DNA of 64,000 nucleotides. Origin: Lachnospiraceae bacterium. GTDB lineage: Bacteria > Bacillota > Clostridia > Lachnospirales > Lachnospiraceae. Within the stretch, counting starts at the first letter, position 1. The number at the start of each line of letters is the position of its first letter. The stretch spans positions 13,280 to 77,279 of the forward strand of contig JAZNXI010000177.1 of the NCBI GenBank assembly GCA_045593825.1, in the 5' to 3' direction. Shown here one piece after another: positions 1 to 64,000 of this stretch. A program made the translations under genes and the position numbers. The notes beneath the pieces are model-generated. The model was not told where the DNA came from, searched no databases, and saw only the letters and a program-made list of their open reading frames with translations.

Positions 1-530
1 TTTTCCACCATCATACGGACTGCATTTCTCATAATCTGCCGTCCGTCTACTTCCACATGGGTAAACTTGTCGGAAATCCGGTTATACACCGTAACAATCG
101 GTATTTGAAGACCTAACAGCTGCTTTTCATAACTGTCTCCCATACCAAGCGGAATAATAATCAGACCATCCACTTGCCGGCTTGCCAGATACTCGATGCC
201 TTCCAATTCTTTTTCCCGGCTGCCGTGGGTCAGAATCAAATTTAAGTAATATCCGTTTTCATAGGCCATCCGCTCAATGGATTCTACAAAAGCACTGAAA
301 AACGGATTATCAAGCCCGGCACAGACAACTCCGATGGTTTTTGAACTGCCTCTTGCCAGACAACTGGCCAAATGATTTGGGCGATACCCCATTTCCTTTG
401 CCGCCTGTAAAATCTTCTCTTTTGTTTCCTTTTTTATGCCCTCCCTGCCGTTTAAAGCACGGTCCACGGTGCCCTCGGACACTCCGCACCGTATAGCAAT
501 ATCTTTAATTGTCGCCGAAATAACGCTCAC
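1..530 (-). CDS. LacI family transcriptional regulator (N-terminal part; C-terminus lies beyond window start)
   Basis: Hand translation of the minus strand from GTG at 530 gives VSVISATIKDIAIRCGVSEGTVDRALNGREGIKKETKEKILQAAKEMGYRPN. This is a LacI-type HTH followed by a sugar-binding core (SKTIGVVCAGLDNPFF). The frame stays open to position 1. It is absent from the ORF track because it runs off the window. Confidence 0.85.
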   Translation of the reverse strand, partial: MSVISATIKDIAIRCGVSEGTVDRALNGREGIKKETKEKILQAAKEMGYRPNHLASCLARGSSKTIGVVCAGLDNPFFSAFVESIERMAYENGYYLNLILTHGSREKELEGIEYLASRQVDGLIIIPLGMGDSYEKQLLGLQIPIVTVYNRISDKFTHVEVDGRQIMRNAVRMMVE

Positions 531-540
531 CTTCTTACTT

Positions 541-560
541 TTTCGTGTGCGCACACGAAA
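541..560. promoter_or_regulatory. Perfect 20-bp palindrome, candidate LacI-family operator
   Basis: tttcgtgtgc/gcacacgaaa is an exact inverted repeat between the predicted promoter and the GTG start of the LacI gene. Confidence 0.5.
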
Positions 561-574
561 TTCTTCTTATCTGT

Positions 575-603
575 GTTATAACATCTTATTTTCCTCTTGT
601 CAA
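575..603 (-). promoter_or_regulatory. Sigma-A type promoter for the LacI gene
   Basis: The minus strand reads TTGACA, a 17-nt spacer, then TATAAC. Confidence 0.5.
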
Positions 604-617
604 CTCCTTTCTGAACA

Positions 618-659
618 CAAAAAACAGTAGCTGAATCTTTCATTCAACTACTGCTTTTC
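618..659 (-). terminator. Rho-independent terminator after the PAP2 gene
   Basis: The stem is cagtagctgaat / attcaactactg with one mismatch and a 5-nt loop. An A-run and a T-run flank it, giving a U-tract on the minus strand. Confidence 0.6.
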
Positions 660-664
660 ATTAC

Positions 665-1219
665 TCATTTTTCTTTTTTTATCAGCTTCGGTGCCCACCG
701 GTGTACAATAGAATATGTTAATACCGCCACACCGATACCAAGTACCATTCCGCCTAAAATATCCGTTGGGAAATGTACAAACACATACATTCTGGAAAAT
801 GCAATAAGCGCTGCCACAACCATTGCCGCAATGCCTTCTTTTTTATGGTTTAAGAAGATCGAAAACGACGCTGCAAAGGCATCAAAAGTGTGCCCGGACG
901 GGAAAGAATAGCTGGATGGAGATTTCACCAGAAGTTCCACTGTAGGGTCAATCCAGCAAGGCCGTTCTCTCATAATTAACTCTTTTAGAATCATATTGCC
1001 TAGCAGTTCTTTAAAAACAAGGGCTATTCCGATGCTAATGGCACACTTTCTGTATTTCTTAAAAAACAGCATCAGAACTGCCAGACCAATCCACAGCAAA
1101 CCGCTGTTTCCTAATGACGTGATGAACACCATGATTTTATCCAATATCGGATTATGTAACTTCTGCAAAAAGTATAAAAACGAAAATTCCCAGTCCATAT
1201 GCCACCTCATTTTATTCAA
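665..1219 (-). CDS. PAP2 family lipid phosphatase (undecaprenyl-diphosphate / phosphatidic acid phosphatase type)
   Basis: All three PAP2 motifs are present: KELIMRERP (KxxxxxxRP), PSGH and SRMYVFVHFPTD (SRxxxxxHxxxD). The protein is multi-TM. The start is uncertain: TTG 1219, ATG 1210, or ATG 1198 preceded by GAGGTGG. Confidence 0.85.
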   Translation of the reverse strand: MNKMRWHMDWEFSFLYFLQKLHNPILDKIMVFITSLGNSGLLWIGLAVLMLFFKKYRKCAISIGIALVFKELLGNMILKELIMRERPCWIDPTVELLVKSPSSYSFPSGHTFDAFAASFSIFLNHKKEGIAAMVVAALIAFSRMYVFVHFPTDILGGMVLGIGVAVLTYSIVHRWAPKLIKKEK

Positions 1220-1302
1220 ATTTTATTGTTATGTTAATTATAAAGTGGTAAAATACATTTTACAAGAAGAACTTAAGATAAAACTTCAAAGGAGGAATCC
1301 CC

Positions 1303-2013
1303 GTGAATCCTGTTTTACAAGGCACGTTATATTTACTTTTATATTTTGCCATAGCAGCAAGCACTGCCCTGGTGTGTCACTACCTATTTCCTATCCCAAA
1401 GGAACTGTTCCGCAAAATCCTGCATTTTATCCTGCTTGGGTCATTTTTGGTTTTTATTTTCGCCTACCCAACCTGGCAAAGTGCAGCACTGGCAGCCATT
1501 ATTTTTGAAGTTTTAGTCTATCCGATACTGGCTTTTTTTGAACGTTTTAAAGGCTATTCCGAACTTACCACCGAGCGGAAGCACGGTGAACTAAAGGCCA
1601 GTCTTATGCTGGTATTTACCATGTTTGCCATTGTGGTTGCCATCTGTTGGGGCATCTTCAGCGACAAATACCTGGCACTGGCAAGTCTTTATGCCTGGGG
1701 CATCGGAGACGCCTTTGCCGCACTGATTGGAAAACAATTCGGCAAGCACAAAATCAAAGCCCCAAAACTTGATGGTAAAAAGAGCTACGAAGGCACCGGT
1801 TCCATGTTCACGGTTTCATTCCTTACCGTAACCACCATTCTTTTGTGCCGGGGCGGTCTTGGCGTAGTTCCATGCCTGATTATCGCTCTTGTTGTTGCCC
1901 TCGTTGCCGCTGTAACCGAGCTCTATTCCAAAAACGGCAACGATACCATCATCTGCCCTTTGTCTGCCATGGTTGCATTGATACCGTTAGTTTACCTGTT
2001 TGGAGGACTATAA
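1303..2013 (+). CDS. CTP-dependent polyprenol/diacylglycerol kinase-like membrane protein (CTP_transf_1 / SEC59-DGK1-VTE5 family)
   Basis: Polytopic membrane protein carrying GDAFAALIGKQFGKHKI...KKSYEGTGSMF. It has a GTG start after AAAGGAGGAAT and lies divergent from the PAP2 gene. Confidence 0.6.
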   Translation: MNPVLQGTLYLLLYFAIAASTALVCHYLFPIPKELFRKILHFILLGSFLVFIFAYPTWQSAALAAIIFEVLVYPILAFFERFKGYSELTTERKHGELKASLMLVFTMFAIVVAICWGIFSDKYLALASLYAWGIGDAFAALIGKQFGKHKIKAPKLDGKKSYEGTGSMFTVSFLTVTTILLCRGGLGVVPCLIIALVVALVAAVTELYSKNGNDTIICPLSAMVALIPLVYLFGGL

Positions 2014-2014
2014 A

Positions 2015-2641
2015 ATGAGTAACGAGAATACACAAAAGAAATCCGGCACCAAAACCCTGCTCTGGTCCGTCATTATGAGTGCACCGGGTCCATTAATTAT
2101 CGGACTTGGTCTGTTTGTGGGACGAAGTTCCACCCAGATTGCGGATTTTGTCCGCCGAAGCTCCGAACTTCTTGCCATCATTATGGCCTATGTAGTTTAC
2201 AAAATCACCACCAAGGACGGGGTTTGTGATACCGTCCGAAAAGATAAGCTGGAGCGTTTTTCCAACCTGTTTGTCGGTGCCATGATGTGCCTGGGCGGTT
2301 CCCTTATGCTCCTGTTAGCCTTTGTTTCCGAAAACGAAGATAAGGGCAATGTAATCCCGGGACTTGCCATCGCTTTGCTCGGTGTAATTGCAAACACCAT
2401 CTTCTGGCGCAAGTATACAAAACTGAACAAGCAGGAACCAAATGCCATTTTAGCAGTACAGGCAAGACTTTACCGGGCCAAGAGCTTAGTAGACGGCTGT
2501 GTTACCATTGCACTGCTTTCCGTAGCACTCCTTCCGGAATCTCCTGTTTCCTACTATCTGGATTTCATCGGTTCCGTAATTGTAGCACTGTACCTGATTT
2601 GGTGCGGTATCCAAACTATTGCGGAAAGAATCAAAAAATAA
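2015..2641 (+). CDS. Cation-diffusion-facilitator-like membrane protein (transmembrane domain only)
   Basis: About six TM helices resembling a CDF membrane domain, with no cytoplasmic C-terminal domain. ATG 2015 follows GGAGG and lies 1 nt after the upstream stop. Confidence 0.45.
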   Translation: MSNENTQKKSGTKTLLWSVIMSAPGPLIIGLGLFVGRSSTQIADFVRRSSELLAIIMAYVVYKITTKDGVCDTVRKDKLERFSNLFVGAMMCLGGSLMLLLAFVSENEDKGNVIPGLAIALLGVIANTIFWRKYTKLNKQEPNAILAVQARLYRAKSLVDGCVTIALLSVALLPESPVSYYLDFIGSVIVALYLIWCGIQTIAERIKK

Positions 2642-2645
2642 AATC

Positions 2646-2690
2646 AGCGGGTATCGGAAATAACTTCCTGATACCCGCTTTTCTGTTTTT
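2646..2690 (+). terminator. Rho-independent terminator
   Basis: The stem is agcgggtatc / gatacccgct, followed by ttttctgttttt. Confidence 0.7.
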
Positions 2691-4106
2691 CTATTGCTTA
2701 TTTATTAACTGCTTTGCAACAAACCTGGATACATTAAACTTCCGTATGGAAGCCACATCCTCTGTATCCCACTGATGTTCTGCTTTTTCCATGTCAAAAT
2801 AAGGAACCAGCACAGGTGCCGCATCGGCACTTAAATCCTTAAGATAATATTCATCCACCGGAATCCAACGCCCCTGCTGTGCCACATTGTATTTTGCAAT
2901 CCAGTAATCCGGATGGGCAAAGGAAAGTCCCAAATAACAAACCGTAACAACAACCACACTGTACCGGAACAGGGAAAACTGATTTTTATATAAGGTGTTG
3001 ATAACCCCCATAAATAATACAGCCAGCACCAAAAGTCCCCACAAAACCAGAATCCGTAAAAAAGTCAGGTGATAGGTTTTTATATACAGCACCATGCGCA
3101 TGGCACTGGACGCAATCATGATAAAGGTGCAAAGAGACATTAAGGTCAGCAATACGGTTAACACCTTATTCTTTTTGAAAAACTGTATTCCCGCCAGCAC
3201 TAAAAACAGATTTAATATGCTGACTGCCAACAGCTGGAAAAAACCTTCCCTGGCATACATGGCATAGGTATAACCCTCTGGCAGTGTCATTTTACCCAGG
3301 AATAAACCACCAATCTGCACTACACTGAATACCAAATACAGCGCCGTAAGAATGCCTGCCATCGGAATAGCAAGAATAGATTCTGCCTTTTTCCCTTCGG
3401 ATACTTCCTCGTTGATATCTCCCTTGACCACATAGGAAATAAAACCATATACAGCAAAAAAAGCCAATGCGGTCAGCACCAAAATACCGATGACATTCTT
3501 TAAATTCAGGCTTTCCAATACCCGTTCCGCCATATCGTCAAAGAGAACATCCGCGCTCATCAGCAGGTTCAGTACAACAGCCACCACCGGAACCGATACT
3601 GCTACGCTAATAGCGGCATAAAGTATTGTCTTTCCTTTGCTGCCAAGCTTATTTTTGCAATAATATTTTGCATCCCCAAAGGGACGGACCCATTCTCCCA
3701 AAGACCAGAGAATGCTTTGAATGATAGTAAGTACATACTTACCGAGTCCCCACTGCTTCGTTTCAAATACATTGTACAGCACCAGGGAAATCATCAATAA
3801 AAACACACCTATCTTATTAAAGCAAATGATTCTGGCGTCATCGGTACAAAAGGTGGAAATACCAAGCAACAGGATGCAGACCGCATAAAACAAGGTTCCT
3901 TTTTTTGCAGCAAATCCAAACTGCTTTCCGCAATATTTTACATAATATAAACCAGCTGCCACCATTAAAAAATACGTAATTCCCGCATCATTTTTGTACA
4001 TACAAAAAGCATAAAAGCAGGCAAACAAGAAGGTTGCTACGCCGAACACTTGAAAATTTTCGCGGATTAGTTTACTCTCCTTTGTTGCATTTTCTTCCAT
4101 TATCAT
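2691..4106 (-). CDS. Polytopic membrane protein, DUF4173-like
   Basis: 471 aa with roughly 12 hydrophobic helices. Its ATG overlaps the TGA of the upstream HTH gene (ATGA at 4103-4106). Confidence 0.55.
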   Translation of the reverse strand: MIMEENATKESKLIRENFQVFGVATFLFACFYAFCMYKNDAGITYFLMVAAGLYYVKYCGKQFGFAAKKGTLFYAVCILLLGISTFCTDDARIICFNKIGVFLLMISLVLYNVFETKQWGLGKYVLTIIQSILWSLGEWVRPFGDAKYYCKNKLGSKGKTILYAAISVAVSVPVVAVVLNLLMSADVLFDDMAERVLESLNLKNVIGILVLTALAFFAVYGFISYVVKGDINEEVSEGKKAESILAIPMAGILTALYLVFSVVQIGGLFLGKMTLPEGYTYAMYAREGFFQLLAVSILNLFLVLAGIQFFKKNKVLTVLLTLMSLCTFIMIASSAMRMVLYIKTYHLTFLRILVLWGLLVLAVLFMGVINTLYKNQFSLFRYSVVVVTVCYLGLSFAHPDYWIAKYNVAQQGRWIPVDEYYLKDLSADAAPVLVPYFDMEKAEHQWDTEDVASIRKFNVSRFVAKQLINKQ

Positions 4107-4321
4107 TCAACCTCCTCCGCATCCGGAACATATTCCAGCACATCTCCCGGCTGACACTGCAGTACCTCACAGATTTTACTTAGAGTTTCTAACTTAATTG
4201 CCTTTGCCTTTCCGTTCTTTAGAATGGACATGTTAGCCATGGTAATTCCCACCCGGTTGGAAAGCTCGGTTACACTCATCTTCCGCTTGGCAAGCATTAC
4301 ATCTATGTTAATGATAATCAT
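4103..4321 (-). CDS. XRE/YozG-type helix-turn-helix transcriptional regulator
   Basis: 72 aa. MLAKRKMSVTELSNRVGITMANMSILKNGKAKAIKLETLSKICEVLQCQPGDVLEY matches the COG3655/YozG pattern. Confidence 0.85.
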   Translation of the reverse strand: MIIINIDVMLAKRKMSVTELSNRVGITMANMSILKNGKAKAIKLETLSKICEVLQCQPGDVLEYVPDAEEVE

Positions 4322-4337
4322 ACGCTTTCTCCTCCTC

Positions 4338-4817
4338 TTAGATGGTCAAATCATTTTCTTCCTTCAACTGTGCTGCACGACGGATTAAAGCGGAAAGTGC
4401 CAGACATAATACACCGACTCCGCACACCACACACATAAGAAGGAAATATACGATAAAATAAGCAATTCCCAAAAATCCCTGAAATCCCAGAAAAATCATT
4501 GCTCCGGTCAGTAATACACCTACTCCGAAGGAAAGCAGCCCCATGCGCTTCATGCCATCGGCATTTTCATTGCAGAAACTGTTATCCTCACCGATTCTTA
4601 CACAAATACTCCAGAAATTACCCAGCACCAAATAGCATAACACAGCAATAACACAAATGCCCACCAGGCCCGGCCATTTTAAATACGCCGCCTCCGGATA
4701 CATGATTGCCAATTCATCCACAAAGAGCGGTGCATAAACGAAAAAGAAAAACGCTCCCACTACCGCAACCACTACACAAAATACTTTTAACATCATCGCT
4801 ATACTTTTCTGGCTCAT
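4338..4817 (-). CDS. DUF2975-like membrane protein
   Basis: Four-TM protein immediately upstream of a YozG-type HTH gene, the usual DUF2975 context. I prefer the start at ATG 4817 (MSQKSIAMM), which follows GGAGGT, over the ORF-track start at 4883. Confidence 0.55.
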   Translation of the reverse strand: MSQKSIAMMLKVFCVVVAVVGAFFFFVYAPLFVDELAIMYPEAAYLKWPGLVGICVIAVLCYLVLGNFWSICVRIGEDNSFCNENADGMKRMGLLSFGVGVLLTGAMIFLGFQGFLGIAYFIVYFLLMCVVCGVGVLCLALSALIRRAAQLKEENDLTI

Positions 4818-4911
4818 AAAAAATACCTCCATAACAAATTTTGTTTCTGGAGGTATCATAACATCATATATTTTGTTTGTCAATACATTTTTATCGTTTT
4901 ACGATAAATTA

Positions 4912-5499
4912 TTATCGTAATCTGCTTCCTTCAAAACGGATGCGCTGCTCTAAGGTACGTTCTACAAAATCGTATCTGCGCTCCATGGAATCTTTGTCAT
5001 CAGGAAGCAAATCTAAAGAAAGCTCAATGGTTGTCATCAGGCTTTCGTCCAAATCCATACGAAGTTCCCGCAGTACCTTTAGCTTTGCCTGCGCATCTTC
5101 TGCGTCCAAAAAGCGCAGGATTTCCGGACGTACGGATTCTTCGTCGTCGGTTTCCTCTGCTGCTTCTGTGGATTCTAACTTCTGCTGATCAACTACAGGA
5201 GGGGTTTCCTGTACTTCTTCCATTTCTTTGAATGCAGACACAGCCTTCTCTCCGGCGTCACCCGGCGCACATTTTTCGAACCGGTACTCCTGAGCTGCGT
5301 CCGGATATTTTTCCTTATCCACCGGGCTTAAAAACATGTCCAAAGGTCTGGTGTATAAGCAGAAATCGCCATACAGGGCCTGGTACACCACCATCTGCTC
5401 CATGGTTTCGGAATGCTTTGCCACACCGATAATCTGATATAAATTGCCCTTAAAGTGGCGGTAAAATTCGCCGGCAACGGGAATAGCTCTCTTTTCCAT
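4912..5499 (-). CDS. DUF1653 domain protein with acidic linker and helical C-terminal region
   Basis: The N-terminus YRHFKGNLYQIIGVAKHSETMEQMVVYQALYGDFCLYTRPLDMF matches the DUF1653 signature. A GAGGT RBS precedes the start. Confidence 0.7.
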   Translation of the reverse strand: MEKRAIPVAGEFYRHFKGNLYQIIGVAKHSETMEQMVVYQALYGDFCLYTRPLDMFLSPVDKEKYPDAAQEYRFEKCAPGDAGEKAVSAFKEMEEVQETPPVVDQQKLESTEAAEETDDEESVRPEILRFLDAEDAQAKLKVLRELRMDLDESLMTTIELSLDLLPDDKDSMERRYDFVERTLEQRIRFEGSRLR

Positions 5500-5640
5500 A
5501 ACGATACCTCATTTCTATGTCAATCCTGTTCAAAAAAAACCAAAACGCAACCTTGCAAGCTGCCCGTTCTGATGTTATTATTATGACATAAGAAAACCTT
5601 GTTCGCAACAAAAAAATCACTGTCTGATACGGAGAATTGC

Positions 5641-7095
5641 ATGGGTACATTAACCGTTTTTACCGGCAAAGAAAAACAGAATATACTATTTGAAAGCACC
5701 CCAACCGTACAGCAGGTATTGGAGCAGGGCGGCATTTCCATGGCACATCCATGCGGTGGAACAGGAAAATGCGGAAAATGTACCGTTGAAGTTATCGGAA
5801 ACATCTCTCAGCCGGACATCGCAGAGTTGAACGCCGGTTGCAGATTGTCTTGTCGTACCAGATTGTATGGCGATGCCATTGTAACCCTAAAAGAACAAAC
5901 AAATTCTTCTCTTATTGCAGAAGGCTTTGAAGAAAATATAAAACCAACCGAAAACCCCGATAATAAATTCGGGGCTGCCGTGGACATCGGCACCACCACC
6001 ATTGCGCTGTCTGTTTATGACCTTGTCACAGGCAAATGTCTTGCCTCAAAAACCGCATTAAATCCGCAATCGGTAATATCTGCTGACGTTATGGGCAGAA
6101 TTGATGCCGCAGTAAACGGAAAACTCACCAATATGCAAAATATGCTGATTTCCGGCATCCGCGCACTGGCAGAAGACACCGGCTATTTTGACCGGATTGA
6201 TACCTGGTGCCTCACCGGTAACACCACCATGCTCTACCTGCTCTGCGGCAAAAAAACGCAAAGCTTTGCCACAGCACCATATATGGCAGACCATTTCTTT
6301 GGCGAAGAAATTTCTTTCCTTGGAAAGCCTGCATATCTTCCAAACTGCATGCATGCCTTTGTAGGCGCCGATATTACCTGCGCCCTGCTGGCAAGCGGCA
6401 TGTATAACAGCACCGGAACCTCGCTGCTTTGCGACATCGGTACCAACGGAGAAATTGCCCTTTGGAAGAACGGAACCTTATATGTTACCTCCACCGCTGC
6501 CGGTCCCGTATTTGAAGGCGCAGGCATTTCCTGCGGCTGTCAGAGTGTGGCAGGCGCCATCGAAAAGGTGACTTTACAAAACAGTTCTTTTTCCGTAACC
6601 ACCATTGGCAACACAACTCCCATCGGCTTATGCGGCTCCGGGGTTATCGATACCATTGCGTGCCTGTTAGAAAATGGTACGATAGATGAAACCGGTGCCA
6701 TGGAACCGGAAGAACTTCTTCTTTGTGAAGGAATCTCCATCAACCGGCAGGATATCCGTAACGTCCAGTTGGCCAAAGCTGCCATTGCTGCCGGTATCCG
6801 CACACTTTTAGAGGTAACAAAAACCTCCGAAGAAGAACTATCTGTCTTTTATCTGGCGGGAGGATTCGGAAAACACTTAAATTTGGATTCTGCCCTGCGA
6901 ATCGGCCTGTTTCCTGCGTCCCTCCGTAGCAAAGTAAGAATTCTTGGAAATGCCGCACTAAAGGGCGCCGCTTCCATGCTGACCGATGAAGCCTTAAAAG
7001 AAAGCACACAGACAATTGCCGGGAATGCAGAATACCTTTCTCTTCCCGACAATCCGGCTTTCAGTAAAAATTATATTGAGGAACTATCCTTTTAA
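5641..7095 (+). CDS. 2Fe-2S ferredoxin domain + ASKHA (DUF4445) protein, RACo-like putative corrinoid reductive activase
   Basis: The N-terminal Cys pattern is HPCGGTGKCGKCTVEV...LSCRT, plant-type 2Fe-2S. It is followed by AVDIGTTTIAL and CDIGTNGEI phosphate-binding motifs of the ASKHA fold. ATG 5641 follows GGAG; the ORF-track start at 5599 is TTG. Confidence 0.7.
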   Translation: MGTLTVFTGKEKQNILFESTPTVQQVLEQGGISMAHPCGGTGKCGKCTVEVIGNISQPDIAELNAGCRLSCRTRLYGDAIVTLKEQTNSSLIAEGFEENIKPTENPDNKFGAAVDIGTTTIALSVYDLVTGKCLASKTALNPQSVISADVMGRIDAAVNGKLTNMQNMLISGIRALAEDTGYFDRIDTWCLTGNTTMLYLLCGKKTQSFATAPYMADHFFGEEISFLGKPAYLPNCMHAFVGADITCALLASGMYNSTGTSLLCDIGTNGEIALWKNGTLYVTSTAAGPVFEGAGISCGCQSVAGAIEKVTLQNSSFSVTTIGNTTPIGLCGSGVIDTIACLLENGTIDETGAMEPEELLLCEGISINRQDIRNVQLAKAAIAAGIRTLLEVTKTSEEELSVFYLAGGFGKHLNLDSALRIGLFPASLRSKVRILGNAALKGAASMLTDEALKESTQTIAGNAEYLSLPDNPAFSKNYIEELSF

Positions 7096-7121
7096 ACTTT
7101 ATAAACCAGGAGGAATGAAAC

Positions 7122-8513
7122 ATGATTCAACATCACAGTGACCGGGTTTCCGGTTTAACCGTAGCTTACATCGGCGGAGGCTCCCGCGGCTGGGCCTGGG
7201 GCTTTATGACCGACATTGCCTGCGACGAACAGATTTCCGGTACTGTCCGTCTCTATGACATCGACCGTGAGGCAGCACAGCGTAATAAAATCATCGGAGA
7301 AAAAATCTCTGCCCATCCGGATGCAAAATCCCACTGGGACTTCGAAGTGTCCGACAGCCTGAAAGAAGCTTTAACCGGTGCAGATTTTGTTATTATTTCC
7401 ATTCTGCCTGCCACCTTTAAGGAAATGCGTTCCGACGTACACGTTCCGGAACGCTTAGGCATCTGGCAGCCGGTAGGTGACACCGTAGGACCAGGCGGAT
7501 TTATGCGCGCCATGCGTACTATTCCGATGTTTGTGGAAATCGGTGAAGCCATCCGCGACTATGCTCCAAATGCCTGGGTTATCAACTATACCAACCCAAT
7601 GACCATGTGCATCCGCACCTTATACGAGGTGTTCCCTGATATCAAAGCCTTTGGCTGCTGCCACGAAGTATTCGGCACACAGCATCTGCTTTGCACCATG
7701 CTGAAGGAACTAGGCATCGACGAAAATGTAAAGCGCCAGGATATCTACACCACCGTTGTGGGCATCAATCATTTTACCTGGCTGACCCGTGCCACCTGGA
7801 AGGGCATGGACTTATTCCCACTCTATGCGGAATTTGCTAAAAAATTTGCCGGTGGATACTCCAAGGGCAAGGACGAAAACTGGATGAACAACTCTTTTGA
7901 ATGCGCTCACCGGGTAAAATTTGATTTGTTCAACCGTTACGGCGCCATTGCCGCAGCCGGTGACCGCCACCTGGCAGAATTTATGCCGCCATGGTATACC
8001 AAAACTCCGGAAACCGTGAAAGAATGGCAGTTTGGCTTAACTACCGTGGACTGGCGTGAAAACGACTTAAAAGAACGTTTAAAACGCTCTGACGACCTTA
8101 TTTCCGGTGCAGAACCAATTACATTAAAGGGCTCTGGCGAAGAAGGCTACTTACTCATTAAAGCACTGCTTGGTCTCGGCGATTTGGTCAGCAACGTGAA
8201 TGTTCCAAACCGCGGACAAATCGAAAACCTGCCTCTTGGTGTCGTAGTAGAAACCAATGCCCTGTTTGGCTACGACCGCATCGAGCCGGTACATGCCGGA
8301 AAGATTCCTGAAAATATCCTTCCGTTAATTTCCCGTCACGTACAAAATCAGGAAAACATGCTTCGTACCGCATTAACCTGCGACCGCAAGCTGGGGCTTT
8401 CCACCTTTATGAACGACCCACAGATGGGCGCCATTGCTCCTGCAGACGGAGAAGCACTGTTTAACGATATGTTGGAAAACCAGCGCCAGTGGTTACCGGA
8501 AGGTTGGTTTTAG
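7122..8513 (+). CDS. Glycoside hydrolase family 4 (NAD/Mn-dependent alpha-glycosidase; LplD/alpha-galacturonidase-like)
   Basis: Contains VAYIGGGSRGWAWGF (Rossmann), INYTNPMTM and GCCHEV (the GH4 Cys-His metal site). A strong AGGAGGAA RBS precedes the start. Confidence 0.85.
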   Translation: MIQHHSDRVSGLTVAYIGGGSRGWAWGFMTDIACDEQISGTVRLYDIDREAAQRNKIIGEKISAHPDAKSHWDFEVSDSLKEALTGADFVIISILPATFKEMRSDVHVPERLGIWQPVGDTVGPGGFMRAMRTIPMFVEIGEAIRDYAPNAWVINYTNPMTMCIRTLYEVFPDIKAFGCCHEVFGTQHLLCTMLKELGIDENVKRQDIYTTVVGINHFTWLTRATWKGMDLFPLYAEFAKKFAGGYSKGKDENWMNNSFECAHRVKFDLFNRYGAIAAAGDRHLAEFMPPWYTKTPETVKEWQFGLTTVDWRENDLKERLKRSDDLISGAEPITLKGSGEEGYLLIKALLGLGDLVSNVNVPNRGQIENLPLGVVVETNALFGYDRIEPVHAGKIPENILPLISRHVQNQENMLRTALTCDRKLGLSTFMNDPQMGAIAPADGEALFNDMLENQRQWLPEGWF

Positions 8514-8530
8514 TAAATTACATAAAGACA

Positions 8531-8572
8531 CAAAAACACCACCATGTCAAACACTGACATGGTGGTGTTTCA
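8531..8572. terminator. Bidirectional rho-independent terminator between convergent genes
   Basis: A 14-bp perfect stem, acaccaccatgtca / tgacatggtggtgt, with a 5-nt loop. It is flanked by an A-run and a T-run. Confidence 0.8.
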
Positions 8573-8587
8573 TTGCTTTACACTAAT

Positions 8588-9106
8588 TTATGGTTCCGGA
8601 GTTGGGGTTGGAGTTCCTGCTACGCCAAACACAATTTGACTCATTCTGGTTCCTTCATAATCTTCATCCTCGTAGTAATACCGCACATCTAAATGAGGCT
8701 GTTTCAATTTATTATATGCCACCTCATATTCCATGACAACACCATCGCCTTGATATTTGCCTGTTGCACGACCATAGTTATTCAGTTCCTCTGTTACATC
8801 AATAACCGTATCGCCATCTACAATGCAAATTCTGTCATCCTCTACTACTAATTTAACGTCCTTTGTAAAAAGCTTTTCCACCCAGGTGCTGCCGGTGGTT
8901 GCATAAGCAACACCGTTACTTCCTGCAAATAAAACCACTGCCGCCACCGCAGCAATGGCAATCCACTTTGCCACGGAACCTGCTTTTTTCTTATTCTTTC
9001 CTTCTTCCATATTCATCAGCCTTTCTGCCATACCTTGCGGGGCATGTACCTCACGAAAGGTTTCCTGATAATATTCCCGGTTCTGTTTTTCCTCGTTCAT
9101 TTCCAT
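8588..9106 (-). CDS. Putative anti-sigma factor (single-pass membrane protein)
   Basis: Overlaps the stop of the ECF sigma gene by 10 nt. It has a cytoplasmic N-terminus, one TM (WIAIAAVAAVVLFAG) and an extracytoplasmic domain ending in TPTPTPEP. Confidence 0.55.
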   Translation of the reverse strand: MEMNEEKQNREYYQETFREVHAPQGMAERLMNMEEGKNKKKAGSVAKWIAIAAVAAVVLFAGSNGVAYATTGSTWVEKLFTKDVKLVVEDDRICIVDGDTVIDVTEELNNYGRATGKYQGDGVVMEYEVAYNKLKQPHLDVRYYYEDEDYEGTRMSQIVFGVAGTPTPTPEP

Positions 9107-9573
9107 GCTCCCTTCAATGTTTCTTTTAGTTTCTGCCTTGCACGCTGAAGTCTTGTCTGAACTGCTGTTTCCGAGAGTTTCATAATCTCTGCAATTTCTT
9201 TTACACTATATTCTTCAAAATAGTACAGATGCACTACCTGTCGGTACTTTACCGGCAGCTCTTTTACGGCATAATACAGTTCGCTCCGCTCCTTCATGGA
9301 AAAGCTTGGCTCCGTCGCCAGCTCCTCCAGATAGGAGATGCGCTTTCTCCACGGTGTGCGCCACAAACTGTGACATTCATTTACCGCCACCCGGATTAAC
9401 CATTTTCTGGCATGCTCCAAGTCCTCAAAAGGCTCCTGCCGCTCCCACAGCTTGATAAAGGTGTTTTGCGCCACATCCTCTGCATCTGCCTTGTTGCGGC
9501 AACCGCTTAATGCCACCCGGTATATGCTGTTCAAATATAATGTTAGTAATTGCTCGTACTCTCTTGTGTCCAT
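9097..9573 (-). CDS. ECF-type RNA polymerase sigma-70 family factor
   Basis: Region 2 (DAEDVAQNTFIKLWER) and region 4 (YYFEEYSVKEIAEIMKLSETAVQTRLQRARQKL) are both present. ATG 9573 follows GGAGAA; the ORF-track start at 9585 is TTG. Confidence 0.85.
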   Translation of the reverse strand: MDTREYEQLLTLYLNSIYRVALSGCRNKADAEDVAQNTFIKLWERQEPFEDLEHARKWLIRVAVNECHSLWRTPWRKRISYLEELATEPSFSMKERSELYYAVKELPVKYRQVVHLYYFEEYSVKEIAEIMKLSETAVQTRLQRARQKLKETLKGAWK

Positions 9574-9644
9574 ACAATTCTCCAATCTTTTGAAAGGCCC
9601 TTCACTTAATGAACGTATGGAAGAAGGAAAATATCACACATTTA

Positions 9645-10562
9645 TTAATTTTTCTTATAATGCAACCAATGAATTCCGTCCTCATACCCAATTTTCTTAT
9701 AGAAGTCATCTCCGCCGCCGGTCATCATCTCGGCACCCAGCGATTTCAACCTTCTGCAATGTTCGGAAAGCGCCGCTGCTGCCAAACCTCTGCCACGGTA
9801 CTCCGGTATAGTACACAACGGTTCCATGTAGGCCAGTTTGTTTTCCGGCACCCACCACATACCGGAGAAGCACACATATTCGTCCTTTTCATCTGCAATA
9901 ATTACGTTATGCCAAAATGTGGAATGCGGCGGAGGCGCCATGGTCGGACCAACCACACCATTATAGGCTCTCTGCGGTGTCCAAGCCTCACCCTCAATTT
10001 TATCATTCCAATGTTCAAATGGTCCCTTGTCTTCATGGTCAAAGCCTTTCCACATGCAAGCAGAAGCCTTGACCGGGTCAGACTTTATCGGGTCCACAAA
10101 GTGAAACCCTTCCGGCAGTGGATAGGTCAAATCACCTTTTGTAAAATCAAAGATATAATCTACATTTTCCCATGCCACCTTATAGCCCCGTTTTTCAACT
10201 TCGTTTCTCAAAGCTTCCTGCCCTGCAAAGAGAATCAGTTCCTGCTCACCGAAATTTGGCATGCATTCTTCTGTATAAGTTACCATCTCTGCTGCCAATG
10301 CTTCGTATCCCGGACGCAGATTAAAGAATACACCGGTAACCGGGTTTTCGTAAAACACAAAAGCTACAACCTTGTCACCATCAAACCAAAGACGGTCTAA
10401 ATATAAATAGTTCTTGTCCATCCAGGAGGACATTAACGCATATTCGAAAAACGGAGCTGCAACCCCGTTTGCAAAGCGGTTATCATAGACTTCTACCATG
10501 AAGTCCCAGACTAAGTTGATGTCTGTTAATTGTTGAAATTGTTTTGTTGTAATGTTTTGCAT
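9645..10562 (-). CDS. GNAT family N-acetyltransferase (305 aa, two-lobed)
   Basis: The C-terminal acetyl-CoA motif A is IPEYRGRGLAAAALSEHCRRL. Confidence 0.7.
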   Translation of the reverse strand: MQNITTKQFQQLTDINLVWDFMVEVYDNRFANGVAAPFFEYALMSSWMDKNYLYLDRLWFDGDKVVAFVFYENPVTGVFFNLRPGYEALAAEMVTYTEECMPNFGEQELILFAGQEALRNEVEKRGYKVAWENVDYIFDFTKGDLTYPLPEGFHFVDPIKSDPVKASACMWKGFDHEDKGPFEHWNDKIEGEAWTPQRAYNGVVGPTMAPPPHSTFWHNVIIADEKDEYVCFSGMWWVPENKLAYMEPLCTIPEYRGRGLAAAALSEHCRRLKSLGAEMMTGGGDDFYKKIGYEDGIHWLHYKKN

Positions 10563-10598
10563 GTTTTTGTTCCTTCGTTTCTTTTATATTTCCATACT

Positions 10599-11387
10599 TT
10601 ACTGTCCCAGCATTCCTTCAATATCCTTCGCCGTAATAATGGAGTACACCTTTGTTCCGTACTTTTCTTCTATCATGGTGGTTCCCAGGCCCTTAGCTCT
10701 TGCCTCCTCATTGGTCAGGTCAGCAATTACCACCAGGGCTGTCACCTCAATGTCTGCCTGCTCTTTCAAACGGTCAATCCGCTCACAGATGGTAAGTCCC
10801 GTGCTCATCAGGTCATCCACCAGCACCACCTTATCTCCATCCTTTAAGGTGTGACCGCATATCATACGTCCTTTGCTGTCTGCCATCTTCCGGTCGAAGC
10901 AGTAATCCACCGTAACACCGTATTTGTTGAACAATGCACAGGCAGTGGCTGTAGAAAATGCAATGCCATGATAGGCAAGCCCCATCAGCACATCAAAGTC
11001 CAGATTGTTTTCCCTAATGCAGTCGGCAAAATACTCGCCGATTTTTGCTATCTGCGCATTGGAGGTGAACTTTTCTGTATCCAGATAGTAGTTCTTTTTC
11101 TGACCATGCTTTAGTTCGAACTCACCGGTCTTTAAGATGCCGTTGCCAAGCATAAACTTAACAAACTGCTCCTTATAGGTCAGCGCATTCAGCTTATATC
11201 CCATCAGTTCGTCAATGCTGATTCCAAAGTACTCCGCCAGCTTTGGCAAAAACTGAATATCCGGTAGCGCAGATTCGTTTTCCCACTTACTGACCGCCTG
11301 TCCGGACACGCCAAGTGACTCGCCAAGCTGTTCCTGGGTAACTCCCTTGTTCACACGTAATCTCTTAATATTGGTTCCGATTGTCAT
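10599..11387 (-). CDS. XRE HTH domain fused to orotate-phosphoribosyltransferase-like (type I PRT) domain
   Basis: The N-terminus IKRLRVNKGVTQEQLGESLGVSGQAVSKWENESALPD is an XRE HTH. The C-terminus is PyrE-like, with the PRPP loop DKVVLVDDLMSTGLT. ATG 11387 (MTIGTN) is preferred over the ORF-track start at 11459. Confidence 0.75.
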   Translation of the reverse strand: MTIGTNIKRLRVNKGVTQEQLGESLGVSGQAVSKWENESALPDIQFLPKLAEYFGISIDELMGYKLNALTYKEQFVKFMLGNGILKTGEFELKHGQKKNYYLDTEKFTSNAQIAKIGEYFADCIRENNLDFDVLMGLAYHGIAFSTATACALFNKYGVTVDYCFDRKMADSKGRMICGHTLKDGDKVVLVDDLMSTGLTICERIDRLKEQADIEVTALVVIADLTNEEARAKGLGTTMIEEKYGTKVYSIITAKDIEGMLGQ

Positions 11388-11512
11388 TTGTTTTTCCTCG
11401 CTTACTTTGATGTTAAGGCGCCTTACGCATTTACTATAACAGATTTTAAGACAAGGCACAATGGAGGCTCCGTTGGCTTTTATGAAACTGCAGGTTGAAT
11501 TTCTGCAAAAAC

Positions 11513-13087
11513 CTACAGCTCTATCACCCTGTTTGCTACCCGCTCTCCAAACTCCGTATTGTGCTCCACAAACACCAGCGTCAGTTCTTCCTCAGACAAA
11601 GCAGCCTCCAATTGGGCTTTAAACTGCACATCCATATAGTTTAGGGGCTCATCCAAAAACAAAATCTGGTGATGCTCTGCCAGTTTTCTTGCAATGTCCA
11701 CTTTCTTTAATTCCCCACTGCTTAAGGTTTCCAACGGACGACGTTCAAAGTCCGGCGGCACATCAAAGAGCATGCAAAGTTCTTTGAATCTGCGGTAATC
11801 TGCCTGAAGGCCCTCTTTTACGGCACCGCTTCGTTCTGTTGGCTCCTGCGTGATATAGGCAATGGATATTCCGCCTCTTCGACGGATCCCCTGTGCTGAA
11901 AGTCTTCCTGCCAGAAGCTTTAACAGCGTCGTTTTTCCGGCACCGTTTTTTCCCCGCAACCAGATTTTATCGCCCGGATAAATGTGCAGGGTTACATCCT
12001 CTAATACAGGCGTGGACGCTCCTTCGTAGGAAAAGGTTACATGATCTGCCATAAGCAGGCAGTCCCGCTGCGGCTTCTCCTGGGTAATATGTAACTTCCG
12101 TTCTTCCTCCATGTTGCGGAGCAGTTGCTTTTTCGCTGCCAAATTGTCCTGAATGTGCTGCTCTGCCGCCTTTGCCTGCCGCATATAGGCTCTGGTCCCG
12201 TTGGTCCTAAAATGACCCGCAAAAGGGTATTTCTGCTTGTTTCCGATATTGGACCAGGCTCTTGTCTGTTTGGACTGCCACTCCAGCTGGCTGATTTCAT
12301 GCTCCAGCTTTTCTTTTGTTCTGAGTTCAAACTGTTCCTTTAGCTCCATATTGTTATGCCAGGTGGAATAACTGCCTTGCTCTATGGAAATGTCCGCCTT
12401 GTTAATGGCAAGAATGTGGTCGCACACCGCATCCAGAAACTCCGTATCATGAGATGCAATGATATACCCCTTTTTCTTTTTTAGATATTCCTTCAAGTGC
12501 TCCTTCTTTCCCACATCCAGATGGTTGGTGGGCTCATCCAAAAGTACAAAGGTATCTTTTCGAAGGAATAACGCAATAATCAGCATGCAGGTCTGTTCTC
12601 CACCGGACAGCGTATCAAAGTCCTGTTCCAAAAGAGCCTCGGAAAGTCCCATTTGAGATAATTCTTTGCAAATGCCGCTTTCCATGGCATAACCGTCCAG
12701 TTCAAGGTAGCGGTTCAAAACTTCATAATAGGCGACGCTGATGGCTTCGTTATTATATTCTTTACTGAATTGTTCTTCGAATTTAAGTAATTTCAGTTCC
12801 AGTGTCCGAAGTCCTCCGATACATTCCTTCACCACATCCATTGCCTTAGTAAAAGACGCATCGTAAAGGTACGGGAAATAAGACACGGTACCGCTTCGCC
12901 TTATTTCCCCGGAGGAAGGCGTCAGACTTCCTAAAAGCAGCTTCAACAGTGTGCTTTTTCCCCGTCCGTTTCTTCCCACCAGTGCCATTTTCCAATCTGT
13001 GTCTAAATTTACGTTTAAATGTTCAAATACCGGATGATAAAAATCATCGTAATAAAATGTCAAATCTTTTATTTCAATTTGTGCCAT
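11513..13087 (-). CDS. Lsa-family ABC-F type ribosomal protection protein (ARE ABC-F)
   Basis: Two ABC cassettes with no TM domain. The sequence is colinear with Lsa(A) as I recall it: DTDWKMALVGRNGRGKSTLL, LSGGEQTCMLIIALF, LLDEPTNHLD, ILAINKADISIEQGSYSTW, a long inter-domain linker, GKNGAGKTTLLKLL and FLDEPLNYMDV. ATG 13087 follows GGAGAC. Confidence 0.85.
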   Translation of the reverse strand: MAQIEIKDLTFYYDDFYHPVFEHLNVNLDTDWKMALVGRNGRGKSTLLKLLLGSLTPSSGEIRRSGTVSYFPYLYDASFTKAMDVVKECIGGLRTLELKLLKFEEQFSKEYNNEAISVAYYEVLNRYLELDGYAMESGICKELSQMGLSEALLEQDFDTLSGGEQTCMLIIALFLRKDTFVLLDEPTNHLDVGKKEHLKEYLKKKKGYIIASHDTEFLDAVCDHILAINKADISIEQGSYSTWHNNMELKEQFELRTKEKLEHEISQLEWQSKQTRAWSNIGNKQKYPFAGHFRTNGTRAYMRQAKAAEQHIQDNLAAKKQLLRNMEEERKLHITQEKPQRDCLLMADHVTFSYEGASTPVLEDVTLHIYPGDKIWLRGKNGAGKTTLLKLLAGRLSAQGIRRRGGISIAYITQEPTERSGAVKEGLQADYRRFKELCMLFDVPPDFERRPLETLSSGELKKVDIARKLAEHHQILFLDEPLNYMDVQFKAQLEAALSEEELTLVFVEHNTEFGERVANRVIEL

Positions 13088-13103
13088 ATTGTCTCCTGTT
13101 CCA

Positions 13104-13137
13104 ACAATCCAGTAGCACAAATTTGTTACCGGATTGT
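13104..13137 (-). promoter_or_regulatory. Leader hairpin between the uORF stop and the ABC-F RBS
   Basis: On the minus strand, ACAATCCGG, a 16-nt loop and CTGGATTGT form 9 bp including one G-U pair. The 5' arm starts immediately after the uORF stop. The 3' arm ends 7 nt before the GGAG. Confidence 0.4.
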
Positions 13138-13188
13138 TTATAAAATGATTGTCTTCGTTGCTATTTCCGGTCTTGTGAAAATAATCAT
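13138..13188 (-). CDS. 16-codon leader peptide (MIIFTRPEIATKTIIL) upstream of the ABC-F gene
   Basis: The RBS AGGAAAGGAGG lies 7 nt before ATG 13188, and the stop is TAA at 13138-13140. The ORF is too short for the ORF track. Confidence 0.5.
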   Translation of the reverse strand: MIIFTRPEIATKTIIL

Positions 13189-13220
13189 ATTGATGCCTCC
13201 TTTCCTTAAATTTCTTTCAA

Positions 13221-14780
13221 TTACTGCATTACTTTTGCCAGTCTTCCCTTGCCATCCTCTAATAGTTTAAGCAGACAAACCAGTTCTTCATGCTCCGATG
13301 TAAAATCCTCATCGTTCATATCCATAACGACGTGATGCACCAGCTTAATTATCCGATAGCCCTGCAAGATATCCCAGTCAGGTGCCTCCTTTTGAACCAG
13401 TTCCCGCATACGATTATGAAACTGCTGTTCCTCTTTAAAATCAGGCAATGCAGCCGGCAAATCCATACGCTCATAGGCTGTATTCAGAAGCATCATTAAA
13501 TCTGCTTCTTTTGGTGCAATTGCAGCACACTCAAAATCCATTAACGCTGTTATTTTCCCTTCCTGCCATATGACATTCGCAGGAGTTAAATCCCCATGCA
13601 CCGGTACATATTCCGCCTTTTTCATCGCTGCCTCAAAGCGTTCTATGTACCTTTTTATTTCATTGCATTGCACCTCACTGATTAACTCTTTTGCAAGTAA
13701 AAGTTCCGTTTCTGCCACAGTATTTTCCATCGATGTAATATACCAGAGTGATTTATTTACATATCCCTCTACTTCTTCCGTAGCCACTGTATGCACATAC
13801 TTTACGCGTCTCCAAAGCTGTTCCAGCGCATCTGCTCGCTCTTTCCATGACAGTTTTTCCCACGCATCCTCCAAATTTGTTCCGGAAATCCGTTCGCACA
13901 GCACCCAATCATACCCATCTGTTCTTCCGCTGTCCACAATATCCGGATACCCTGCTGCTTCCGGCAGTAATTCTGCCAATTTTGTCTCACGACGCAGACG
14001 ACCACTTTCCAAGTTGGACGTAAAACGAAGTACTAAATTTCCTGTCGCATAAACATGGTTTGTCCAACCTCCTGAAAGGCGTTCCGGTTCAGAATTTTCA
14101 CCATGTGATTTAAAGATTGCACACATAAATTGTAACATTGAAAATTCCCGAATCGCTTCAGTTTCAAATCCATCATAAATCAATCCCTGCCACTCGCATT
14201 CTCCACAATACACCTCCAAAAACTTCTCAAACCCGAACCTTTCGATAAAGTGCCACACATAAATCCCGGCATAATCATACCCGCCGTTATCCACGAAATT
14301 ATCAAATCCGACCAATTCGGAAAGCTTCGGATATTCCGTTTTACTGACATACTGTAACTCCGTCTGCTCCGCATAAAGAACAGCAATTCCTTCTGCAATC
14401 CATACTTCCGCATCATCTTCTGCCACACCGGTAGCATCATCAAACATCATATGTACCAATTCGTGAACCGCCACCTTTTTCATGTCCTGACTTGCCGCTT
14501 CCGCGCTTGCATTCGGAGAAAGCAGGCAAATGGTATGAGTGTCTACATTGGAATGACCAACCATCCAATCCTGATAATCCTCCTTTGTCTTTCCGGTCTT
14601 TTCGATATACTCCTCCACGCTGTTGCAAAGTTGAAACGTATATTTTTGTGTTGCCTCCTTAAACTGAAATGCAGTTTGAATTCCTTTGTACTTATCCTCC
14701 AAAAGTGTGATAAACTGCTCTGCCAAAGCCGCTTCTGCGTCGTGATAATGTGTAATAAAATGTGTTGTTTCGTTTATCAT
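13221..14780 (-). CDS. Fusion protein: gluzincin-like (Peptidase_MA_2-type HExxH) N-domain + aminoglycoside/macrolide phosphotransferase-like (APH family) kinase C-domain
   Basis: The N-domain has VHELVHMM and, 18 residues on, IAEGIAVLY (HExxH...E). The C-domain has HGDLTPANVIW (HxDxxxxN) and LMDFECAAI (the DFG-equivalent Asp). AAGGAGGATTAATT precedes the ATG. Confidence 0.7.
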   Translation of the reverse strand: MINETTHFITHYHDAEAALAEQFITLLEDKYKGIQTAFQFKEATQKYTFQLCNSVEEYIEKTGKTKEDYQDWMVGHSNVDTHTICLLSPNASAEAASQDMKKVAVHELVHMMFDDATGVAEDDAEVWIAEGIAVLYAEQTELQYVSKTEYPKLSELVGFDNFVDNGGYDYAGIYVWHFIERFGFEKFLEVYCGECEWQGLIYDGFETEAIREFSMLQFMCAIFKSHGENSEPERLSGGWTNHVYATGNLVLRFTSNLESGRLRRETKLAELLPEAAGYPDIVDSGRTDGYDWVLCERISGTNLEDAWEKLSWKERADALEQLWRRVKYVHTVATEEVEGYVNKSLWYITSMENTVAETELLLAKELISEVQCNEIKRYIERFEAAMKKAEYVPVHGDLTPANVIWQEGKITALMDFECAAIAPKEADLMMLLNTAYERMDLPAALPDFKEEQQFHNRMRELVQKEAPDWDILQGYRIIKLVHHVVMDMNDEDFTSEHEELVCLLKLLEDGKGRLAKVMQ

Positions 14781-15028
14781 AATTAATCCTCCTTATTTTC
14801 CAAAGGAAAATGCCCGCCCACTGATTGCGGGCAGAGGATTTTCCCTCCAGTCTGTAAAAAAAGCATGAAAAAAGAGCCTGAGAATCCTCCCACGCAAATA
14901 AAAAAGACCCACTTGTCATGCATATCATCAGAGCACACAAAGAAACACCCATTCCTTTACAGGTGGGTTATTACTTTCTGTCTCTATGCATTTCGTGGAA
15001 TCTTATCTGCGAATAATCAAGTTCTCAA
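14781..15028 (-). promoter_or_regulatory. Promoter plus about 210-nt structured 5' leader of the fusion-kinase/ABC-F operon
   Basis: The minus strand has TTGAGA-17-TAAGAT at 15000-15028. A GC-rich hairpin, TGCCCGC/GCGGGCA at 14811-14833, is followed by UUUUCCUUU about 20 nt before the start codon. A second 7-bp pairing, GAGGAUU/AAUCCUC (14834-14840 with 14883-14889), abuts it. Confidence 0.35.
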
Positions 15029-15108
15029 CCTCTTATTAGTTTGTGTTATTTTGTTACCAAGGGGAATTGTAGCACAATTCCCCTTGAGTGTCAAATGTTA
15101 TCTATAGC

Positions 15109-16500
15109 CTATTCAATCCCAATCAGCCTTACTAACCCTTCACTATAATCCACAATACCAAAGGCCGTATTTTTTATTGTAGCATTAAAGGCATTCTTTG
15201 CAGAAAATTCTGTCATTACAAATAAGTCGCCGACTTCAACCCTGTGGGAGTATCCGGCATCTGCCAAAATTCCGTTGACATAATCTCTTTTATCCTCTGA
15301 GGCTATATCAATATATGTGGTCTCAATATGTTTGAACGATTTTTCATCATTTAAGTTATCTTTAATCAGGTCTTTAAGAACGGTATGACTTCCGTCCCAG
15401 GCGCTGAACTGGCTTTTAATCCACTCATTGCGTTCTGTCTTAAATTCACTGCTCATGGAAGCCACTTCATAATTGCCTTTTGCATCGATGGAACCAATGG
15501 CTAAGCAGGTACCATCCAAGCCTTCTTTTACATCGCCAAAAGAAAAAATAGCTTCTGTCTTTACATCCAGTTTCTGGAGTTCTGTTGCTATCTCTGCAAG
15601 AACATTCTTCACTTCCTGTTCGCTGTTTTCGCAGCAAATAGCGCAGGTTGCAATTAGGCCATCCGAATCTTCCGCAGAAATAATTTCTATTTCTCCTACT
15701 TGTCCCGAAAACTCCTTAATAACACGTTTTATCGTATCTGCTACCATCTTGGAAGGAGAATCAAATTTCTCTGTTTCGATTATAGTTCCACACACGATAC
15801 ATTTTTTCTGCTTAGTGCCCTGTTCTTCACTGGTTCCTTCGTCAACAATTTCCCATTCCCCCGGATTATGAGAAAGTGTTGTTCCTTCTGTTTCCCCGCA
15901 TACATTACAAGTCTTTGGCAATGAACAGGTTGCTACTGTCCAAGTATGAGACTTATCTGCGCTTAATGGTTCTCCCTCTTCTAAGCCGCAGTAGGAACAT
16001 ACTTTAGGCGTGATACATGTAGCATTTACCCATGTGTGATTTTTTACATTTCCTTCTGTTTCATTACAAATCAGACATGTCTTAGGGGTAATACAAGTCG
16101 CCGCTATCCAGTTGTGTCCACCCTTCTCCCCTTCTGTCGCACCACATAACTTACAGATTTTTGGATTTTCACAATCTGCTTCCTTCCATTCATGTTCCAG
16201 AATCGGTAGTACCTCTTCCATTTTCTTTTCACACTTTATGCACTGATGCACATTTTTCCCAGCTTCCGCACAGGTTGCCTTGGTAGATTCGGTAAGAATA
16301 TACTCATGCTCGCAATTACTTTGCGGATCCGTGAATCCAAAGAGCATGGCAGAAACAATAACTCCAATAAAACATCCCACAATTCCCCATGCAGTCTTCT
16401 TTAGAGGCTTTTTTCTGATTGCCTTAATTATCAAAGCAAAAACCAAAACCGGAATCGCCAAGATAAAAGCAAACACTAAAAAAGAAAATAAAATACTCAT
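15109..16500 (-). CDS. Membrane-anchored protein with tandem His/Cys repeats and a C-terminal SAWDGSH-type domain
   Basis: Two N-terminal TM helices flank a Lys-rich loop, followed by repeated HxWxxATCxxPKxCxxCG units. The C-terminus contains QFSAWDGSHTVLKDLIKDNLNDEKSFKHIETTY. A strong AAAGGAGGAAGAG RBS precedes the start. Confidence 0.7.
   Translation of the reverse strand: MSILFSFLVFAFILAIPVLVFALIIKAIRKKPLKKTAWGIVGCFIGVIVSAMLFGFTDPQSNCEHEYILTESTKATCAEAGKNVHQCIKCEKKMEEVLPILEHEWKEADCENPKICKLCGATEGEKGGHNWIAATCITPKTCLICNETEGNVKNHTWVNATCITPKVCSYCGLEEGEPLSADKSHTWTVATCSLPKTCNVCGETEGTTLSHNPGEWEIVDEGTSEEQGTKQKKCIVCGTIIETEKFDSPSKMVADTIKRVIKEFSGQVGEIEIISAEDSDGLIATCAICCENSEQEVKNVLAEIATELQKLDVKTEAIFSFGDVKEGLDGTCLAIGSIDAKGNYEVASMSSEFKTERNEWIKSQFSAWDGSHTVLKDLIKDNLNDEKSFKHIETTYIDIASEDKRDYVNGILADAGYSHRVEVGDLFVMTEFSAKNAFNATIKNTAFGIVDYSEGLVRLIGIE
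15793..16314 (-). repeat. Coding repeats: 4 clear (plus 2 degenerate) copies of a 26-30 aa H-x-W-x3-C-x2-P-K-x-C-x2-C-G/N-x-x-E-G unit
   Basis: The clear copies are HEWKEADCENPKICKLCGATEG, HNWIAATCITPKTCLICNETEG, HTWVNATCITPKVCSYCGLEEG and HTWTVATCSLPKTCNVCGETEG. The flanking degenerate copies are C63..C90 and H211..C237. Confidence 0.7.
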
Positions 16501-16597
16501 CTCTTCCTCCTTTGTTAATCTCTATTTATAGACACTATTATTATTTTTATTATAGGGGAATAATAGAAGAAAAGCAAGATAGAAAGTAGATTTCGCC

Positions 16598-16822
16598 ATG
16601 ATAAAATACGATAAGCTCTGGGCAACCATGAAAGAAAAAGGAATAACTCAATACGCCCTTTATACCAAATACAAAATAAGCCGCAGTTTATTACAGCGGC
16701 TGCGAAACAATCAAAGCATCACTACCCATAACCTTAACTTACTTTGCAATATCCTAAACTGCAATATTGAAGATATTTGCGAGTTCATTAAAGATGAGGA
16801 TTTTGATGAAGCATATAAGTAA
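16598..16822 (+). CDS. XRE/YozG-type helix-turn-helix protein (74 aa)
   Basis: MKEKGITQYALYTKYKISRSLLQRLRNNQSITTHNLNLLCNILNCNIEDICEF matches the HTH pattern. The gene is divergent from the Cys-repeat gene. The RBS is weak. Confidence 0.75.
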   Translation: MIKYDKLWATMKEKGITQYALYTKYKISRSLLQRLRNNQSITTHNLNLLCNILNCNIEDICEFIKDEDFDEAYK

Positions 16823-16866
16823 ACCGGTTGCATACTCTTAAGGATATGCAACCGGTTTTATTTGTA
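16821..16866 (+). terminator. Rho-independent terminator
   Basis: The stem is aaaccggttgcata / tatgcaaccggttt, followed by a T-run. Confidence 0.75.
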
Positions 16867-16874
16867 TTACAATA

Positions 16875-16918
16875 AAAATGCCTACCCTTGTACTTGGCCG
16901 AGTCAAGGTAGGCATTTT
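16875..16918 (-). terminator. Hairpin terminator downstream of the 2H-phosphoesterase gene
   Basis: The stem is aaaatgcctacccttg / caaggtaggcatttt with one bulge. A and T runs flank both sides. Confidence 0.55.
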
Positions 16919-17015
16919 GTCAACTAAACGAGGCTAACCACTTTGTGGGCGGTTGCTTCTTTCTGTTTAGATTATATCATATAAACACAATATAAGCAAC
17001 AGCATTTTGCAAATA

Positions 17016-17528
17016 CTATTCCTCTCCAAACATCTCTCTCACAATAAACTTTGCCGGAAAGAACTCACCCAGCTCAATACCGACAACCTCTGCGGTCTTA
17101 ACGGATTCTATCTTCGCCTGCAGTTCCTCCGATACCTCAATCTCTCTCGGTTCCTCATGAATATACACCGTAGCATGAGGCATCCAGCCTGGGAACCCGT
17201 TGGCGTAGTCTGAGTCAAAATGCATGTGCAAGTTCATCAGCTCCTCAGACAACTCCGGTTCCAGAAACCGTACCTTGTTTCCAAAATGATTCATACCTAG
17301 AATCTTAATTTCAAAAGGCTTTGTTTCCTTTGCCACCTGCTTAATTCTCTCCACAATCATCTCGGTATCTTCCGGTGCGTAGCTTCCCAGGCTGATATGG
17401 TACGGAATACCCTTCGTCTTTAAATCCGGACCATACTTCGTCAACATGTCCCTTGCTATGCTCTCCATGATTTCCTGTGTTTGGTCATCTAAAACTGCCA
17501 TGACCGTAATAAACTTATCTTTCTTCAT
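17016..17528 (-). CDS. 2H phosphoesterase superfamily protein (LigT / 2'-5' RNA ligase-like)
   Basis: Two H-x-S/T motifs are present: YHISLGS and PHATVYI. It is 170 aa, with AAAGGAGA before the ATG. Confidence 0.7.
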   Translation of the reverse strand: MKKDKFITVMAVLDDQTQEIMESIARDMLTKYGPDLKTKGIPYHISLGSYAPEDTEMIVERIKQVAKETKPFEIKILGMNHFGNKVRFLEPELSEELMNLHMHFDSDYANGFPGWMPHATVYIHEEPREIEVSEELQAKIESVKTAEVVGIELGEFFPAKFIVREMFGEE

Positions 17529-17546
17529 GTGAAATCTCCTTTCACC

Positions 17547-19304
17547 TTATCTTCTCACCAGCTCCACCAACTGCTCCAAACTCATCTCTCCAAGCTCCTG
17601 CTTATCAAGCTCACCATCTCTCTGCCGTACGGAAACAGAACCGTTCTTCTGCTCATTCTCGCCCACGATTACCATAAACGGCACCTTATCCATACGTGCT
17701 TCGCGGATTTTGTAGCCAAGCTTTTCATTGCGCAAATCTAATTCTGCCCGAACATCTGCATCTTCCAATTTTTCAGCCACTTCTTTTGCGTAGTCCATGT
17801 ACTTATCCGAAACCGGAAGAATTTTTACCTGCACCGGAGCCAGCCAAGACGGGAACTTTCCAGCGTAATGCTCAATTAAAATGCCGATAAAGCGCTCAAT
17901 GGAACCGAATACCACACGGTGCAGCATAATCGGGCGGTGCTTTTCGCCGTCGGCACCGATGTACTCAATACCAAAGCGCTGCGGCAGCTGGAAGTCTAAC
18001 TGAATCGTGCCGCACTGCCACGTTCTGCCAAGGGAATCCTTTAAATGGAAGTCAAGCTTCGGTCCGTAGAAGGCACCGTCCCCTTCGTTTACCACATAGG
18101 ACTTGCCAAGGCCAATAACCGCCTGCTCCAGAGCCTTCGTTGCCAACTCCCATTCTTCATCACTGCCGATGGAATTTTCCGGTCTCGTGGATAATTCGAT
18201 TTGATAGGAAAAACCAAACTTTGCATACACCTTATCAATCAGTCTCATCACGCCCTGAATCTCGTCCATCACCTGGTCTTCACGCATGAAAATGTGGGCA
18301 TCATCCTGCGTAAAGGAACGGACTCTCATAAGACCGTGCAGCGTGCCGGACTTTTCATTGCGGTGCACCAGACCAAGTTCTGCCATGCGGATTGGCAGCT
18401 CCTTGTAGGACCTTGGCTGCAGCTTATACACCAGCATGCCGCCCGGACAGCTCATCGGCTTGATGGCGTAATCCTCATCCTCCACCTGCAGGGAATACAT
18501 CGTTTCTCTGTAGTGGTCCCAGTGACCGGACGTCTCCCAAAGGCTTCTCTCCAACATAATCGGCGTAGACACCTCCACGTAAGCCTCTTTGCGGTGAATT
18601 TTTCTCCAGTAATCAATGAGGAGATTCTTTAACACCATGCCCTTTGGCAGAAACACCGGAAGACCCGGACCTTCGTCAAAAATTGTAAAGATACCCAGCT
18701 CCTTGCCAAGCTTTCGGTGGTCTCTTGCCTTTGCTTCCCCCAGTAGGCGAAGATATTCCTCCAACTGGGATGCCTTTGGGAAAGAGATACCGTAAATTCT
18801 CGTTAACATCGGATTCTTTTCATCGCCCCGCCAATAAGCACCGGCCACAGATAACAGCTTGATTGCCTTAATCTGGCACACATTGGAAATGTGCGGACCT
18901 GCACAGAACTCCTCGTACTCGCCCTGCTTATAAAAGCTGATACGCACGTCATCAGCCAGTTCTCTGATAAGTTCCAGCTTGTACTGCTCCCCTGCCGCTT
19001 CCATGTAGGCAATGGCTTCTTCCTTCGACTTTTCACTTACCTGCAAAGAAAGGGATTCCTTCACAATCTTTTTCATCTCCTCTTCGATTGCGCTTAAATG
19101 CTCGTCAGAAAACGGGAAATCAAATTCAAAATCATAGTAAAAACCGTTTTCAATTGCCGGACCGATGGCACATTTCGTTTCCGGATACAACCGCTTTACC
19201 GCCTGGGCAAGCACATGGGCACTCGTATGCCAAAATGCCTTTTTCCCTTCCAATTCCTCAAATTTCACTTCCATTACTTCGTTGTTGTTTTGTAGAACCT
19301 TCAT
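17547..19304 (-). CDS. thrS: Threonine--tRNA ligase lacking the N-terminal TGS domain
   Basis: Contains the editing-domain motif WHTSAHVLAQAVKRLYP, the class II core (FTQDDAHIF, GAFYGPKLDF) and an anticodon-binding C-terminus. ATG 19304 follows AAGGAGGAAATG. Only about 20 aa precede the editing domain. Confidence 0.92.
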   Translation of the reverse strand: MKVLQNNNEVMEVKFEELEGKKAFWHTSAHVLAQAVKRLYPETKCAIGPAIENGFYYDFEFDFPFSDEHLSAIEEEMKKIVKESLSLQVSEKSKEEAIAYMEAAGEQYKLELIRELADDVRISFYKQGEYEEFCAGPHISNVCQIKAIKLLSVAGAYWRGDEKNPMLTRIYGISFPKASQLEEYLRLLGEAKARDHRKLGKELGIFTIFDEGPGLPVFLPKGMVLKNLLIDYWRKIHRKEAYVEVSTPIMLERSLWETSGHWDHYRETMYSLQVEDEDYAIKPMSCPGGMLVYKLQPRSYKELPIRMAELGLVHRNEKSGTLHGLMRVRSFTQDDAHIFMREDQVMDEIQGVMRLIDKVYAKFGFSYQIELSTRPENSIGSDEEWELATKALEQAVIGLGKSYVVNEGDGAFYGPKLDFHLKDSLGRTWQCGTIQLDFQLPQRFGIEYIGADGEKHRPIMLHRVVFGSIERFIGILIEHYAGKFPSWLAPVQVKILPVSDKYMDYAKEVAEKLEDADVRAELDLRNEKLGYKIREARMDKVPFMVIVGENEQKNGSVSVRQRDGELDKQELGEMSLEQLVELVRR

Positions 19305-19602
19305 GCTACATTTCCTCCTTGTTTTTGAAATATTTTCAATAACACAAGAAAAGCACCCATAAGACCATATCACTACAGTCTTAAGGGTGCATTTAGCACG
19401 GTTCCACCTTAACTTTTCACTTCAGATTCCAACAAATCCTATCCTTTAACGCAGGCATACGGTAACACTTACTGACATTGGGCGTTACAGCTCTGGAATG
19501 GTTTTCGTCTACGTTCCGCATAAGCAACTTCCACCAAATGCTGCTCTCTCTGGATGCTTTCCGGTAAACTACTTGTTTCCGTCAACGCTTTTCTTATGTT
19601 AT
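19305..19602 (-). promoter_or_regulatory. T-box riboswitch leader, Thr (ACC) specifier
   Basis: On the minus strand the stem I AGAGA region is followed by a specifier loop GAAAACCA, with ACC at 19500-19502. The T-box core is GTTAAGGTGGAACCGTG (about 19398-19414). The terminator GCACCCTTAAGAC / GTCTTATGGGTGC plus UUUUCUU lies at 19345-19390. Confidence 0.85.
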
Positions 19603-19609
19603 TGTGGTG

Positions 19610-19638
19610 ATAATACCACCGTTTGATGAAGTTGTCAA
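19610..19638 (-). promoter_or_regulatory. Sigma-A promoter of the thrS T-box leader
   Basis: The minus strand reads TTGACA, a 17-nt spacer, then TATTAT. Confidence 0.65.
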
Positions 19639-19651
19639 TACAATTTTGAAT

Positions 19652-20161
19652 TTACCGCACATAGTGTACGCATTTCTCCTCGTACTGGTCCCTGGCTTCC
19701 GGTTCTTCCGCCGGGTGTCCGACGAAGATGATATTTAACGGAATCTGGGTTGCCTTCAGTTCTAATAATTCTGCCACCTTTTTCTCTGCCCGCTTTTGCG
19801 GATGAATACCACACCACACGGCACCCAGACCTAAATCGGTAACACGAAGCAAAATGTTTTCTGTTGCCGCACTACAGTCCTGAATCCAGTAAGGCGCCAG
19901 CTGAACCGGCAGGGCTCTGCCCAAATTGCCGCATACAACAATCGCCAACTTGGAATTAAATTTTGTAAATCGGGATGCACCTTTTAACTTCTCTAATATT
20001 TCTTCATTTGTGATAACATAAAAATCCCATGGTCTCCGATTGCATGCACTTGGACCGCTCATGGCCGCATGAAGAAGCTCTTCTACCATCTCCTCCGAAA
20101 CCGGCTCGTCGGTAAATTTTCTTACACTTCTACGCTTTAATAACACTTCTTTTAATTCCAT
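19652..20161 (-). CDS. Nitroreductase family protein
   Basis: Contains LKRRSVRKFTDEPVSEEMVEELLHAAMSGPSACNRRPWDFYVI. ATG 20161 (MELKE) is preferred over the ORF-track start at 20257. Confidence 0.85.
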   Translation of the reverse strand: MELKEVLLKRRSVRKFTDEPVSEEMVEELLHAAMSGPSACNRRPWDFYVITNEEILEKLKGASRFTKFNSKLAIVVCGNLGRALPVQLAPYWIQDCSAATENILLRVTDLGLGAVWCGIHPQKRAEKKVAELLELKATQIPLNIIFVGHPAEEPEARDQYEEKCVHYVR

Positions 20162-20323
20162 AAAGCTATTCCTCTCCTTCCGAATCTCATCTTTGTCATG
20201 GAGTAAATTATACACTATATATGGCAAAAAAACAAAAAATATTTCTTGATTCATCAAAACTTTATGGTATAATGAACAGACGAAATATAATACAAAAGCT
20301 TAACACAGGAGGATATAAATTTT

Positions 20324-21235
20324 ATGTGGCTTGTTTTTACACTTGTAACAACATTGTTATGGGGTGCGGCCGAATTATTCTACAAAAAAGGCTCCCACGA
20401 AGAAAGAAAGTATGATCATTTAAGAGTATGCGTATTGGTTGGTGCAGTAATGGGAATTCACGCACTACTTACATTGCTGACCTCTGATATCAACTATAAC
20501 CCAATGAACCTCATTGCTTACCTGCCGGTTTCTTTGTGCTATATCTTATCCATGGCCTGCTCCTTCTTTGGAATCCGCTTTATTGAGGAATCCTTAGCAG
20601 ACCCGATTGAAAACACCGCCGGAGCCATGTGTTCCCTTTTGTGTGTTATTTTCCTCGGCGAAACTATTGCACCTTTGGTTTGGGTTGCCATCGGAATCAT
20701 GTTAGTGGGTATTATCGGCGTCAGCTACACCGAAGGCAGTGCCGATGTAGACAGAAAGAAAAGACTTGGCAAGCGGCTAGCAATTGTTGCATTTTTAATG
20801 CCGTTCTGCTATGCATTCATTGATGCTTTGGGAAGCTTCCTTGATATCTTCTTCCTTGAGATGGAAACAAGTCCACTGATTGGTATCACAGAAGAAAATA
20901 TCGAACTTGTGGCAAATATTTCCTATGAATTAACCTTTGCCATTGTTGGTTTAATTTTATTTATTTTCATGAAGCTGAAACGCGTTCCGTTTGAACTTCC
21001 AAAGCAGAAGGACAAAGCCATTGCCGCTGTTTGCGAAACGGCAGGTCAGCTCACTTATGTATACGCCATGAGCGGAAACGGCGCCATTGCCGCACCAATC
21101 CTCTCCTGTGTATGTGTTGTCTCTTTACTTCTTTCCAGAATTTTCTTAAAAGAAAAGCTGACAAAGAAACAGTACCTGTTTATCGGCATCATTATCGTTG
21201 GTATTTTAATGCTTGCCGTATTGGAGGGCGAATAA
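20324..21235 (+). CDS. EamA/DMT superfamily transporter
   Basis: Ten TM helices in two EamA-like halves. AGGAGGATATAAATTTT precedes the ATG. A TTGATT-17-TATAAT promoter lies at about 20248-20276. Confidence 0.8.
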   Translation: MWLVFTLVTTLLWGAAELFYKKGSHEERKYDHLRVCVLVGAVMGIHALLTLLTSDINYNPMNLIAYLPVSLCYILSMACSFFGIRFIEESLADPIENTAGAMCSLLCVIFLGETIAPLVWVAIGIMLVGIIGVSYTEGSADVDRKKRLGKRLAIVAFLMPFCYAFIDALGSFLDIFFLEMETSPLIGITEENIELVANISYELTFAIVGLILFIFMKLKRVPFELPKQKDKAIAAVCETAGQLTYVYAMSGNGAIAAPILSCVCVVSLLLSRIFLKEKLTKKQYLFIGIIIVGILMLAVLEGE

Positions 21236-21251
21236 AACTGATTGTATTACA

Positions 21252-21297
21252 TAAAAACCAGCTATGTACCCCACAAGTACATAGCTGGTTTCTTTTT
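21252..21297. terminator. Bidirectional rho-independent terminator between convergent genes
   Basis: The stem is aaaccagctatgtac / gtacatagctggttt, flanked by an A-run and a T-run. Confidence 0.8.
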
Positions 21298-21319
21298 GGA
21301 AAGCTGCTTCCTGCTACGC

Positions 21320-24300
21320 TTATTTAAATTGCTTGTATAATTTCAGATTCTTTTCATTGTTCCCGGCAAATAATATAAAGTAGTCTATCTGCGTTTCTTT
21401 TTCCGTGCAAATGTACTGTCCATACACTCCCACACCGCAAAAGTAGGCGGTATCCTCCGCAGAAACCGAAATACCGTATCCCTTTCCGGAAAGCAGCAGC
21501 GGCATTCTCTTTTTCTTTCCGCCGATGGAAATATAGCGGGCTTTTCCGTTTACCTCTTCCAAATCCTCGTCGAGGATTCCCTTTGCAGATATTTTTTCAC
21601 TCTTTGGCCATTCAAAATAATTCCAGGTCTTTGAAACCTCCGGCTCTATCTGATGGGGTTCCTTGACCGATTCCTTGAACAAAAGTGCTCCCTTCGTATC
21701 CAGGAAACTGAGTGCTCCGCTCTTTTTCTCCATGCGGATGATGAGCTTTTTCGTGATAATTTCAAACATGCTCGGATTTTCCCTGGTAACAAACCGGGAT
21801 ATTTTCTCACCGGTATAGTTCCATTTTCCGGTCGAAAATGTATCTGCCTGCCCTCTGACAAACTGTACCCGCACAATCTCATCCGTAACCGGTGTTACCC
21901 GTAAGATTCCGTAATTGCTCACAAACTCCACAAAGTCCTTGGACTTCTTGACCCAGCGCACACTACAGTCCGCCCTGCTGTGTCCCTTTGGCGTCAGTTT
22001 TTCTGTTTCCACCACGGAAGCAAACTGATATGGGGAAGTGTTAAGTTCTGCCTCGGGTTCCGGACCCGGTGCTTTTTTAACAGGTGCCGGCGTCACTGTT
22101 GTTTTTTCCGGCGTCCTTTGTGCCGGTGTTGCAGCCACTTTCGCCTGTGCTTTCTGTACCTCCGGTTTTGGCTGGTTCAGCCCGTACCGCTTGGTGGTAC
22201 GCTCCAGGAACTTTGCCAGTTCATCCTGCTTTTCTTCTTCGGTCACCTTATAAATCACTCTTGGCGCCGCCGCACGCAGGGTATCCTTTGCACTTTCCAG
22301 CGACTGCAGTTTCTTTTCCTCCGATACCGGTGTGGCAATCAGGTCTGTTAAATCATTCAAATGCACCACTGCCAATTCGTGTAATGCTCTGGTGGCTGCC
22401 ACATACAGAAGCTTTACGTACTGGTCTTCCATCGGATAATGTTCCTTTGACGGATGATACAAAAGCACCGCATCAAATTCCAGACCCTTGGTATATTCCA
22501 CCGGAAGCACCATAACACCTTCGTCAAATACTGCAGTTTCCGGATTACTATCCGCCACCTCTATCTTTTCGCCAAGCATTTTGGTTACCTGCTCCGCTTC
22601 TTTTGCATCAGCACAAATAACCGCAATAGTTTCATGGCCTTCCTTTTTCCAGCCTTCGATTGTTTCTATCACCGCACGGTTCATGTCTTCTTCCGTATCA
22701 TAACCCTTGGTGCTTACCGGGTTTCCGTGACGAAGAATCGGTTCTGCCGGATAAATGGAGAAGTTACCGTGTCGCAGAATTTCTGTGGCAAATTCCGATA
22801 TTTCTACGGTGTTACGGTAGCTCTTTTTTAGAATACCGAAGTTGTCGTAATCGCCGGTAAGAATCAGTTTGCGCAAATCCTCCCAGTCATTTAAACCATA
22901 GCCGTAATGTATGTTCTGGGAAACGTCACCCATAATGGTGTAGGTACAACCTCTGAGGCAGTATGCCAGGGAACCGTAAACCATCATGCCGAAATCCTGA
23001 GCCTCATCAATGATGACATGGGACGCTTCCCGGATTGGATCGATTTCCTTAATCCTCTTGTAAAGATACGCCAGCGCCGCCAAATCATACACATCATATT
23101 TTCCGGGTTCCACAAATATCTGACTGTCCTTTGTCCTCTGGTCTTCTAGAAATTCTTCGTATACGTCAAACAAGGAACCCTTCCACTCATCCCTGCCGAA
23201 GTGAACCTTGCAGGTTCTGTTCAGCTCTTTTTTTTCTTCCGGTGTGTAGGATACCGACTTTCCGGTCAGTTCGTTTTCCAGCCTGCCCATCAGCCATTCG
23301 TTCAGGCCGTTGATTTTGGCCTGCACGGACATCTGTGGGTTGTTCTTTATATAATTTTCTATGGATTTCTGCTCTAAAAGAACTGCCTTGGTTTTTCCGA
23401 TTATCACAGAATTTGCCGGAATTGTCTTTTTTTCATATTCCGCACAGAAGGCTTCCAAATCGTGGAACCATGCATATTCGCCCTTCCGGTACGCTGCTTT
23501 GTTGGTTTCGTCCGTAGGAACAATGCTGTATTTTTTATCATCCCAATCCTCATAAAGCAGGCGGACAAACAACTGCTCCATGGTCATCTGGGAAACGCCG
23601 TATACATCCAACTCCGGCAATACTCCGGTAATGTAATTTAACAAGATGCGGTTACTTCCCACGATGTAAAAATCCACCGGACGGAATTGTTCATAGTTGT
23701 ACAAAATATAGGAAATACGGTGCATAGCCACGGTTGTTTTTCCGGAACCGGCCACGCCCTGTACAATCAAATTCGTTCTTGGAGACCTGCGGATAATAGC
23801 GTTCTGCTCCTTTTGGATAGTACCGATAATTTCACCCAGTACCGCCTTTTTGCTCTTTGCCAGACATTTGGTAAGAAGCTCATCGTTTGCCACCACGTCC
23901 GAGTCAAAAAAGTCTACCAGCTTGTCATTTTCAATTTCGTAGGTACGCTTCCGGAGCAAATCAATTTCATGGACTTTGGTCTCGTTTTCTACCGTATCCT
24001 TTACTTCGTATGTACAATTGCCCAAGGCGTTTTCATAATACACCGATGCCATGGGCGCCCGCCAGTCAATGACCAGCTGCTCCACCCCGTCCGGCGAAAT
24101 GCCCACACGGCCTACATAATAGGATTCCGATTCCGAAACACCTGCATCCTTAAAATCAATTCTTCCAAAGTACGGCTTTTTACGTGCCTTGATGCAGCGG
24201 AGTAAATCCCGCTTGCTTTCCTGAAACAAGGCTTCCGTATTGTGCCATAGGGCGAGCACTTCTTTGTCTTTGGTGTTGTAAGATTCCAACATATCCTGCA

Positions 24301-24457
24301 ACTGCTCCGACAATCCCTTCTGGTGCCCTTCCGCCCGATCCAGGTTGTCCTGTGCCACTGCCAGTATTTTCTTTAGCTGCTGTTCTTCCACTTCCCTGCT
24401 AGTACCGAATACCTTCATTTGGCTGTTCTCCTTCTCTTGGTTGCTTTTCGTGCTCAT
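21320..24457 (-). CDS. helD: HelD (helicase IV, UvrD-like, RNAP-recycling) fused via a Pro/Ala/Lys-rich linker to a GH31-N-terminal-like beta-sandwich domain
   Basis: Contains a HelD N-terminal coiled-coil arm, then KPYFGRIDF...YYVGRVGI, Walker A GVAGSGKTTVAMHR, DEAQD, and YRNT...KGLEFDAV. The last 214 aa resemble the N-terminal domain of GH31 enzymes: LRVTPVTDEIVRVQF, MPLLLSGKGYGISV, IDYFILFAG. An alternative start is ATG 24418, after GAAGGAG. Confidence 0.85.
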   Translation of the reverse strand: MSTKSNQEKENSQMKVFGTSREVEEQQLKKILAVAQDNLDRAEGHQKGLSEQLQDMLESYNTKDKEVLALWHNTEALFQESKRDLLRCIKARKKPYFGRIDFKDAGVSESESYYVGRVGISPDGVEQLVIDWRAPMASVYYENALGNCTYEVKDTVENETKVHEIDLLRKRTYEIENDKLVDFFDSDVVANDELLTKCLAKSKKAVLGEIIGTIQKEQNAIIRRSPRTNLIVQGVAGSGKTTVAMHRISYILYNYEQFRPVDFYIVGSNRILLNYITGVLPELDVYGVSQMTMEQLFVRLLYEDWDDKKYSIVPTDETNKAAYRKGEYAWFHDLEAFCAEYEKKTIPANSVIIGKTKAVLLEQKSIENYIKNNPQMSVQAKINGLNEWLMGRLENELTGKSVSYTPEEKKELNRTCKVHFGRDEWKGSLFDVYEEFLEDQRTKDSQIFVEPGKYDVYDLAALAYLYKRIKEIDPIREASHVIIDEAQDFGMMVYGSLAYCLRGCTYTIMGDVSQNIHYGYGLNDWEDLRKLILTGDYDNFGILKKSYRNTVEISEFATEILRHGNFSIYPAEPILRHGNPVSTKGYDTEEDMNRAVIETIEGWKKEGHETIAVICADAKEAEQVTKMLGEKIEVADSNPETAVFDEGVMVLPVEYTKGLEFDAVLLYHPSKEHYPMEDQYVKLLYVAATRALHELAVVHLNDLTDLIATPVSEEKKLQSLESAKDTLRAAAPRVIYKVTEEEKQDELAKFLERTTKRYGLNQPKPEVQKAQAKVAATPAQRTPEKTTVTPAPVKKAPGPEPEAELNTSPYQFASVVETEKLTPKGHSRADCSVRWVKKSKDFVEFVSNYGILRVTPVTDEIVRVQFVRGQADTFSTGKWNYTGEKISRFVTRENPSMFEIITKKLIIRMEKKSGALSFLDTKGALLFKESVKEPHQIEPEVSKTWNYFEWPKSEKISAKGILDEDLEEVNGKARYISIGGKKKRMPLLLSGKGYGISVSAEDTAYFCGVGVYGQYICTEKETQIDYFILFAGNNEKNLKLYKQFK

Positions 24458-24544
24458 CCCTACACTGTTTCTTTGCTACGAAAACAATTTTAACATTTTT
24501 TATAAAAAAGTATAGACTTGTTTTTCAAAATGTTGTATAATGCA

Positions 24545-24581
24545 TAATTAGGTGTGCCTATAAGATAGACACACCTAATTT
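24545..24581 (-). terminator. Hairpin directly after the rlmH stop
   Basis: The stem is aattaggtgtg / cacacctaatt. The U-tract on the minus strand is weak. Confidence 0.5.
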
Positions 24582-25061
24582 TTATTTATGATACGGTTCA
24601 CCCATCATAATCCGGTAACTTCTGTAGATTTGCTCCAGCAACACCACTCTCATGAGCTGATGCGGGAATGTCATTCTAGAAAAGCTGAGCAGGAAATCTG
24701 CCCTTTTATTTACACACTCCGCAAGTCCCAAAGACCCTCCAATGACAAATACAATATGACTGGTACCACGTACGCCGAGCTCATTGATTTTATCAGACAA
24801 TTCCTCTGAAGTAAGCTGCTTTCCTAAAATAGCCAACACGCAGACATATGCATCATCCGGGATATATTTCATCAAGCGCTCTGCTTCCTTTTGCTTTATC
24901 TGCTCTTCCAGTGCTTCAGAGGCGCCGTCCGGCGTCTTTTCGTCTGCTACTTCGATAATTTCCAGTTTACAATATCTGGATAAACGCTTGGAATATTCCT
25001 CGATGGCACCGGTGAAGTATTTTTCTTTAATTTTTCCTACACATAAAACTGTAATTTTCAT
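24582..25061 (-). CDS. rlmH: 23S rRNA (pseudouridine1915-N3)-methyltransferase RlmH
   Basis: 159 aa with MKITVLCVGKIKEKYF...IVFVIGGSLGL...SFSRMTFPHQLMRVVLLEQIYR, a SPOUT family signature. Confidence 0.92.
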   Translation of the reverse strand: MKITVLCVGKIKEKYFTGAIEEYSKRLSRYCKLEIIEVADEKTPDGASEALEEQIKQKEAERLMKYIPDDAYVCVLAILGKQLTSEELSDKINELGVRGTSHIVFVIGGSLGLAECVNKRADFLLSFSRMTFPHQLMRVVLLEQIYRSYRIMMGEPYHK

Positions 25062-25120
25062 AACTTCTCCTATAAATCAGGGCATGAATTGCTTCATGCC
25101 CCGTAATATAATCTATCTAA

Positions 25121-26470
25121 TTATTCTTCCACTTCCTCAGAAGCTTCTTCCTCCGGAAGCACGGTCACTCTTGCCAAAGTAACCATCTTATTCTTTACTT
25201 CCACGATATCAATCTGACAGCCCTGATAGGTCATAGTAAACTGCTCGCCCTCGGTTGGAATATGTCCAAGTGCGGAAACAATAAGACCGTTGAGGGTTTC
25301 AAAGTCTTCACTGGTAATCTCATGCCCCATATCTTCGGACAAATCTGCCAGTGTGGTAACACCCTTTACCAGATAAACATTTTCAGCTTCGGAAACCATA
25401 TCATCTTCTTCCTGGTCGTACTCGTCCTGAATATCACCAACAATTTCTTCCAAGATGTCCTCTAAGGTAACCAGACCTGCTGTCTGACCATATTCATCAA
25501 TGGCAAGCGCCATATGGAACTTCTTTTTCTGCATGTTTTCAAGCAGTACGTCAATGCCCTGGGTATCCGGTACAAAAAACGGTTTTCTGGTGATGCTGCG
25601 AACTTTGCGCTGCTTCATTTTTGCCGCATTGCCGGACATATATACCTTTAACGCATCCTTTAAATGCACAATACCGATGATGTTTTCCACCGACTCTTCG
25701 TAAACCGGAAATCTGGAATAAATTTCATTTAGCATGAACTTCATGGCTTCTTCCAGGTTCCAGTCGGCATCCACGGCAACCATACCGGTGCGGTGGGTCA
25801 TGATATCTTTTACTTCTTTGTCATCAAATTCGAAGATGTTTTGAATCATTTCCACTTCGTCAGTATCCAAAACGCCGCTTTCTCCGGCTTCTTCCACGGT
25901 GGAAATAATGTCTTCTTCGGTTACTACTTCTTCTAACTCGGAAGCTTTAATATGAAATAATTTTAAAATTCCTATGGTAATCGTCTCAATCAGCCATGCA
26001 ATAGGATTTAAGACAGTTATAAATAATCTAAGCAATCCGGCCAGTGCAAAGGAAAAAACCTCGGCATGCTTAAAGGCTAACTTTTTAGGAAGCTTAATAG
26101 CCAAAAGCTCAATAAGCATTACTGTCAGCAGAGTTATCAGCACAAGGGCCACCACAGTTAAAACCGCATGACCTGATTCCCCGAAAGCTTTCTGCAAAAG
26201 TTCCTTGAAATACGGCAGAAAATACACATAGTACACCACTGCCATGCCGGAAACTGTTATTAAACGCAGTAAATCCGTTACGGTTATGTAGCGGCGATGG
26301 CGTTCCAACAAAGAAATTACCCTCTTTGCTTTTGCATCGCCTTCCTCCAGCCGTTTTTCCACAGCTGCTTCACTGACATTTTCAAAGGCTGTTACCATTG
26401 CCTCTACGATTGCATTTAAAATTACTAAACTAACCAGCCATATCACTCCACATATGGGGAGACCGTCCAT
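25121..26470 (-). CDS. CNNM/TlyC-family hemolysin-like protein (DUF21-CBS pair-CorC_HlyC)
   Basis: Has a DUF21 membrane N-terminus, two CBS motifs and a CorC C-domain. ATG 26470 (MDGLPI) follows AAAGGAGGATTA. The longer ORF-track start would overlap mazF. Confidence 0.85.
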   Translation of the reverse strand: MDGLPICGVIWLVSLVILNAIVEAMVTAFENVSEAAVEKRLEEGDAKAKRVISLLERHRRYITVTDLLRLITVSGMAVVYYVYFLPYFKELLQKAFGESGHAVLTVVALVLITLLTVMLIELLAIKLPKKLAFKHAEVFSFALAGLLRLFITVLNPIAWLIETITIGILKLFHIKASELEEVVTEEDIISTVEEAGESGVLDTDEVEMIQNIFEFDDKEVKDIMTHRTGMVAVDADWNLEEAMKFMLNEIYSRFPVYEESVENIIGIVHLKDALKVYMSGNAAKMKQRKVRSITRKPFFVPDTQGIDVLLENMQKKKFHMALAIDEYGQTAGLVTLEDILEEIVGDIQDEYDQEEDDMVSEAENVYLVKGVTTLADLSEDMGHEITSEDFETLNGLIVSALGHIPTEGEQFTMTYQGCQIDIVEVKNKMVTLARVTVLPEEEASEEVEE

Positions 26471-26519
26471 AAAAATAATCCTCCTTTGTTTTTGCTCACT
26501 TTTCGTAAAATCCCCAGGA

Positions 26520-26864
26520 TTATGTATCCAGCGCAAAACTGATGAGTAACGCCTGATTCACGCTTGACAGAATCTCCTGGTCAAGATGACAAACTTTTTC
26601 CCGGAGTCTTGATTTATCAATTGTCCGGACCTGCTCTAATAATATCACAGAATCTTTTTCGATTCCATATCTTTTTGATAATTCAATATGGGTTGGCAGC
26701 TTTGCCTTATGCATTTTGCTTGTGATTGCTGCCACAATCACCGTTGGGCTGTGCCGGTTTCCTACGTCATTTTGTACAACGAGCACCGGCCGGATACCGC
26801 CCTGTTCCGACCCAATCACCGGTCTTAAATCCGCATAATAAATATCTCCTCTTCGAATAACCAC
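26520..26864 (-). CDS. mazF: Type II toxin MazF/PemK (EndoA-like mRNA interferase)
   Basis: [48 protein letters not shown] is nearly the canonical EndoA/MazF N-terminus. It has a GTG start 10 nt after GGAGCG and lies downstream of alr, as in Bacillus and Staphylococcus. Confidence 0.9.
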
Positions 26865-26963
26865 TGAAATTCACGCTCCGTTTTTGGTTCTAGCAGCCTG
26901 CTGATGTTCCTAGTATTTCCTGCTTTTTCCTCACGTATTCTGTTTCTTTCAGTGTTTTACCGG

Positions 26964-28136
26964 CTATTCTCTCGGAAGAAAACTTACTATTTCGACAATT
27001 TTTCCGTCACGGTAGTAAATGCGCGGAACACGTTTGCTGATATCGCATACCACTTCGTAATGGAAGGAGTTACCTACGGTAGCACCGATTTCTTCTGCGG
27101 AAATGAAATCATCACCGTCTCTGCCGAGTAACGTTACCACGTCACCCTGCTTTGCCTCCGGAATATCCGTTACGTCCACCATACACTGGTCCATACAGAT
27201 GCGGCCGAGAATCGGGGCGGATTTTCCGTGAATCAACACGCGGCCTGCATTGGAAAGCCCCCTTGGATAACCGTCGCCATAGCCTACGGAAAGGGTTGCT
27301 ACCCTGGTTTCCTTTTCTGTTACATAAGTGCCGCTGTAGCTGATACCTACTCCCGCAGGTAATGTTTTAATATATGCAATATGGGTTTTTACTTCCATGG
27401 CCGGAACCACAGGCATACGGTCTTTGGTAACCTCATCCGTAGGGTACATACCATACATGGTGACGCCAAAGCGGACCATATCCAGATCTCCCTCCGGAAT
27501 ATCAATAATTCCGGCACTGTTACACACATGCTTGCAAGGAATGATAATTCCTCTTGCCTCCAGTGCCTCCGCAAAATCCATATATTTCTTTAACTGATTT
27601 TTTGCAAAGGTTTTATCGGTTTCATCTGCCTTGGAAAAATGGGTAAACATTCCCAGGATTTCCACGTTGGAAAGCTTAGCGATTTTTTCAATATCTGCAA
27701 GGCTTTCCCCACAGCAGGCATAACCGATACGGCTCATGCCGGTATCCAATTTAATATGCACCTTTGCAGTTTTATTTAATTTCTTTGCGATTTCATTATA
27801 CTTTTCTGCAATTTCTGACTGGAACACCGCCATGGTAATATCGTAACGGATAGCCAATTCTGCCATTTCCGGTGCAGTATAGCCAAGGATGACAATCGGC
27901 TTGGTAAGCCCTGCCTTACGCAGTTCCACGCCTTCCTCCGGCATAGACACACCATACACCTCCACCAGGTCCTCAATGGCACGGGCCACCGGTACTGCCC
28001 CATGGCCGTAGGCATCCGCCTTTACCACACCCATCATTTTGGTGCCGGCGGGAAGTAACGCACGGCCGCTCTTTATGTTATCCCGGATAGCATCCAGGGA
28101 AATGTTTGCACAAACGCGAAAATACTCTTGTTTCAA
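26964..28136 (-). CDS. alr: Alanine racemase
   Basis: Contains the PLP-Lys motif GVVKADAYGHG and the C-terminal SYSGTY...GYGDGYPR signature. It is 390 aa. Confidence 0.92.
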   Translation of the reverse strand: MKQEYFRVCANISLDAIRDNIKSGRALLPAGTKMMGVVKADAYGHGAVPVARAIEDLVEVYGVSMPEEGVELRKAGLTKPIVILGYTAPEMAELAIRYDITMAVFQSEIAEKYNEIAKKLNKTAKVHIKLDTGMSRIGYACCGESLADIEKIAKLSNVEILGMFTHFSKADETDKTFAKNQLKKYMDFAEALEARGIIIPCKHVCNSAGIIDIPEGDLDMVRFGVTMYGMYPTDEVTKDRMPVVPAMEVKTHIAYIKTLPAGVGISYSGTYVTEKETRVATLSVGYGDGYPRGLSNAGRVLIHGKSAPILGRICMDQCMVDVTDIPEAKQGDVVTLLGRDGDDFISAEEIGATVGNSFHYEVVCDISKRVPRIYYRDGKIVEIVSFLPRE

Positions 28137-28160
28137 AATAGATTATTCCTTTCCGGTAAA

Positions 28161-29705
28161 TTAGGCATCCTGCAACAGTTCAGGAATTGCCTCCAGGATG
28201 TCACTGGCCAACATGGAGCGGGCGCCTTTCTTTTTTGCTGCCACATCTCCTGCCAGACCATGAAGATAGCAACCAGACATAGCTGCCATTTTTGGCGCCT
28301 CTCCCTGGGCAAGCAGACCTGCAATCATGCCTGCCAGCACGTCACCGCTGCCTGCGGTTGCCATGCCGTCGTTTCCGCTTACGTTGATGTAATCGGAACT
28401 GCCGAAGGAGACAATGGTTCTGACATCTTTTTTTACATAAATCAAATCATTATTATACGTGCAGGACGCACTGCTGTCAATAAGGCAACCCACTAAATCT
28501 GCCAAAGGAATTCCGGTTAATACGGATAATTCCTTTTTATGCGGGGTCAGAATGGTTTCGGCCGGAAGTAGCTTCGCCAGATAGCGGATTCTTCCTTCCA
28601 CTCCTTCCTCTACAGGGACTTTTTCGGAAATCATACGGGAAATAATATTTAATCCGTCTGCATCCACCACAAGAGGTACCTTGCATTCACAAATAACATA
28701 ATTTACAATTCGAGCACTCATGGCAGACAATCCAAGCCCCGGACCGAGAACAATTACACTTGCCCAGGATACAGCCTCACGGATAGCCTCGATATCTGCT
28801 TCGGAAATGCCATCCTCCAAAGTTTCATAGGTTGTTAAGATTGCTTCCGGAATCTGCCGCTGTAAAATCTCTCGATTTTCATTAGCAGTTAATATACGCA
28901 CCAGACCGGAGCCCATACGGTACGCTGCCGTAGCCGCAAAATACGCCGCGCCGGACATGTTTTTCGACCCTGCAATTACTAAAACCTTTCCGTAAGTTCC
29001 CTTATTGGAATTTTTCTGACGGAGCGGAAGCAATGCCTTTGGTTCTTCGTCAAAATAAAATCTGGTAGGAGCTTCTGTAAGGCCGCCCATTGCAAAGCCG
29101 ATGTCTTCCACGTATACTTTGCCCGCACATTCGGACCCCGGAAACAAAAGACATCCAACCTTCTGATAGCCAAAGGTTACCGTGACATCTGCATTTACAG
29201 CAATGCCAAGTACTTTGCCGTCGTCGGCACTGACTCCGGAAGGAATATCCACTGCTACAACCTTAGCGTTAGTTTTATTGATTTCTTCCACTACTTTACG
29301 GAATTCTCCTGCAACAGTTCTTGTTAATCCAATGCCAAACAATGCATCAACAATAACAGTATATTCTTCCCACTGCACTTTGCGAAGCATTGGGACACCG
29401 ATTTTTTTTGCAATCTTTAACTGCTGCTTTGTTTCTTTGGTGGCACGGTCTCTTTCTCCCACCATAAAAATTGCTACCTTGTAGCCTTCCATAAATAAAA
29501 TTCTGGCAGCTGCGATACCGTCGCCACCATTGTTACCGTACCCACAGACTGCCAGAATAGTATCCTTTTCGGAACACAATTCCTTTGTATGACGCACCAC
29601 CGCCATAGCAGCCTTTTCCATTAGAACCATGGACGGAATGCCCACGTTATCTATGGTGTACCGGTCTATTGCTTTCATCTGACCCGAACCAAGTGCGTAT
29701 TTCAT
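28161..29705 (-). CDS. nnr: Bifunctional NAD(P)H-hydrate epimerase / ADP-dependent dehydratase (YjeF/Nnr)
   Basis: The N-terminal YjeF_N has CGYGNNGGDG. The C-terminal carbohydrate-kinase-like domain has GSGDVLAGMIAGLLAQG. Confidence 0.9.
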   Translation of the reverse strand: MKYALGSGQMKAIDRYTIDNVGIPSMVLMEKAAMAVVRHTKELCSEKDTILAVCGYGNNGGDGIAAARILFMEGYKVAIFMVGERDRATKETKQQLKIAKKIGVPMLRKVQWEEYTVIVDALFGIGLTRTVAGEFRKVVEEINKTNAKVVAVDIPSGVSADDGKVLGIAVNADVTVTFGYQKVGCLLFPGSECAGKVYVEDIGFAMGGLTEAPTRFYFDEEPKALLPLRQKNSNKGTYGKVLVIAGSKNMSGAAYFAATAAYRMGSGLVRILTANENREILQRQIPEAILTTYETLEDGISEADIEAIREAVSWASVIVLGPGLGLSAMSARIVNYVICECKVPLVVDADGLNIISRMISEKVPVEEGVEGRIRYLAKLLPAETILTPHKKELSVLTGIPLADLVGCLIDSSASCTYNNDLIYVKKDVRTIVSFGSSDYINVSGNDGMATAGSGDVLAGMIAGLLAQGEAPKMAAMSGCYLHGLAGDVAAKKKGARSMLASDILEAIPELLQDA

Positions 29706-29713
29706 TTTACTTT

Positions 29714-30073
29714 TTAAACCTCCATAACCACATAACCAATCGCATATTCCTTTGTATTGGATATGGACACATGAATTTGCAGAATCCCTGCAGCTGCGGC
29801 CTGCTCCTTTGCCGGACCGTGAAGCACCACATACGGCTTGCCGGAAGGCTCCCTTAGTACTTCAATATCTATAGCAGAGATTTTACCGAATCCGGTGCCG
29901 AAGGCCTTTACCACCGACTCCTTTACAGCAAAATTCCCGGCCGCTCTTTGGGCATTTTCTGCAATTAACTGTTGTTCCTGTTCTGTATATATTTTTTTTC
30001 GGAACGACTCTTTTTCGTAAGCCCGCTTTACACGCTCCACCTCAATTAAATCAGTTCCGATGCCGTAAATCAT
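29714..30073 (-). CDS. acpS: Holo-[acyl-carrier-protein] synthase
   Basis: Starts MIYGIGTDLIEVERV, the canonical AcpS N-terminus. ATG 30073 overlaps the rex TGA (ATGA). The ORF-track N-terminal extension is rejected. Confidence 0.9.
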   Translation of the reverse strand: MIYGIGTDLIEVERVKRAYEKESFRKKIYTEQEQQLIAENAQRAAGNFAVKESVVKAFGTGFGKISAIDIEVLREPSGKPYVVLHGPAKEQAAAAGILQIHVSISNTKEYAIGYVVMEV

Positions 30074-30711
30074 TTCTTTGCCTCTTCTGCAGCCTTTTTC
30101 TTGTAAGAAAGACGCATTAAACTCTCGGTTAAATGTACATTCTCCTGTACGACATCCGCCGGGAGTTGAAGGTCGGTTGGCGCAAAATTCCAAATAGCTT
30201 TAATACCCCATTTTACAATATTTGCAGCCAGGGTTGGTGCCACAGCCTTTGGCACGGTAAGTGCCGCAATGTCTACCTGATTTTCTTTCAGGAACTGCTC
30301 TAAGGTATCAATGTGGGAAACCGGGATTCCGCGCACAGTAGTGCCGACAACTTCCGGATTTATATCGAAAATACCGATAACCTCAAAGCCTCTGCGCTGT
30401 AAACCTGTAGAATTGGTTAGTGCCATACCTAAATTACCGGCACCGAGAATAATCAGGTTGTTTTTTTGGTCAAGACCTAAAATTTTACCGATTTCGGTGT
30501 AAAGATACTCTACCTGATATCCATACCCCTGCTGGCCAAATCCTCCGAAATTATTTAAGTCCTGACGGATTTGGGAAGCGGTCACTCCCATTTTTTCACT
30601 TAATTCCTTGGAGGAAATTCTTACCACGTCATGGGCAAGCAACTCGCCAAGATATCTGTAATAGCGTGGCAAACGCTTAATAACCGCTATGGATATGCTT
30701 TTGGACTGCAT
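30070..30711 (-). CDS. rex: Redox-sensing transcriptional repressor Rex
   Basis: Contains IKRLPRYYRYL, ISSKELSEKMGVTASQIRQDLN and the Rossmann motif ILGAGNLG. ATG 30711 follows AGAGGTG. Confidence 0.9.
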   Translation of the reverse strand: MQSKSISIAVIKRLPRYYRYLGELLAHDVVRISSKELSEKMGVTASQIRQDLNNFGGFGQQGYGYQVEYLYTEIGKILGLDQKNNLIILGAGNLGMALTNSTGLQRRGFEVIGIFDINPEVVGTTVRGIPVSHIDTLEQFLKENQVDIAALTVPKAVAPTLAANIVKWGIKAIWNFAPTDLQLPADVVQENVHLTESLMRLSYKKKAAEEAKK

Positions 30712-30771
30712 TCTTAACACCTCTTCTCAAAATTTACCAAAATCCACCTATGCAAATTTTTTCTGCCTTTT

Positions 30772-30800
30772 ATTATACGTTGTTGTTATATTTTTGTCAA
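30772..30800 (-). promoter_or_regulatory. Consensus sigma-A promoter of the rex operon
   Basis: The minus strand reads TTGACA, a 17-nt spacer, then TATAAT, an exact consensus. It starts 1 nt after the stop of the upstream 576-aa gene. Confidence 0.7.
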
Positions 30801-30801
30801 A

Positions 30802-32532
30802 CTAGAAAAACAAACCGAATTTCTCCCGCAGGCGTTCTGTAACCTCTAATGTTCCTGCTTTTTCTTCTGTAAGCTCATATGTAAATTTGCACTCTTTCTT
30901 TTGGGATGCTTCATAGTTTTCGCCAAAAGAAACAACCATATAACGATACATTTCAAACAGTTCTTTAATTGCCTTCTTCTGACGTTTTAACAGTCTGCCT
31001 GCCGGGCGGTCACTATTTTCCGGCTTCATGGCCTTGGCAAGAGCATCCTCAATTTTACGTAAAATACCATCTTTCACTAATACCGTTTGGATAATCAGTT
31101 CTTCGTCTTCAGTTTCCATGGCTTCCACACAATACATGGTTTCTTTCATGGAAGTTAATACCAGCGTATTTTTAGCGGACTTCTTTTTCTTATGTCCCAG
31201 CTGTAATAATCCGTTTAACCAAAGCTGGCTTTCGTTGCCTCCTACCGGAACGGTTGCCAGGGAATATGCCTGCTTTCCGTTCTTTAATTTAATTTCCAGG
31301 GAATCCGGACCGGTTACTGTTCCCGCAAACAGGCTGGATGCCAGTTCATTGATTCTTTCTCTGTCTGTTTCACCCGGATAACAGTAATTTTCTACATCAA
31401 TACGGAGTACTGCATACTTCTTTAAATATCTCTGAAGGGAAACTCCCCGAAGTTTTAATACAAACTGCTCTTTTCCTGATTTAATCAAGAATTTTCCTTT
31501 TAAATCATCCTCAAAAGTAATATTGTAGGTTTCTCTGCCCGCCTGCTTCCAGACAGAATTTTTTAAAAACTGCTGCCTCCATGCTTTTTCGGAAGAAAGC
31601 TGCACCGGAAGATAAAACTCATGCACACTGTATAAACGTTCCGGCAAGAAAGCACCCTGGCGCATTTCTTCCTGATTTTTGATATAAAGCACATATGTCT
31701 TTACAATATCCTTTACCGGTGGCTTCTTTCCAAGAGCAGAAAGCATACTCTCTAAAGAAAATACTAAACGCTTATTTTCCATTCCCATAAACAAATTCAT
31801 ATTATGGAACAGGCGGTACAATTCCGGTGTGGTAGCATCCACAATAATATCGCCCTCCGGATATAAAGCAAGAATTTCCCTTAACCGGACAGCCAGGGTT
31901 TCTTCTTTCATGGCGCGGTTTAACATTACCTGCTTCTTAATTCCAAATTCTTCATTGGTAATGGTAAGCAGAAGCACCGGCATCTCCTCAGACATGGTCT
32001 GACTGATAAAGATGTGCTCCTTACGCTCTGCTTTGACCTCGTCCACATACTCATGGTAACGCTCTTTCATTCTTCTGCGGATTCCGGCGGAAAGATACTG
32101 CTCCTCATCAAATACAGACATGGAAATCACCCGGCCCATACTGATACAGTCATGAAGAAATTCACGGCTTGCATTCAATTTAGGAACGTCTGTAAAATCC
32201 GGATACTGCTTTGTTAAAGGCTCAAAGATATAATCTGCCACGGCACCGGCATCTGTTGCGTAAACTTCGGTAGGAACCTCGTCATTGCAAAACAGTTTCC
32301 ACTGGTTTCTGAATAATTCCAACGGATCAGGCGGCAACAGCTGCTCCTCTGTTATTTCTTCTCCCTCAGCAGGTTCTACTGCTTCCGGATCCTCTCTTTT
32401 ATATAAATATTCCTTGGTGCGGAAGCTTTTATCCCGGCTGAAATCTACCTGATAAAGGAAAATTTCTTCCAAACGGGATTCTTCTATTACAACATCAATA
32501 TACAATTCTCTGCTAAACAGTAAACCTGCCAT
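30802..32532 (-). CDS. Hypothetical cytoplasmic protein, 576 aa, no family recognised
   Basis: A long uninterrupted ORF with typical codon use, its own TTGACA-17-TACTAT promoter (32579-32607) and no TM segments. It has an acidic segment EDPEAVEPAEGEEITEEQ. I see no catalytic motif. Confidence 0.6.
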   Translation of the reverse strand: MAGLLFSRELYIDVVIEESRLEEIFLYQVDFSRDKSFRTKEYLYKREDPEAVEPAEGEEITEEQLLPPDPLELFRNQWKLFCNDEVPTEVYATDAGAVADYIFEPLTKQYPDFTDVPKLNASREFLHDCISMGRVISMSVFDEEQYLSAGIRRRMKERYHEYVDEVKAERKEHIFISQTMSEEMPVLLLTITNEEFGIKKQVMLNRAMKEETLAVRLREILALYPEGDIIVDATTPELYRLFHNMNLFMGMENKRLVFSLESMLSALGKKPPVKDIVKTYVLYIKNQEEMRQGAFLPERLYSVHEFYLPVQLSSEKAWRQQFLKNSVWKQAGRETYNITFEDDLKGKFLIKSGKEQFVLKLRGVSLQRYLKKYAVLRIDVENYCYPGETDRERINELASSLFAGTVTGPDSLEIKLKNGKQAYSLATVPVGGNESQLWLNGLLQLGHKKKKSAKNTLVLTSMKETMYCVEAMETEDEELIIQTVLVKDGILRKIEDALAKAMKPENSDRPAGRLLKRQKKAIKELFEMYRYMVVSFGENYEASQKKECKFTYELTEEKAGTLEVTERLREKFGLFF

Positions 32533-32632
32533 GATTATGCCCTGCCTTTCTCTTTTGTTAACAAAATCTTCTATTTACATAGTACTGTTTTCCTGATATA
32601 TTGTCAATAAAAAACGATTGAGGATACCACTT

Positions 32633-33415
32633 ATGATAAAACTGATTGCCAGCGATTTAGACGGCACCCTGTTACAGAACGGTGCCCAAAGCCTACCGGA
32701 AGGAGTTATTCCTTTTATTGAAAAATTAGCCACGGAGCACGGCATACTTTTTGTAGCCGCCAGCGGCAGACAATACCCGAATCTTGTACGGTTATTCGGT
32801 TCCGCTTCCAAACATATGGCCTTTATTTGCGAAAACGGTTCTCTTGTCTTTTACAAGGACAATCTGATAGCAGGCCATCCTATGGACAAAGAGGCTGCTC
32901 TCGCCATAAGTCATGACATTTTATCCCTACCGGGCTGCGAACTTCAGATATCCGGTGAAAAAACCTGCTATCTGATTCCTAAAAGCGAACGATTTGTGGA
33001 CCGCATGGTAAACCATGTAAAAAATGACATTAAACTTTTGGCCACACCGGAAGACCATCCGGAACCATACTACAAAATCTCCGTATTTGAAGAAAGCGGA
33101 ATCGCAGACGGCCACGGACCGGAGTTGTTACTCCGCCATAGCGATAAAGCCCAGTGCACCATTTCAGGTAAAGCCTGGTTAGACTGTGTTGCCCCGGGTG
33201 TTAACAAAGGCAAAGCCCTTCAGGAATTGATTGACAGGCTTGGTATCAGCACCGGGGAATGCGCTGCGTTTGGTGACAATTTCAACGATTTAGAAATGCT
33301 GGATGTCGTCAAATACGGATATGCTATGGATAATGCAATAGACGAAATTAAATCCAGATATAATTATCACTGCAAGGATGTTATTACTTCCATAAAAGAA
33401 TTATTACAATTATAA
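32633..33415 (+). CDS. Cof-type HAD-IIB family hydrolase
   Basis: Contains IASDLDGTLL (motif I), AASGR (motif II) and FGDNFNDLEML (motif IV). ATG 32633 follows GAGGA. Confidence 0.88.
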   Translation: MIKLIASDLDGTLLQNGAQSLPEGVIPFIEKLATEHGILFVAASGRQYPNLVRLFGSASKHMAFICENGSLVFYKDNLIAGHPMDKEAALAISHDILSLPGCELQISGEKTCYLIPKSERFVDRMVNHVKNDIKLLATPEDHPEPYYKISVFEESGIADGHGPELLLRHSDKAQCTISGKAWLDCVAPGVNKGKALQELIDRLGISTGECAAFGDNFNDLEMLDVVKYGYAMDNAIDEIKSRYNYHCKDVITSIKELLQL

Positions 33416-33467
33416 AAACGACCGCTTTGGCTAAGATGCAAATTCCCTGCCAAAGCGGTATTTTTAT
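33414..33467. terminator. Bidirectional rho-independent terminator
   Basis: The stem is accgctttggc / gccaaagcggt, flanked by an A-run and a T-run. Confidence 0.75.
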
Positions 33468-35353
33468 TAATTTGCTTGTTTTCTTCTGTGACGTTCTTTT
33501 TCTTCATACATCAAGCGGTCGGAACGTTCTATCAGGTCTGCAAAACTTAAAAGCTCATTTTCTCCGGTAATGTAAATACCGATGCTGGCGCTCACCTCAT
33601 ATGGTTTTTCCGAAGCTTGATTAAACTCATTGAAATACTCTGTAAACGCAGCCCGGATGTCTTCCGGATTCAGCCTGCCTCGGCAAACTCCCAACATTTC
33701 ATCGCCACCAAAGCGGTTAAATAAAGAACCTTCCGGACATACAGCCTCTAATGCCTTTGCCACCGCACGGATAGCAAAATCACCTTCATTATGTCCAAAC
33801 GTATCATTAATATACTTCAGACGGTCCAAATCGGCCAAAATTATGGTTAACTGCATCTTATCCCGAACAGTTTCCAACAGTTTTTGATATGCCAGGGCAA
33901 AACCACGACGGTTATACATACCGGTTAGTGTATCAATCCGGGACATTTCATCAATCTGACTCATCAGATAATTTTTATATCGCATATTCCGGTAACCACC
34001 CAGGGCAGACCCCAAAGCATTTACAATTTGTGTAATACGGGACCCTTGGGTATGATCCAGACGCGTAAAAAAGAACGCCACATACCCCGTAGGAACGCCC
34101 AGATGCTGCAACGCCGTTAACACAACGACTCTACCGGTATACAGGCAATACTGCAGACTTGGAATAATCCAATCCAACGGCATACTGCATGGTTGGTTTT
34201 CCACCTCGTAATTAAAATCATAGAGCAATAACATTTCCCGTGATTTATCATTTACCCGATCCATAGAAAACTCTTCCGGATTTCTTTCTTCATCTAAGAA
34301 ATCTTTCTCCATGACACAGCACATATCATAAAACATCTGATGTCTCAGCTGTTCTACAACCTGTTTTGCATTATCACAACGTTGAATATTTGCCACGATG
34401 GAAGACAACCGGATAGCTTCATCCTGATATAAATAAAAACGGTCGTTTAACGAATTTAAATATCGGGAAGCATCTACCGGCTGCTTTTGTTTACAGCCAC
34501 AGGATTCCGCCACATTCATTCTGGCAGGCACGATAAAGCTTTCTGTGGAACCCTTTAATGCTTCTATTCTTATCAGAATCTCCAATGTCTTTTTCGCCAT
34601 ATCCATTGGCTCGCAGCAGGCCGAGGTGATTCTTGGAGAGGAGAAGTTAATTTCCAAAACCCCGTCAAAGCCGGTTACCGCCACCTGCTCAGGAATTTTA
34701 ATATCGTTACGGGTTAAAACGCCGCACACAGCAATTGCCATTTTATCATTTGCACAGATTATTGCCTGCGGAAGCTTTCCGGAAGCAACTATTTTTTCCG
34801 CCTCACGTTCTGCCGGACCGGACCAAAAGTCACCATAGCTTATCATGCTGTCATCCACCGGAAGATTGTATTCCTGCATTACCTTTTTAAAAACTTCCAA
34901 ACGCTGGTCCGAAAACGGGTTATCTTTGATACCGGCCATAAAATGAAGGTCCGTCATTTTATGAACCTCTATCATATGGCGCAGTACATTTTCGAAACCC
35001 TTTTCCTGATCAAATCTGATATTGATACAGCCTTCCCTCCGGTCTCCGTAAATGATAACCGGAACATTATGCTCCTTTGCCGCATCAACGAGTGCCCGGA
35101 TAACCTCCTCACTTTGGATAGATTCCTGGACAATAATAACTACATCGATAACGGAAAAATCCATGAGACGGTAAATATAGAATCGAGGGTCTGAATAGCA
35201 ATTATCCGTGTTAAACACAGTTCCGGTATTATATACAATTACACCGTAACCGACACCGAATACCACGTCATTTAATGCAGTTATATAATCGTTTGTTGCA
35301 TTGTCTTGTATTCTTGCTGTACAAACGGCAATGATTTTTTTGTTTTCAATCAT
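33467..35353 (-). CDS. Cytoplasmic LacI-type (Peripla_BP) ligand-binding domain + linker domain + GGDEF diguanylate cyclase (GGDEM variant)
   Basis: No signal peptide or TM. The N-terminal 280 aa are sugar-binding-fold-like (KIIAVCTARIQD..., ICANDKMAIAV, VTGFDG). The C-terminus is DTLTGMYNRRGF...DLDRLKYINDTFGHNEGD...RFGGDEML. Confidence 0.85.
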   Translation of the reverse strand: MIENKKIIAVCTARIQDNATNDYITALNDVVFGVGYGVIVYNTGTVFNTDNCYSDPRFYIYRLMDFSVIDVVIIVQESIQSEEVIRALVDAAKEHNVPVIIYGDRREGCINIRFDQEKGFENVLRHMIEVHKMTDLHFMAGIKDNPFSDQRLEVFKKVMQEYNLPVDDSMISYGDFWSGPAEREAEKIVASGKLPQAIICANDKMAIAVCGVLTRNDIKIPEQVAVTGFDGVLEINFSSPRITSACCEPMDMAKKTLEILIRIEALKGSTESFIVPARMNVAESCGCKQKQPVDASRYLNSLNDRFYLYQDEAIRLSSIVANIQRCDNAKQVVEQLRHQMFYDMCCVMEKDFLDEERNPEEFSMDRVNDKSREMLLLYDFNYEVENQPCSMPLDWIIPSLQYCLYTGRVVVLTALQHLGVPTGYVAFFFTRLDHTQGSRITQIVNALGSALGGYRNMRYKNYLMSQIDEMSRIDTLTGMYNRRGFALAYQKLLETVRDKMQLTIILADLDRLKYINDTFGHNEGDFAIRAVAKALEAVCPEGSLFNRFGGDEMLGVCRGRLNPEDIRAAFTEYFNEFNQASEKPYEVSASIGIYITGENELLSFADLIERSDRLMYEEKERHRRKQAN

Positions 35354-35381
35354 ATTGACACCCCAGTCATTTATCTATAGC

Positions 35382-37268
35382 TCAGCGGCCTCTTTTTGCA
35401 CTTCTTTCTTTCTTTTCTTCGTACATCAGGCAGTCTGACTTTTCTACCAGTTCTTCAAATTCCAGAACTTCGTTTTCACTTGTAATGTAAATTCCTGTAC
35501 TTGCTTCTATTACATATTCTTTTTCAGCGGTTGCATTTAAATTGGCAAAATAACGCTCGAATTTTGCTTTTGTTTCTGCCACGTCCAGTACACAAGGACA
35601 TACCGCCAGCATTTCGTCACCACCGAATCTTGTAAACAGGGAATTTTGCGGACAAACCTCGCGCAGGGCCTGTGCCACGGCATGAATGGCAAAATCACCT
35701 TCTTTATGGCCGTAATTATCATTGATATACTTTAAACGGTCCAAATCGGCAAGGACAATGGAAAGTCTGCAGCCCTCTTTTAAAGAATCAAGAAGACGCT
35801 TATATTCCCGCTCAAATCCGCGGCGATTGTACAAACCTGTCAGCGTATCAATACGGTACATCTCATCAATCTGGTTCATCAGATAATTTTTATGCCGAAG
35901 ATTCCGGTATCCGCCAAGGGCATTATTAATTGCATTGACATTCTGAGGAATCTTCATATAATTACTGCTGTTTAATTCACTGAAAAATACGCACATATAG
36001 CCGATTGGAACATCCACATGGTACAGCGAAGTAAAAATGATAACTCTGCCGTGCTCCACCAAATAATCCAGATGCGGCGTAAAGTCTTTAGGCGAAATCG
36101 TATACGGAACAAAATGCTCACCGGTAAAATCACTGTCAAATACAACTACCAGTTCTTTTTCCTTAACATTTTTTTGCTTCATCTGCTGGACTGGGTTGAT
36201 TTTTTCATTCAGATACTCTTTTTCCACCATGAAACAGGTATCGTAAATTACCGATGTCTTTATTTTTACAGCCAGCTGTTCCAAAGAGTCACAGCGTTGC
36301 ACCTGTGCAGTAATTAAAGAAAGATCCAGTTCTTCCTCCTGAAAGCGGTACAAACGGTTATATAATGTATTCAGATATTCTGATGCAGTTCTTGTTTTCT
36401 TTTCATTACAACCGCAGGATTCCGCAATACATAATCTTGGCTGAACCAAAAAGGTTGCGGACTGTCCCTGTAATTCGTCAATTCTTTGTATAATTTCCAA
36501 AGTCTTTTCTGCAATGTCATTGGAATCACAAATTACCGAGGTAATTCGCGGTGTGGATACCTGAATCTCCGGAATTCCGTCAAAACCGGTTACTGCCACA
36601 TCCTCCGGGACCCGGATTCCATGTTTATCCAGCACGTCGCAAACCGCCAACGCCATTCTGTCGTTGGCACAAAGAATTGCCTCCGGAATGTTTCCGGATG
36701 CCACAATTTTTTCTGCTTCGCGTTCTGCTACTGCAGAATAGAAATCTCCATAGCTTACCATAGATTCATCAAATGGAAGACCGTTTTCCTCTAACACTCG
36801 TCGGAAAGCATTGATACGATATTCGGAAAACTGATTTCCTTTAATACCGGCCATGCAATGAAGCTTTGTCAGATGATGGTCGTGAATCACATGACGGACA
36901 ATTTCGACAAAAGCATTTTCATGGTCAAATTTAATATTTATGCAGCCTTCATGCGGTTCTCCGATAACAATTGCAGGTGTATCATTTGCTTTTGCCTTTG
37001 CAATCAAGGCATCCGTTACCGCCTGGTTGCGTAATACTTCCTCATAAACAATCACAACGTCTATGACATCAAAATCCATATATTCATAGATTGCTGTCTG
37101 GGTACTGCCTTCATAAGAATCTACGCTGACCGCAGAACAGGTATTATATACAAAAATACTATAACCAGCCGGCACAGCTACCCGATTTAAAGCAGTAATA
37201 AATTCATTGCTGGCATCATCTTGAATTCTTGCAAGACACAGCGCTATAATCTTTTTGTTATAAAGCAT
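35382..37268 (-). CDS. Paralogue of the preceding gene: LacI-type ligand-binding domain + GGDEF (GGDEM) diguanylate cyclase
   Basis: It has the same 628-codon length and the same architecture: KIIALCLARIQD..., LCANDRMALAV, VTGFDG, ESCGC, DTLTGLYNRRGF, RFGGDEML. Confidence 0.85.
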   Translation of the reverse strand: MLYNKKIIALCLARIQDDASNEFITALNRVAVPAGYSIFVYNTCSAVSVDSYEGSTQTAIYEYMDFDVIDVVIVYEEVLRNQAVTDALIAKAKANDTPAIVIGEPHEGCINIKFDHENAFVEIVRHVIHDHHLTKLHCMAGIKGNQFSEYRINAFRRVLEENGLPFDESMVSYGDFYSAVAEREAEKIVASGNIPEAILCANDRMALAVCDVLDKHGIRVPEDVAVTGFDGIPEIQVSTPRITSVICDSNDIAEKTLEIIQRIDELQGQSATFLVQPRLCIAESCGCNEKKTRTASEYLNTLYNRLYRFQEEELDLSLITAQVQRCDSLEQLAVKIKTSVIYDTCFMVEKEYLNEKINPVQQMKQKNVKEKELVVVFDSDFTGEHFVPYTISPKDFTPHLDYLVEHGRVIIFTSLYHVDVPIGYMCVFFSELNSSNYMKIPQNVNAINNALGGYRNLRHKNYLMNQIDEMYRIDTLTGLYNRRGFEREYKRLLDSLKEGCRLSIVLADLDRLKYINDNYGHKEGDFAIHAVAQALREVCPQNSLFTRFGGDEMLAVCPCVLDVAETKAKFERYFANLNATAEKEYVIEASTGIYITSENEVLEFEELVEKSDCLMYEEKKERSAKRGR

Positions 37269-37308
37269 GTTTCTTCACCCCGGATTTGACAAATCTAAAC
37301 ATTTATCT

Positions 37309-38433
37309 CTACTTCAAATTCTGCATAAGTTCTGCCACCTGTGCCAGATGCTCACGGATTGGCAGTTTTTGAGGACAGGCATCCTCACAGGCGCCACAGG
37401 ACATACATTTATCTGCACGTTCTTCGTCTTTCATATTATTATAATTCCATTTTGCAGAACCTGCATTGTTGTACATTCCGTAATTATTCCAGATTCGAAA
37501 GTTTCTTGGAATGTTTACACCAAACGGACAAGGCATGCAATAGCGGCAGGCGGTACATCCATTCTTAATTCTGGATTTAACTTCTTTAACAACATTTTCT
37601 ACTGTTTCCAATTCTTTTTCTGATAAGGATTCAAAATTTCCGAAGGTTTCTAAGTTATCCTTCAACTGTTCTTCTGTGGACATGCCACTGAGAACAACCT
37701 TTATCTGAGGTTTGCTTGCCACCCAGCGCAATGCCCAGGAAGCAACACTTTTTTCAGGGCGTACGGCCTTGAAAAGTTCTTCTACTTCAGGAGCATAGGA
37801 GGCTAACGCACCACCCTTGATAGGTTCCATAATAATAATTGGCACATTCAGTTTTTCGCAAAGGGCATATCCCTTGTCGCCTGCCTGCTCGTTAGTATCC
37901 ATGTAATTGTACTGAATCTGGCAGAAGTCCCAGTCGCGGTAGGTAAGAATTTCTTCAAACGCCTCGTAGCCGTCATGGAAAGAGAACCCAAGATACTTAA
38001 TCTTACCCTGATTCTTTAATTCCACCATATCGTCAATAACACCAAGGTCCTTCATTTGGTTGAAGCTTCCTCTGTTTAATGCATGTAACAGGTAAAAGTC
38101 AATATAATCTGTCTGCAGGTGTTCCAACTGCTGATTGAAAATGCGGGTAGCATCTTCACGTACCTTTACATCCCAGCATGGAAGCTTTGTTGCAAAATAA
38201 AAGCTTTCACGGGGATATTTCTTCATTGCTTTACCAACAAACGGTTCACTTTCACCATTATGATACGGCCAAGCGGTATCATAATAATTGATACCTGCAG
38301 CATATGCTTCATCTAACATCTGCTCCGCCCTTACTTCGTCGATTTTTCCTTCTGCAGTTGTCGGAAAGCGCATGCATCCGAATCCCAGCAATGAGGTTTT
38401 AATTCCTAACTTATCTAATGTTCTGAACTCCAT
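37309..38433 (-). CDS. Aldo/keto reductase with C-terminal 4Fe-4S ferredoxin-type domain
   Basis: The AKR core has GFGCMRFP, YYDTAWPYHNGESE and YLLHAL. The C-terminus has CTACRYCMPCP and CMSCGACEDACP. An AGAAGGAGAG RBS precedes the start. Confidence 0.88.
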   Translation of the reverse strand: MEFRTLDKLGIKTSLLGFGCMRFPTTAEGKIDEVRAEQMLDEAYAAGINYYDTAWPYHNGESEPFVGKAMKKYPRESFYFATKLPCWDVKVREDATRIFNQQLEHLQTDYIDFYLLHALNRGSFNQMKDLGVIDDMVELKNQGKIKYLGFSFHDGYEAFEEILTYRDWDFCQIQYNYMDTNEQAGDKGYALCEKLNVPIIIMEPIKGGALASYAPEVEELFKAVRPEKSVASWALRWVASKPQIKVVLSGMSTEEQLKDNLETFGNFESLSEKELETVENVVKEVKSRIKNGCTACRYCMPCPFGVNIPRNFRIWNNYGMYNNAGSAKWNYNNMKDEERADKCMSCGACEDACPQKLPIREHLAQVAELMQNLK

Positions 38434-38501
38434 AAATAACTCTCCTTCTATTGTCCTTTGTTCTCCAACACATTTATTCCTTACAGTATATCACATTTTT
38501 C

Positions 38502-40988
38502 TTATTCCGTCAAAGAAATTGCAATTTTCACCGCTTCCTGTGCATCCTTAGCATAACCGTCAGCTCCGATTTCTTTTGCATACTCCTCTGTGGTTACCGC
38601 TCCACCAATAATTATCTTGGCGGAAAGACCTGCCGCATTCTTTAATTCCACCACTTCCTTCATACGAGTCATGGTAGTAGTCATGAGCGCAGACAGGGCA
38701 ATCAGACCGGCACCTGTTTCCTTTGCCTTATCAATAATGGCTTCGGATTCCACATCTTTACCCATATCGATTACTTCAAAACCATAGTTTTTAAGCATCA
38801 AGGCAACCAGGTTTTTACCGATGTCGTGGATATCTCCCTTTACTGTAGCCAGAATTACTTTACCGCGCTTTCCACCGTCACCGGCAGCAAGCAGCGGCTC
38901 CAGTTCCTTCATTGCCATCTCCATAGTCTCCGCAGAAGCAATCAGCTGTGGAAGAAAATACTTCTTCTGTTCAAACAGCTCACCCACCTTATTGATTGCA
39001 GGAATTAAATCTTCATTTAATATTCTATTTGCTCGTTCTGTTCTTTCTGCGCCATAAGCAGAATCTGCCAATGTATTTTCTGTCAATCCCAGAACATTTC
39101 TTTTGTTACCTTTCAGCACAGCCCGAAACAGCGCAGTTCCTTGCGCCTCATCTTTTGCCGTCTTAGTTGCAGGCACTTCGCCCGGCACTGTCGCGCTCTG
39201 ATTTGTACTTCCTGACGGAGCTGCCATATCTTCGGAAGCTTCAATAAAAGCAAGATCTGCCCCTTCTTTACCCATCAGCAAATCAGATGCCAGCATAAAC
39301 TGCATAGTCATCTTCTGACAAGGATTTGCAATCGCCATAGTAAGACCGTTGCCGATTGCCATAGTTAGAAATGCCGTATTTACATAACTTCTTGCCGGTA
39401 ATCCAAAGGAAATGTTGGAAAGTCCGATGCTGGTAGCCAGACCTAAATCTTCTTTACAATAACGGATGGTTGCCAGTGTTTCCAGTGCTGCGTTTTTGCC
39501 GGCACCAATGGTATTTACCAAGCCGTCTACAATAATATCCTCTTTCTGCAGACCTTCTTTTAAAGCCTCTGTCATAACCATGTGGATAAATCTGCGTTTT
39601 TCAAACTGATCCTTTGGCAGACCGTTTTCCGAAAGCGGAAGCAAAATAAACATCGCTCCGTATTTCTTTACAATCGGAAGCAGCTTCTCCATTTTCTCTT
39701 TCTCACAGGAAACAGAATTTACCAGAGCACGTCCCGGATAAATCCTCAGTGCCTCTTCGATTACATCCACATGACTGGAATCAATCGCCAGCGGCAAGGA
39801 GGAATTCTGGGTTACCTCATAGATAATCTGAAGCAAGCGTTCCTTTTCATCAATCCCCGGCATTCCGGCATTAACATCCAGGATATATGCTCCTGCTTCT
39901 TCCTGTTCTCTCGCATACTGAAGTACTAAGTCCATTTTACCTTCCCGAAGTTCAGCCTGCAGCGCCTTCTTTCCTGTAGGATTGATTCTCTCACCGATAA
40001 TGCGGAACTGCCCATCAAGTTCAATCGGGAATATTTCCCGTTCGGTTGCCAAAATTGCTTTATGTGGCTGTGCACCGCATGGCTTTTTTCTCTTAATCAT
40101 ATCTGCCACTGCAGCAATATGTGCCGGCTCAGAACCACAGCAGCCTCCAACAATACCTGCACCGGCATCCACTAATGCCTCCATATGCTTTGCATACTCT
40201 GCAGGGGTCATTTTATATACGGTTTTTCCGTCGGAAAGCTCCGGCATTCCCGCATTTGGTTTTGCTATTACCGGAATCTCGGCAACCGCTGCCATACGCT
40301 TAATAATCGGCACCATGGTTTCCGGTCCTGCAGAACAATTTACACCTACAGCATCTGCTCCAAGGGCCTGCAGTACAACCATAGCCGCTTCCGGAGTAGT
40401 GCCGTACATTGTCTTATTATCTCCGGCAAAAGTTAATGTTACCATTACCGGCAAATCACAGGTTTCTTTCACTGCAAGTACCGCCGCACGACACTCCTGC
40501 AGACTCATCATGGTTTCTACTACAAATAAATCCACACCTGCATCAACCAGTACACCAACCTGCTCCTTATAAATATCTACCAGTTCCTCAAACTGAAGTT
40601 TACCTATCGGATATAACAGCTCACCTGTCATAGTAAGGTCGCCGGCAATAAAATGTCTGCCCACATTGCAGCGCTTCTTTTCTTCATACTCTGCCACCGT
40701 TTCTTTAGACAACTGCACCAATTCGCGGTTCATCTGCACAAGTTTATCCTGTAATCCGTATTCCGCTAATTTAATACGGTTGGCGCTGAAGGTCGGTGCA
40801 TATAAAATATCTGTGCCCGCATCCAAAAACGCCATTTGAAGCTTCTTTGCCTCATCCTTATTTTCCAAAATCCACTGTTCCGGACAAACTCCTGTCGGCA
40901 TTCCCGCCTTTTGCAAATTGGTACCGGTGGCACCGTCCAATAAAAGAATTCTTTTTTCACACAAATTTCTAAACTCACGCTTTGTCAT
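38502..40988 (-). CDS. metH: Cobalamin-dependent methionine synthase, short form without the AdoMet reactivation domain
   Basis: It has a Hcy S-methyltransferase domain (LLDGATGTNL...GGCCGSEP), a pterin-binding domain, a B12 cap and a B12-binding DxHxxG (GDIHDIGKN). The protein ends after the Rossmann domain. ATG 40988 follows AAGGGTG; GTG 40997 is an alternative start. Confidence 0.9.
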   Translation of the reverse strand: MTKREFRNLCEKRILLLDGATGTNLQKAGMPTGVCPEQWILENKDEAKKLQMAFLDAGTDILYAPTFSANRIKLAEYGLQDKLVQMNRELVQLSKETVAEYEEKKRCNVGRHFIAGDLTMTGELLYPIGKLQFEELVDIYKEQVGVLVDAGVDLFVVETMMSLQECRAAVLAVKETCDLPVMVTLTFAGDNKTMYGTTPEAAMVVLQALGADAVGVNCSAGPETMVPIIKRMAAVAEIPVIAKPNAGMPELSDGKTVYKMTPAEYAKHMEALVDAGAGIVGGCCGSEPAHIAAVADMIKRKKPCGAQPHKAILATEREIFPIELDGQFRIIGERINPTGKKALQAELREGKMDLVLQYAREQEEAGAYILDVNAGMPGIDEKERLLQIIYEVTQNSSLPLAIDSSHVDVIEEALRIYPGRALVNSVSCEKEKMEKLLPIVKKYGAMFILLPLSENGLPKDQFEKRRFIHMVMTEALKEGLQKEDIIVDGLVNTIGAGKNAALETLATIRYCKEDLGLATSIGLSNISFGLPARSYVNTAFLTMAIGNGLTMAIANPCQKMTMQFMLASDLLMGKEGADLAFIEASEDMAAPSGSTNQSATVPGEVPATKTAKDEAQGTALFRAVLKGNKRNVLGLTENTLADSAYGAERTERANRILNEDLIPAINKVGELFEQKKYFLPQLIASAETMEMAMKELEPLLAAGDGGKRGKVILATVKGDIHDIGKNLVALMLKNYGFEVIDMGKDVESEAIIDKAKETGAGLIALSALMTTTMTRMKEVVELKNAAGLSAKIIIGGAVTTEEYAKEIGADGYAKDAQEAVKIAISLTE

Positions 40989-41030
40989 TCTCTTCACCCT
41001 TATTCTTTCACTAAATCGGCATAAAACCGT

Positions 41031-42875
41031 TTATTCACATAAAATCCGTTCCATCAGGCTGACCCGGTTAAACGGAAGCATAAAATAATAGCCATCCACA
41101 AAAGGATCCAGCTTTTTCATCAAACCCTTTGCGATTTCAGCACCGGCAATCTCGCCCTCTTCTCTGGTCATGTCGGCCCGGTACATGGCAAGCACCTCAT
41201 CCGGCACATTCATCCCCGCCATTTCATTCCGGATAAAGCTGGCATTTTTTAAACTTACCGGCGGAAGAATTCCCGCAAGAATCTTTGCTCCCGTACGCTC
41301 TTTCAGCCATTTAATCCGCTCTATATCCTCATCAGAAAATACCGGCTGGGACAGGAAAAACGAGCACCCTGCTGCCATCTTCTTTTCCATACGTTCCGCC
41401 ACCTTTTCCCCGTTCGGAAAGTTATAGTTTAACGCCCCGCCAAAGAAGAAGCCATCCTCCGGAAACAATTCTTTATTCATTTCCGTCACATAGTTCATAA
41501 ACCGGATGGAGTTATAATCAAACACACCGGTGACTGTCTTTCTGTCATCTCCCGGCACCGGGTCTCCGGTAACAATCAAAAGATTTCTCAGCCCATTCAT
41601 ATGTGCTCCCAGCAAAAGAGAGCGCATGGCAATCACATTACGGTCACGGCAACACACGTGAGGAATTACCTGCATTCCGGTCTGACCGCTGATATGAAGC
41701 GCTGTCAGCGTAGAATCCGCCCGGCTCCGCCCCATTGGAGAATCCGCAAAGGTGAGCACATCCACCGGATACTTAGAAAGTGTTTTTGCACAAGCAAGAA
41801 GCTTCTCGCCGTCCGCATTGTACGGAGGGTCCAGCTCCACTGCAATGACTTTTTCGCCACGGAGAAGCTTGTCTTTTAACTTATTCTGCATTTCTGCCGG
41901 CAAACCGTTTTCACTGCCTTGTGTTTCTCTAATACCTACCGGCTTTTTCGCCTCTTCCAACAGTTTTTCATATTCTTCCTTTGAAATCCGCTCCACAGTC
42001 TTCTTTCCGGGAATCTTCTTTCGCATCTCCCGGATAAAGGACGGCATGGTGCCACAGCAGCCACCGACAATATCTGCGCCAAGCCCTGCTATTTCCACCA
42101 TGTTATCGCCGAAATATCCGGCACTGTTTAAAAATACCGCACGGCTGGAGAAGGTTTCCGCATAACCTGCATTTGGTGCCGCCAGCAAAAAAACATCCTT
42201 TGGCAGTTTACACTTTTCAAGTACGGATTTCATATGTACGGAACCGATACCGCAGTTAAAACCGATGGCATCCGCCGGCTGTAAACCCTCCGAAAATAAA
42301 AGACGCTCTGCCTTTTGACCGGCGGTGGTAAATCCGTTTTTATTAATACAAAAGCTGACAGAGCAAAAACTATCCTCTGCCTTTTCTTTTATGTACGCAA
42401 GAATTTCCGGCACAAACTCCATGGAAGAAAAGGTTTCCAGCCAGAAAATATCCATGCCTTCGTCCAGGAAAACATCACAAATCCGGTAATATTCCGAAAG
42501 AATTTCTTCCGCTGTCCGTTCTCCTCCACCGGCGATTGGCCCGATGTCCGCTGCTGCAAAGCAATCTCTGCCGGTACGTTCTTTCTCCTCTGCCACTGCC
42601 TGCTTTGCAATACGGCATGCCTGACGGAGCAAATTTTCTCTTTCTGTGTTACCCATCTGCGGCAGAACAGCAGAATTCACCGCAAAGGTATTGGTGCGGA
42701 TAATGTCCGCGCCTGCTGCCAGATACTCTTTGTGGATGTTCAGAATCACTTCCGGTTGCGAAATTGTGGCCAGTTCCGCAATATCCTCTTTATGCTCCTG
42801 TAGCTGCTGGTAATAGGTACCCATGGCACCATCCATCAGCAGGATATTATCATTTAAGAAATCTTTTAGTTTCAC
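41031..42875 (-). CDS. Bifunctional homocysteine S-methyltransferase / 5,10-methylenetetrahydrofolate reductase (YitJ-like)
   Basis: The N-terminal Hcy-MT domain has LMDGAMGTYY...GGCCGTMP. The C-terminus is an MTHFR domain (VELDPP..., IPHVCCRD, LLIVTGDP). It has a GTG start after GAGAGGAAG. Confidence 0.88.
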   Translation of the reverse strand: MKLKDFLNDNILLMDGAMGTYYQQLQEHKEDIAELATISQPEVILNIHKEYLAAGADIIRTNTFAVNSAVLPQMGNTERENLLRQACRIAKQAVAEEKERTGRDCFAAADIGPIAGGGERTAEEILSEYYRICDVFLDEGMDIFWLETFSSMEFVPEILAYIKEKAEDSFCSVSFCINKNGFTTAGQKAERLLFSEGLQPADAIGFNCGIGSVHMKSVLEKCKLPKDVFLLAAPNAGYAETFSSRAVFLNSAGYFGDNMVEIAGLGADIVGGCCGTMPSFIREMRKKIPGKKTVERISKEEYEKLLEEAKKPVGIRETQGSENGLPAEMQNKLKDKLLRGEKVIAVELDPPYNADGEKLLACAKTLSKYPVDVLTFADSPMGRSRADSTLTALHISGQTGMQVIPHVCCRDRNVIAMRSLLLGAHMNGLRNLLIVTGDPVPGDDRKTVTGVFDYNSIRFMNYVTEMNKELFPEDGFFFGGALNYNFPNGEKVAERMEKKMAAGCSFFLSQPVFSDEDIERIKWLKERTGAKILAGILPPVSLKNASFIRNEMAGMNVPDEVLAMYRADMTREEGEIAGAEIAKGLMKKLDPFVDGYYFMLPFNRVSLMERILCE

Positions 42876-42943
42876 TTGGGCTTCCTCTCAAACGGATAGT
42901 TTTGTTGATATCAATCTTTTTGTCGCCACTTCTTTATCGCTTT

Positions 42944-42972
42944 ATTGTAGCAGATTAACAAAGCTATGACAA
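42944..42972 (-). promoter_or_regulatory. Sigma-A promoter of the methionine operon
   Basis: The minus strand reads TTGTCA, a 17-nt spacer, then TACAAT. Confidence 0.55.
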
Positions 42973-42992
42973 GAAGAAAATATTGACCGATT

Positions 42993-43397
42993 TTAACGGA
43001 TATAAGAAACAGCTCCCATCTCTTCCACCAGACGCATACCTATCTTACGGTAAAAGCTGTTGGCCTTTACATCTGCCTTGTCCGTATACAATGACAGCAT
43101 CCGCACATCTGCGTATTTCTCAAATACATGCTGAAGTAATTTTGTGCCTAGTCCCTGCCGCTGATACTCCGTCTTAATCACCAAATCCTCAACGACTACA
43201 ATATGCTCTCCGTCACCAACACAACGCACAAAACCAATCAACTTCTCCTCATCAAAAATTCCGTACACATAAAGAGAGTTATCGTAGGCCCGTTTTAATT
43301 TCTCATCATCATTCAAATAAGCAGTCCATCCCTGCTCCTTATAAATTTCCTTAATTTCTTCTAACCGGCTGCTGCCAAATTCTTTATATTCTAACAT
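42993..43397 (-). CDS. GNAT family N-acetyltransferase
   Basis: Motif A is VIKTEYQRQGLGTKLLQHVF. Its start overlaps the upstream stop (TAATG). Confidence 0.85.
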   Translation of the reverse strand: MLEYKEFGSSRLEEIKEIYKEQGWTAYLNDDEKLKRAYDNSLYVYGIFDEEKLIGFVRCVGDGEHIVVVEDLVIKTEYQRQGLGTKLLQHVFEKYADVRMLSLYTDKADVKANSFYRKIGMRLVEEMGAVSYIR

Positions 43398-44149
43398 TAT
43401 TCCTCCATCGTTGCCCGTCCGGCTTTCTTAACTGCTACTGTTTTGAATCCTGCCTCCAGATAAATTCTCTGTGCTTCCTCCCCCGCCGGCCAAAGGTAAC
43501 AGTTTTCAATTCCCTGCTCCTTGCAGTACTCCACTAGAGCATTCATCAATGCTCTTGCCACACCGATACGGCGGTATTCCTTAGACACCAATATATAATC
43601 ATAACGGCACACACTGTCACGCACGTGGACATAGGTCATGCCTACCGGCTGACCCTTATAATATGCCACAAAGAACATGGTATTGGGATTTTGTATCATC
43701 TTCTTTGCCACACCGATTTCCCACGGTTCCCCGGCTTTTTCAAAGATTTCTAAGGCAAAGGTATCTTCCCACTTTGTAACCCGTTTTACCGAAATCTCCG
43801 GATTAGTCACCAGATGATTTTCCTCCACCGGCACCATGAACCGTATCTCCTCTTCCCAGGTTTTGAATTCGTGTTTTTCAAAAATATCTTTATGCCCTGA
43901 AAAATATCCTTCATCATCAGTTGCCTGATAAATAATCGGATTTTGCCCCTTACTCCGGTAAAATGCCTCAACGTCTGCGAGCACCGCATCCAAATCGGTT
44001 ATCTTATCTTTAAAAATCACGGCGTGATTACTGTCGTAGGAATCCTTGTTGGATTCATCGTAAAACAGCATGCCGTAGTCTCTTTCTTCATAACGTGTAA
44101 ACTCCCGGGGAAACAAATCTTCCTCCCGGAAAATTTTATCTATGTTCAT
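43397..44149 (-). CDS. GNAT family N-acetyltransferase (about 250 aa)
   Basis: Motif A is LVSKEYRRIGVARALMNALVEYC. ATG 44149 (MNIDKIF) follows AGGAGATGG and overlaps the upstream gene by 14 nt. Confidence 0.75.
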   Translation of the reverse strand: MNIDKIFREEDLFPREFTRYEERDYGMLFYDESNKDSYDSNHAVIFKDKITDLDAVLADVEAFYRSKGQNPIIYQATDDEGYFSGHKDIFEKHEFKTWEEEIRFMVPVEENHLVTNPEISVKRVTKWEDTFALEIFEKAGEPWEIGVAKKMIQNPNTMFFVAYYKGQPVGMTYVHVRDSVCRYDYILVSKEYRRIGVARALMNALVEYCKEQGIENCYLWPAGEEAQRIYLEAGFKTVAVKKAGRATMEE

Positions 44150-45128
44150 ATAGCCATCTCCTAAGTTCTGCCATCTGCGCCCGCTGATTCTTAATCTCCG
44201 CGATAGTGCCTTCCACCTGTTTTTTGCCTTCTTCCCTGTCTGCCTCGTCATTTTCAAGCATTCCTGCCGCACGGCGCATATTGTATTCCAGCCAGCCGAG
44301 AATTCCGTCGAAGCTTCGTAACAGCACCGTATCCCAGTCTACAAATCTGATTTCTTTATAAGCTCTATATACGTCCATCAGCGCTTCCAATTTTTCAAAA
44401 TTATATCTGCCGTCAACTTCCGTAATCCAGTAATTGAATACTTCTATCAGCTCCTGGAACGGGTTCACACAGCCCGCTGCCTCCCAGTCAATGATGTAAG
44501 GCTGATTTCCCTGCCACATTACATTTTTCGGATCCAAATCCCGGTGACTGATTACCTTGTGGGAGGAAGAGATTTTTAGTGCATGAACAACCTCCGCATC
44601 CAGTGCCAAAAGCTCCGGTAAAAAGGCCTTTAAAGCAGAAAATTCTCCTTGTTCCCCACACGTCATTGCCTTGCAAAGATACTCCCACTCAAAAACATCA
44701 CGCACTTCCGTCTCAGGCTCCATTCCTTCAACTTCCACATCAGCGGCATGGATTTTTCCAAGCAATTCTCCGATTTTTGCACAATGCTCCACCGTAATTT
44801 CCGGTGCAAATACCGATGCCCCTTCCAGCCAGTCAAACACCATAAACCAACTGCCGTCATGTTCTACTACATGTGCTCCGTCAAATTTCTTTGCCGCCAC
44901 CAACGGAACAACCTTTTCCAACGCATGGGACACCTTTTCCGAATTTATCATGTTCTGTAATGCTTCCGTGCGCTGCATGATTTCCGGATTCAGCACCTTA
45001 ATGGCGTAGATGCCACAGGTTGTTTCCACCCGGTACATTTTGTGAAGTAATCCACCGGAAACAGGGCGCAGTGCAATCACTCCGCCCAATCCGTAATTTT
45101 CACAAAAGTTTTTCATTAAAACATCCAT
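44136..45128 (-). CDS. Aminoglycoside phosphotransferase (APH) family kinase
   Basis: Contains HRDLDPKNVMW (HxDxxxxN) and IIDWEAAG. It abuts the upstream gene (45128/45129). Confidence 0.8.
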   Translation of the reverse strand: MDVLMKNFCENYGLGGVIALRPVSGGLLHKMYRVETTCGIYAIKVLNPEIMQRTEALQNMINSEKVSHALEKVVPLVAAKKFDGAHVVEHDGSWFMVFDWLEGASVFAPEITVEHCAKIGELLGKIHAADVEVEGMEPETEVRDVFEWEYLCKAMTCGEQGEFSALKAFLPELLALDAEVVHALKISSSHKVISHRDLDPKNVMWQGNQPYIIDWEAAGCVNPFQELIEVFNYWITEVDGRYNFEKLEALMDVYRAYKEIRFVDWDTVLLRSFDGILGWLEYNMRRAAGMLENDEADREEGKKQVEGTIAEIKNQRAQMAELRRWLYEHR

Positions 45129-46037
45129 TTATAAATCTGCAAGCACAATTTCATTCAGTGCCTGTTTTACCTTTTCAAAATTTCCGTACTCAGAGCACTG
45201 CACCGCAACTACGTATCCCTGCTTTGGAAGCACAATGGTTACCTGTCCAAAGGCACCATCTGCACGGTACGCCCCTTCTTGCGGCATCATCCAGAACTGA
45301 TAGCCATAGCCACAGTTCCAGCTGTCACCACCGCTTGTTTCAATCTGTTTTCTGGTTGCTTCTTTTATCCAAAGAGAACTAAGCAGACGCTCGCCCTTCC
45401 AGACACCGTCCGCCAGATACAACTGACCTAACTTCATCATGTCTGTGATATTTAAAAACAGACCACTGCCACCGTTTACATTGCCCTGTGGGTCACATTC
45501 CCAAATCGGATATCCGATGTCAAGAGGCTTAAACAACTTTTCATACAAGTATACATCCAACCGCATTCCCACCGCCTTGGCAAGCATCAAACCCGCCAAA
45601 TGACTGTCGGCAGTTGAATAATCAAACTCTGTGCCCGGCTTCTTTAAAACCTCCCGGGACAACATATATTCCAAATAATCCGGCAGACCTTCTCCTTTTC
45701 TTCGTCCGTCAATCATCAGGTACGGCTTTCCGAAGCCGCTGGACATGGTAAGCAGATGCCGGAACCGGATTTCACGGAGCCACTTTTGATGCACCGCTGG
45801 AACTTTATCCTTAAAATACTTTACCAGAGGGTCCTCCAACGTCAGTGCTCCCTCCTCCAGGGCGATACCTGCCGCTGTGCTCATAAAGCTCTTGGTATGG
45901 GAATAAATATTGCGGCTCTGCAGTTTCACAAAATGATGCTCTAACAGTACCTCTTCCTTGTTTGCCAAAGCAACTGCTTCGATACCCGGATTTTCTGCTT
46001 TCATACGCTCGATAAATTGTTTTATTCTCTGTTCCAT
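45129..46037 (-). CDS. Serine hydrolase, class C beta-lactamase / PBP4*-like family
   Basis: The SxxK motif is SHTKSF within NIYSHTKSFMSTAAG. It is 302 aa and has no signal peptide. Confidence 0.75.
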   Translation of the reverse strand: MEQRIKQFIERMKAENPGIEAVALANKEEVLLEHHFVKLQSRNIYSHTKSFMSTAAGIALEEGALTLEDPLVKYFKDKVPAVHQKWLREIRFRHLLTMSSGFGKPYLMIDGRRKGEGLPDYLEYMLSREVLKKPGTEFDYSTADSHLAGLMLAKAVGMRLDVYLYEKLFKPLDIGYPIWECDPQGNVNGGSGLFLNITDMMKLGQLYLADGVWKGERLLSSLWIKEATRKQIETSGGDSWNCGYGYQFWMMPQEGAYRADGAFGQVTIVLPKQGYVVAVQCSEYGNFEKVKQALNEIVLADL

Positions 46038-46144
46038 ACGGCCCTCTCCTTTTTTCTTTCGCTATTCTTTCACAATCTTTCATGAAAAATTATTCTCTGC
46101 TATTATTTTACCACTGTGTACCCTGTTTTTCAATCATATCTCTA

Positions 46145-46185
46145 CATAAAATAGTCCGGACAGCACCACCATCCGGACTACATAA
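46145..46185 (-). terminator. Rho-independent terminator
   Basis: On the minus strand the stem TAGTCCGGA / TCCGGACTA is followed by TTTTAT. Confidence 0.7.
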
Positions 46186-46191
46186 AATTTT

Positions 46192-46911
46192 TTATTCATA
46201 TTTCTTTGCCAACACATAAATCGGAATAAATATACTTACCAAAAGCACCGCTGCGGTTACTCCGGATGAAGCACCATATACAACGGTCCAATCCACGCTT
46301 TGGCTGAACCAACATGCCGCAAACCATATCACCGGACCGGCAAGAAGCATAAGGATGGACCAGATGCGTATCCAGCCAAGAATATACTTCCAGTTGCTGT
46401 TGTTAAAATGCACACCCGGCATGTTCATGCGGAAAAACCCGTCACTGTACGCCGAGATTTTATTTTCATCATAGTAGGACGGTAGCTTTTCCTTTGCAAA
46501 AAAGCAGGCATAGGTTCCGAAAATCAGGCCAAACAACGGACACATTAACGGCATGGAAACAGCAAACGGATTCACACTCCGAACCCATGTAAAATAATAG
46601 TACACACCAATACACGCCGCCAGACAAACTACCACAGCCAAAGCAAAACACCCCTGGATTTTCTTTCGCGCTTTATCTACGGCTTCCCGCTCTTCCTCCG
46701 TCATCTGGATAACCGTAGTCATCATGGCCTCAGCCTTTTCCGGAGCAAGTGTTTCTGATGCTTCATACCTGCGGCATTCCAAAAGTTCTGTCACGGTTAC
46801 CCCAAGCAGTTTGGAAAGCGGCATTAAAAGCGCCACATCCGAATTCTTTTTTGTCAATCTCAAACATTCTCCTGTCCTCCACTTCAAGTCTTTGTTGCCC
46901 TCATTATACAA
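46192..46911 (-). CDS. Membrane protein with N-terminally truncated/degenerate XRE HTH remnant
   Basis: Only the distal part of the HTH_3 pattern survives: KWRTGEC...ALLMPLSKLLGVTVTELL. Four TM helices follow. The frame opens only 4 codons upstream of the TTG start. Confidence 0.5.
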   Translation of the reverse strand: MYNEGNKDLKWRTGECLRLTKKNSDVALLMPLSKLLGVTVTELLECRRYEASETLAPEKAEAMMTTVIQMTEEEREAVDKARKKIQGCFALAVVVCLAACIGVYYYFTWVRSVNPFAVSMPLMCPLFGLIFGTYACFFAKEKLPSYYDENKISAYSDGFFRMNMPGVHFNNSNWKYILGWIRIWSILMLLAGPVIWFAACWFSQSVDWTVVYGASSGVTAAVLLVSIFIPIYVLAKKYE

Positions 46912-46992
46912 ATCACCTGATAATCAGGCAACCTACTGTTGGTGGAGTCATTAGAAATCCGCATAAATAAAGGCTTGCCCCGCCATAATTAA

Positions 46993-47532
46993 TTATCGTC
47001 GTTCCATCCTCCGTACTATCTTCCGTATCGGCACAGCCACAGCAGCAGCCGCCAAAATTTTTATCAAATCAAATATCAGATATGGCACTACGCAAACCAA
47101 CAGTGCCTGAATCAAAGTATAAGTTCCTTTCATGATTATCAGAAACCATATCGTTCCAAAGCAGTAGCACACCAACGTTCCCAATGTCATGGTAAAAATA
47201 GTATGCATACCTTGTTCCACCAGTAAACCAATCACCAATGCACACAGTACATACCCTATGATATAGCCTCCCGTCGGCCCTGCCAGCACTCCGATTCCGC
47301 CGGAAAATCCGGAAAATACCGGAAGTCCAACCAGCCCTAGCAGCAAATAAATCAGAACGCAAATTGCTCCCCGCTTTGCCCCCAGAAGAACTGCTGCCAG
47401 ATATACACCAAACAAAGCCAGGCTAAGCGGCACCGGACTCATCGGAACAGGTATTGTAAAAGGAGAAATCACACAGAGCACCGCACTCATCAGGGCAATT
47501 TCTGCCATCTGTATTGTCTTTTGTGCCCTCAT
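46993..47532 (-). CDS. bioY: Biotin transporter BioY (ECF S-component)
   Basis: 179 aa with 6 TM helices. The signature is GAKRGAICVLIYLLLGLVGLPVFSGFSGGIGVLAGPTGGYIIGY. Confidence 0.88.
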   Translation of the reverse strand: MRAQKTIQMAEIALMSAVLCVISPFTIPVPMSPVPLSLALFGVYLAAVLLGAKRGAICVLIYLLLGLVGLPVFSGFSGGIGVLAGPTGGYIIGYVLCALVIGLLVEQGMHTIFTMTLGTLVCYCFGTIWFLIIMKGTYTLIQALLVCVVPYLIFDLIKILAAAAVAVPIRKIVRRMERR

Positions 47533-47534
47533 AC

Positions 47535-48758
47535 TTAAGCTTCCTGATAAACTTTAATCAACTGTAACAAGAACTCCACAAGGCGCTCCATATCCTGCAC
47601 CGGAACATACTCATACTTGCCGTGATAATTTTCGCCGCCGGTACAAAGATTCGGACAAGGAAGCCCCATAAAGGAAAGACGTGCGCCATCGGTGCCGCCG
47701 CGGATTGGAGTAATAATCGGAGCAATGCCAAGGTCTTCCATAGCCTTTGTGGCATTATCAATCAAGAACATATAAGGTTCCACTTTTTCCTTCATGTTGT
47801 AGTAGGAATCCTGCACTACACAGTCCACGGTTCCTGCACCATACTTTTCATTTAAGAACGCTGCTGTTTTTTCAAAGCGGGCCTTCTTTTCTTCAAACTT
47901 CTGCTTGTCGTGGTCGCGGATGATGTAGAAAAGTTCCGCTTCTTCCACACCGCCGGTCATGCGGTCCAAATGGAAAAAGCCTTCATAGCCTTCGGTGTAT
48001 GCCGGATTCTGTGCTACCGGCAGCATCTGCTGAAATTCCATACCAACAAGCAAGGCATTTACCATCTTGCCCTTGGCAGAACCCGGATGAATGCTCTGTC
48101 CGTGAATCTTTAAACGGCCGGAAGCCGCATTAAAATTCTCATATTCAATTTCGCCAAGAGCGCCGCCGTCTACGGTATAAGCAAACTCAGCACCAAAACC
48201 TTCTACGTTAAAATGGTCCACACCGGCACCCACCTCCTCATCCGGAGTGAATGCAATCTGAATGGTTCCATGCGGAATAGACTTGTCAGAAAGTAAAATT
48301 TCTGCCATGGTCATAATTTCCGCAATACCGGCCTTATCGTCTGCACCAAGAAGGGTTGTACCGTCGGTAACAATTAAATCTTTGCCGACATTGTGACTTA
48401 AAGACGGGAACATGTCCGCATCCATGGCAATATTCTCCGTTTCATTTAAAACAATTTTACCGCCATCGTAATTCTTTACAATACGCGGTTTTACATTGGC
48501 ACCACTCATGGCCGGAGAGGTATCCATATGTGCAAGAAAACCTAACACCGGCACCTTTTTATCGGAAGTAGCCGGAATGGTAGCATACACATAGCCAAAC
48601 TCATCCATACGTGGATTTTGGGCACCGATTGCCGTAAGTTCTTCCACTAACATCTTTGCTAAGACTTTCTGCTTTTCACTGCTTGGGAAGCAGACCGCAT
48701 CCTCCACAGACTCCGTATCTACCGCTACATAATTCAAAAAACGTTCTATCACTTTCAT
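47535..48758 (-). CDS. pepT: Peptidase T (tripeptide aminopeptidase, M20B)
   Basis: Contains [43 protein letters not shown] and NYHGKYEY. Confidence 0.92.
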
Positions 48759-48831
48759 TATCTTTTCCTCCTAAATAATTCAATTAAATCAAACTGCTAT
48801 TACTATACCACATTTCTCCCCCGCTGTACAG

Positions 48832-48860
48832 TTGACATTGCAGTAAAAATGCGATATTAT
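48832..48860 (+). promoter_or_regulatory. Sigma-A promoter
   Basis: The plus strand reads TTGACA, a 17-nt spacer, then TATTAT. Confidence 0.6.
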
Positions 48861-48923
48861 TATATGGTGTATATCCATATATATACAGCATAATAAATCT
48901 CAAAAAGGAGTGATATTTAAAAA

Positions 48924-50204
48924 ATGGACCCCAGTGTCGCGGCACAGTTAATCGTGCTCATTGTATTACTTTTATTATCCGCATTCTTTTCGTCTGCGGA
49001 AACCTCTTTAACTACGGTGAATAAGCTCCGTATCCGAAGCCTTGTGGAGGAGGGCAATAAGCGTGCTAAAATGATTAGCAACCTTATTGAAAACCCATCC
49101 AAGATGATTAGCGCAATTTTGATTGGTAACAACATTGTTAACATTGCTGCTTCCTCACTTACCACAACTCTCATCATCAACTTAGGATTAGGAACCTATA
49201 CCGCTATCGGTACCGGAATTTTAACCCTGTTGGTTTTAATTTTTGGTGAGATTACCCCAAAGACTTTGGCTACCATTCATGCAGAGAAAATGGCATTTCT
49301 TTATGCACCTGTCATCAGCCTGCTGACCAGACTGCTTACACCGGTTATCTTTTTGCTTAACAAGTTGTCCGGCGTATTCCTGCTTCTGTTCCGCGTTGAC
49401 CCAAATGCAAAAACCAATGTCATGACAGAAAACGAATTACTCACCATCGTAGAAGTCAGCCATGAGGACGGCGTAATTGAAAGCGAAGAACGACTGATGA
49501 TTACCAACGTGGTGGACTTTGGTGATTCCCTGGCAAAAGATGTTATGGTGCCACGTATCGACATGGCCTTTGCCGATGTGGAGATGACCTACGATGAGCT
49601 GGTAGCTGCCTTTGAAAAGGATATGTACACCAGACTTCCGGTTTACAGCGAAACCCGTGACAATGTCATCGGTATTATCAACATGAAGGATGTCTTCTTT
49701 TTCCGCGGAAACAAAGAAGATTTCAATATAAAAGATTTTTTACGTACTCCATATTTTACATATGAGTACAAAAAGACCTCTGAGCTTCTCCGCGAGCTCA
49801 AAAAGGCAACCAACTCTCTTGCTATCGTGCTTGATGAGTACGGTGCCACCGCAGGTCTTCTTACCATTGAAGATTTAATTGAAGAAATTGTCGGCGAAAT
49901 CCGTGATGAATACGACACCGACGAAGAAGATGCCATCCAAAAGACAGCCGAAAACGAATACACCATCCTCGGCACCACAAAGTTGGATGAAATCAACGAA
50001 CTTTTAGAATTGGGCTTAGAGTCTGAAGACTACGACTCCATTGCCGGACATGTTATTCATCTCCTTGACCACCTTCCAACGGTGGGTGAAACCGTCACCG
50101 AAGGCGGATGCACCTATAAGGTACTGGCCATGGATAAAAACCGTATCGACAAAATCACTCTCGTCATCGACCCTGACTACACGGAGCCGGAAGACGAAGA
50201 ATAG
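48924..50204 (+). CDS. CNNM/TlyC-family hemolysin-like protein (DUF21-CBS-CorC_HlyC), second paralogue
   Basis: Has a DUF21 N-terminus (FFSSAETSLTTVNKLRIRSL), a CBS pair and a CorC C-domain. Confidence 0.88.
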   Translation: MDPSVAAQLIVLIVLLLLSAFFSSAETSLTTVNKLRIRSLVEEGNKRAKMISNLIENPSKMISAILIGNNIVNIAASSLTTTLIINLGLGTYTAIGTGILTLLVLIFGEITPKTLATIHAEKMAFLYAPVISLLTRLLTPVIFLLNKLSGVFLLLFRVDPNAKTNVMTENELLTIVEVSHEDGVIESEERLMITNVVDFGDSLAKDVMVPRIDMAFADVEMTYDELVAAFEKDMYTRLPVYSETRDNVIGIINMKDVFFFRGNKEDFNIKDFLRTPYFTYEYKKTSELLRELKKATNSLAIVLDEYGATAGLLTIEDLIEEIVGEIRDEYDTDEEDAIQKTAENEYTILGTTKLDEINELLELGLESEDYDSIAGHVIHLLDHLPTVGETVTEGGCTYKVLAMDKNRIDKITLVIDPDYTEPEDEE

Positions 50205-50213
50205 GAATTTACT

Positions 50214-52163
50214 ATGATACTTGCATGTAACAACATTACAAAAAGTTTTGGTGAAAAGGAAATCCTTTGCGGGGTTTCCTTTCACATTAATGACAACGAA
50301 AAAGCAGCCATTGTAGGCATCAACGGTGCCGGAAAGTCCACCTTGTTCAAAATCATTGTAGGGGAACTTTCCTCCGACACCGGAGAAGTAACCTTTTCTA
50401 AAGGTTCCACCTACGGCTATCTTTCCCAGCACCAGGATTTAACCTCCGAAAACACCATCTACGAGGAGCTTCTTTCCACCAAGGCAGACGTTCTCCGCCT
50501 GGAAGAAAGCATCCGTGCTCTGGAGCAGGAAATGAAGCACATGGAAGGAGAAGCCTTAGAGCAGGCACTCTCCACCTACTCCCGCTTAAACCATGAATTC
50601 GAAATCCAGAATGGGTACGCCTACCGCAGCGAAGTTGTGGGCATTTTAAAGGGTCTCGGTTTTGAGGAATCCGAATTTGAAAAATGCGTCAACACCCTCT
50701 CCGGGGGCCAGAAAACAAGAATTGCTTTAGGTAAACTTCTGCTTCGCAAGCCGGATTTAATATTGCTTGACGAGCCAACCAACCATCTGGACATGAACTC
50801 CATTGCCTGGCTGGAAACCTTTCTTGCCACTTATAAGGGCGCTGTAGTTGTTATTGCCCACGACCGTTATTTCTTAGATAAAGTAGTAACCAAGGTCATC
50901 GAACTGGACCACACCAAGGCCCAGACCTTCGACGGCAACTACTCTACCTATGCCAAGAAAAAAGCAAAGCAACGGGAAGACCAGATTAAAGCTTACATTA
51001 ACCAACAAAGAGAAATCAAACATCAGGAAGAAGTGATTGCAAAGCTTCGCTCCTTTAACCGTGAAAAATCCATCAAGCGTGCCGAAAGCCGCGAAAAGAT
51101 GCTAGATAAAATAGAGCGCATTGATAAACCACTGGAAGAATCCGACGGAATGAACATACGCTTAGAACCTTCCGTCACCAGCGGCAACGATGTTCTTTCC
51201 GTTACCGGTCTTGCCAAGTCCTTCGGACCGCAGACCTTGTTTACCGACCTTTCCTTCGAGATTAAACGTGGCGAAAAAGTGGCCATCATCGGCAACAACG
51301 GCACCGGAAAAACTACAATTTTAAAGATGATTAATGGCATCGTTACTCCTGACGCCGGCAACATCAAGCCGGGAGTTAAGGTACACATCGCTTACTACGA
51401 CCAGGAGCATCAGGTACTGCATATGGAAAAGACCTTATTTTCCGAGCTGCAGGACACCTATCCGTTTATGGATAACACCCAGATTCGTAACACCCTGGCT
51501 GCCTTCCTCTTCACCGGCGACGATGTATTCAAGCAGATTAAAGACATCAGCGGCGGCGAACGTGGCCGTGTTTCCCTGGCAAAGCTCATGCTGTCGGAAT
51601 CCAATTTCCTGATTCTCGACGAACCGACCAACCACTTAGATATTATGTCCAAGGAAATTTTAGAGAATGCCATCCAAAACTATACCGGAACCGTTCTCTA
51701 TGTTTCCCACGACCGATATTTTATCAACAAAACCGCTACAAAAATCCTTGATTTAACCAGTGGTAAATTGATTGCTTACGATGGCAATTATGACTACTAT
51801 CTGGAACACAAGGAAAACATGGAGCGAATACATCTACAGGGCATCGGATATGGTGTAGGAAAAACTCCTGCCGCAAAAAATGCCCCTGTTACTGCTCCTG
51901 CCGAACCGGAATCTGCCGGAAAAATGGATTGGAAGCAGCAAAAGGAAGAACAGGCCAAACAGCGTAAGCGCCAGAACGATTTAAAACGTATCGAAGCAGA
52001 AATCGAGCGTCTGGAAGCCCGTTCCGAGGAACTGGATGTACTTCTTGCCGACGAGGCAGTCTACACCAACCACACCAAGCTGTTAGAAGTCACCAAAGAA
52101 AAGGATGAAACCGCCGAACGCCTGCTGGAACTTATGGAGCAGTGGGAAGAACTGGCGGATTAA
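50214..52163 (+). CDS. ABC-F family ATPase with C-terminal coiled-coil (Uup/YdiF-like translation factor)
   Basis: Two cassettes (GINGAGKSTL / LSGGQKTRIAL / LLDEPTNHLD, and GNNGTGKTTIL / ISGGERGRVSL / ILDEPTNHLD). It has no TM and a Lys/Glu-rich C-terminal helix. Confidence 0.88.
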   Translation: MILACNNITKSFGEKEILCGVSFHINDNEKAAIVGINGAGKSTLFKIIVGELSSDTGEVTFSKGSTYGYLSQHQDLTSENTIYEELLSTKADVLRLEESIRALEQEMKHMEGEALEQALSTYSRLNHEFEIQNGYAYRSEVVGILKGLGFEESEFEKCVNTLSGGQKTRIALGKLLLRKPDLILLDEPTNHLDMNSIAWLETFLATYKGAVVVIAHDRYFLDKVVTKVIELDHTKAQTFDGNYSTYAKKKAKQREDQIKAYINQQREIKHQEEVIAKLRSFNREKSIKRAESREKMLDKIERIDKPLEESDGMNIRLEPSVTSGNDVLSVTGLAKSFGPQTLFTDLSFEIKRGEKVAIIGNNGTGKTTILKMINGIVTPDAGNIKPGVKVHIAYYDQEHQVLHMEKTLFSELQDTYPFMDNTQIRNTLAAFLFTGDDVFKQIKDISGGERGRVSLAKLMLSESNFLILDEPTNHLDIMSKEILENAIQNYTGTVLYVSHDRYFINKTATKILDLTSGKLIAYDGNYDYYLEHKENMERIHLQGIGYGVGKTPAAKNAPVTAPAEPESAGKMDWKQQKEEQAKQRKRQNDLKRIEAEIERLEARSEELDVLLADEAVYTNHTKLLEVTKEKDETAERLLELMEQWEELAD

Positions 52164-52189
52164 TAAAGGAGATTATAAGGAGAAACAAA

Positions 52190-53767
52190 ATGAAAAAAAT
52201 TGTAAACAAGAAAACCGCTGTGCTTCTTACCAGCCTGGTACTTGCACTGGCGGGCTGCGGTAAAGCAAGTGGCACACCGGAAGAAACACCTACCACAGCT
52301 CCAACCCAGGCACCGACTGCCACTACTGCACCAACTGCAGAACCAACTGCAGAACCGACCGTTGCACCAACAAACACCTCTACACCGGTGCCAACCGCAA
52401 CAGCTACCCCTGAGCCAACGGCAACACCTGAGCCAACAGCTACTACCGCTCCGGCTCCTACTGAATCGGCGACAGCAACAGAAATTACTGCTTCCAACGC
52501 CAAAATCGAATCCGTGACCATTCAGGATGCTCACACCATTTTTGTTACCTTGAACGGTTATTTAAAGAACGCAGACCCGAATGCGGTTTCTTTCAGTAAA
52601 TACAACTTCGACTGGACTTCCTACAAAGAAGCAAAGGGAACCTTGACCGTAGAAGACAGCTCCTTCACCACAAACGAAGAAGGCAAGACCGTACTTGTTT
52701 ACACCGTAGCAGATACACTCCGTACCTCCTCCGCTGTTATCGAAAAGAAGGCATCCAACTTCTCCAACTTAGCTTCTGCCGTCACTTTGGCAGATAACTA
52801 CATTACCTGGCAAATGGACCACGGCGGCTGGGACAAAAAGATTGACGGAAAAACCGCCTGGACCGAAGGTCAGAAGAAAAACAAGGGCTCTGGCTGGACC
52901 GGTAAAAACGGCGAGTTAATCGGTACCATCGATAATGAAGCTACCTACACCCAGATCCGCCACATTGCAGCGGTTTACCGCGAGGTACCGGATGCCAAGT
53001 ATCAGGAAAGTGTATTAAAAGGCTTTGATTTCCTCTTTAACTTACAGTACGAATCCGGCGGCTTTGCCCAGGTTTATCCAAAACGCGGCAACTATTCCGA
53101 CATGGTTACCTTCAACGACAATGCCATGGTTAACGTACTGTACCTTATCGAAGATGCCCTGTACGGACGCTATCCATTTGATTCCGATATTATTCCTGCA
53201 GATTATAAGGCAAAGCTGCAGGATTCCTTAGACAGAGCCATCGACTTTATTTTAAAGTCCCAGATTACTTCCCAAGGCAAGCTTACCGCATGGTGCGCAC
53301 AGCACGACCCGGTTACTTATGCACCGGCGTCTGCAAGAGCTTACGAGCTGGCTTCCATCAGCGGCTGCGAATCCGTTCCGGTAATCCAGTTCTTGATGAA
53401 CCAGGAACAGACTCCTGAAATCAAGACTGCTGTTGAAGCTGCCATTGCCTGGTTAAAGGAATCTGAATTAACCGACATCGAATATGTCCGTAAGGCTTCC
53501 GACGGCAATTACTTTAAAACAACCGCAGGTCACCGCAACTGGTACCGTTTCTATGAAATTGATACCAACCTGCCAATCTTCTGTGACCGTGACGGTATCA
53601 TGAAGCACGACATCATGGAAATCGGCGAAGAACGCCGCCATGGCTATGCCTGGGCAGGCGACTGGGCTAAGAAGCTTTTGCCGGCTTACGATAAATACGG
53701 TTATGTGACCGCAACTATCACGGCTACCTTTGCAGAAAATAACGCAACATTTACTATAGGACAGTAA
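52190..53767 (+). CDS. Lipoprotein: Thr/Pro-rich linker + beta-sandwich + PelA/Pel-15E (PL10) pectate lyase domain
   Basis: The signal peptide has the lipobox LALAGC. PL10-type motifs are WQMDHGGWDK, TIDNEATYTQIRHIA, ESGGFAQVYP and FNDNAM. ATG 52190 follows AAGGAGAAAC. Confidence 0.8.
   Translation: MKKIVNKKTAVLLTSLVLALAGCGKASGTPEETPTTAPTQAPTATTAPTAEPTAEPTVAPTNTSTPVPTATATPEPTATPEPTATTAPAPTESATATEITASNAKIESVTIQDAHTIFVTLNGYLKNADPNAVSFSKYNFDWTSYKEAKGTLTVEDSSFTTNEEGKTVLVYTVADTLRTSSAVIEKKASNFSNLASAVTLADNYITWQMDHGGWDKKIDGKTAWTEGQKKNKGSGWTGKNGELIGTIDNEATYTQIRHIAAVYREVPDAKYQESVLKGFDFLFNLQYESGGFAQVYPKRGNYSDMVTFNDNAMVNVLYLIEDALYGRYPFDSDIIPADYKAKLQDSLDRAIDFILKSQITSQGKLTAWCAQHDPVTYAPASARAYELASISGCESVPVIQFLMNQEQTPEIKTAVEAAIAWLKESELTDIEYVRKASDGNYFKTTAGHRNWYRFYEIDTNLPIFCDRDGIMKHDIMEIGEERRHGYAWAGDWAKKLLPAYDKYGYVTATITATFAENNATFTIGQ
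52271..52483 (+). repeat. Low-complexity Thr/Pro/Ala/Glu linker coding region
   Basis: Translates to TPEETPTTAPTQAPTATTAPTAEPTAEPTVAPTNTSTPVPTATATPEPTATPEPTATTAPAPTESATATE. It keeps several frames open and so generates spurious ORFs on both strands. Confidence 0.8.
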
Positions 53768-53814
53768 AAATAGAAGTACCCTTCCTGACCCGCTCATCGC
53801 ACCAATAAAAAATA

Positions 53815-53867
53815 AATACTCTGTCAAACCCGCTCATCGCTAACGGTTTGACAGAGTATTATTTTTT
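53815..53867. terminator. Bidirectional rho-independent terminator
   Basis: A 16-bp stem, aatactctgtcaaacc / ggtttgacagagtatt, followed by attttttt and preceded by an A-run. Confidence 0.8.
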
Positions 53868-53888
53868 ACAACACGAAAAGAATTCTTT

Positions 53889-54578
53889 CTATACGGTACA
53901 TACATTACAGACGGTAAGTTTGTCAGCATCCACCTTAAACCATATCTCCTGAGCTCCAAATTTCATTTTATAGACACGTTCCGGGTCGTTTTGATATTGT
54001 GGGCGGGGATCCTGGGAAAGGAGCTCTATGAGACCCTGGCGCTTTTCTACGGGCACTTCTGCCAGCAGTTCTTCCGGAAACTCTACAAGGAGCGTCCCTT
54101 CTTTCTGATTTAGGGCAAATCCGTCCTTTGCCTCCGGGTGGCTGTCCACATAGGCAAGGTACGGTTTTACATCAAAAATCGGGGTACCGTCAAGCAAGTC
54201 TGCTCCGGACACATACAGCACCGGACCCAATGTTTTATCCACCTCAAATTTCTTAAGCTCCACGGAGCTCATGCCCACGGAATTCGGCCTAAAAGGCGAA
54301 CGGGTAGCAAATACACCCACTCTGGTATTTCCCCCAAGCCGTGGCGGGCGTACCGTCGGAGACCATTCTGCGCCCCGGTCTGCCTCGGAAAAATGCCACA
54401 GCAGCCAAAGGTGGGAATACCCTTCGATTCCCCGGAAAGCATCCGGGTTCCGGTACTCCGGTTCGAATACAATTCTGGACACCAAAGATTCCACCAAACC
54501 ACTTTGGCGGGGAATGCCGAACTTTTCTTTATAATCATTTTCAATATGCGCAATCACGCGAAATTCAACAGTTTTCAT
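53889..54578 (-). CDS. trmO: tRNA (t6A37-N6)-methyltransferase TrmO (TsaA/YaeB family)
   Basis: Contains EKFGIPRQSGLV, YSHLWLLWHF, RVGVFATRSPFRPNSVGMS and LDGTPIFDVKPY. ATG 54578 (MKTVEF) is preferred. Confidence 0.88.
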   Translation of the reverse strand: MKTVEFRVIAHIENDYKEKFGIPRQSGLVESLVSRIVFEPEYRNPDAFRGIEGYSHLWLLWHFSEADRGAEWSPTVRPPRLGGNTRVGVFATRSPFRPNSVGMSSVELKKFEVDKTLGPVLYVSGADLLDGTPIFDVKPYLAYVDSHPEAKDGFALNQKEGTLLVEFPEELLAEVPVEKRQGLIELLSQDPRPQYQNDPERVYKMKFGAQEIWFKVDADKLTVCNVCTV

Positions 54579-54658
54579 AAAAAATCCCCTTTCGGAAGCT
54601 GCCTCTATTATAGCATGTTGCCACGCTGTCGGCAAACCCCAAAAGAGGATTTTGTATT

Positions 54659-56173
54659 TTATGCCTGTACTACCTTATTCAGCTGTTCGGAAAGCTCCTT
54701 AATCTGTAACACCACATTTGCCAGACTCTCCGTTCCGGCGCTGTTTTCCTGTGTAGCTGCGGACACTTGCTCCACGGCTCTGCAATTTTCCTGGGTATTA
54801 CTGCTGATTTGCTGCATACGTTCTGCCACTTCGTTACTCTTTTCCCGGATAATTTCTGCCGCCTTGGCAATCTCGTGAATCTGACCAATCAACTCCTCAT
54901 TAGAAGAAGTAATCATTGTAGCAGAATCATTTGCTTTACTGATGCTTTCCATGCCGGCCTTGGCATTTTTTGCGTTGACTCCCATGGCAACAACCGCATC
55001 TTCTGTATTTCTTACCACCTCGGTAACAATGGCACCGATGTTTTCCACCGCCCGCTTGGTCTGTTCGGATAACTTCTGGATTTCCTCTGCCACCACGGCA
55101 AAGCCCCTGCCCTGCTCTCCGGCTCTTGCTGCCTCAATGGAAGCATTCAGCGCCAGAATATTGGTCTGGTTGGAAATTCCGGTGATAGTCTGCACAATAC
55201 CGATAATCTCCTTGGATTCCTCGCCCAGGGTACGTATGATTCCTTCGCAGTCTTCCGTACTCTTATTAATCTGCTCCATGTTCTCGGTGGCAGCATCCAT
55301 CAGCTCCTGATTTTCCTTTGTATTTTGTCCGATGCGGTCGGTCAACTGTGCCGTACGGTGATTCATTTCACTTAAGGTTGTAAGCTGCGTGGTAATATCC
55401 TGAATTCTCTCATCCGCATATTCCACCGCACCGGTGTTTTCCATGGAACCGGTGAGTAAACGCTCCGCTTCCTCGGCGATGCTCTGGTTTGCCTTTAAGG
55501 AGCTCTCTGAGATTTCCGAAAGCTGGGATACCGTGCTATACAACACAGCAGATGTTTTGGATGCATTATCCTTCATCAGCTTCATGCGGTCAAACATTTC
55601 CTTCTGCTCCTCCGCACCCATCAGATTGGATAGCATGGATGCGGTTCTGCTGCAAAGCATGGTAAAAATGGCAGCTACCGCAATAACCACCAGTGCTCTT
55701 GGAATCACACCAAAAATAATCATGCCGCGTACTTCCGTAAAATTGTCATCCAGTGTAGTTTCCATAAAGTAAGCCAACACCTGACCCACAGAAACGCCAA
55801 ATACCGTAAGTACGGTTGCAGTAATATTCAGCTTTTTGGAAAAGTATAAACTGGCGATGGCAATCGGATACACGTACATTGCCACCACATGCCAGGTTAA
55901 CGTAATGCTGAGTAATGTAATAAACACCGTAGCACAAAGTACATTGATGTACTTAATCACCCAATGCTCCAGCTTTAAGAAATTGCACAACAGCGTCGGA
56001 AGCAAAAGCAGAATACTTCCGCCAATATAGGCAAGCGTCATCACGTTCTGTTTTACCTCAAAAATACCGATAATGTTTAAGATAAAAATCAGTGTGAAAA
56101 TAACAAAGGATATTCTCATCACCTTTGCAACAATTAAGTTAGCTTCTTTTTCATTTTGCTTCAGTAAACTCAT
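54659..56173 (-). CDS. Methyl-accepting chemotaxis protein with polytopic (about 6 TM) membrane sensor
   Basis: The C-terminal signalling hairpin is [33 protein letters not shown]. It has no periplasmic domain and no HAMP that I can recognise. Confidence 0.88.
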
Positions 56174-56196
56174 AAAACTCCTCCTTCGTTTTCTCT

Positions 56197-57492
56197 TTAT
56201 TGATTGAACTCTTTATGCACTGCTTCTACCTTATCCCGGATATCCAAAAAAACTTCCGCCAATACCGGGTCAAAGTCCTGCCCACTGCCCTCCTGGATAA
56301 TTTCAAAGCACTTACTAAGTGGCATAGCATCCCGGTAGCACCGCTTTTCCGACACCGCATCAAACACATCTGCGATGGCCATAATCCGTGCACACAACGG
56401 AATTTCCTTTCGTTTTAACCCCTCCGGATAGCCGCGGCCATTCCACTTTTCGTGGTGATATCTTGCCACCTGATAGGCCATCTTGGCATACTGCTCATTG
56501 CCCAAATGTCCGAAGGTATCCTGCACAATTCTTCCGCCATGCTCCGCATGCAGCTTCATCTGGGAAAACTCTTCTTCCGTAAGACGCCCCGGCTTTTGTA
56601 AAATCACATCCGGTACGGAAACCTTGCCGATATCATGCATTGGTGCCGCCAAATAAAGGTTTCTCACATAATCCTTGGTCAGCACTTCCCTGTAATAACC
56701 TCTGCGTCTCAGTTCTTCTGCCAGCAACCGCACATACATGGTGGTCCGCTTGATGTGACCTCCGGTACTGCCGTCCTTATTTTCCACCAGGGTTGCAAAG
56801 CCCATAGTCATTTCCTCGTGATATCTGGCAAGCTCCAGCACCGACGGATTTTCCTGATTGATATATACGCCCAGAATAATCATCGTCACGCACAGGCTGG
56901 AAACCAGTGCCTGGGGATGAAACATCTGGTACCCGGTAATTCCTGCCAGCAACAGCAGATAAGTAAATACGCTAATCCGCTTATGCCGCTCGATATAGCG
57001 CCATCTGCTGAAGAAAATCACAATACTTGCCAAAATATAAATGGCCGCCATGACAAAACAGGTATATGCCGATATTCCCATGGAGTAGTTGCTGACTTCT
57101 CCCTCGATATATTCCAAATTTGGTATGTTTGCGACAACCACAATCATGTTAATTATCAAAGGAATATACATCAAAAGGATGCCGCTTTTCTTTTTCGGCA
57201 GCCCCGCCGTAATGGAAAGCATATACACAAACAACCGGAAAATAAAGCAATCCAGTCCCACCAAAAAGCATAGGTGAAACAGCATATTTACCGTCCCGTT
57301 TACCTTGTCCAAATGGTTTACGGTATAAGCTGTCAATCCATCAAACAGCACGCTGAAAATTCCCACTGCCAGTAAGGCATCAAACATGGAAAGACTGTTT
57401 TTTCTCCCGTACCGCTTGCATTCTTTCACATAAACAAACAGGATATACAAGATTACAAACATACACCCGATTTGCAGTTTACAATGTTCCAA
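56197..57492 (-). CDS. HD-GYP domain c-di-GMP phosphodiesterase with polytopic (6-7 TM) N-terminal sensor
   Basis: Contains [24 protein letters not shown] and [10 protein letters not shown]. It has a TTG start 11 nt after AAAGGAGGA. Confidence 0.85.
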
Positions 57493-57631
57493 GTTCTATC
57501 ATTCCTCCTTTGTTCACCCAAACAAAAACAGAGCTAACAAACCTGCATTTTCTGCATAAGTTTATTGGCTCTGCGTCTATACGTCACTGCGTCTTTGCGT
57601 CTGGCTCTGATATTATTTAAAATTTTATTTT

Positions 57632-57660
57632 ATTATACGACTTTGGGGTCCTGTTTACAA
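57632..57660 (-). promoter_or_regulatory. Sigma-A promoter of the HD-GYP/MCP genes
   Basis: The minus strand reads TTGTAA, a 17-nt spacer, then TATAAT. Confidence 0.5.
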
Positions 57661-57666
57661 GCAAAC

Positions 57667-58104
57667 TTATATTTCTTTATACATAAAGAATATATACTCA
57701 TTCTCTGCAAATCCATTCTTCTTGTAAAACAACGGTGCAGGAGCATATTTGTTGGTGGACAGGGTAAGACCCGCCAAGCCCTTTTCTTTCACATAATCAT
57801 CCATTGCCCGAAGCAACATGGAACCATAGCCCTTTCGCTGTAAATCCGGCTTCACAAACATTTCTTCAATGAACACCTCACTGTTGTTCCACCATACCTT
57901 TTCATGGGCAAATATTCCACCAAGGACTACACCATCTTCCTCCAGTACATATCCCACAAACTTCTTCATGTCATAAAAGTCCGTCAGATATTCTATGGCT
58001 GTTTCCTTTTCCCAGCGGCACTGCCACATCTCATTGTTATAAACGCTGCACAGTATTTCTGCGCAGAATGTGATATCGTCCCGTTTCAATTCTCTTATGT
58101 TCAT
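57667..58104 (-). CDS. GNAT family N-acetyltransferase
   Basis: Motif A is FVKPDLQRKGYGSMLLRAMDDYV. Confidence 0.85.
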   Translation of the reverse strand: MNIRELKRDDITFCAEILCSVYNNEMWQCRWEKETAIEYLTDFYDMKKFVGYVLEEDGVVLGGIFAHEKVWWNNSEVFIEEMFVKPDLQRKGYGSMLLRAMDDYVKEKGLAGLTLSTNKYAPAPLFYKKNGFAENEYIFFMYKEI

Positions 58105-58125
58105 AATACTCCTTTTCGCAATTAT

Positions 58126-58872
58126 TTAAATTTCAGGTAATTTTAATCCATACAGTTTAAATGGATTGGTTTCCAGTTCTTTTTTATAAAGGCTTACTAC
58201 ATCCCAAATATCAAAAAACATGTATCTGCACGTTCCAATATATCCCTCTTTAATCAAACCTTTTTGGTAAGCCATATCTTGAATTGTATACCATGGTTTT
58301 ACCGGCGGTTTCCCGCACTCCACAAGCCATTCATCCGGTGGATACTTTTTACAAACTTCTTCCGTAGGCACAAATATATTGCTGATTTCTTTTGGTAAAA
58401 TATCCTCCACATAATGCATTGCAGTTAATTTGTAAATATCAACGCCAAGCAACAATGCTTTTCCGCCGTTATGTATAACATAATTCAGTCCACCTTTTGC
58501 CGCCTCACCACCATGCAAGCCCCAGCCCGAGGTTCTTATCACGCCTGTTCCTGTGATGACATCTGCCCTCCGCCTAAATGTATCTGCAATAATGCCCATT
58601 GCCGTTCTTGGCGCATTCTCCGGAAGTATTTTTATCTTCGTGGTAATCCCCATCGCTTTGTCTTCTTCCGTCAATTCCAATTCCGGACCAAAACATAAGG
58701 ACGGCATAAAAAGGCTTCCACTCTCCGTCACGCACTCCATAAGCGCCTCTATTACTGTCTCGGCTCCACCTTCGATGTAACCAAAGGCACTCAAGGAACT
58801 ATGTACTTCAAGTTCCATTCCCTCTTGAAGGCCTATTTTTTTCAGTTCTTTTACTAATTCTGCTTTGTTCAT
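58126..58872 (-). CDS. AAC(3)-family (Antibiotic_NAT) aminoglycoside N-acetyltransferase-like protein
   Basis: Contains LKKIGLQEGMELEVHSSLSAFGYIEGGAETVIEAL...GSLFMPS and ALLLGVDIYKLTAMHYVE, following the AAC(3) pattern. Confidence 0.65.
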   Translation of the reverse strand: MNKAELVKELKKIGLQEGMELEVHSSLSAFGYIEGGAETVIEALMECVTESGSLFMPSLCFGPELELTEEDKAMGITTKIKILPENAPRTAMGIIADTFRRRADVITGTGVIRTSGWGLHGGEAAKGGLNYVIHNGGKALLLGVDIYKLTAMHYVEDILPKEISNIFVPTEEVCKKYPPDEWLVECGKPPVKPWYTIQDMAYQKGLIKEGYIGTCRYMFFDIWDVVSLYKKELETNPFKLYGLKLPEI

Positions 58873-58915
58873 TTTTACTACCTACTTTTGTGAAACACAC
58901 TTTATTCAATGTCAT

Positions 58916-59362
58916 CTACAGCTTTCTGCAATAAATCCTGCTCATTTCGTTATAAACATCAATTCGGCTTTCTACGTAGGTGAAACCGTATTTCTCATAC
59001 AGTCCGATATGGTCAGTCGCCAAATACACCTTATCAAATCCCTGTTCTTTTGCCTTGTTGCAGGCATAATCAATAAGCATACCGCTATATCTGTGTCCAC
59101 GGTAGTCCGGTGATGTAAACACAAATCCAATCCACGGAAACAGGCTTTCATCATCCACGCAGTCCTTCTGTGTCAATGTACAGAATGCCACAACGTTTTC
59201 TTCCTCCGTCAAAAGGAACAGACTGCCCTCTCCGAGCATTTCATGAAATTTGTCCTGTTCCAGTAAATCAGCAAGAAGCTTAGCGGCTCCCCAGTCACAG
59301 GCACGGATTCTGTCAATCCATTGTTTTTGCTCGCTACTGTTATGTAAATCTAATAGTTGCAT
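58916..59362 (-). CDS. GNAT family N-acetyltransferase
   Basis: Motif A is FTSPDYRGHRYSGMLIDYACNKA. Confidence 0.85.
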   Translation of the reverse strand: MQLLDLHNSSEQKQWIDRIRACDWGAAKLLADLLEQDKFHEMLGEGSLFLLTEEENVVAFCTLTQKDCVDDESLFPWIGFVFTSPDYRGHRYSGMLIDYACNKAKEQGFDKVYLATDHIGLYEKYGFTYVESRIDVYNEMSRIYCRKL

Positions 59363-59365
59363 TTC

Positions 59366-60130
59366 CTATATACCAAACCAATAAAATGGCCTTTCCTTGA
59401 TTTTTTTGAACCCTACACTTTCAGCCAAACGAATAGAACCCGTATTGGATTCTACACAATCCCAATGAGGCACCAAATCACAGTTCCTGCACTGTTTTAC
59501 AAAAGCACTTGTCAGTGCTTTTGCAACTCCTCTTTTTCGATGTTCTTTTAAAACTTCAATATCAATCGGTACATATTTTTCATATCTTCCTGAACCAAAA
59601 ATAATACCTACGATTTCTTTATCCTTTACTGCTATGAAAGAAAGACTTTTTTTCAAAAAATCATCCAAAGAATTCCAACATTCCTCTAAGCGATTTGTAA
59701 GCATTCCTTCATTTGCATAGCCTTTCTGTAAGGTATGTTCTGTTACCGGCTCAACTAAATATCCACCCGGCACAGCAACTTCCTTATTTGGATTCTCATA
59801 TATCTCATAGGAATATTCTAATTCTTGTTCTATTTCCCTATTTTGAAATAAACACAACAATTGCTTCTGTAACATTGTATCTTCTGCGGAAAACTCGAAT
59901 TCATGAATATCCAATGCTTTTAAGTTGTTAAAGACCTTATCAAAAAAAGTTTTTGTTTTCTCGGTACTCTCTATTTTTCCAAACACACCGCAGCCACCTA
60001 CTGCATAGGAATATGTTACTGCCAGCATCTTATCATCGCTAATCCAGCATTCACCTTTACAGGTACCGGCTAAAATTCCGGACTGGCTTGGGTTTTTCAC
60101 ATCTCCCACAATGCACATTCGTTCTTTCAT
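59366..60130 (-). CDS. GNAT family N-acetyltransferase, ZmaR-like (GNAT_acetyltran type)
   Basis: 254 aa. The C-terminal GNAT has EVLKEHRKRGVAKALTSAFVKQC and ESNTGSIRLAESVGF. Confidence 0.65.
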   Translation of the reverse strand: MKERMCIVGDVKNPSQSGILAGTCKGECWISDDKMLAVTYSYAVGGCGVFGKIESTEKTKTFFDKVFNNLKALDIHEFEFSAEDTMLQKQLLCLFQNREIEQELEYSYEIYENPNKEVAVPGGYLVEPVTEHTLQKGYANEGMLTNRLEECWNSLDDFLKKSLSFIAVKDKEIVGIIFGSGRYEKYVPIDIEVLKEHRKRGVAKALTSAFVKQCRNCDLVPHWDCVESNTGSIRLAESVGFKKIKERPFYWFGI

Positions 60131-60187
60131 CAGTAGTCTCCTGCATTCTCACTAATCTTGCAAATCTTCCGTCAAATAAGGATTCAC

Positions 60188-60544
60188 TTAAATATAAATC
60201 CCTAAAAATGACGTTATTTTCCCATAAGTATACTCCCCCTCAATCAATCCAAACTCAGGGTCGTAATATTTATTGTCATATAGCAATGTCCAATGTGTGT
60301 AGCCTTCATTTGTATGCACAGTCAAAATTGAACATCTATATGGTGCGGGATTTTTCTTCGAGATACGAGTATTTCTTTCCGCGTGTTTTACACCATAAAA
60401 ATCTAATATCTCAATCAATTGTCCTATGCTTGTTGGTCCGCTTGTTTTCATATCTTTGATTACTTCTTCTATAGTTTTTCCTGTAATCATCGAAATACAT
60501 GCTTGACCGCAAGTTTCAGAAGTTGGTTGTAATACTAATTCCAT
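60188..60544 (-). CDS. Small stand-alone papain-like (C39-like) cysteine peptidase fold protein
   Basis: 118 aa. LQPTSETCGQACISMI fits the Q..x..CG..A pattern around the catalytic Cys. HWTLLYDNKYYDP fits the His / Asp region. Confidence 0.45.
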   Translation of the reverse strand: MELVLQPTSETCGQACISMITGKTIEEVIKDMKTSGPTSIGQLIEILDFYGVKHAERNTRISKKNPAPYRCSILTVHTNEGYTHWTLLYDNKYYDPEFGLIEGEYTYGKITSFLGIYI

Positions 60545-60548
60545 ACTT

Positions 60549-60881
60549 TTATACCCCTAATGTCTCCTTAAAAACCCGCTTCAGAATCTCCATCGGTATC
60601 TCCTGCTTTACATAAATTTGTAACATTCCCTTCGGCGTGATTTTATAATCTGTCAGTTCATCTGTATACTGCAGTACTGCCTGAGCCTCAATGTTAATAT
60701 GGTCCTTAAAAGGAATCAGTCTCACAAAAGTTCCACCGACATTATAGGTTGGCAGCTTCGCCCACATGGTTTCCTCCGGCTCACAAGGCGCACTATCACA
60801 AATCAACTGCCTTAACTTATGGAACATATCCACAATCTCATCCGGATATTTATTTAAATACTCTTTTACCTGCTCATTCAT
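60549..60881 (-). CDS. DUF1801 (YdhG-like) domain protein
   Basis: 110 aa. The pattern is YLNKYPDEIVDMFHKLRQLI...FVRLIPFKDHINI. It overlaps the upstream gene by 8 nt. Confidence 0.7.
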   Translation of the reverse strand: MNEQVKEYLNKYPDEIVDMFHKLRQLICDSAPCEPEETMWAKLPTYNVGGTFVRLIPFKDHINIEAQAVLQYTDELTDYKITPKGMLQIYVKQEIPMEILKRVFKETLGV

Positions 60882-61842
60882 TTTTCAAAACTCCTTCGTC
60901 AATTCTTCTGGTTACACTACACGTATACGGCTCAAAATACTTTGGCCAGAAATTCTGAGCTGTCGGATTAAAGCTTTCGTAATCCACGCCAAGGTACTGA
61001 TAGCCTTCCTTATGAAGAACTTCTACCGTATAATTGATAAGATTCTGATAAATCTGCCGTCCACGGTATTCCTGCAAACAATACGCTCCGCAAATATTTT
61101 TTACCGTTGGCAGCTCTGTTACAAAAGTTTCTGCTTCTTCACAAATTTCCAAAAATGCTACCGGCAACTCCTTATCCTTTGCCACAAAAATACGGTTGCC
61201 GTTGCTTTCCCGTTTTTGTAGCCATACTTCAAACTCATCCTCCGAAGTATACATAAAGCAGCTGCTTTCCCCCATATGGTCTTTTAGTTTCCGCCGTAAC
61301 TCACGCACCTGTTTTACTTCATCCAAAGACAGTTCCTCAAATATAAGCCCTGTTGTTGGTATCACTCCCTGAATTGGCTCCATTATCCGCATTGCATCGG
61401 AACAACGATGTCCGAAACCATTATGAAAAAACGAACTGATGGCTTCTGCATCATGGGCATATAAGGCAATTCCATGATACAAAACGCCTTGACTTACCAG
61501 TAATTCTGCCATCTTCTGATACAGCATTCCATAAATTCTTGCCCGGTTTTCTTTCACACAGCCATGGGCATGAATTGGCGTAAAGGTTCCTCTTGCATTG
61601 GAATCAAAGGCACCTTCCCAAGAATTGTAGCATCCAAGGAAACCAACCATAGTATCTCCGTCAAAGGCTGCCACACCGTAGTCATTTTGAGTGAAGCATT
61701 CTAACTCCGGCAGTTTTGTTACTTCCGGCAGGGCACTCACTCTATTACATTCTTCCTGATAATTTTCTAAAGCCAGTAGTTCTGCTTCTATCAGGTGTTT
61801 TTTTTCCAGTTTTACTATTTTTAAAATATCTGTTACCTCCAC
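60874..61842 (-). CDS. Two-domain GNAT family N-acetyltransferase (322 aa)
   Basis: The C-terminal motif A is LQEYRGRQIYQNLINYTVEVL. It has a GTG start with no clear RBS and is probably translationally coupled. Confidence 0.7.
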   Translation of the reverse strand: MEVTDILKIVKLEKKHLIEAELLALENYQEECNRVSALPEVTKLPELECFTQNDYGVAAFDGDTMVGFLGCYNSWEGAFDSNARGTFTPIHAHGCVKENRARIYGMLYQKMAELLVSQGVLYHGIALYAHDAEAISSFFHNGFGHRCSDAMRIMEPIQGVIPTTGLIFEELSLDEVKQVRELRRKLKDHMGESSCFMYTSEDEFEVWLQKRESNGNRIFVAKDKELPVAFLEICEEAETFVTELPTVKNICGAYCLQEYRGRQIYQNLINYTVEVLHKEGYQYLGVDYESFNPTAQNFWPKYFEPYTCSVTRRIDEGVLKNE

Positions 61843-61851
61843 AAGTTGAAA

Positions 61852-62316
61852 TTAACGCTTCTTATACAGTACCAATTCCGGGTCTGCCCCGTTTTCGCCA
61901 TAGGTACACACCAAAAGAAAATCCATTCCTGCCACGATGCCAAAGCACCGTCCACCATCCAATTCACATTCTAATTGATTACCAAGATAGATGCTGTTGT
62001 CATCCAAGAACTTCACTGCTTGTCCGCCCGGTAACGTATATTCCAAATTTACAAAGCTGCCATTCAGTGCATAGAGTTCTTTTACTTCCGGCATTCCCTC
62101 GATATGTAATTCGTTAAACTCAGCAATCAACTGCAGTTTAAATTCCTGATACTTTTCTTTTCCACCAATATTGATATAATTTGCAATAAAACACTGCTTC
62201 CCAAAAGGGCAACCCTTTGTTTCCACGCAGCCTTTACAAGTATCTTTCATCATGCATTCGGCGCAATTGGCACCACAGATTCCTTTATCCATATAATCAT
62301 TCTCCTTTGTCTCCAC
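61852..62316 (-). CDS. DUF3795-like Cys-rich protein
   Basis: The N-terminus is CGANCAECMMKDTCKGCVETKGCPFGKQC. It abuts the upstream gene with zero spacing. Confidence 0.6.
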   Translation of the reverse strand: METKENDYMDKGICGANCAECMMKDTCKGCVETKGCPFGKQCFIANYINIGGKEKYQEFKLQLIAEFNELHIEGMPEVKELYALNGSFVNLEYTLPGGQAVKFLDDNSIYLGNQLECELDGGRCFGIVAGMDFLLVCTYGENGADPELVLYKKR

Positions 62317-63321
62317 TTATTTTAGCATCGCCTTTACTTCCGCATAGGCACTTTTCCGGACCTCCGCATTCCGACATTTCTTCACATAAAATTTGCCGTC
62401 CTGCAAACCGGAGTACTGTAAATACAAGTCCTGCGAAACCATCGTTTCAAACAGGCGGTTTTCCTCATACTTCGGTGTAAAGATACGCTCTCCATATGCA
62501 TCAAGCAAATATGGGTAAGTCGTATACATACGCACTTCCACCCGCTTGTCAAGACTCTTGATCATCATCGGAAAGGTTCCGTAACAGCCGGATTCCACTA
62601 CAAAAATTTTCTGCTCCGTAATTTCTCCCAACATGGACTTCAAGCACAGCTCCACTTCCGGATAATTTTTCAGGGTATTTCTAATATCAGGTAATACTAC
62701 CTCACAAAAATCCTCGAAATTACTGCACTTTTCCTCCTCCAGCGCTTTTATGACAGAAGCCCTGATTTCATCATCCACACCGGTTTTTCCGGTCATCTGC
62801 TCCAGTGTTTTTCTGCCAATCAGCCAAGGATACACTGCAGTTCGTCTCTTTGTGCGATAATACACGTATGGCAGTAACGTATCCCTGAGAAGGAAAATAT
62901 ACGCCGTATTTTCTTCATAGCCAATCCATTCGCAAAATCGAAGCAGCTCCTGTAAAAACGGCACCTTGCAGGTTTCCTCAGCGTTTAAAGCTTTCTGCAA
63001 CAGCTCATCGATTGCCACTGTCAACTCCACTTCCGGCTCCTCATAGGCAACCTGTGATTCCTCCGCAGTTTTCCTGCATAACAGAAACGGTTCCGCACCG
63101 TTTTCCGTTAAGTAATTTCGCAGGCGTGACACGCCTTGGAATTTCTCTTCCAGCCACTCATTTAACTCTGTATAACCTTCATCCATCAGGTCATCCAGCA
63201 TTTTAAGAAGTTGCTTAGCATGATATATTCTTTCCGAAGTCACCGGTGATGCTTCCAACTGATTTAATTCTTTTTCATAATACTTCAAGCTGAACGAAAT
63301 AAATCCCACAATCTCCTCCAA
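62317..63321 (-). CDS. Hypothetical protein, 334 aa, no family recognised
   Basis: An uninterrupted ORF embedded in the co-directional array. It has no TM and no motif I can name. Confidence 0.55.
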   Translation of the reverse strand: MEEIVGFISFSLKYYEKELNQLEASPVTSERIYHAKQLLKMLDDLMDEGYTELNEWLEEKFQGVSRLRNYLTENGAEPFLLCRKTAEESQVAYEEPEVELTVAIDELLQKALNAEETCKVPFLQELLRFCEWIGYEENTAYIFLLRDTLLPYVYYRTKRRTAVYPWLIGRKTLEQMTGKTGVDDEIRASVIKALEEEKCSNFEDFCEVVLPDIRNTLKNYPEVELCLKSMLGEITEQKIFVVESGCYGTFPMMIKSLDKRVEVRMYTTYPYLLDAYGERIFTPKYEENRLFETMVSQDLYLQYSGLQDGKFYVKKCRNAEVRKSAYAEVKAMLK

Positions 63322-63323
63322 CG

Positions 63324-63524
63324 CTACCGTCCAAAAGGCCGGTTAAAAGAACCAATCTCTATCAGATTTCCTTCCGGGTCTGCAATATAACAGGTTCTTT
63401 GGCCCCAAGGCTCGGTCTCCGGTGCCAACACCGAAACTGCTCCCTTACGAATGGCATTCTCATATTCCTTGTCTACTTCTTCGAAAGTATCCACATACAG
63501 AGCAATTTCCGCATGGCCGTTCAA
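63324..63524 (-). pseudogene. Half-size VOC/glyoxalase-bleomycin-resistance family remnant (single beta-alpha-beta-beta-beta module)
   Basis: The 66 codons AEIALYVDTFEEVDKEYENAIRKGAVSVLAPETEPWGQRTCYIADPEGNLIEI match the C-terminal module of VOC proteins. It has a TTG start, and the in-frame stop of the upstream gene lies 8 codons before it. Confidence 0.45.
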
Positions 63525-63548
63525 TCCCTTAACATACTCGTACCTGCG

Positions 63549-64000
63549 CTATAAGTAAAACTCCAGCTGTATATCTCTTGGATCTTCTTCGTACAGTTTT
63601 TCATTTTTCTCCGTCGCCGGCACACAACCTAATCTTTTATAAAATGCCATGGTATTCTCCGAAGAACCTGCACACAAAAACAATTTTTCTGCACCATACT
63701 CTTTTGCCTGCTTTGCACAAAGAAAGAAGAGTGCCTTTCCAATACCTTTGCCACGCTGATTCTGCGACACGAACAACTGGTCCAACAAGACATATTTCTC
63801 TTGTTTTCCAAAGAGTTCTTTGTCCACCGTGCCATAGCCAATGAGTATACCTTCTTCAAAACAACCAAAGGCAGTGCCACCGTTTTTTACAGTTTCCTTA
63901 AAGCGGTTCAAATGCCAGTCAAACCCGTTTGGCAACTCAGTATCCGTCCAGTTGATTTCCACCAGACCGTACTCTCCGGTGGCTTCGTTGATGCGCCACA
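63549..64000 (-). CDS. GNAT family N-acetyltransferase (N-terminus possibly beyond window end)
   Basis: Motif A is FVSQNQRGKGIGKALFFLCAKQA. The ORF track starts at GTG 63962, but the frame stays open to 64000 (WRINEATGEYGL upstream). Confidence 0.75.
   Translation of the reverse strand, partial: WRINEATGEYGLVEINWTDTELPNGFDWHLNRFKETVKNGGTAFGCFEEGILIGYGTVDKELFGKQEKYVLLDQLFVSQNQRGKGIGKALFFLCAKQAKEYGAEKLFLCAGSSENTMAFYKRLGCVPATEKNEKLYEEDPRDIQLEFYL

Follow-up and report, generated by a model that had tools for sequence, protein, structure and literature searches.

The window analysed here (the whole stretch of 64,000 nucleotides) holds on its minus strand an ORF that joins an HExxH domain to an APH-family kinase and ends just ahead of the leader of an Lsa-like ABC-F gene. 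ARE ABC-F genes are usually seen as single attenuator-controlled genes, whereas here a member of a putative zinc-hydrolase family, which in this strain also carries an APH-fold kinase as a second domain, would lie inside the attenuator-controlled transcript of a gut Lachnospiraceae. The locus raises the question of whether the fusion protein and the ABC-F protein belong to one resistance unit, and which part of the fusion is the partner of the ABC-F. The features on which the analysis rests are collected in Table 1.

Table 1. Features of the locus in the direction of transcription; positions are those of the window
Feature	Position	Strand	Remarks
Sigma-70-type promoter, TTGACA-17-TACAAT with extended TG	15066..15094	−	11/12 consensus positions
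uORF1, TTG ATT ATT CGC AGA TAA (MIIRR and stop)	15003..15020	−	SD AAGAGG at 15034-15029
Conserved 5' leader with putative transcription attenuator	14860..15065	−	One extended helix
Hairpin GGGAAAAUCC...GCAUUUUCC	14805..14845	−	Ahead of SD (14794-14788); scored terminator-like
Fusion ORF	13221-14780	−	519 aa; stop TAA at 13223-13221
N-domain, aa 1-214	14139..14780	−	Predicted minimal cytosolic MA-clan (Peptidase_MA_2-like) zinc-hydrolase domain; H106, E107, H110, E130
C-domain, aa 215-519	13221..14138	−	Predicted APH-fold small-molecule kinase; H395, D397, N402, D415
SD GGAGG (13200-13196) and uORF2 (13188-13138), encoding MIIFTRPEIATKTIIL and stop	13138..13200	−	Conserved in 9 loci
Hairpin ACAATCCGGTA / TACTGGATTGT	13103..13137	−	Directly after uORF2 stop, 6 nt before ABC-F SD
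Lsa-like ABC-F	11513..13087	−	524 aa; ATG at 13087

Results

The fusion protein and its two domains

The fusion is a genuine gene in which both active sites look intact. Orthologues of 518-519 aa form nine clusters at 90% identity, and the AF2 model of the fusion protein (pLDDT 95.8, pTM 0.88) places a single helix, residues 205-225, across the junction. This model, together with the invariant zinc-site and kinase residues described below, suggests that both halves are catalytically competent.

The C-terminal half had been called an APH-family kinase in the original prediction, and the Pfam search agreed, with APH (PF01636) matching residues 233-452 at an E-value of 3e-20 and 73.3 bits, above the gathering cutoff of 23.2. 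The motifs HGDLTPAN (395-402) and MDFE (414-417) were present and invariant in 23 kinase homologues, as were the individual residues listed for this domain in Table 1. Foldseek searches with the kinase half returned APH(2'') and APH(4) at E ~1e-10 and a TMt of up to 0.69, in keeping with the bilobal APH fold. None of the named aminoglycoside or macrolide phosphotransferase families (APH(3'), APH(2''), APH(9), Mph) reached its NCBIfam cutoff; the best NCBIfam match, APH_3p, scored 48.3 bits (cutoff 205), Mph models were absent from the list, and MphH appeared as a PDB profile match to the catalytic loop (E 0.002) that covered 41 residues only. No cutoff of a curated resistance family was reached by either half of the protein.

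In the N-terminal half, HELVH occupies residues 106-110 and the glutamate of EGIA is E130, the residues from which a Peptidase_MA_2-like zinc site had been proposed. H106, E107, H110 and E130 were confirmed to be invariant in 23 family members, down to 35% identity, and Y168, Y170 and Y174 were also invariant in the 23-member alignment. In the AF2 model HExxH lies on helix 100-117, and E130 follows H110 with 19 residues between them (17-19 across the family) on helix 126-137, in a region that aligns with the M1 WLNEGFA motif. Pfam matches of this half were sub-threshold, both for Peptidase_M1 (E 5e-4, 20.1 bits, cutoff 27.7) and for Peptidase_MA_2 (PF13485; E 2.6e-3, 18.0 bits for the window protein, gathering threshold 32.4 bits). 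Precomputed PF13485 matches exist for several homologues (62-86% identical), and two proteins found by phmmer, P0103 (49.7 bits) and P0186 (114.9 bits), lie above the threshold. The top Foldseek matches in the PDB were all gluzincins (M1, M4, M9 and anthrax lethal factor), among them LTA4H, IRAP, APN, Vibrio collagenase (TMq 0.63), aureolysin and thermolysin, with probabilities of up to 1.0, a TMq of up to 0.63 and E-values that were weak, at only ~0.01. The metallopeptidase-like fold suspected for this half agrees with the structural comparison, and the invariant residues and the model support an MA-clan, gluzincin-like domain of thermolysin-like fold.

M1 aminopeptidases of the APN/LTA4H type have a beta-sandwich at the N-terminus, a helical domain at the C-terminus and a GxMEN exopeptidase motif. 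The N-domain has the HExxH-x(17-19)-E motif and the thermolysin-like fold in common with Peptidase_MA_2 and M1 catalytic domains (LTA4H, APN, ERAP), as well as the M1-like W[IL]xEG[IF]A glutamate helix, but at ~215 aa (214 aa in the window) it lacks GxMEN, the N-terminal beta domain and the C-terminal helical domain, and ~34 residues ahead of HExxH it has another conserved motif, EEYQxWMVG. The NCBIfam search with the N-domain and three homologues gave no meaningful family, and literature searches on PF13485/Peptidase_MA_2, which found no characterised family member, and on ARE ABC-F proteins together with a metallopeptidase yielded nothing relevant. The N-domain had no tblastn match among PLSDB plasmids, and the fusion matched no defence system in PADLOC. 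Readings as an ImmA/IrrE-type regulatory protease or as a lanthipeptide enzyme (LanKC or M1-peptidase) were dropped, since there was no family match beyond the generic kinase loop and no pairing with a repressor or a precursor.

The HExxH module recurs in fusions with GNAT, NTP_transf_2, NUDIX and SAM methyltransferase domains and with a second type of APH. All of these partner folds are small-molecule-modifying.

Two doubts about the protein itself can be weighed against these data. Each half is also known as a stand-alone protein, which would suit a sequencing or assembly frameshift that merged two neighbouring genes, a possibility that the original prediction had raised against itself. However, the ORF is unbroken and in frame in at least six independent assemblies (L001, L002, L003, L004, L013, L045), so that an artefact is excluded; moreover, the kinase halves of these copies are 70-87% identical to one another, no locus was found in which HExxH and kinase genes are adjacent yet separate, and AF2 gives a continuous junction helix within a confident domain arrangement. 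We consider the frameshift reading effectively refuted and give it next to no weight. It is also improbable that the N-domain has no catalysis of its own and serves, as a pseudo-peptidase, only to bind a ligand or partner, for instance to present a peptide antibiotic to the kinase. The sub-threshold Pfam matches, the weak Foldseek E-values and the missing accessory domains of M1, M4 and M9 enzymes would all fit such a role, but the invariance of HExxH, the third-ligand Glu and the Tyr cluster at such low identity argues against it, and since the HExxH module mostly occurs without any kinase, it cannot be merely a kinase adaptor.

Leader elements and the ABC-F gene

The promoter is kept in every window-clade locus that reaches far enough upstream, and an equivalent promoter is present in the more distant loci L015 and L029. 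uORF1 is conserved in nine loci; two independent 3-nt in-frame insertions change it to MIIRIR and MIIRRR, while in L015 and L029 it reads MIIRK, by way of a GTG/TTG start and synonymous or conservative changes. In the predicted 5' leader, the extended helix pairs the SD and start of uORF1 with the segment just before a U6-7 run and encloses two nested hairpins that each also end in U-runs, and a terminator-like site lies within it at 14965..14946. The fold has a z-score of −4.9, and RNAalifold on ten loci gave 58 pairs, 11 of them with compensatory changes, most of this covariation coming from two outgroup sequences; within the window clade the attenuator sequence is highly conserved. The layout and the conserved peptide are those of a short-uORF, ribosome-dependent attenuator, from which we infer the function of the leader. 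The hairpin at 14805..14845 is window-specific among the loci with the N-domain first and is homologous to an element that precedes uORF2 in L015 and L029. As a candidate for the attenuator terminator of the operon this hairpin (14835-14813) was rejected, since it is a window-specific insertion absent from L001 and L013; conserved terminators lie upstream of it.

An Rfam search of 9-20 kb at E-values up to 1 returned only the thrS T-box and matched neither leader. In the JGI metagenomes, the DNA pattern of uORF1 with its SD gave zero matches, and a protein-based scan recovered only distant homologues (33-41% identity), none with a convincing ABC-F neighbour; in one of these loci (L031) there was only weak generic ABC-ATPase similarity (25% over 175 aa).

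The stop of the fusion had been placed about 20 nt from the ribosome-binding site of a leader peptide, and the SD of uORF2 indeed lies 21 nt downstream of it. uORF2 was found 3' of both fusion and stand-alone HExxH alleles (nine loci), and in L015 and L029 only its MII(F/K) start is kept. The hairpin that follows is probably a translational attenuator element; G-U pairs and compensatory changes preserve its stem from locus to locus, L015 and L029 included. In the MFE structure of the window the loop of this hairpin pairs with the ABC-F start region; the pairing with the start codon was set aside and is not relied upon, because the complementarity is absent in L015 and L029, which conserve only the stem. 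The ABC-F protein shares 33-35% identity with Lsa(E), which is plasmid-borne, and with further annotated ABC-F proteins, narrowly missed the NCBIfam cutoff for ribo_prot_ABC_F (367.9 bits, cutoff 380) and scored 380.5 with the Lsa family (cutoff 750). It is probably a ribosomal-protection factor.

Transcript organization and relatives

Judged from the sequence, the fusion gene, uORF2 and the Lsa-like ABC-F gene are very probably carried on one transcript. As had been predicted, no terminator-like site was found on the minus strand between 14780 and 11513, and the dual-leader layout (one promoter, a first leader with its attenuator, the first gene, a second leader right behind the stop of that gene, and the ABC-F) is conserved in nine loci. 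In L015 the order is swapped: the HExxH gene lies 38 nt behind the ABC-F gene, still within the same unit under attenuator control.

The same slot in the closest relatives is occupied either by the fusion or by a stand-alone HExxH protein of 217-221 aa, followed by the MIIFTRPE... leader and the ABC-F gene, so that the kinase appears to be a polymorphic, fast-evolving add-on. Close relatives share 70-76% identity with the window in the kinase, 79-91% in the N-domain and 83-94% in the ABC-F, which makes the kinase the fastest-evolving part of the locus, and stand-alone kinases are located elsewhere, in unrelated contexts and without ABC-F. From these neighbourhoods, the usual ABC-F partner is the HExxH module (~215 aa) and not the kinase fusion. 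The single operon proposed originally for the kinase fusion and the ABC-F stands as a very probable shared transcript, and the pairing recurs in close relatives, but the fusion is not the regular partner of the ABC-F, given the stand-alone HExxH genes that can fill the slot and the kinases found elsewhere.

The partnership is also restricted. The more distant L015 and L029 have the order attenuator, uORF2, ABC-F, HExxH, and L029 retains the ABC-F with an HExxH gene reduced to a 79-aa C-terminal remnant without the HExxH motif, while L043, which is syntenic with L015, lacks the ABC-F altogether; these two loci indicate that the partnership is dispensable. The link is limited to HExxH members at least 63% identical to the window N-domain, in one Lachnospiraceae sub-clade, and no ABC-F was found within 5-6 kb of homologues that were at most 48% identical, nor of several at 62-73%.

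Discussion

Pairs of an ABC-F gene and a macrolide phosphotransferase gene are known from msr(E)-mph(E) and msr(A)-mph(C). The novelty implied originally for the pairing of a kinase with an ABC-F does not hold, since such pairings exist in principle in msr/mph and in mefA/msrD-type operons. As in msr/mph, an APH-fold kinase is encoded here beside a ribosome-protection ABC-F, which would place drug modification beside target protection; in contrast, the kinase of the window matches no NCBIfam Mph model, its sole sequence link being the MphH catalytic loop, and it is fused to a zinc-hydrolase domain, encoded upstream of the ABC-F and optional among close relatives. [quoted passage not shown] There, however, the first gene encodes an MFS efflux pump rather than a hydrolase-kinase, the leader peptides (MTASMRLR and MYLIFM) are unrelated to MIIRR and MIIFTRPE..., and the second element of our locus has no obvious terminator and looks translational. 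Among ARE ABC-F genes, cplR, vmlR, vmlR2 and lsaA have uORFs of 3-4 codons, and in these and lmo0919 the very short uORFs (MRI, MIN, MK[L/Q], MAGN) are followed by a terminator, with translational attenuation in addition (10.1101/2022.12.05.519065). In those genes the attenuator lies directly before the ABC-F, whereas here it is followed by an enzyme gene, and the ABC-F with its own leader comes only after that.

We tentatively favour an operon inducible by translation stress (antibiotics) in which the HExxH-kinase would be an accessory detoxifying enzyme, co-induced with ABC-F target protection, a reading that we regard as plausible but somewhat short of probable. The order would be promoter, uORF1 (MIIRR) with the long terminator helix, HExxH-kinase, uORF2 (MIIFTRPE...) with its hairpin, and the Lsa-like ABC-F. 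If control follows the pattern of cplR, vmlR and mefA/msrD, then without drug the ribosome would clear the five-codon uORF1, the leader would close into the extended helix with its U-run and transcription would stop; with a drug that arrests early elongation, a stalled ribosome would mask the 5' strand and RNA polymerase would read through into the fusion and the ABC-F, whose translation would be subject to uORF2 as a second gate. The HExxH module would most likely be a cytosolic zinc amidohydrolase or peptidase acting on a small peptide-like compound, which would be a translation inhibitor or else arise as a by-product when translation is arrested, and the kinase, joined in frame to the C-terminal helix of the module and present or absent among close genomes, may add an O-phosphorylation step where it occurs. 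Such a unit would, hypothetically, be a 'modification plus target protection' module.

Two other arrangements were weighed. The ABC-F might have a transcript of its own, apart from that of the fusion gene and started by a promoter in the 3' part of the kinase sequence; a promoter-like site with 10/12 matches lies within the kinase coding region (13936..13908). We see little chance of this, given that promoter-like sites are no more frequent than expected by shuffling (7 found, 7.3 expected), that stand-alone alleles, which lack this region altogether, have retained uORF2, the ABC-F and the same ~140-nt spacer, and that no terminator separates the genes; although their 3' ends are unrelated, fusion and stand-alone alleles are followed by the same uORF2 and ABC-F, which makes a conserved internal promoter unlikely. 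It is a good deal easier to imagine, if still doubtful on the whole, that the HExxH protein, with or without the kinase, is a general cytosolic house-cleaning or metabolite-modifying enzyme unrelated to translation inhibitors, next to which a mobile attenuator-ABC-F cassette landed, with local rearrangement and incidental co-transcription. The majority of the HExxH family are stand-alone proteins of ~220 aa with no ABC-F nearby, the gene of L040 heads a cluster of Metallophos, HIT, Ham1 and NUDIX genes, and the ABC-F missing from L043, the truncated HExxH gene of L029, the gain or loss of the kinase between near relatives and the unrelated contexts of stand-alone kinases all point the same way. 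Against this, the HExxH gene stays inside the attenuator-controlled unit in both gene orders, the HExxH/ABC-F pair occurs in two different neighbourhoods (near thrS, and between PadR and carB), and in the window clade the HExxH gene follows the attenuator and precedes the separate leader of the ABC-F, so that any induction of the ABC-F would induce it too. Even as a passenger, the enzyme gene would make the locus an example of attenuator-ABC-F cassettes recombining with neighbouring genes.

Should the co-induced enzyme instead have a translation inhibitor as its substrate, the commensal resistome would gain a hydrolytic (and phosphorylating) mechanism, one that present catalogues of resistance genes would miss, since neither half triggers a curated model. 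The two conserved uORFs, MIIR(R/K) and MII(F/K)..., would also represent a compact natural sensor with a testable inducing drug class. A bolder extension, which we consider unlikely, is that the ~215-aa HExxH proteins constitute a new class of cytosolic, translation-stress-induced zinc hydrolase working with ARE ABC-F proteins, which would either inactivate a peptide-like antibiotic that targets the ribosome or remove a toxic product formed when a drug arrests translation; in that case the window protein would be a resistance enzyme with two functions, hydrolase and kinase, and the GNAT, NTase, NUDIX and methyltransferase fusions would belong to a modular drug-processing family.

Two drug-modifying folds in one polypeptide are also found in the bifunctional AAC(6')-Ie/APH(2'')-Ia, although there the partner domain is a GNAT and not an HExxH hydrolase, and the gene is not linked to an ABC-F in an operon. 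In structure, the APH(2'') domain of this enzyme ranks among the top matches of the kinase half of the window protein, at an identity of only 14-15%.

Sequence and structure of the fusion protein

The fusion gene encodes 519 aa, and a search of 5.8 billion proteins returned nine clusters of 518–519 aa orthologues with 74–79% identity. Because in-frame copies of the fusion were found in independent assemblies (loci L001–L004, L013 and L045), with kinase halves mutually 70–87% identical, a frameshift artefact, the caveat attached to the original prediction, was ruled out. The AlphaFold2 model (alignment of 74 sequences) had a pLDDT of 95.8 and a pTM of 0.88, with one helix (205–225) spanning the junction. 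Neither half exceeded any NCBIfam family cutoff, the best match being APH(3') with 48 bits versus a cutoff of 205. Taken together, comparison of the homologues shows a genuine two-domain protein with its predicted catalytic motifs intact in both halves, which both look functional.

For the N-terminal part, Pfam gave only sub-threshold matches to Peptidase_M1 (82–140, E 5e-4) and Peptidase_MA_2 (70–139, E 2.6e-3). Modelled alone (pLDDT 95.1), the N-domain retrieved without exception MA-clan gluzincins in Foldseek, with a probability of up to 1.0 yet an E of only ~0.01–0.1, including LTA4H and other M1 aminopeptidases, thermolysin, aureolysin, anthrax lethal factor and the Vibrio M9 collagenase (TMq 0.63). 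H106, E107, H110 and E130 were unchanged in all homologues, including those with as little as 35% identity, as were K64, W72-M73, G75, D114 and a GGYDYxGxYV block. These fold matches, the invariant zinc-motif residues and the alignment of the glutamate helix with the M1 motif WLNEGFA support the initial 'gluzincin-type' assignment. An M1 enzyme was rejected, as the domain has neither the GxMEN motif nor the flanking domains of that family; it is better placed in the neighbourhood of Peptidase_MA_2, as a minimal member that can also stand alone. No signal peptide or transmembrane segment was found in the HExxH module.

When 1.84 billion representative proteins were scanned exhaustively in HMMER with the N-domain as query, no more than 151 matched with an E of up to 1e-3. 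Closer homologues were mostly stand-alone (~215–230 aa), while distant ones passed the Pfam Peptidase_MA_2 threshold (P0103, 49.7 bits; P0186, 114.9 bits). Other fusion partners were GNAT (P0046, P0047), a second APH-like kinase (P0045), NTP_transf_2 (P0069), NUDIX (P0173), a SAM methyltransferase (L019) and unassigned domains (P0044, P0058, L024). The module was absent from PLSDB plasmids, and neither a paper covering it in the literature search nor an NCBIfam model was found. In P0044 (region L007 2125–5926) the HExxH domain (71% identical) is joined to an unassigned 230-aa C-terminal domain with 'DIDILIPG'; its gene is preceded by two ABC ATPase genes (~620–630 aa), and an APH-family and a GNAT gene lie 2–3 kb downstream.

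In the kinase half, Pfam identified an APH phosphotransferase (PF01636, 233–452, E 3e-20), and Foldseek matched APH(2'') and APH(4) enzymes (E ~1e-10, TMt 0.55–0.69, 14–18% identity); a profile search of PDB sequences matched nothing but the MphH catalytic loop (E 0.002). H395, D397, N402 and D415 were invariant in 23 homologues. The kinase is the fastest-evolving part, with 70–76% identity to that of the window versus 79–91% for the N-domain and 83–94% for the ABC-F protein.

Leaders and transcriptional organization

Approximately 230 nt ahead of the HExxH gene were strongly conserved in every locus of the window clade, comprising a promoter and a 5-codon leader ORF, uORF1 (table below). Two independent 3-nt insertions in uORF1 are in frame (MIIRIR* and MIIRRR*), and in the more distant loci L015 and L029 it reads GTG/TTG ATC ATT CGT AAA TAA (MIIRK*), the changes being synonymous or conservative, which indicates that uORF1 is read as codons. 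The leader folded much more stably than its shuffled counterparts (z=−4.9), and its consensus is one extended helix that at its base pairs the uORF1 Shine–Dalgarno (SD) and start with the segment immediately before a U6–7 run and encloses two nested hairpins, each also followed by a U-run; 11 of 58 pairs showed compensatory changes, L015 and L029 included.

Features of the locus (window positions)
Feature	Position	Strand	Remark
T-box leader	19380–19594	−	Rfam RF00230, 108 bits, E 1e-23
Threonyl-tRNA synthetase gene	17547–19373	−	downstream of T-box
463-aa protein	15109–16500	−	
Promoter TTGACA-17-TGcTACAAT	15094–15066	−	conserved upstream region
uORF1, TTG ATT ATT CGC AGA TAA (MIIRR*)	15020–15003	−	conserved upstream region; SD AAGAGG ahead
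Hairpin-plus-SD before fusion	14805–14845	−	
Fusion ORF	13221–14780	−	
Fusion stop TAA	13223–13221	−	sequence
GGAGG between stop and leader ORF	13200–13196	−	sequence
uORF2, 16 codons, MIIFTRPEIATKTIIL*	13188–13138	−	sequence
Hairpin after uORF2 stop	13137–13103	−	then second SD and ABC-F start
ABC-F true ATG	13087		
HTH_3–phosphoribosyltransferase	10599–11459	−	just downstream of ABC-F
305-aa GNAT gene	9645–10562		
ECF sigma factor gene	9097–9585	−	overlaps next
Probable anti-sigma (membrane protein) gene	8588–9106	−	

The downstream Lsa-like ABC-F protein scored 367.9 bits on the ribo_prot_ABC_F model (cutoff 380) and, against a cutoff of 750, reached 380.5 bits with the model for Lsa. It shares 33–35% identity with Lsa(E) encoded on plasmids and with other proteins annotated as ABC-F. 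Its leader, uORF2, is kept behind both fusion and stand-alone HExxH alleles, with conservation in L015 and L029 limited to its MII(F/K) start, and the stem of the following hairpin is maintained through compensatory changes. In the fusion-type locus L013, an insertion of ~150 nt (~7690–7845) between this hairpin and the ABC-F start changes the SD and start context, and the ABC-F product is shorter (515 aa).

The original description of the locus, a 519-aa ORF whose stop is followed by an SD and a leader ORF, was accurate, as was its claim that no terminator separates the genes: none was detected on the minus strand from 14780 to 11513. Promoter-like sites were as numerous as expected from shuffled sequence, and since the 3' ends of fusion and stand-alone alleles are unrelated, a conserved promoter inside the gene upstream of uORF2 is unlikely. 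On this evidence the fusion and ABC-F genes form one probable transcription unit, and the alignments show two conserved uORFs with predicted structured elements.

The design resembles that of ARE ABC-F leaders, which carry very short uORFs (MRI, MIN, MK[L/Q], MAGN; 10.1101/2022.12.05.519065). A ribosome arrested on uORF1 would mask the 5' strand and prevent termination, and by analogy we infer induction by ribosome-stalling drugs. The layout attenuator–gene–second leader–ABC-F, as read from the sequence, matches that of the mefA/msrD operon (10.1101/2021.11.29.470318).

The hairpin-plus-SD element before the fusion is homologous to that before uORF2 in L015 (4215–4262) and L029 (4258–4305), which suggests that the HExxH gene may have recombined in at the uORF2 start, both starting ATGAT. 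In L001 and L013 the element appears to have been deleted between two GGAGG(G)A repeats.

Partner of the ABC-F gene

Stand-alone HExxH proteins (217–221 aa) reach 87% identity to the window N-domain. Their genes occupy exactly the slot of the fusion in L008–L012 and L014, with the same synteny (ThrRS 90–96% identical), followed after ~140 nt by the same uORF2, hairpin and ABC-F gene, and both forms are mixed in the N-domain and ABC-F trees. The predicted partner of the ABC-F gene is therefore the HExxH module and not the kinase; of the proposed fusion–ABC-F operon, the single probable transcript stands, while the kinase loses its role as partner. Stand-alone kinases of 309 aa (55–68% identical) lie in unrelated contexts without ABC-F, and at no locus examined were HExxH and kinase genes adjacent yet separate; the kinase is thus an optional, in-frame appendage.

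In favour of a link between HExxH module and ABC-F, L015 has the order attenuator–uORF2–ABC-F–(38 nt)–HExxH, so that the HExxH gene belongs to the controlled unit in this gene order too; the surroundings also differ, the unit lying between PadR and carB instead of close to thrS. Against it, L043 is syntenic with L015 and has no ABC-F gene, L029 retains ABC-F with the HExxH gene reduced to a 79-aa C-terminal remnant, L040 has the HExxH gene heading a Metallophos, HIT, Ham1 and NUDIX cluster, and no ABC-F gene lay near homologues with 62–73% identity in other contexts or any with 48% or less. The association is thus genuine, yet confined to part of the lineage and dispensable. The main rival to a functional partnership sees the enzyme as a housekeeping passenger beside a mobile attenuator–ABC-F cassette. 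For the partnership we propose, speculatively, that the HExxH module would hydrolyse an amide bond of a small peptide-like molecule, either an inhibitor or a by-product formed when translation is arrested, and that this or a related compound would be phosphorylated by the kinase.

In msr/mph, drug modification is paired with ABC-F protection; with mefA/msrD as a second case, such pairing is already known, as are dual-leader control and bifunctional modifying enzymes, for example AAC(6')-Ie/APH(2'')-Ia. New here are the combination of HExxH and APH domains, the presence within an ARE-type attenuator unit of a small MA-clan family that is uncharacterised, and the MIIR(R/K) plus MII(F/K) uORF pair.

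Neighbouring genes

The 463-aa protein, anchored in the membrane at its N-terminus and rich in repeated, zinc-ribbon-like Cys-x2-Cys pairs, had no significant match in Pfam, NCBIfam or PADLOC; other relatives lack it, and in L008 and L010 its counterpart is 92% identical. In these two loci a ToxN_toxin gene (type III toxin–antitoxin/abortive infection; L008 5163–5555, L010 1855–2247) is inserted between it and the attenuator–HExxH–ABC-F unit. The XRE-type HTH_3–phosphoribosyltransferase fusion is called as two genes (60 and 201 aa) in L001 (6404–7191), and its 55%-identical homologue in L005 (3491–4282) precedes a gene for OMP decarboxylase, a hint that the regulator may be pyrimidine-related. 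The ECF sigma, anti-sigma and GNAT genes form a block downstream of ABC-F that is conserved in L008–L010.
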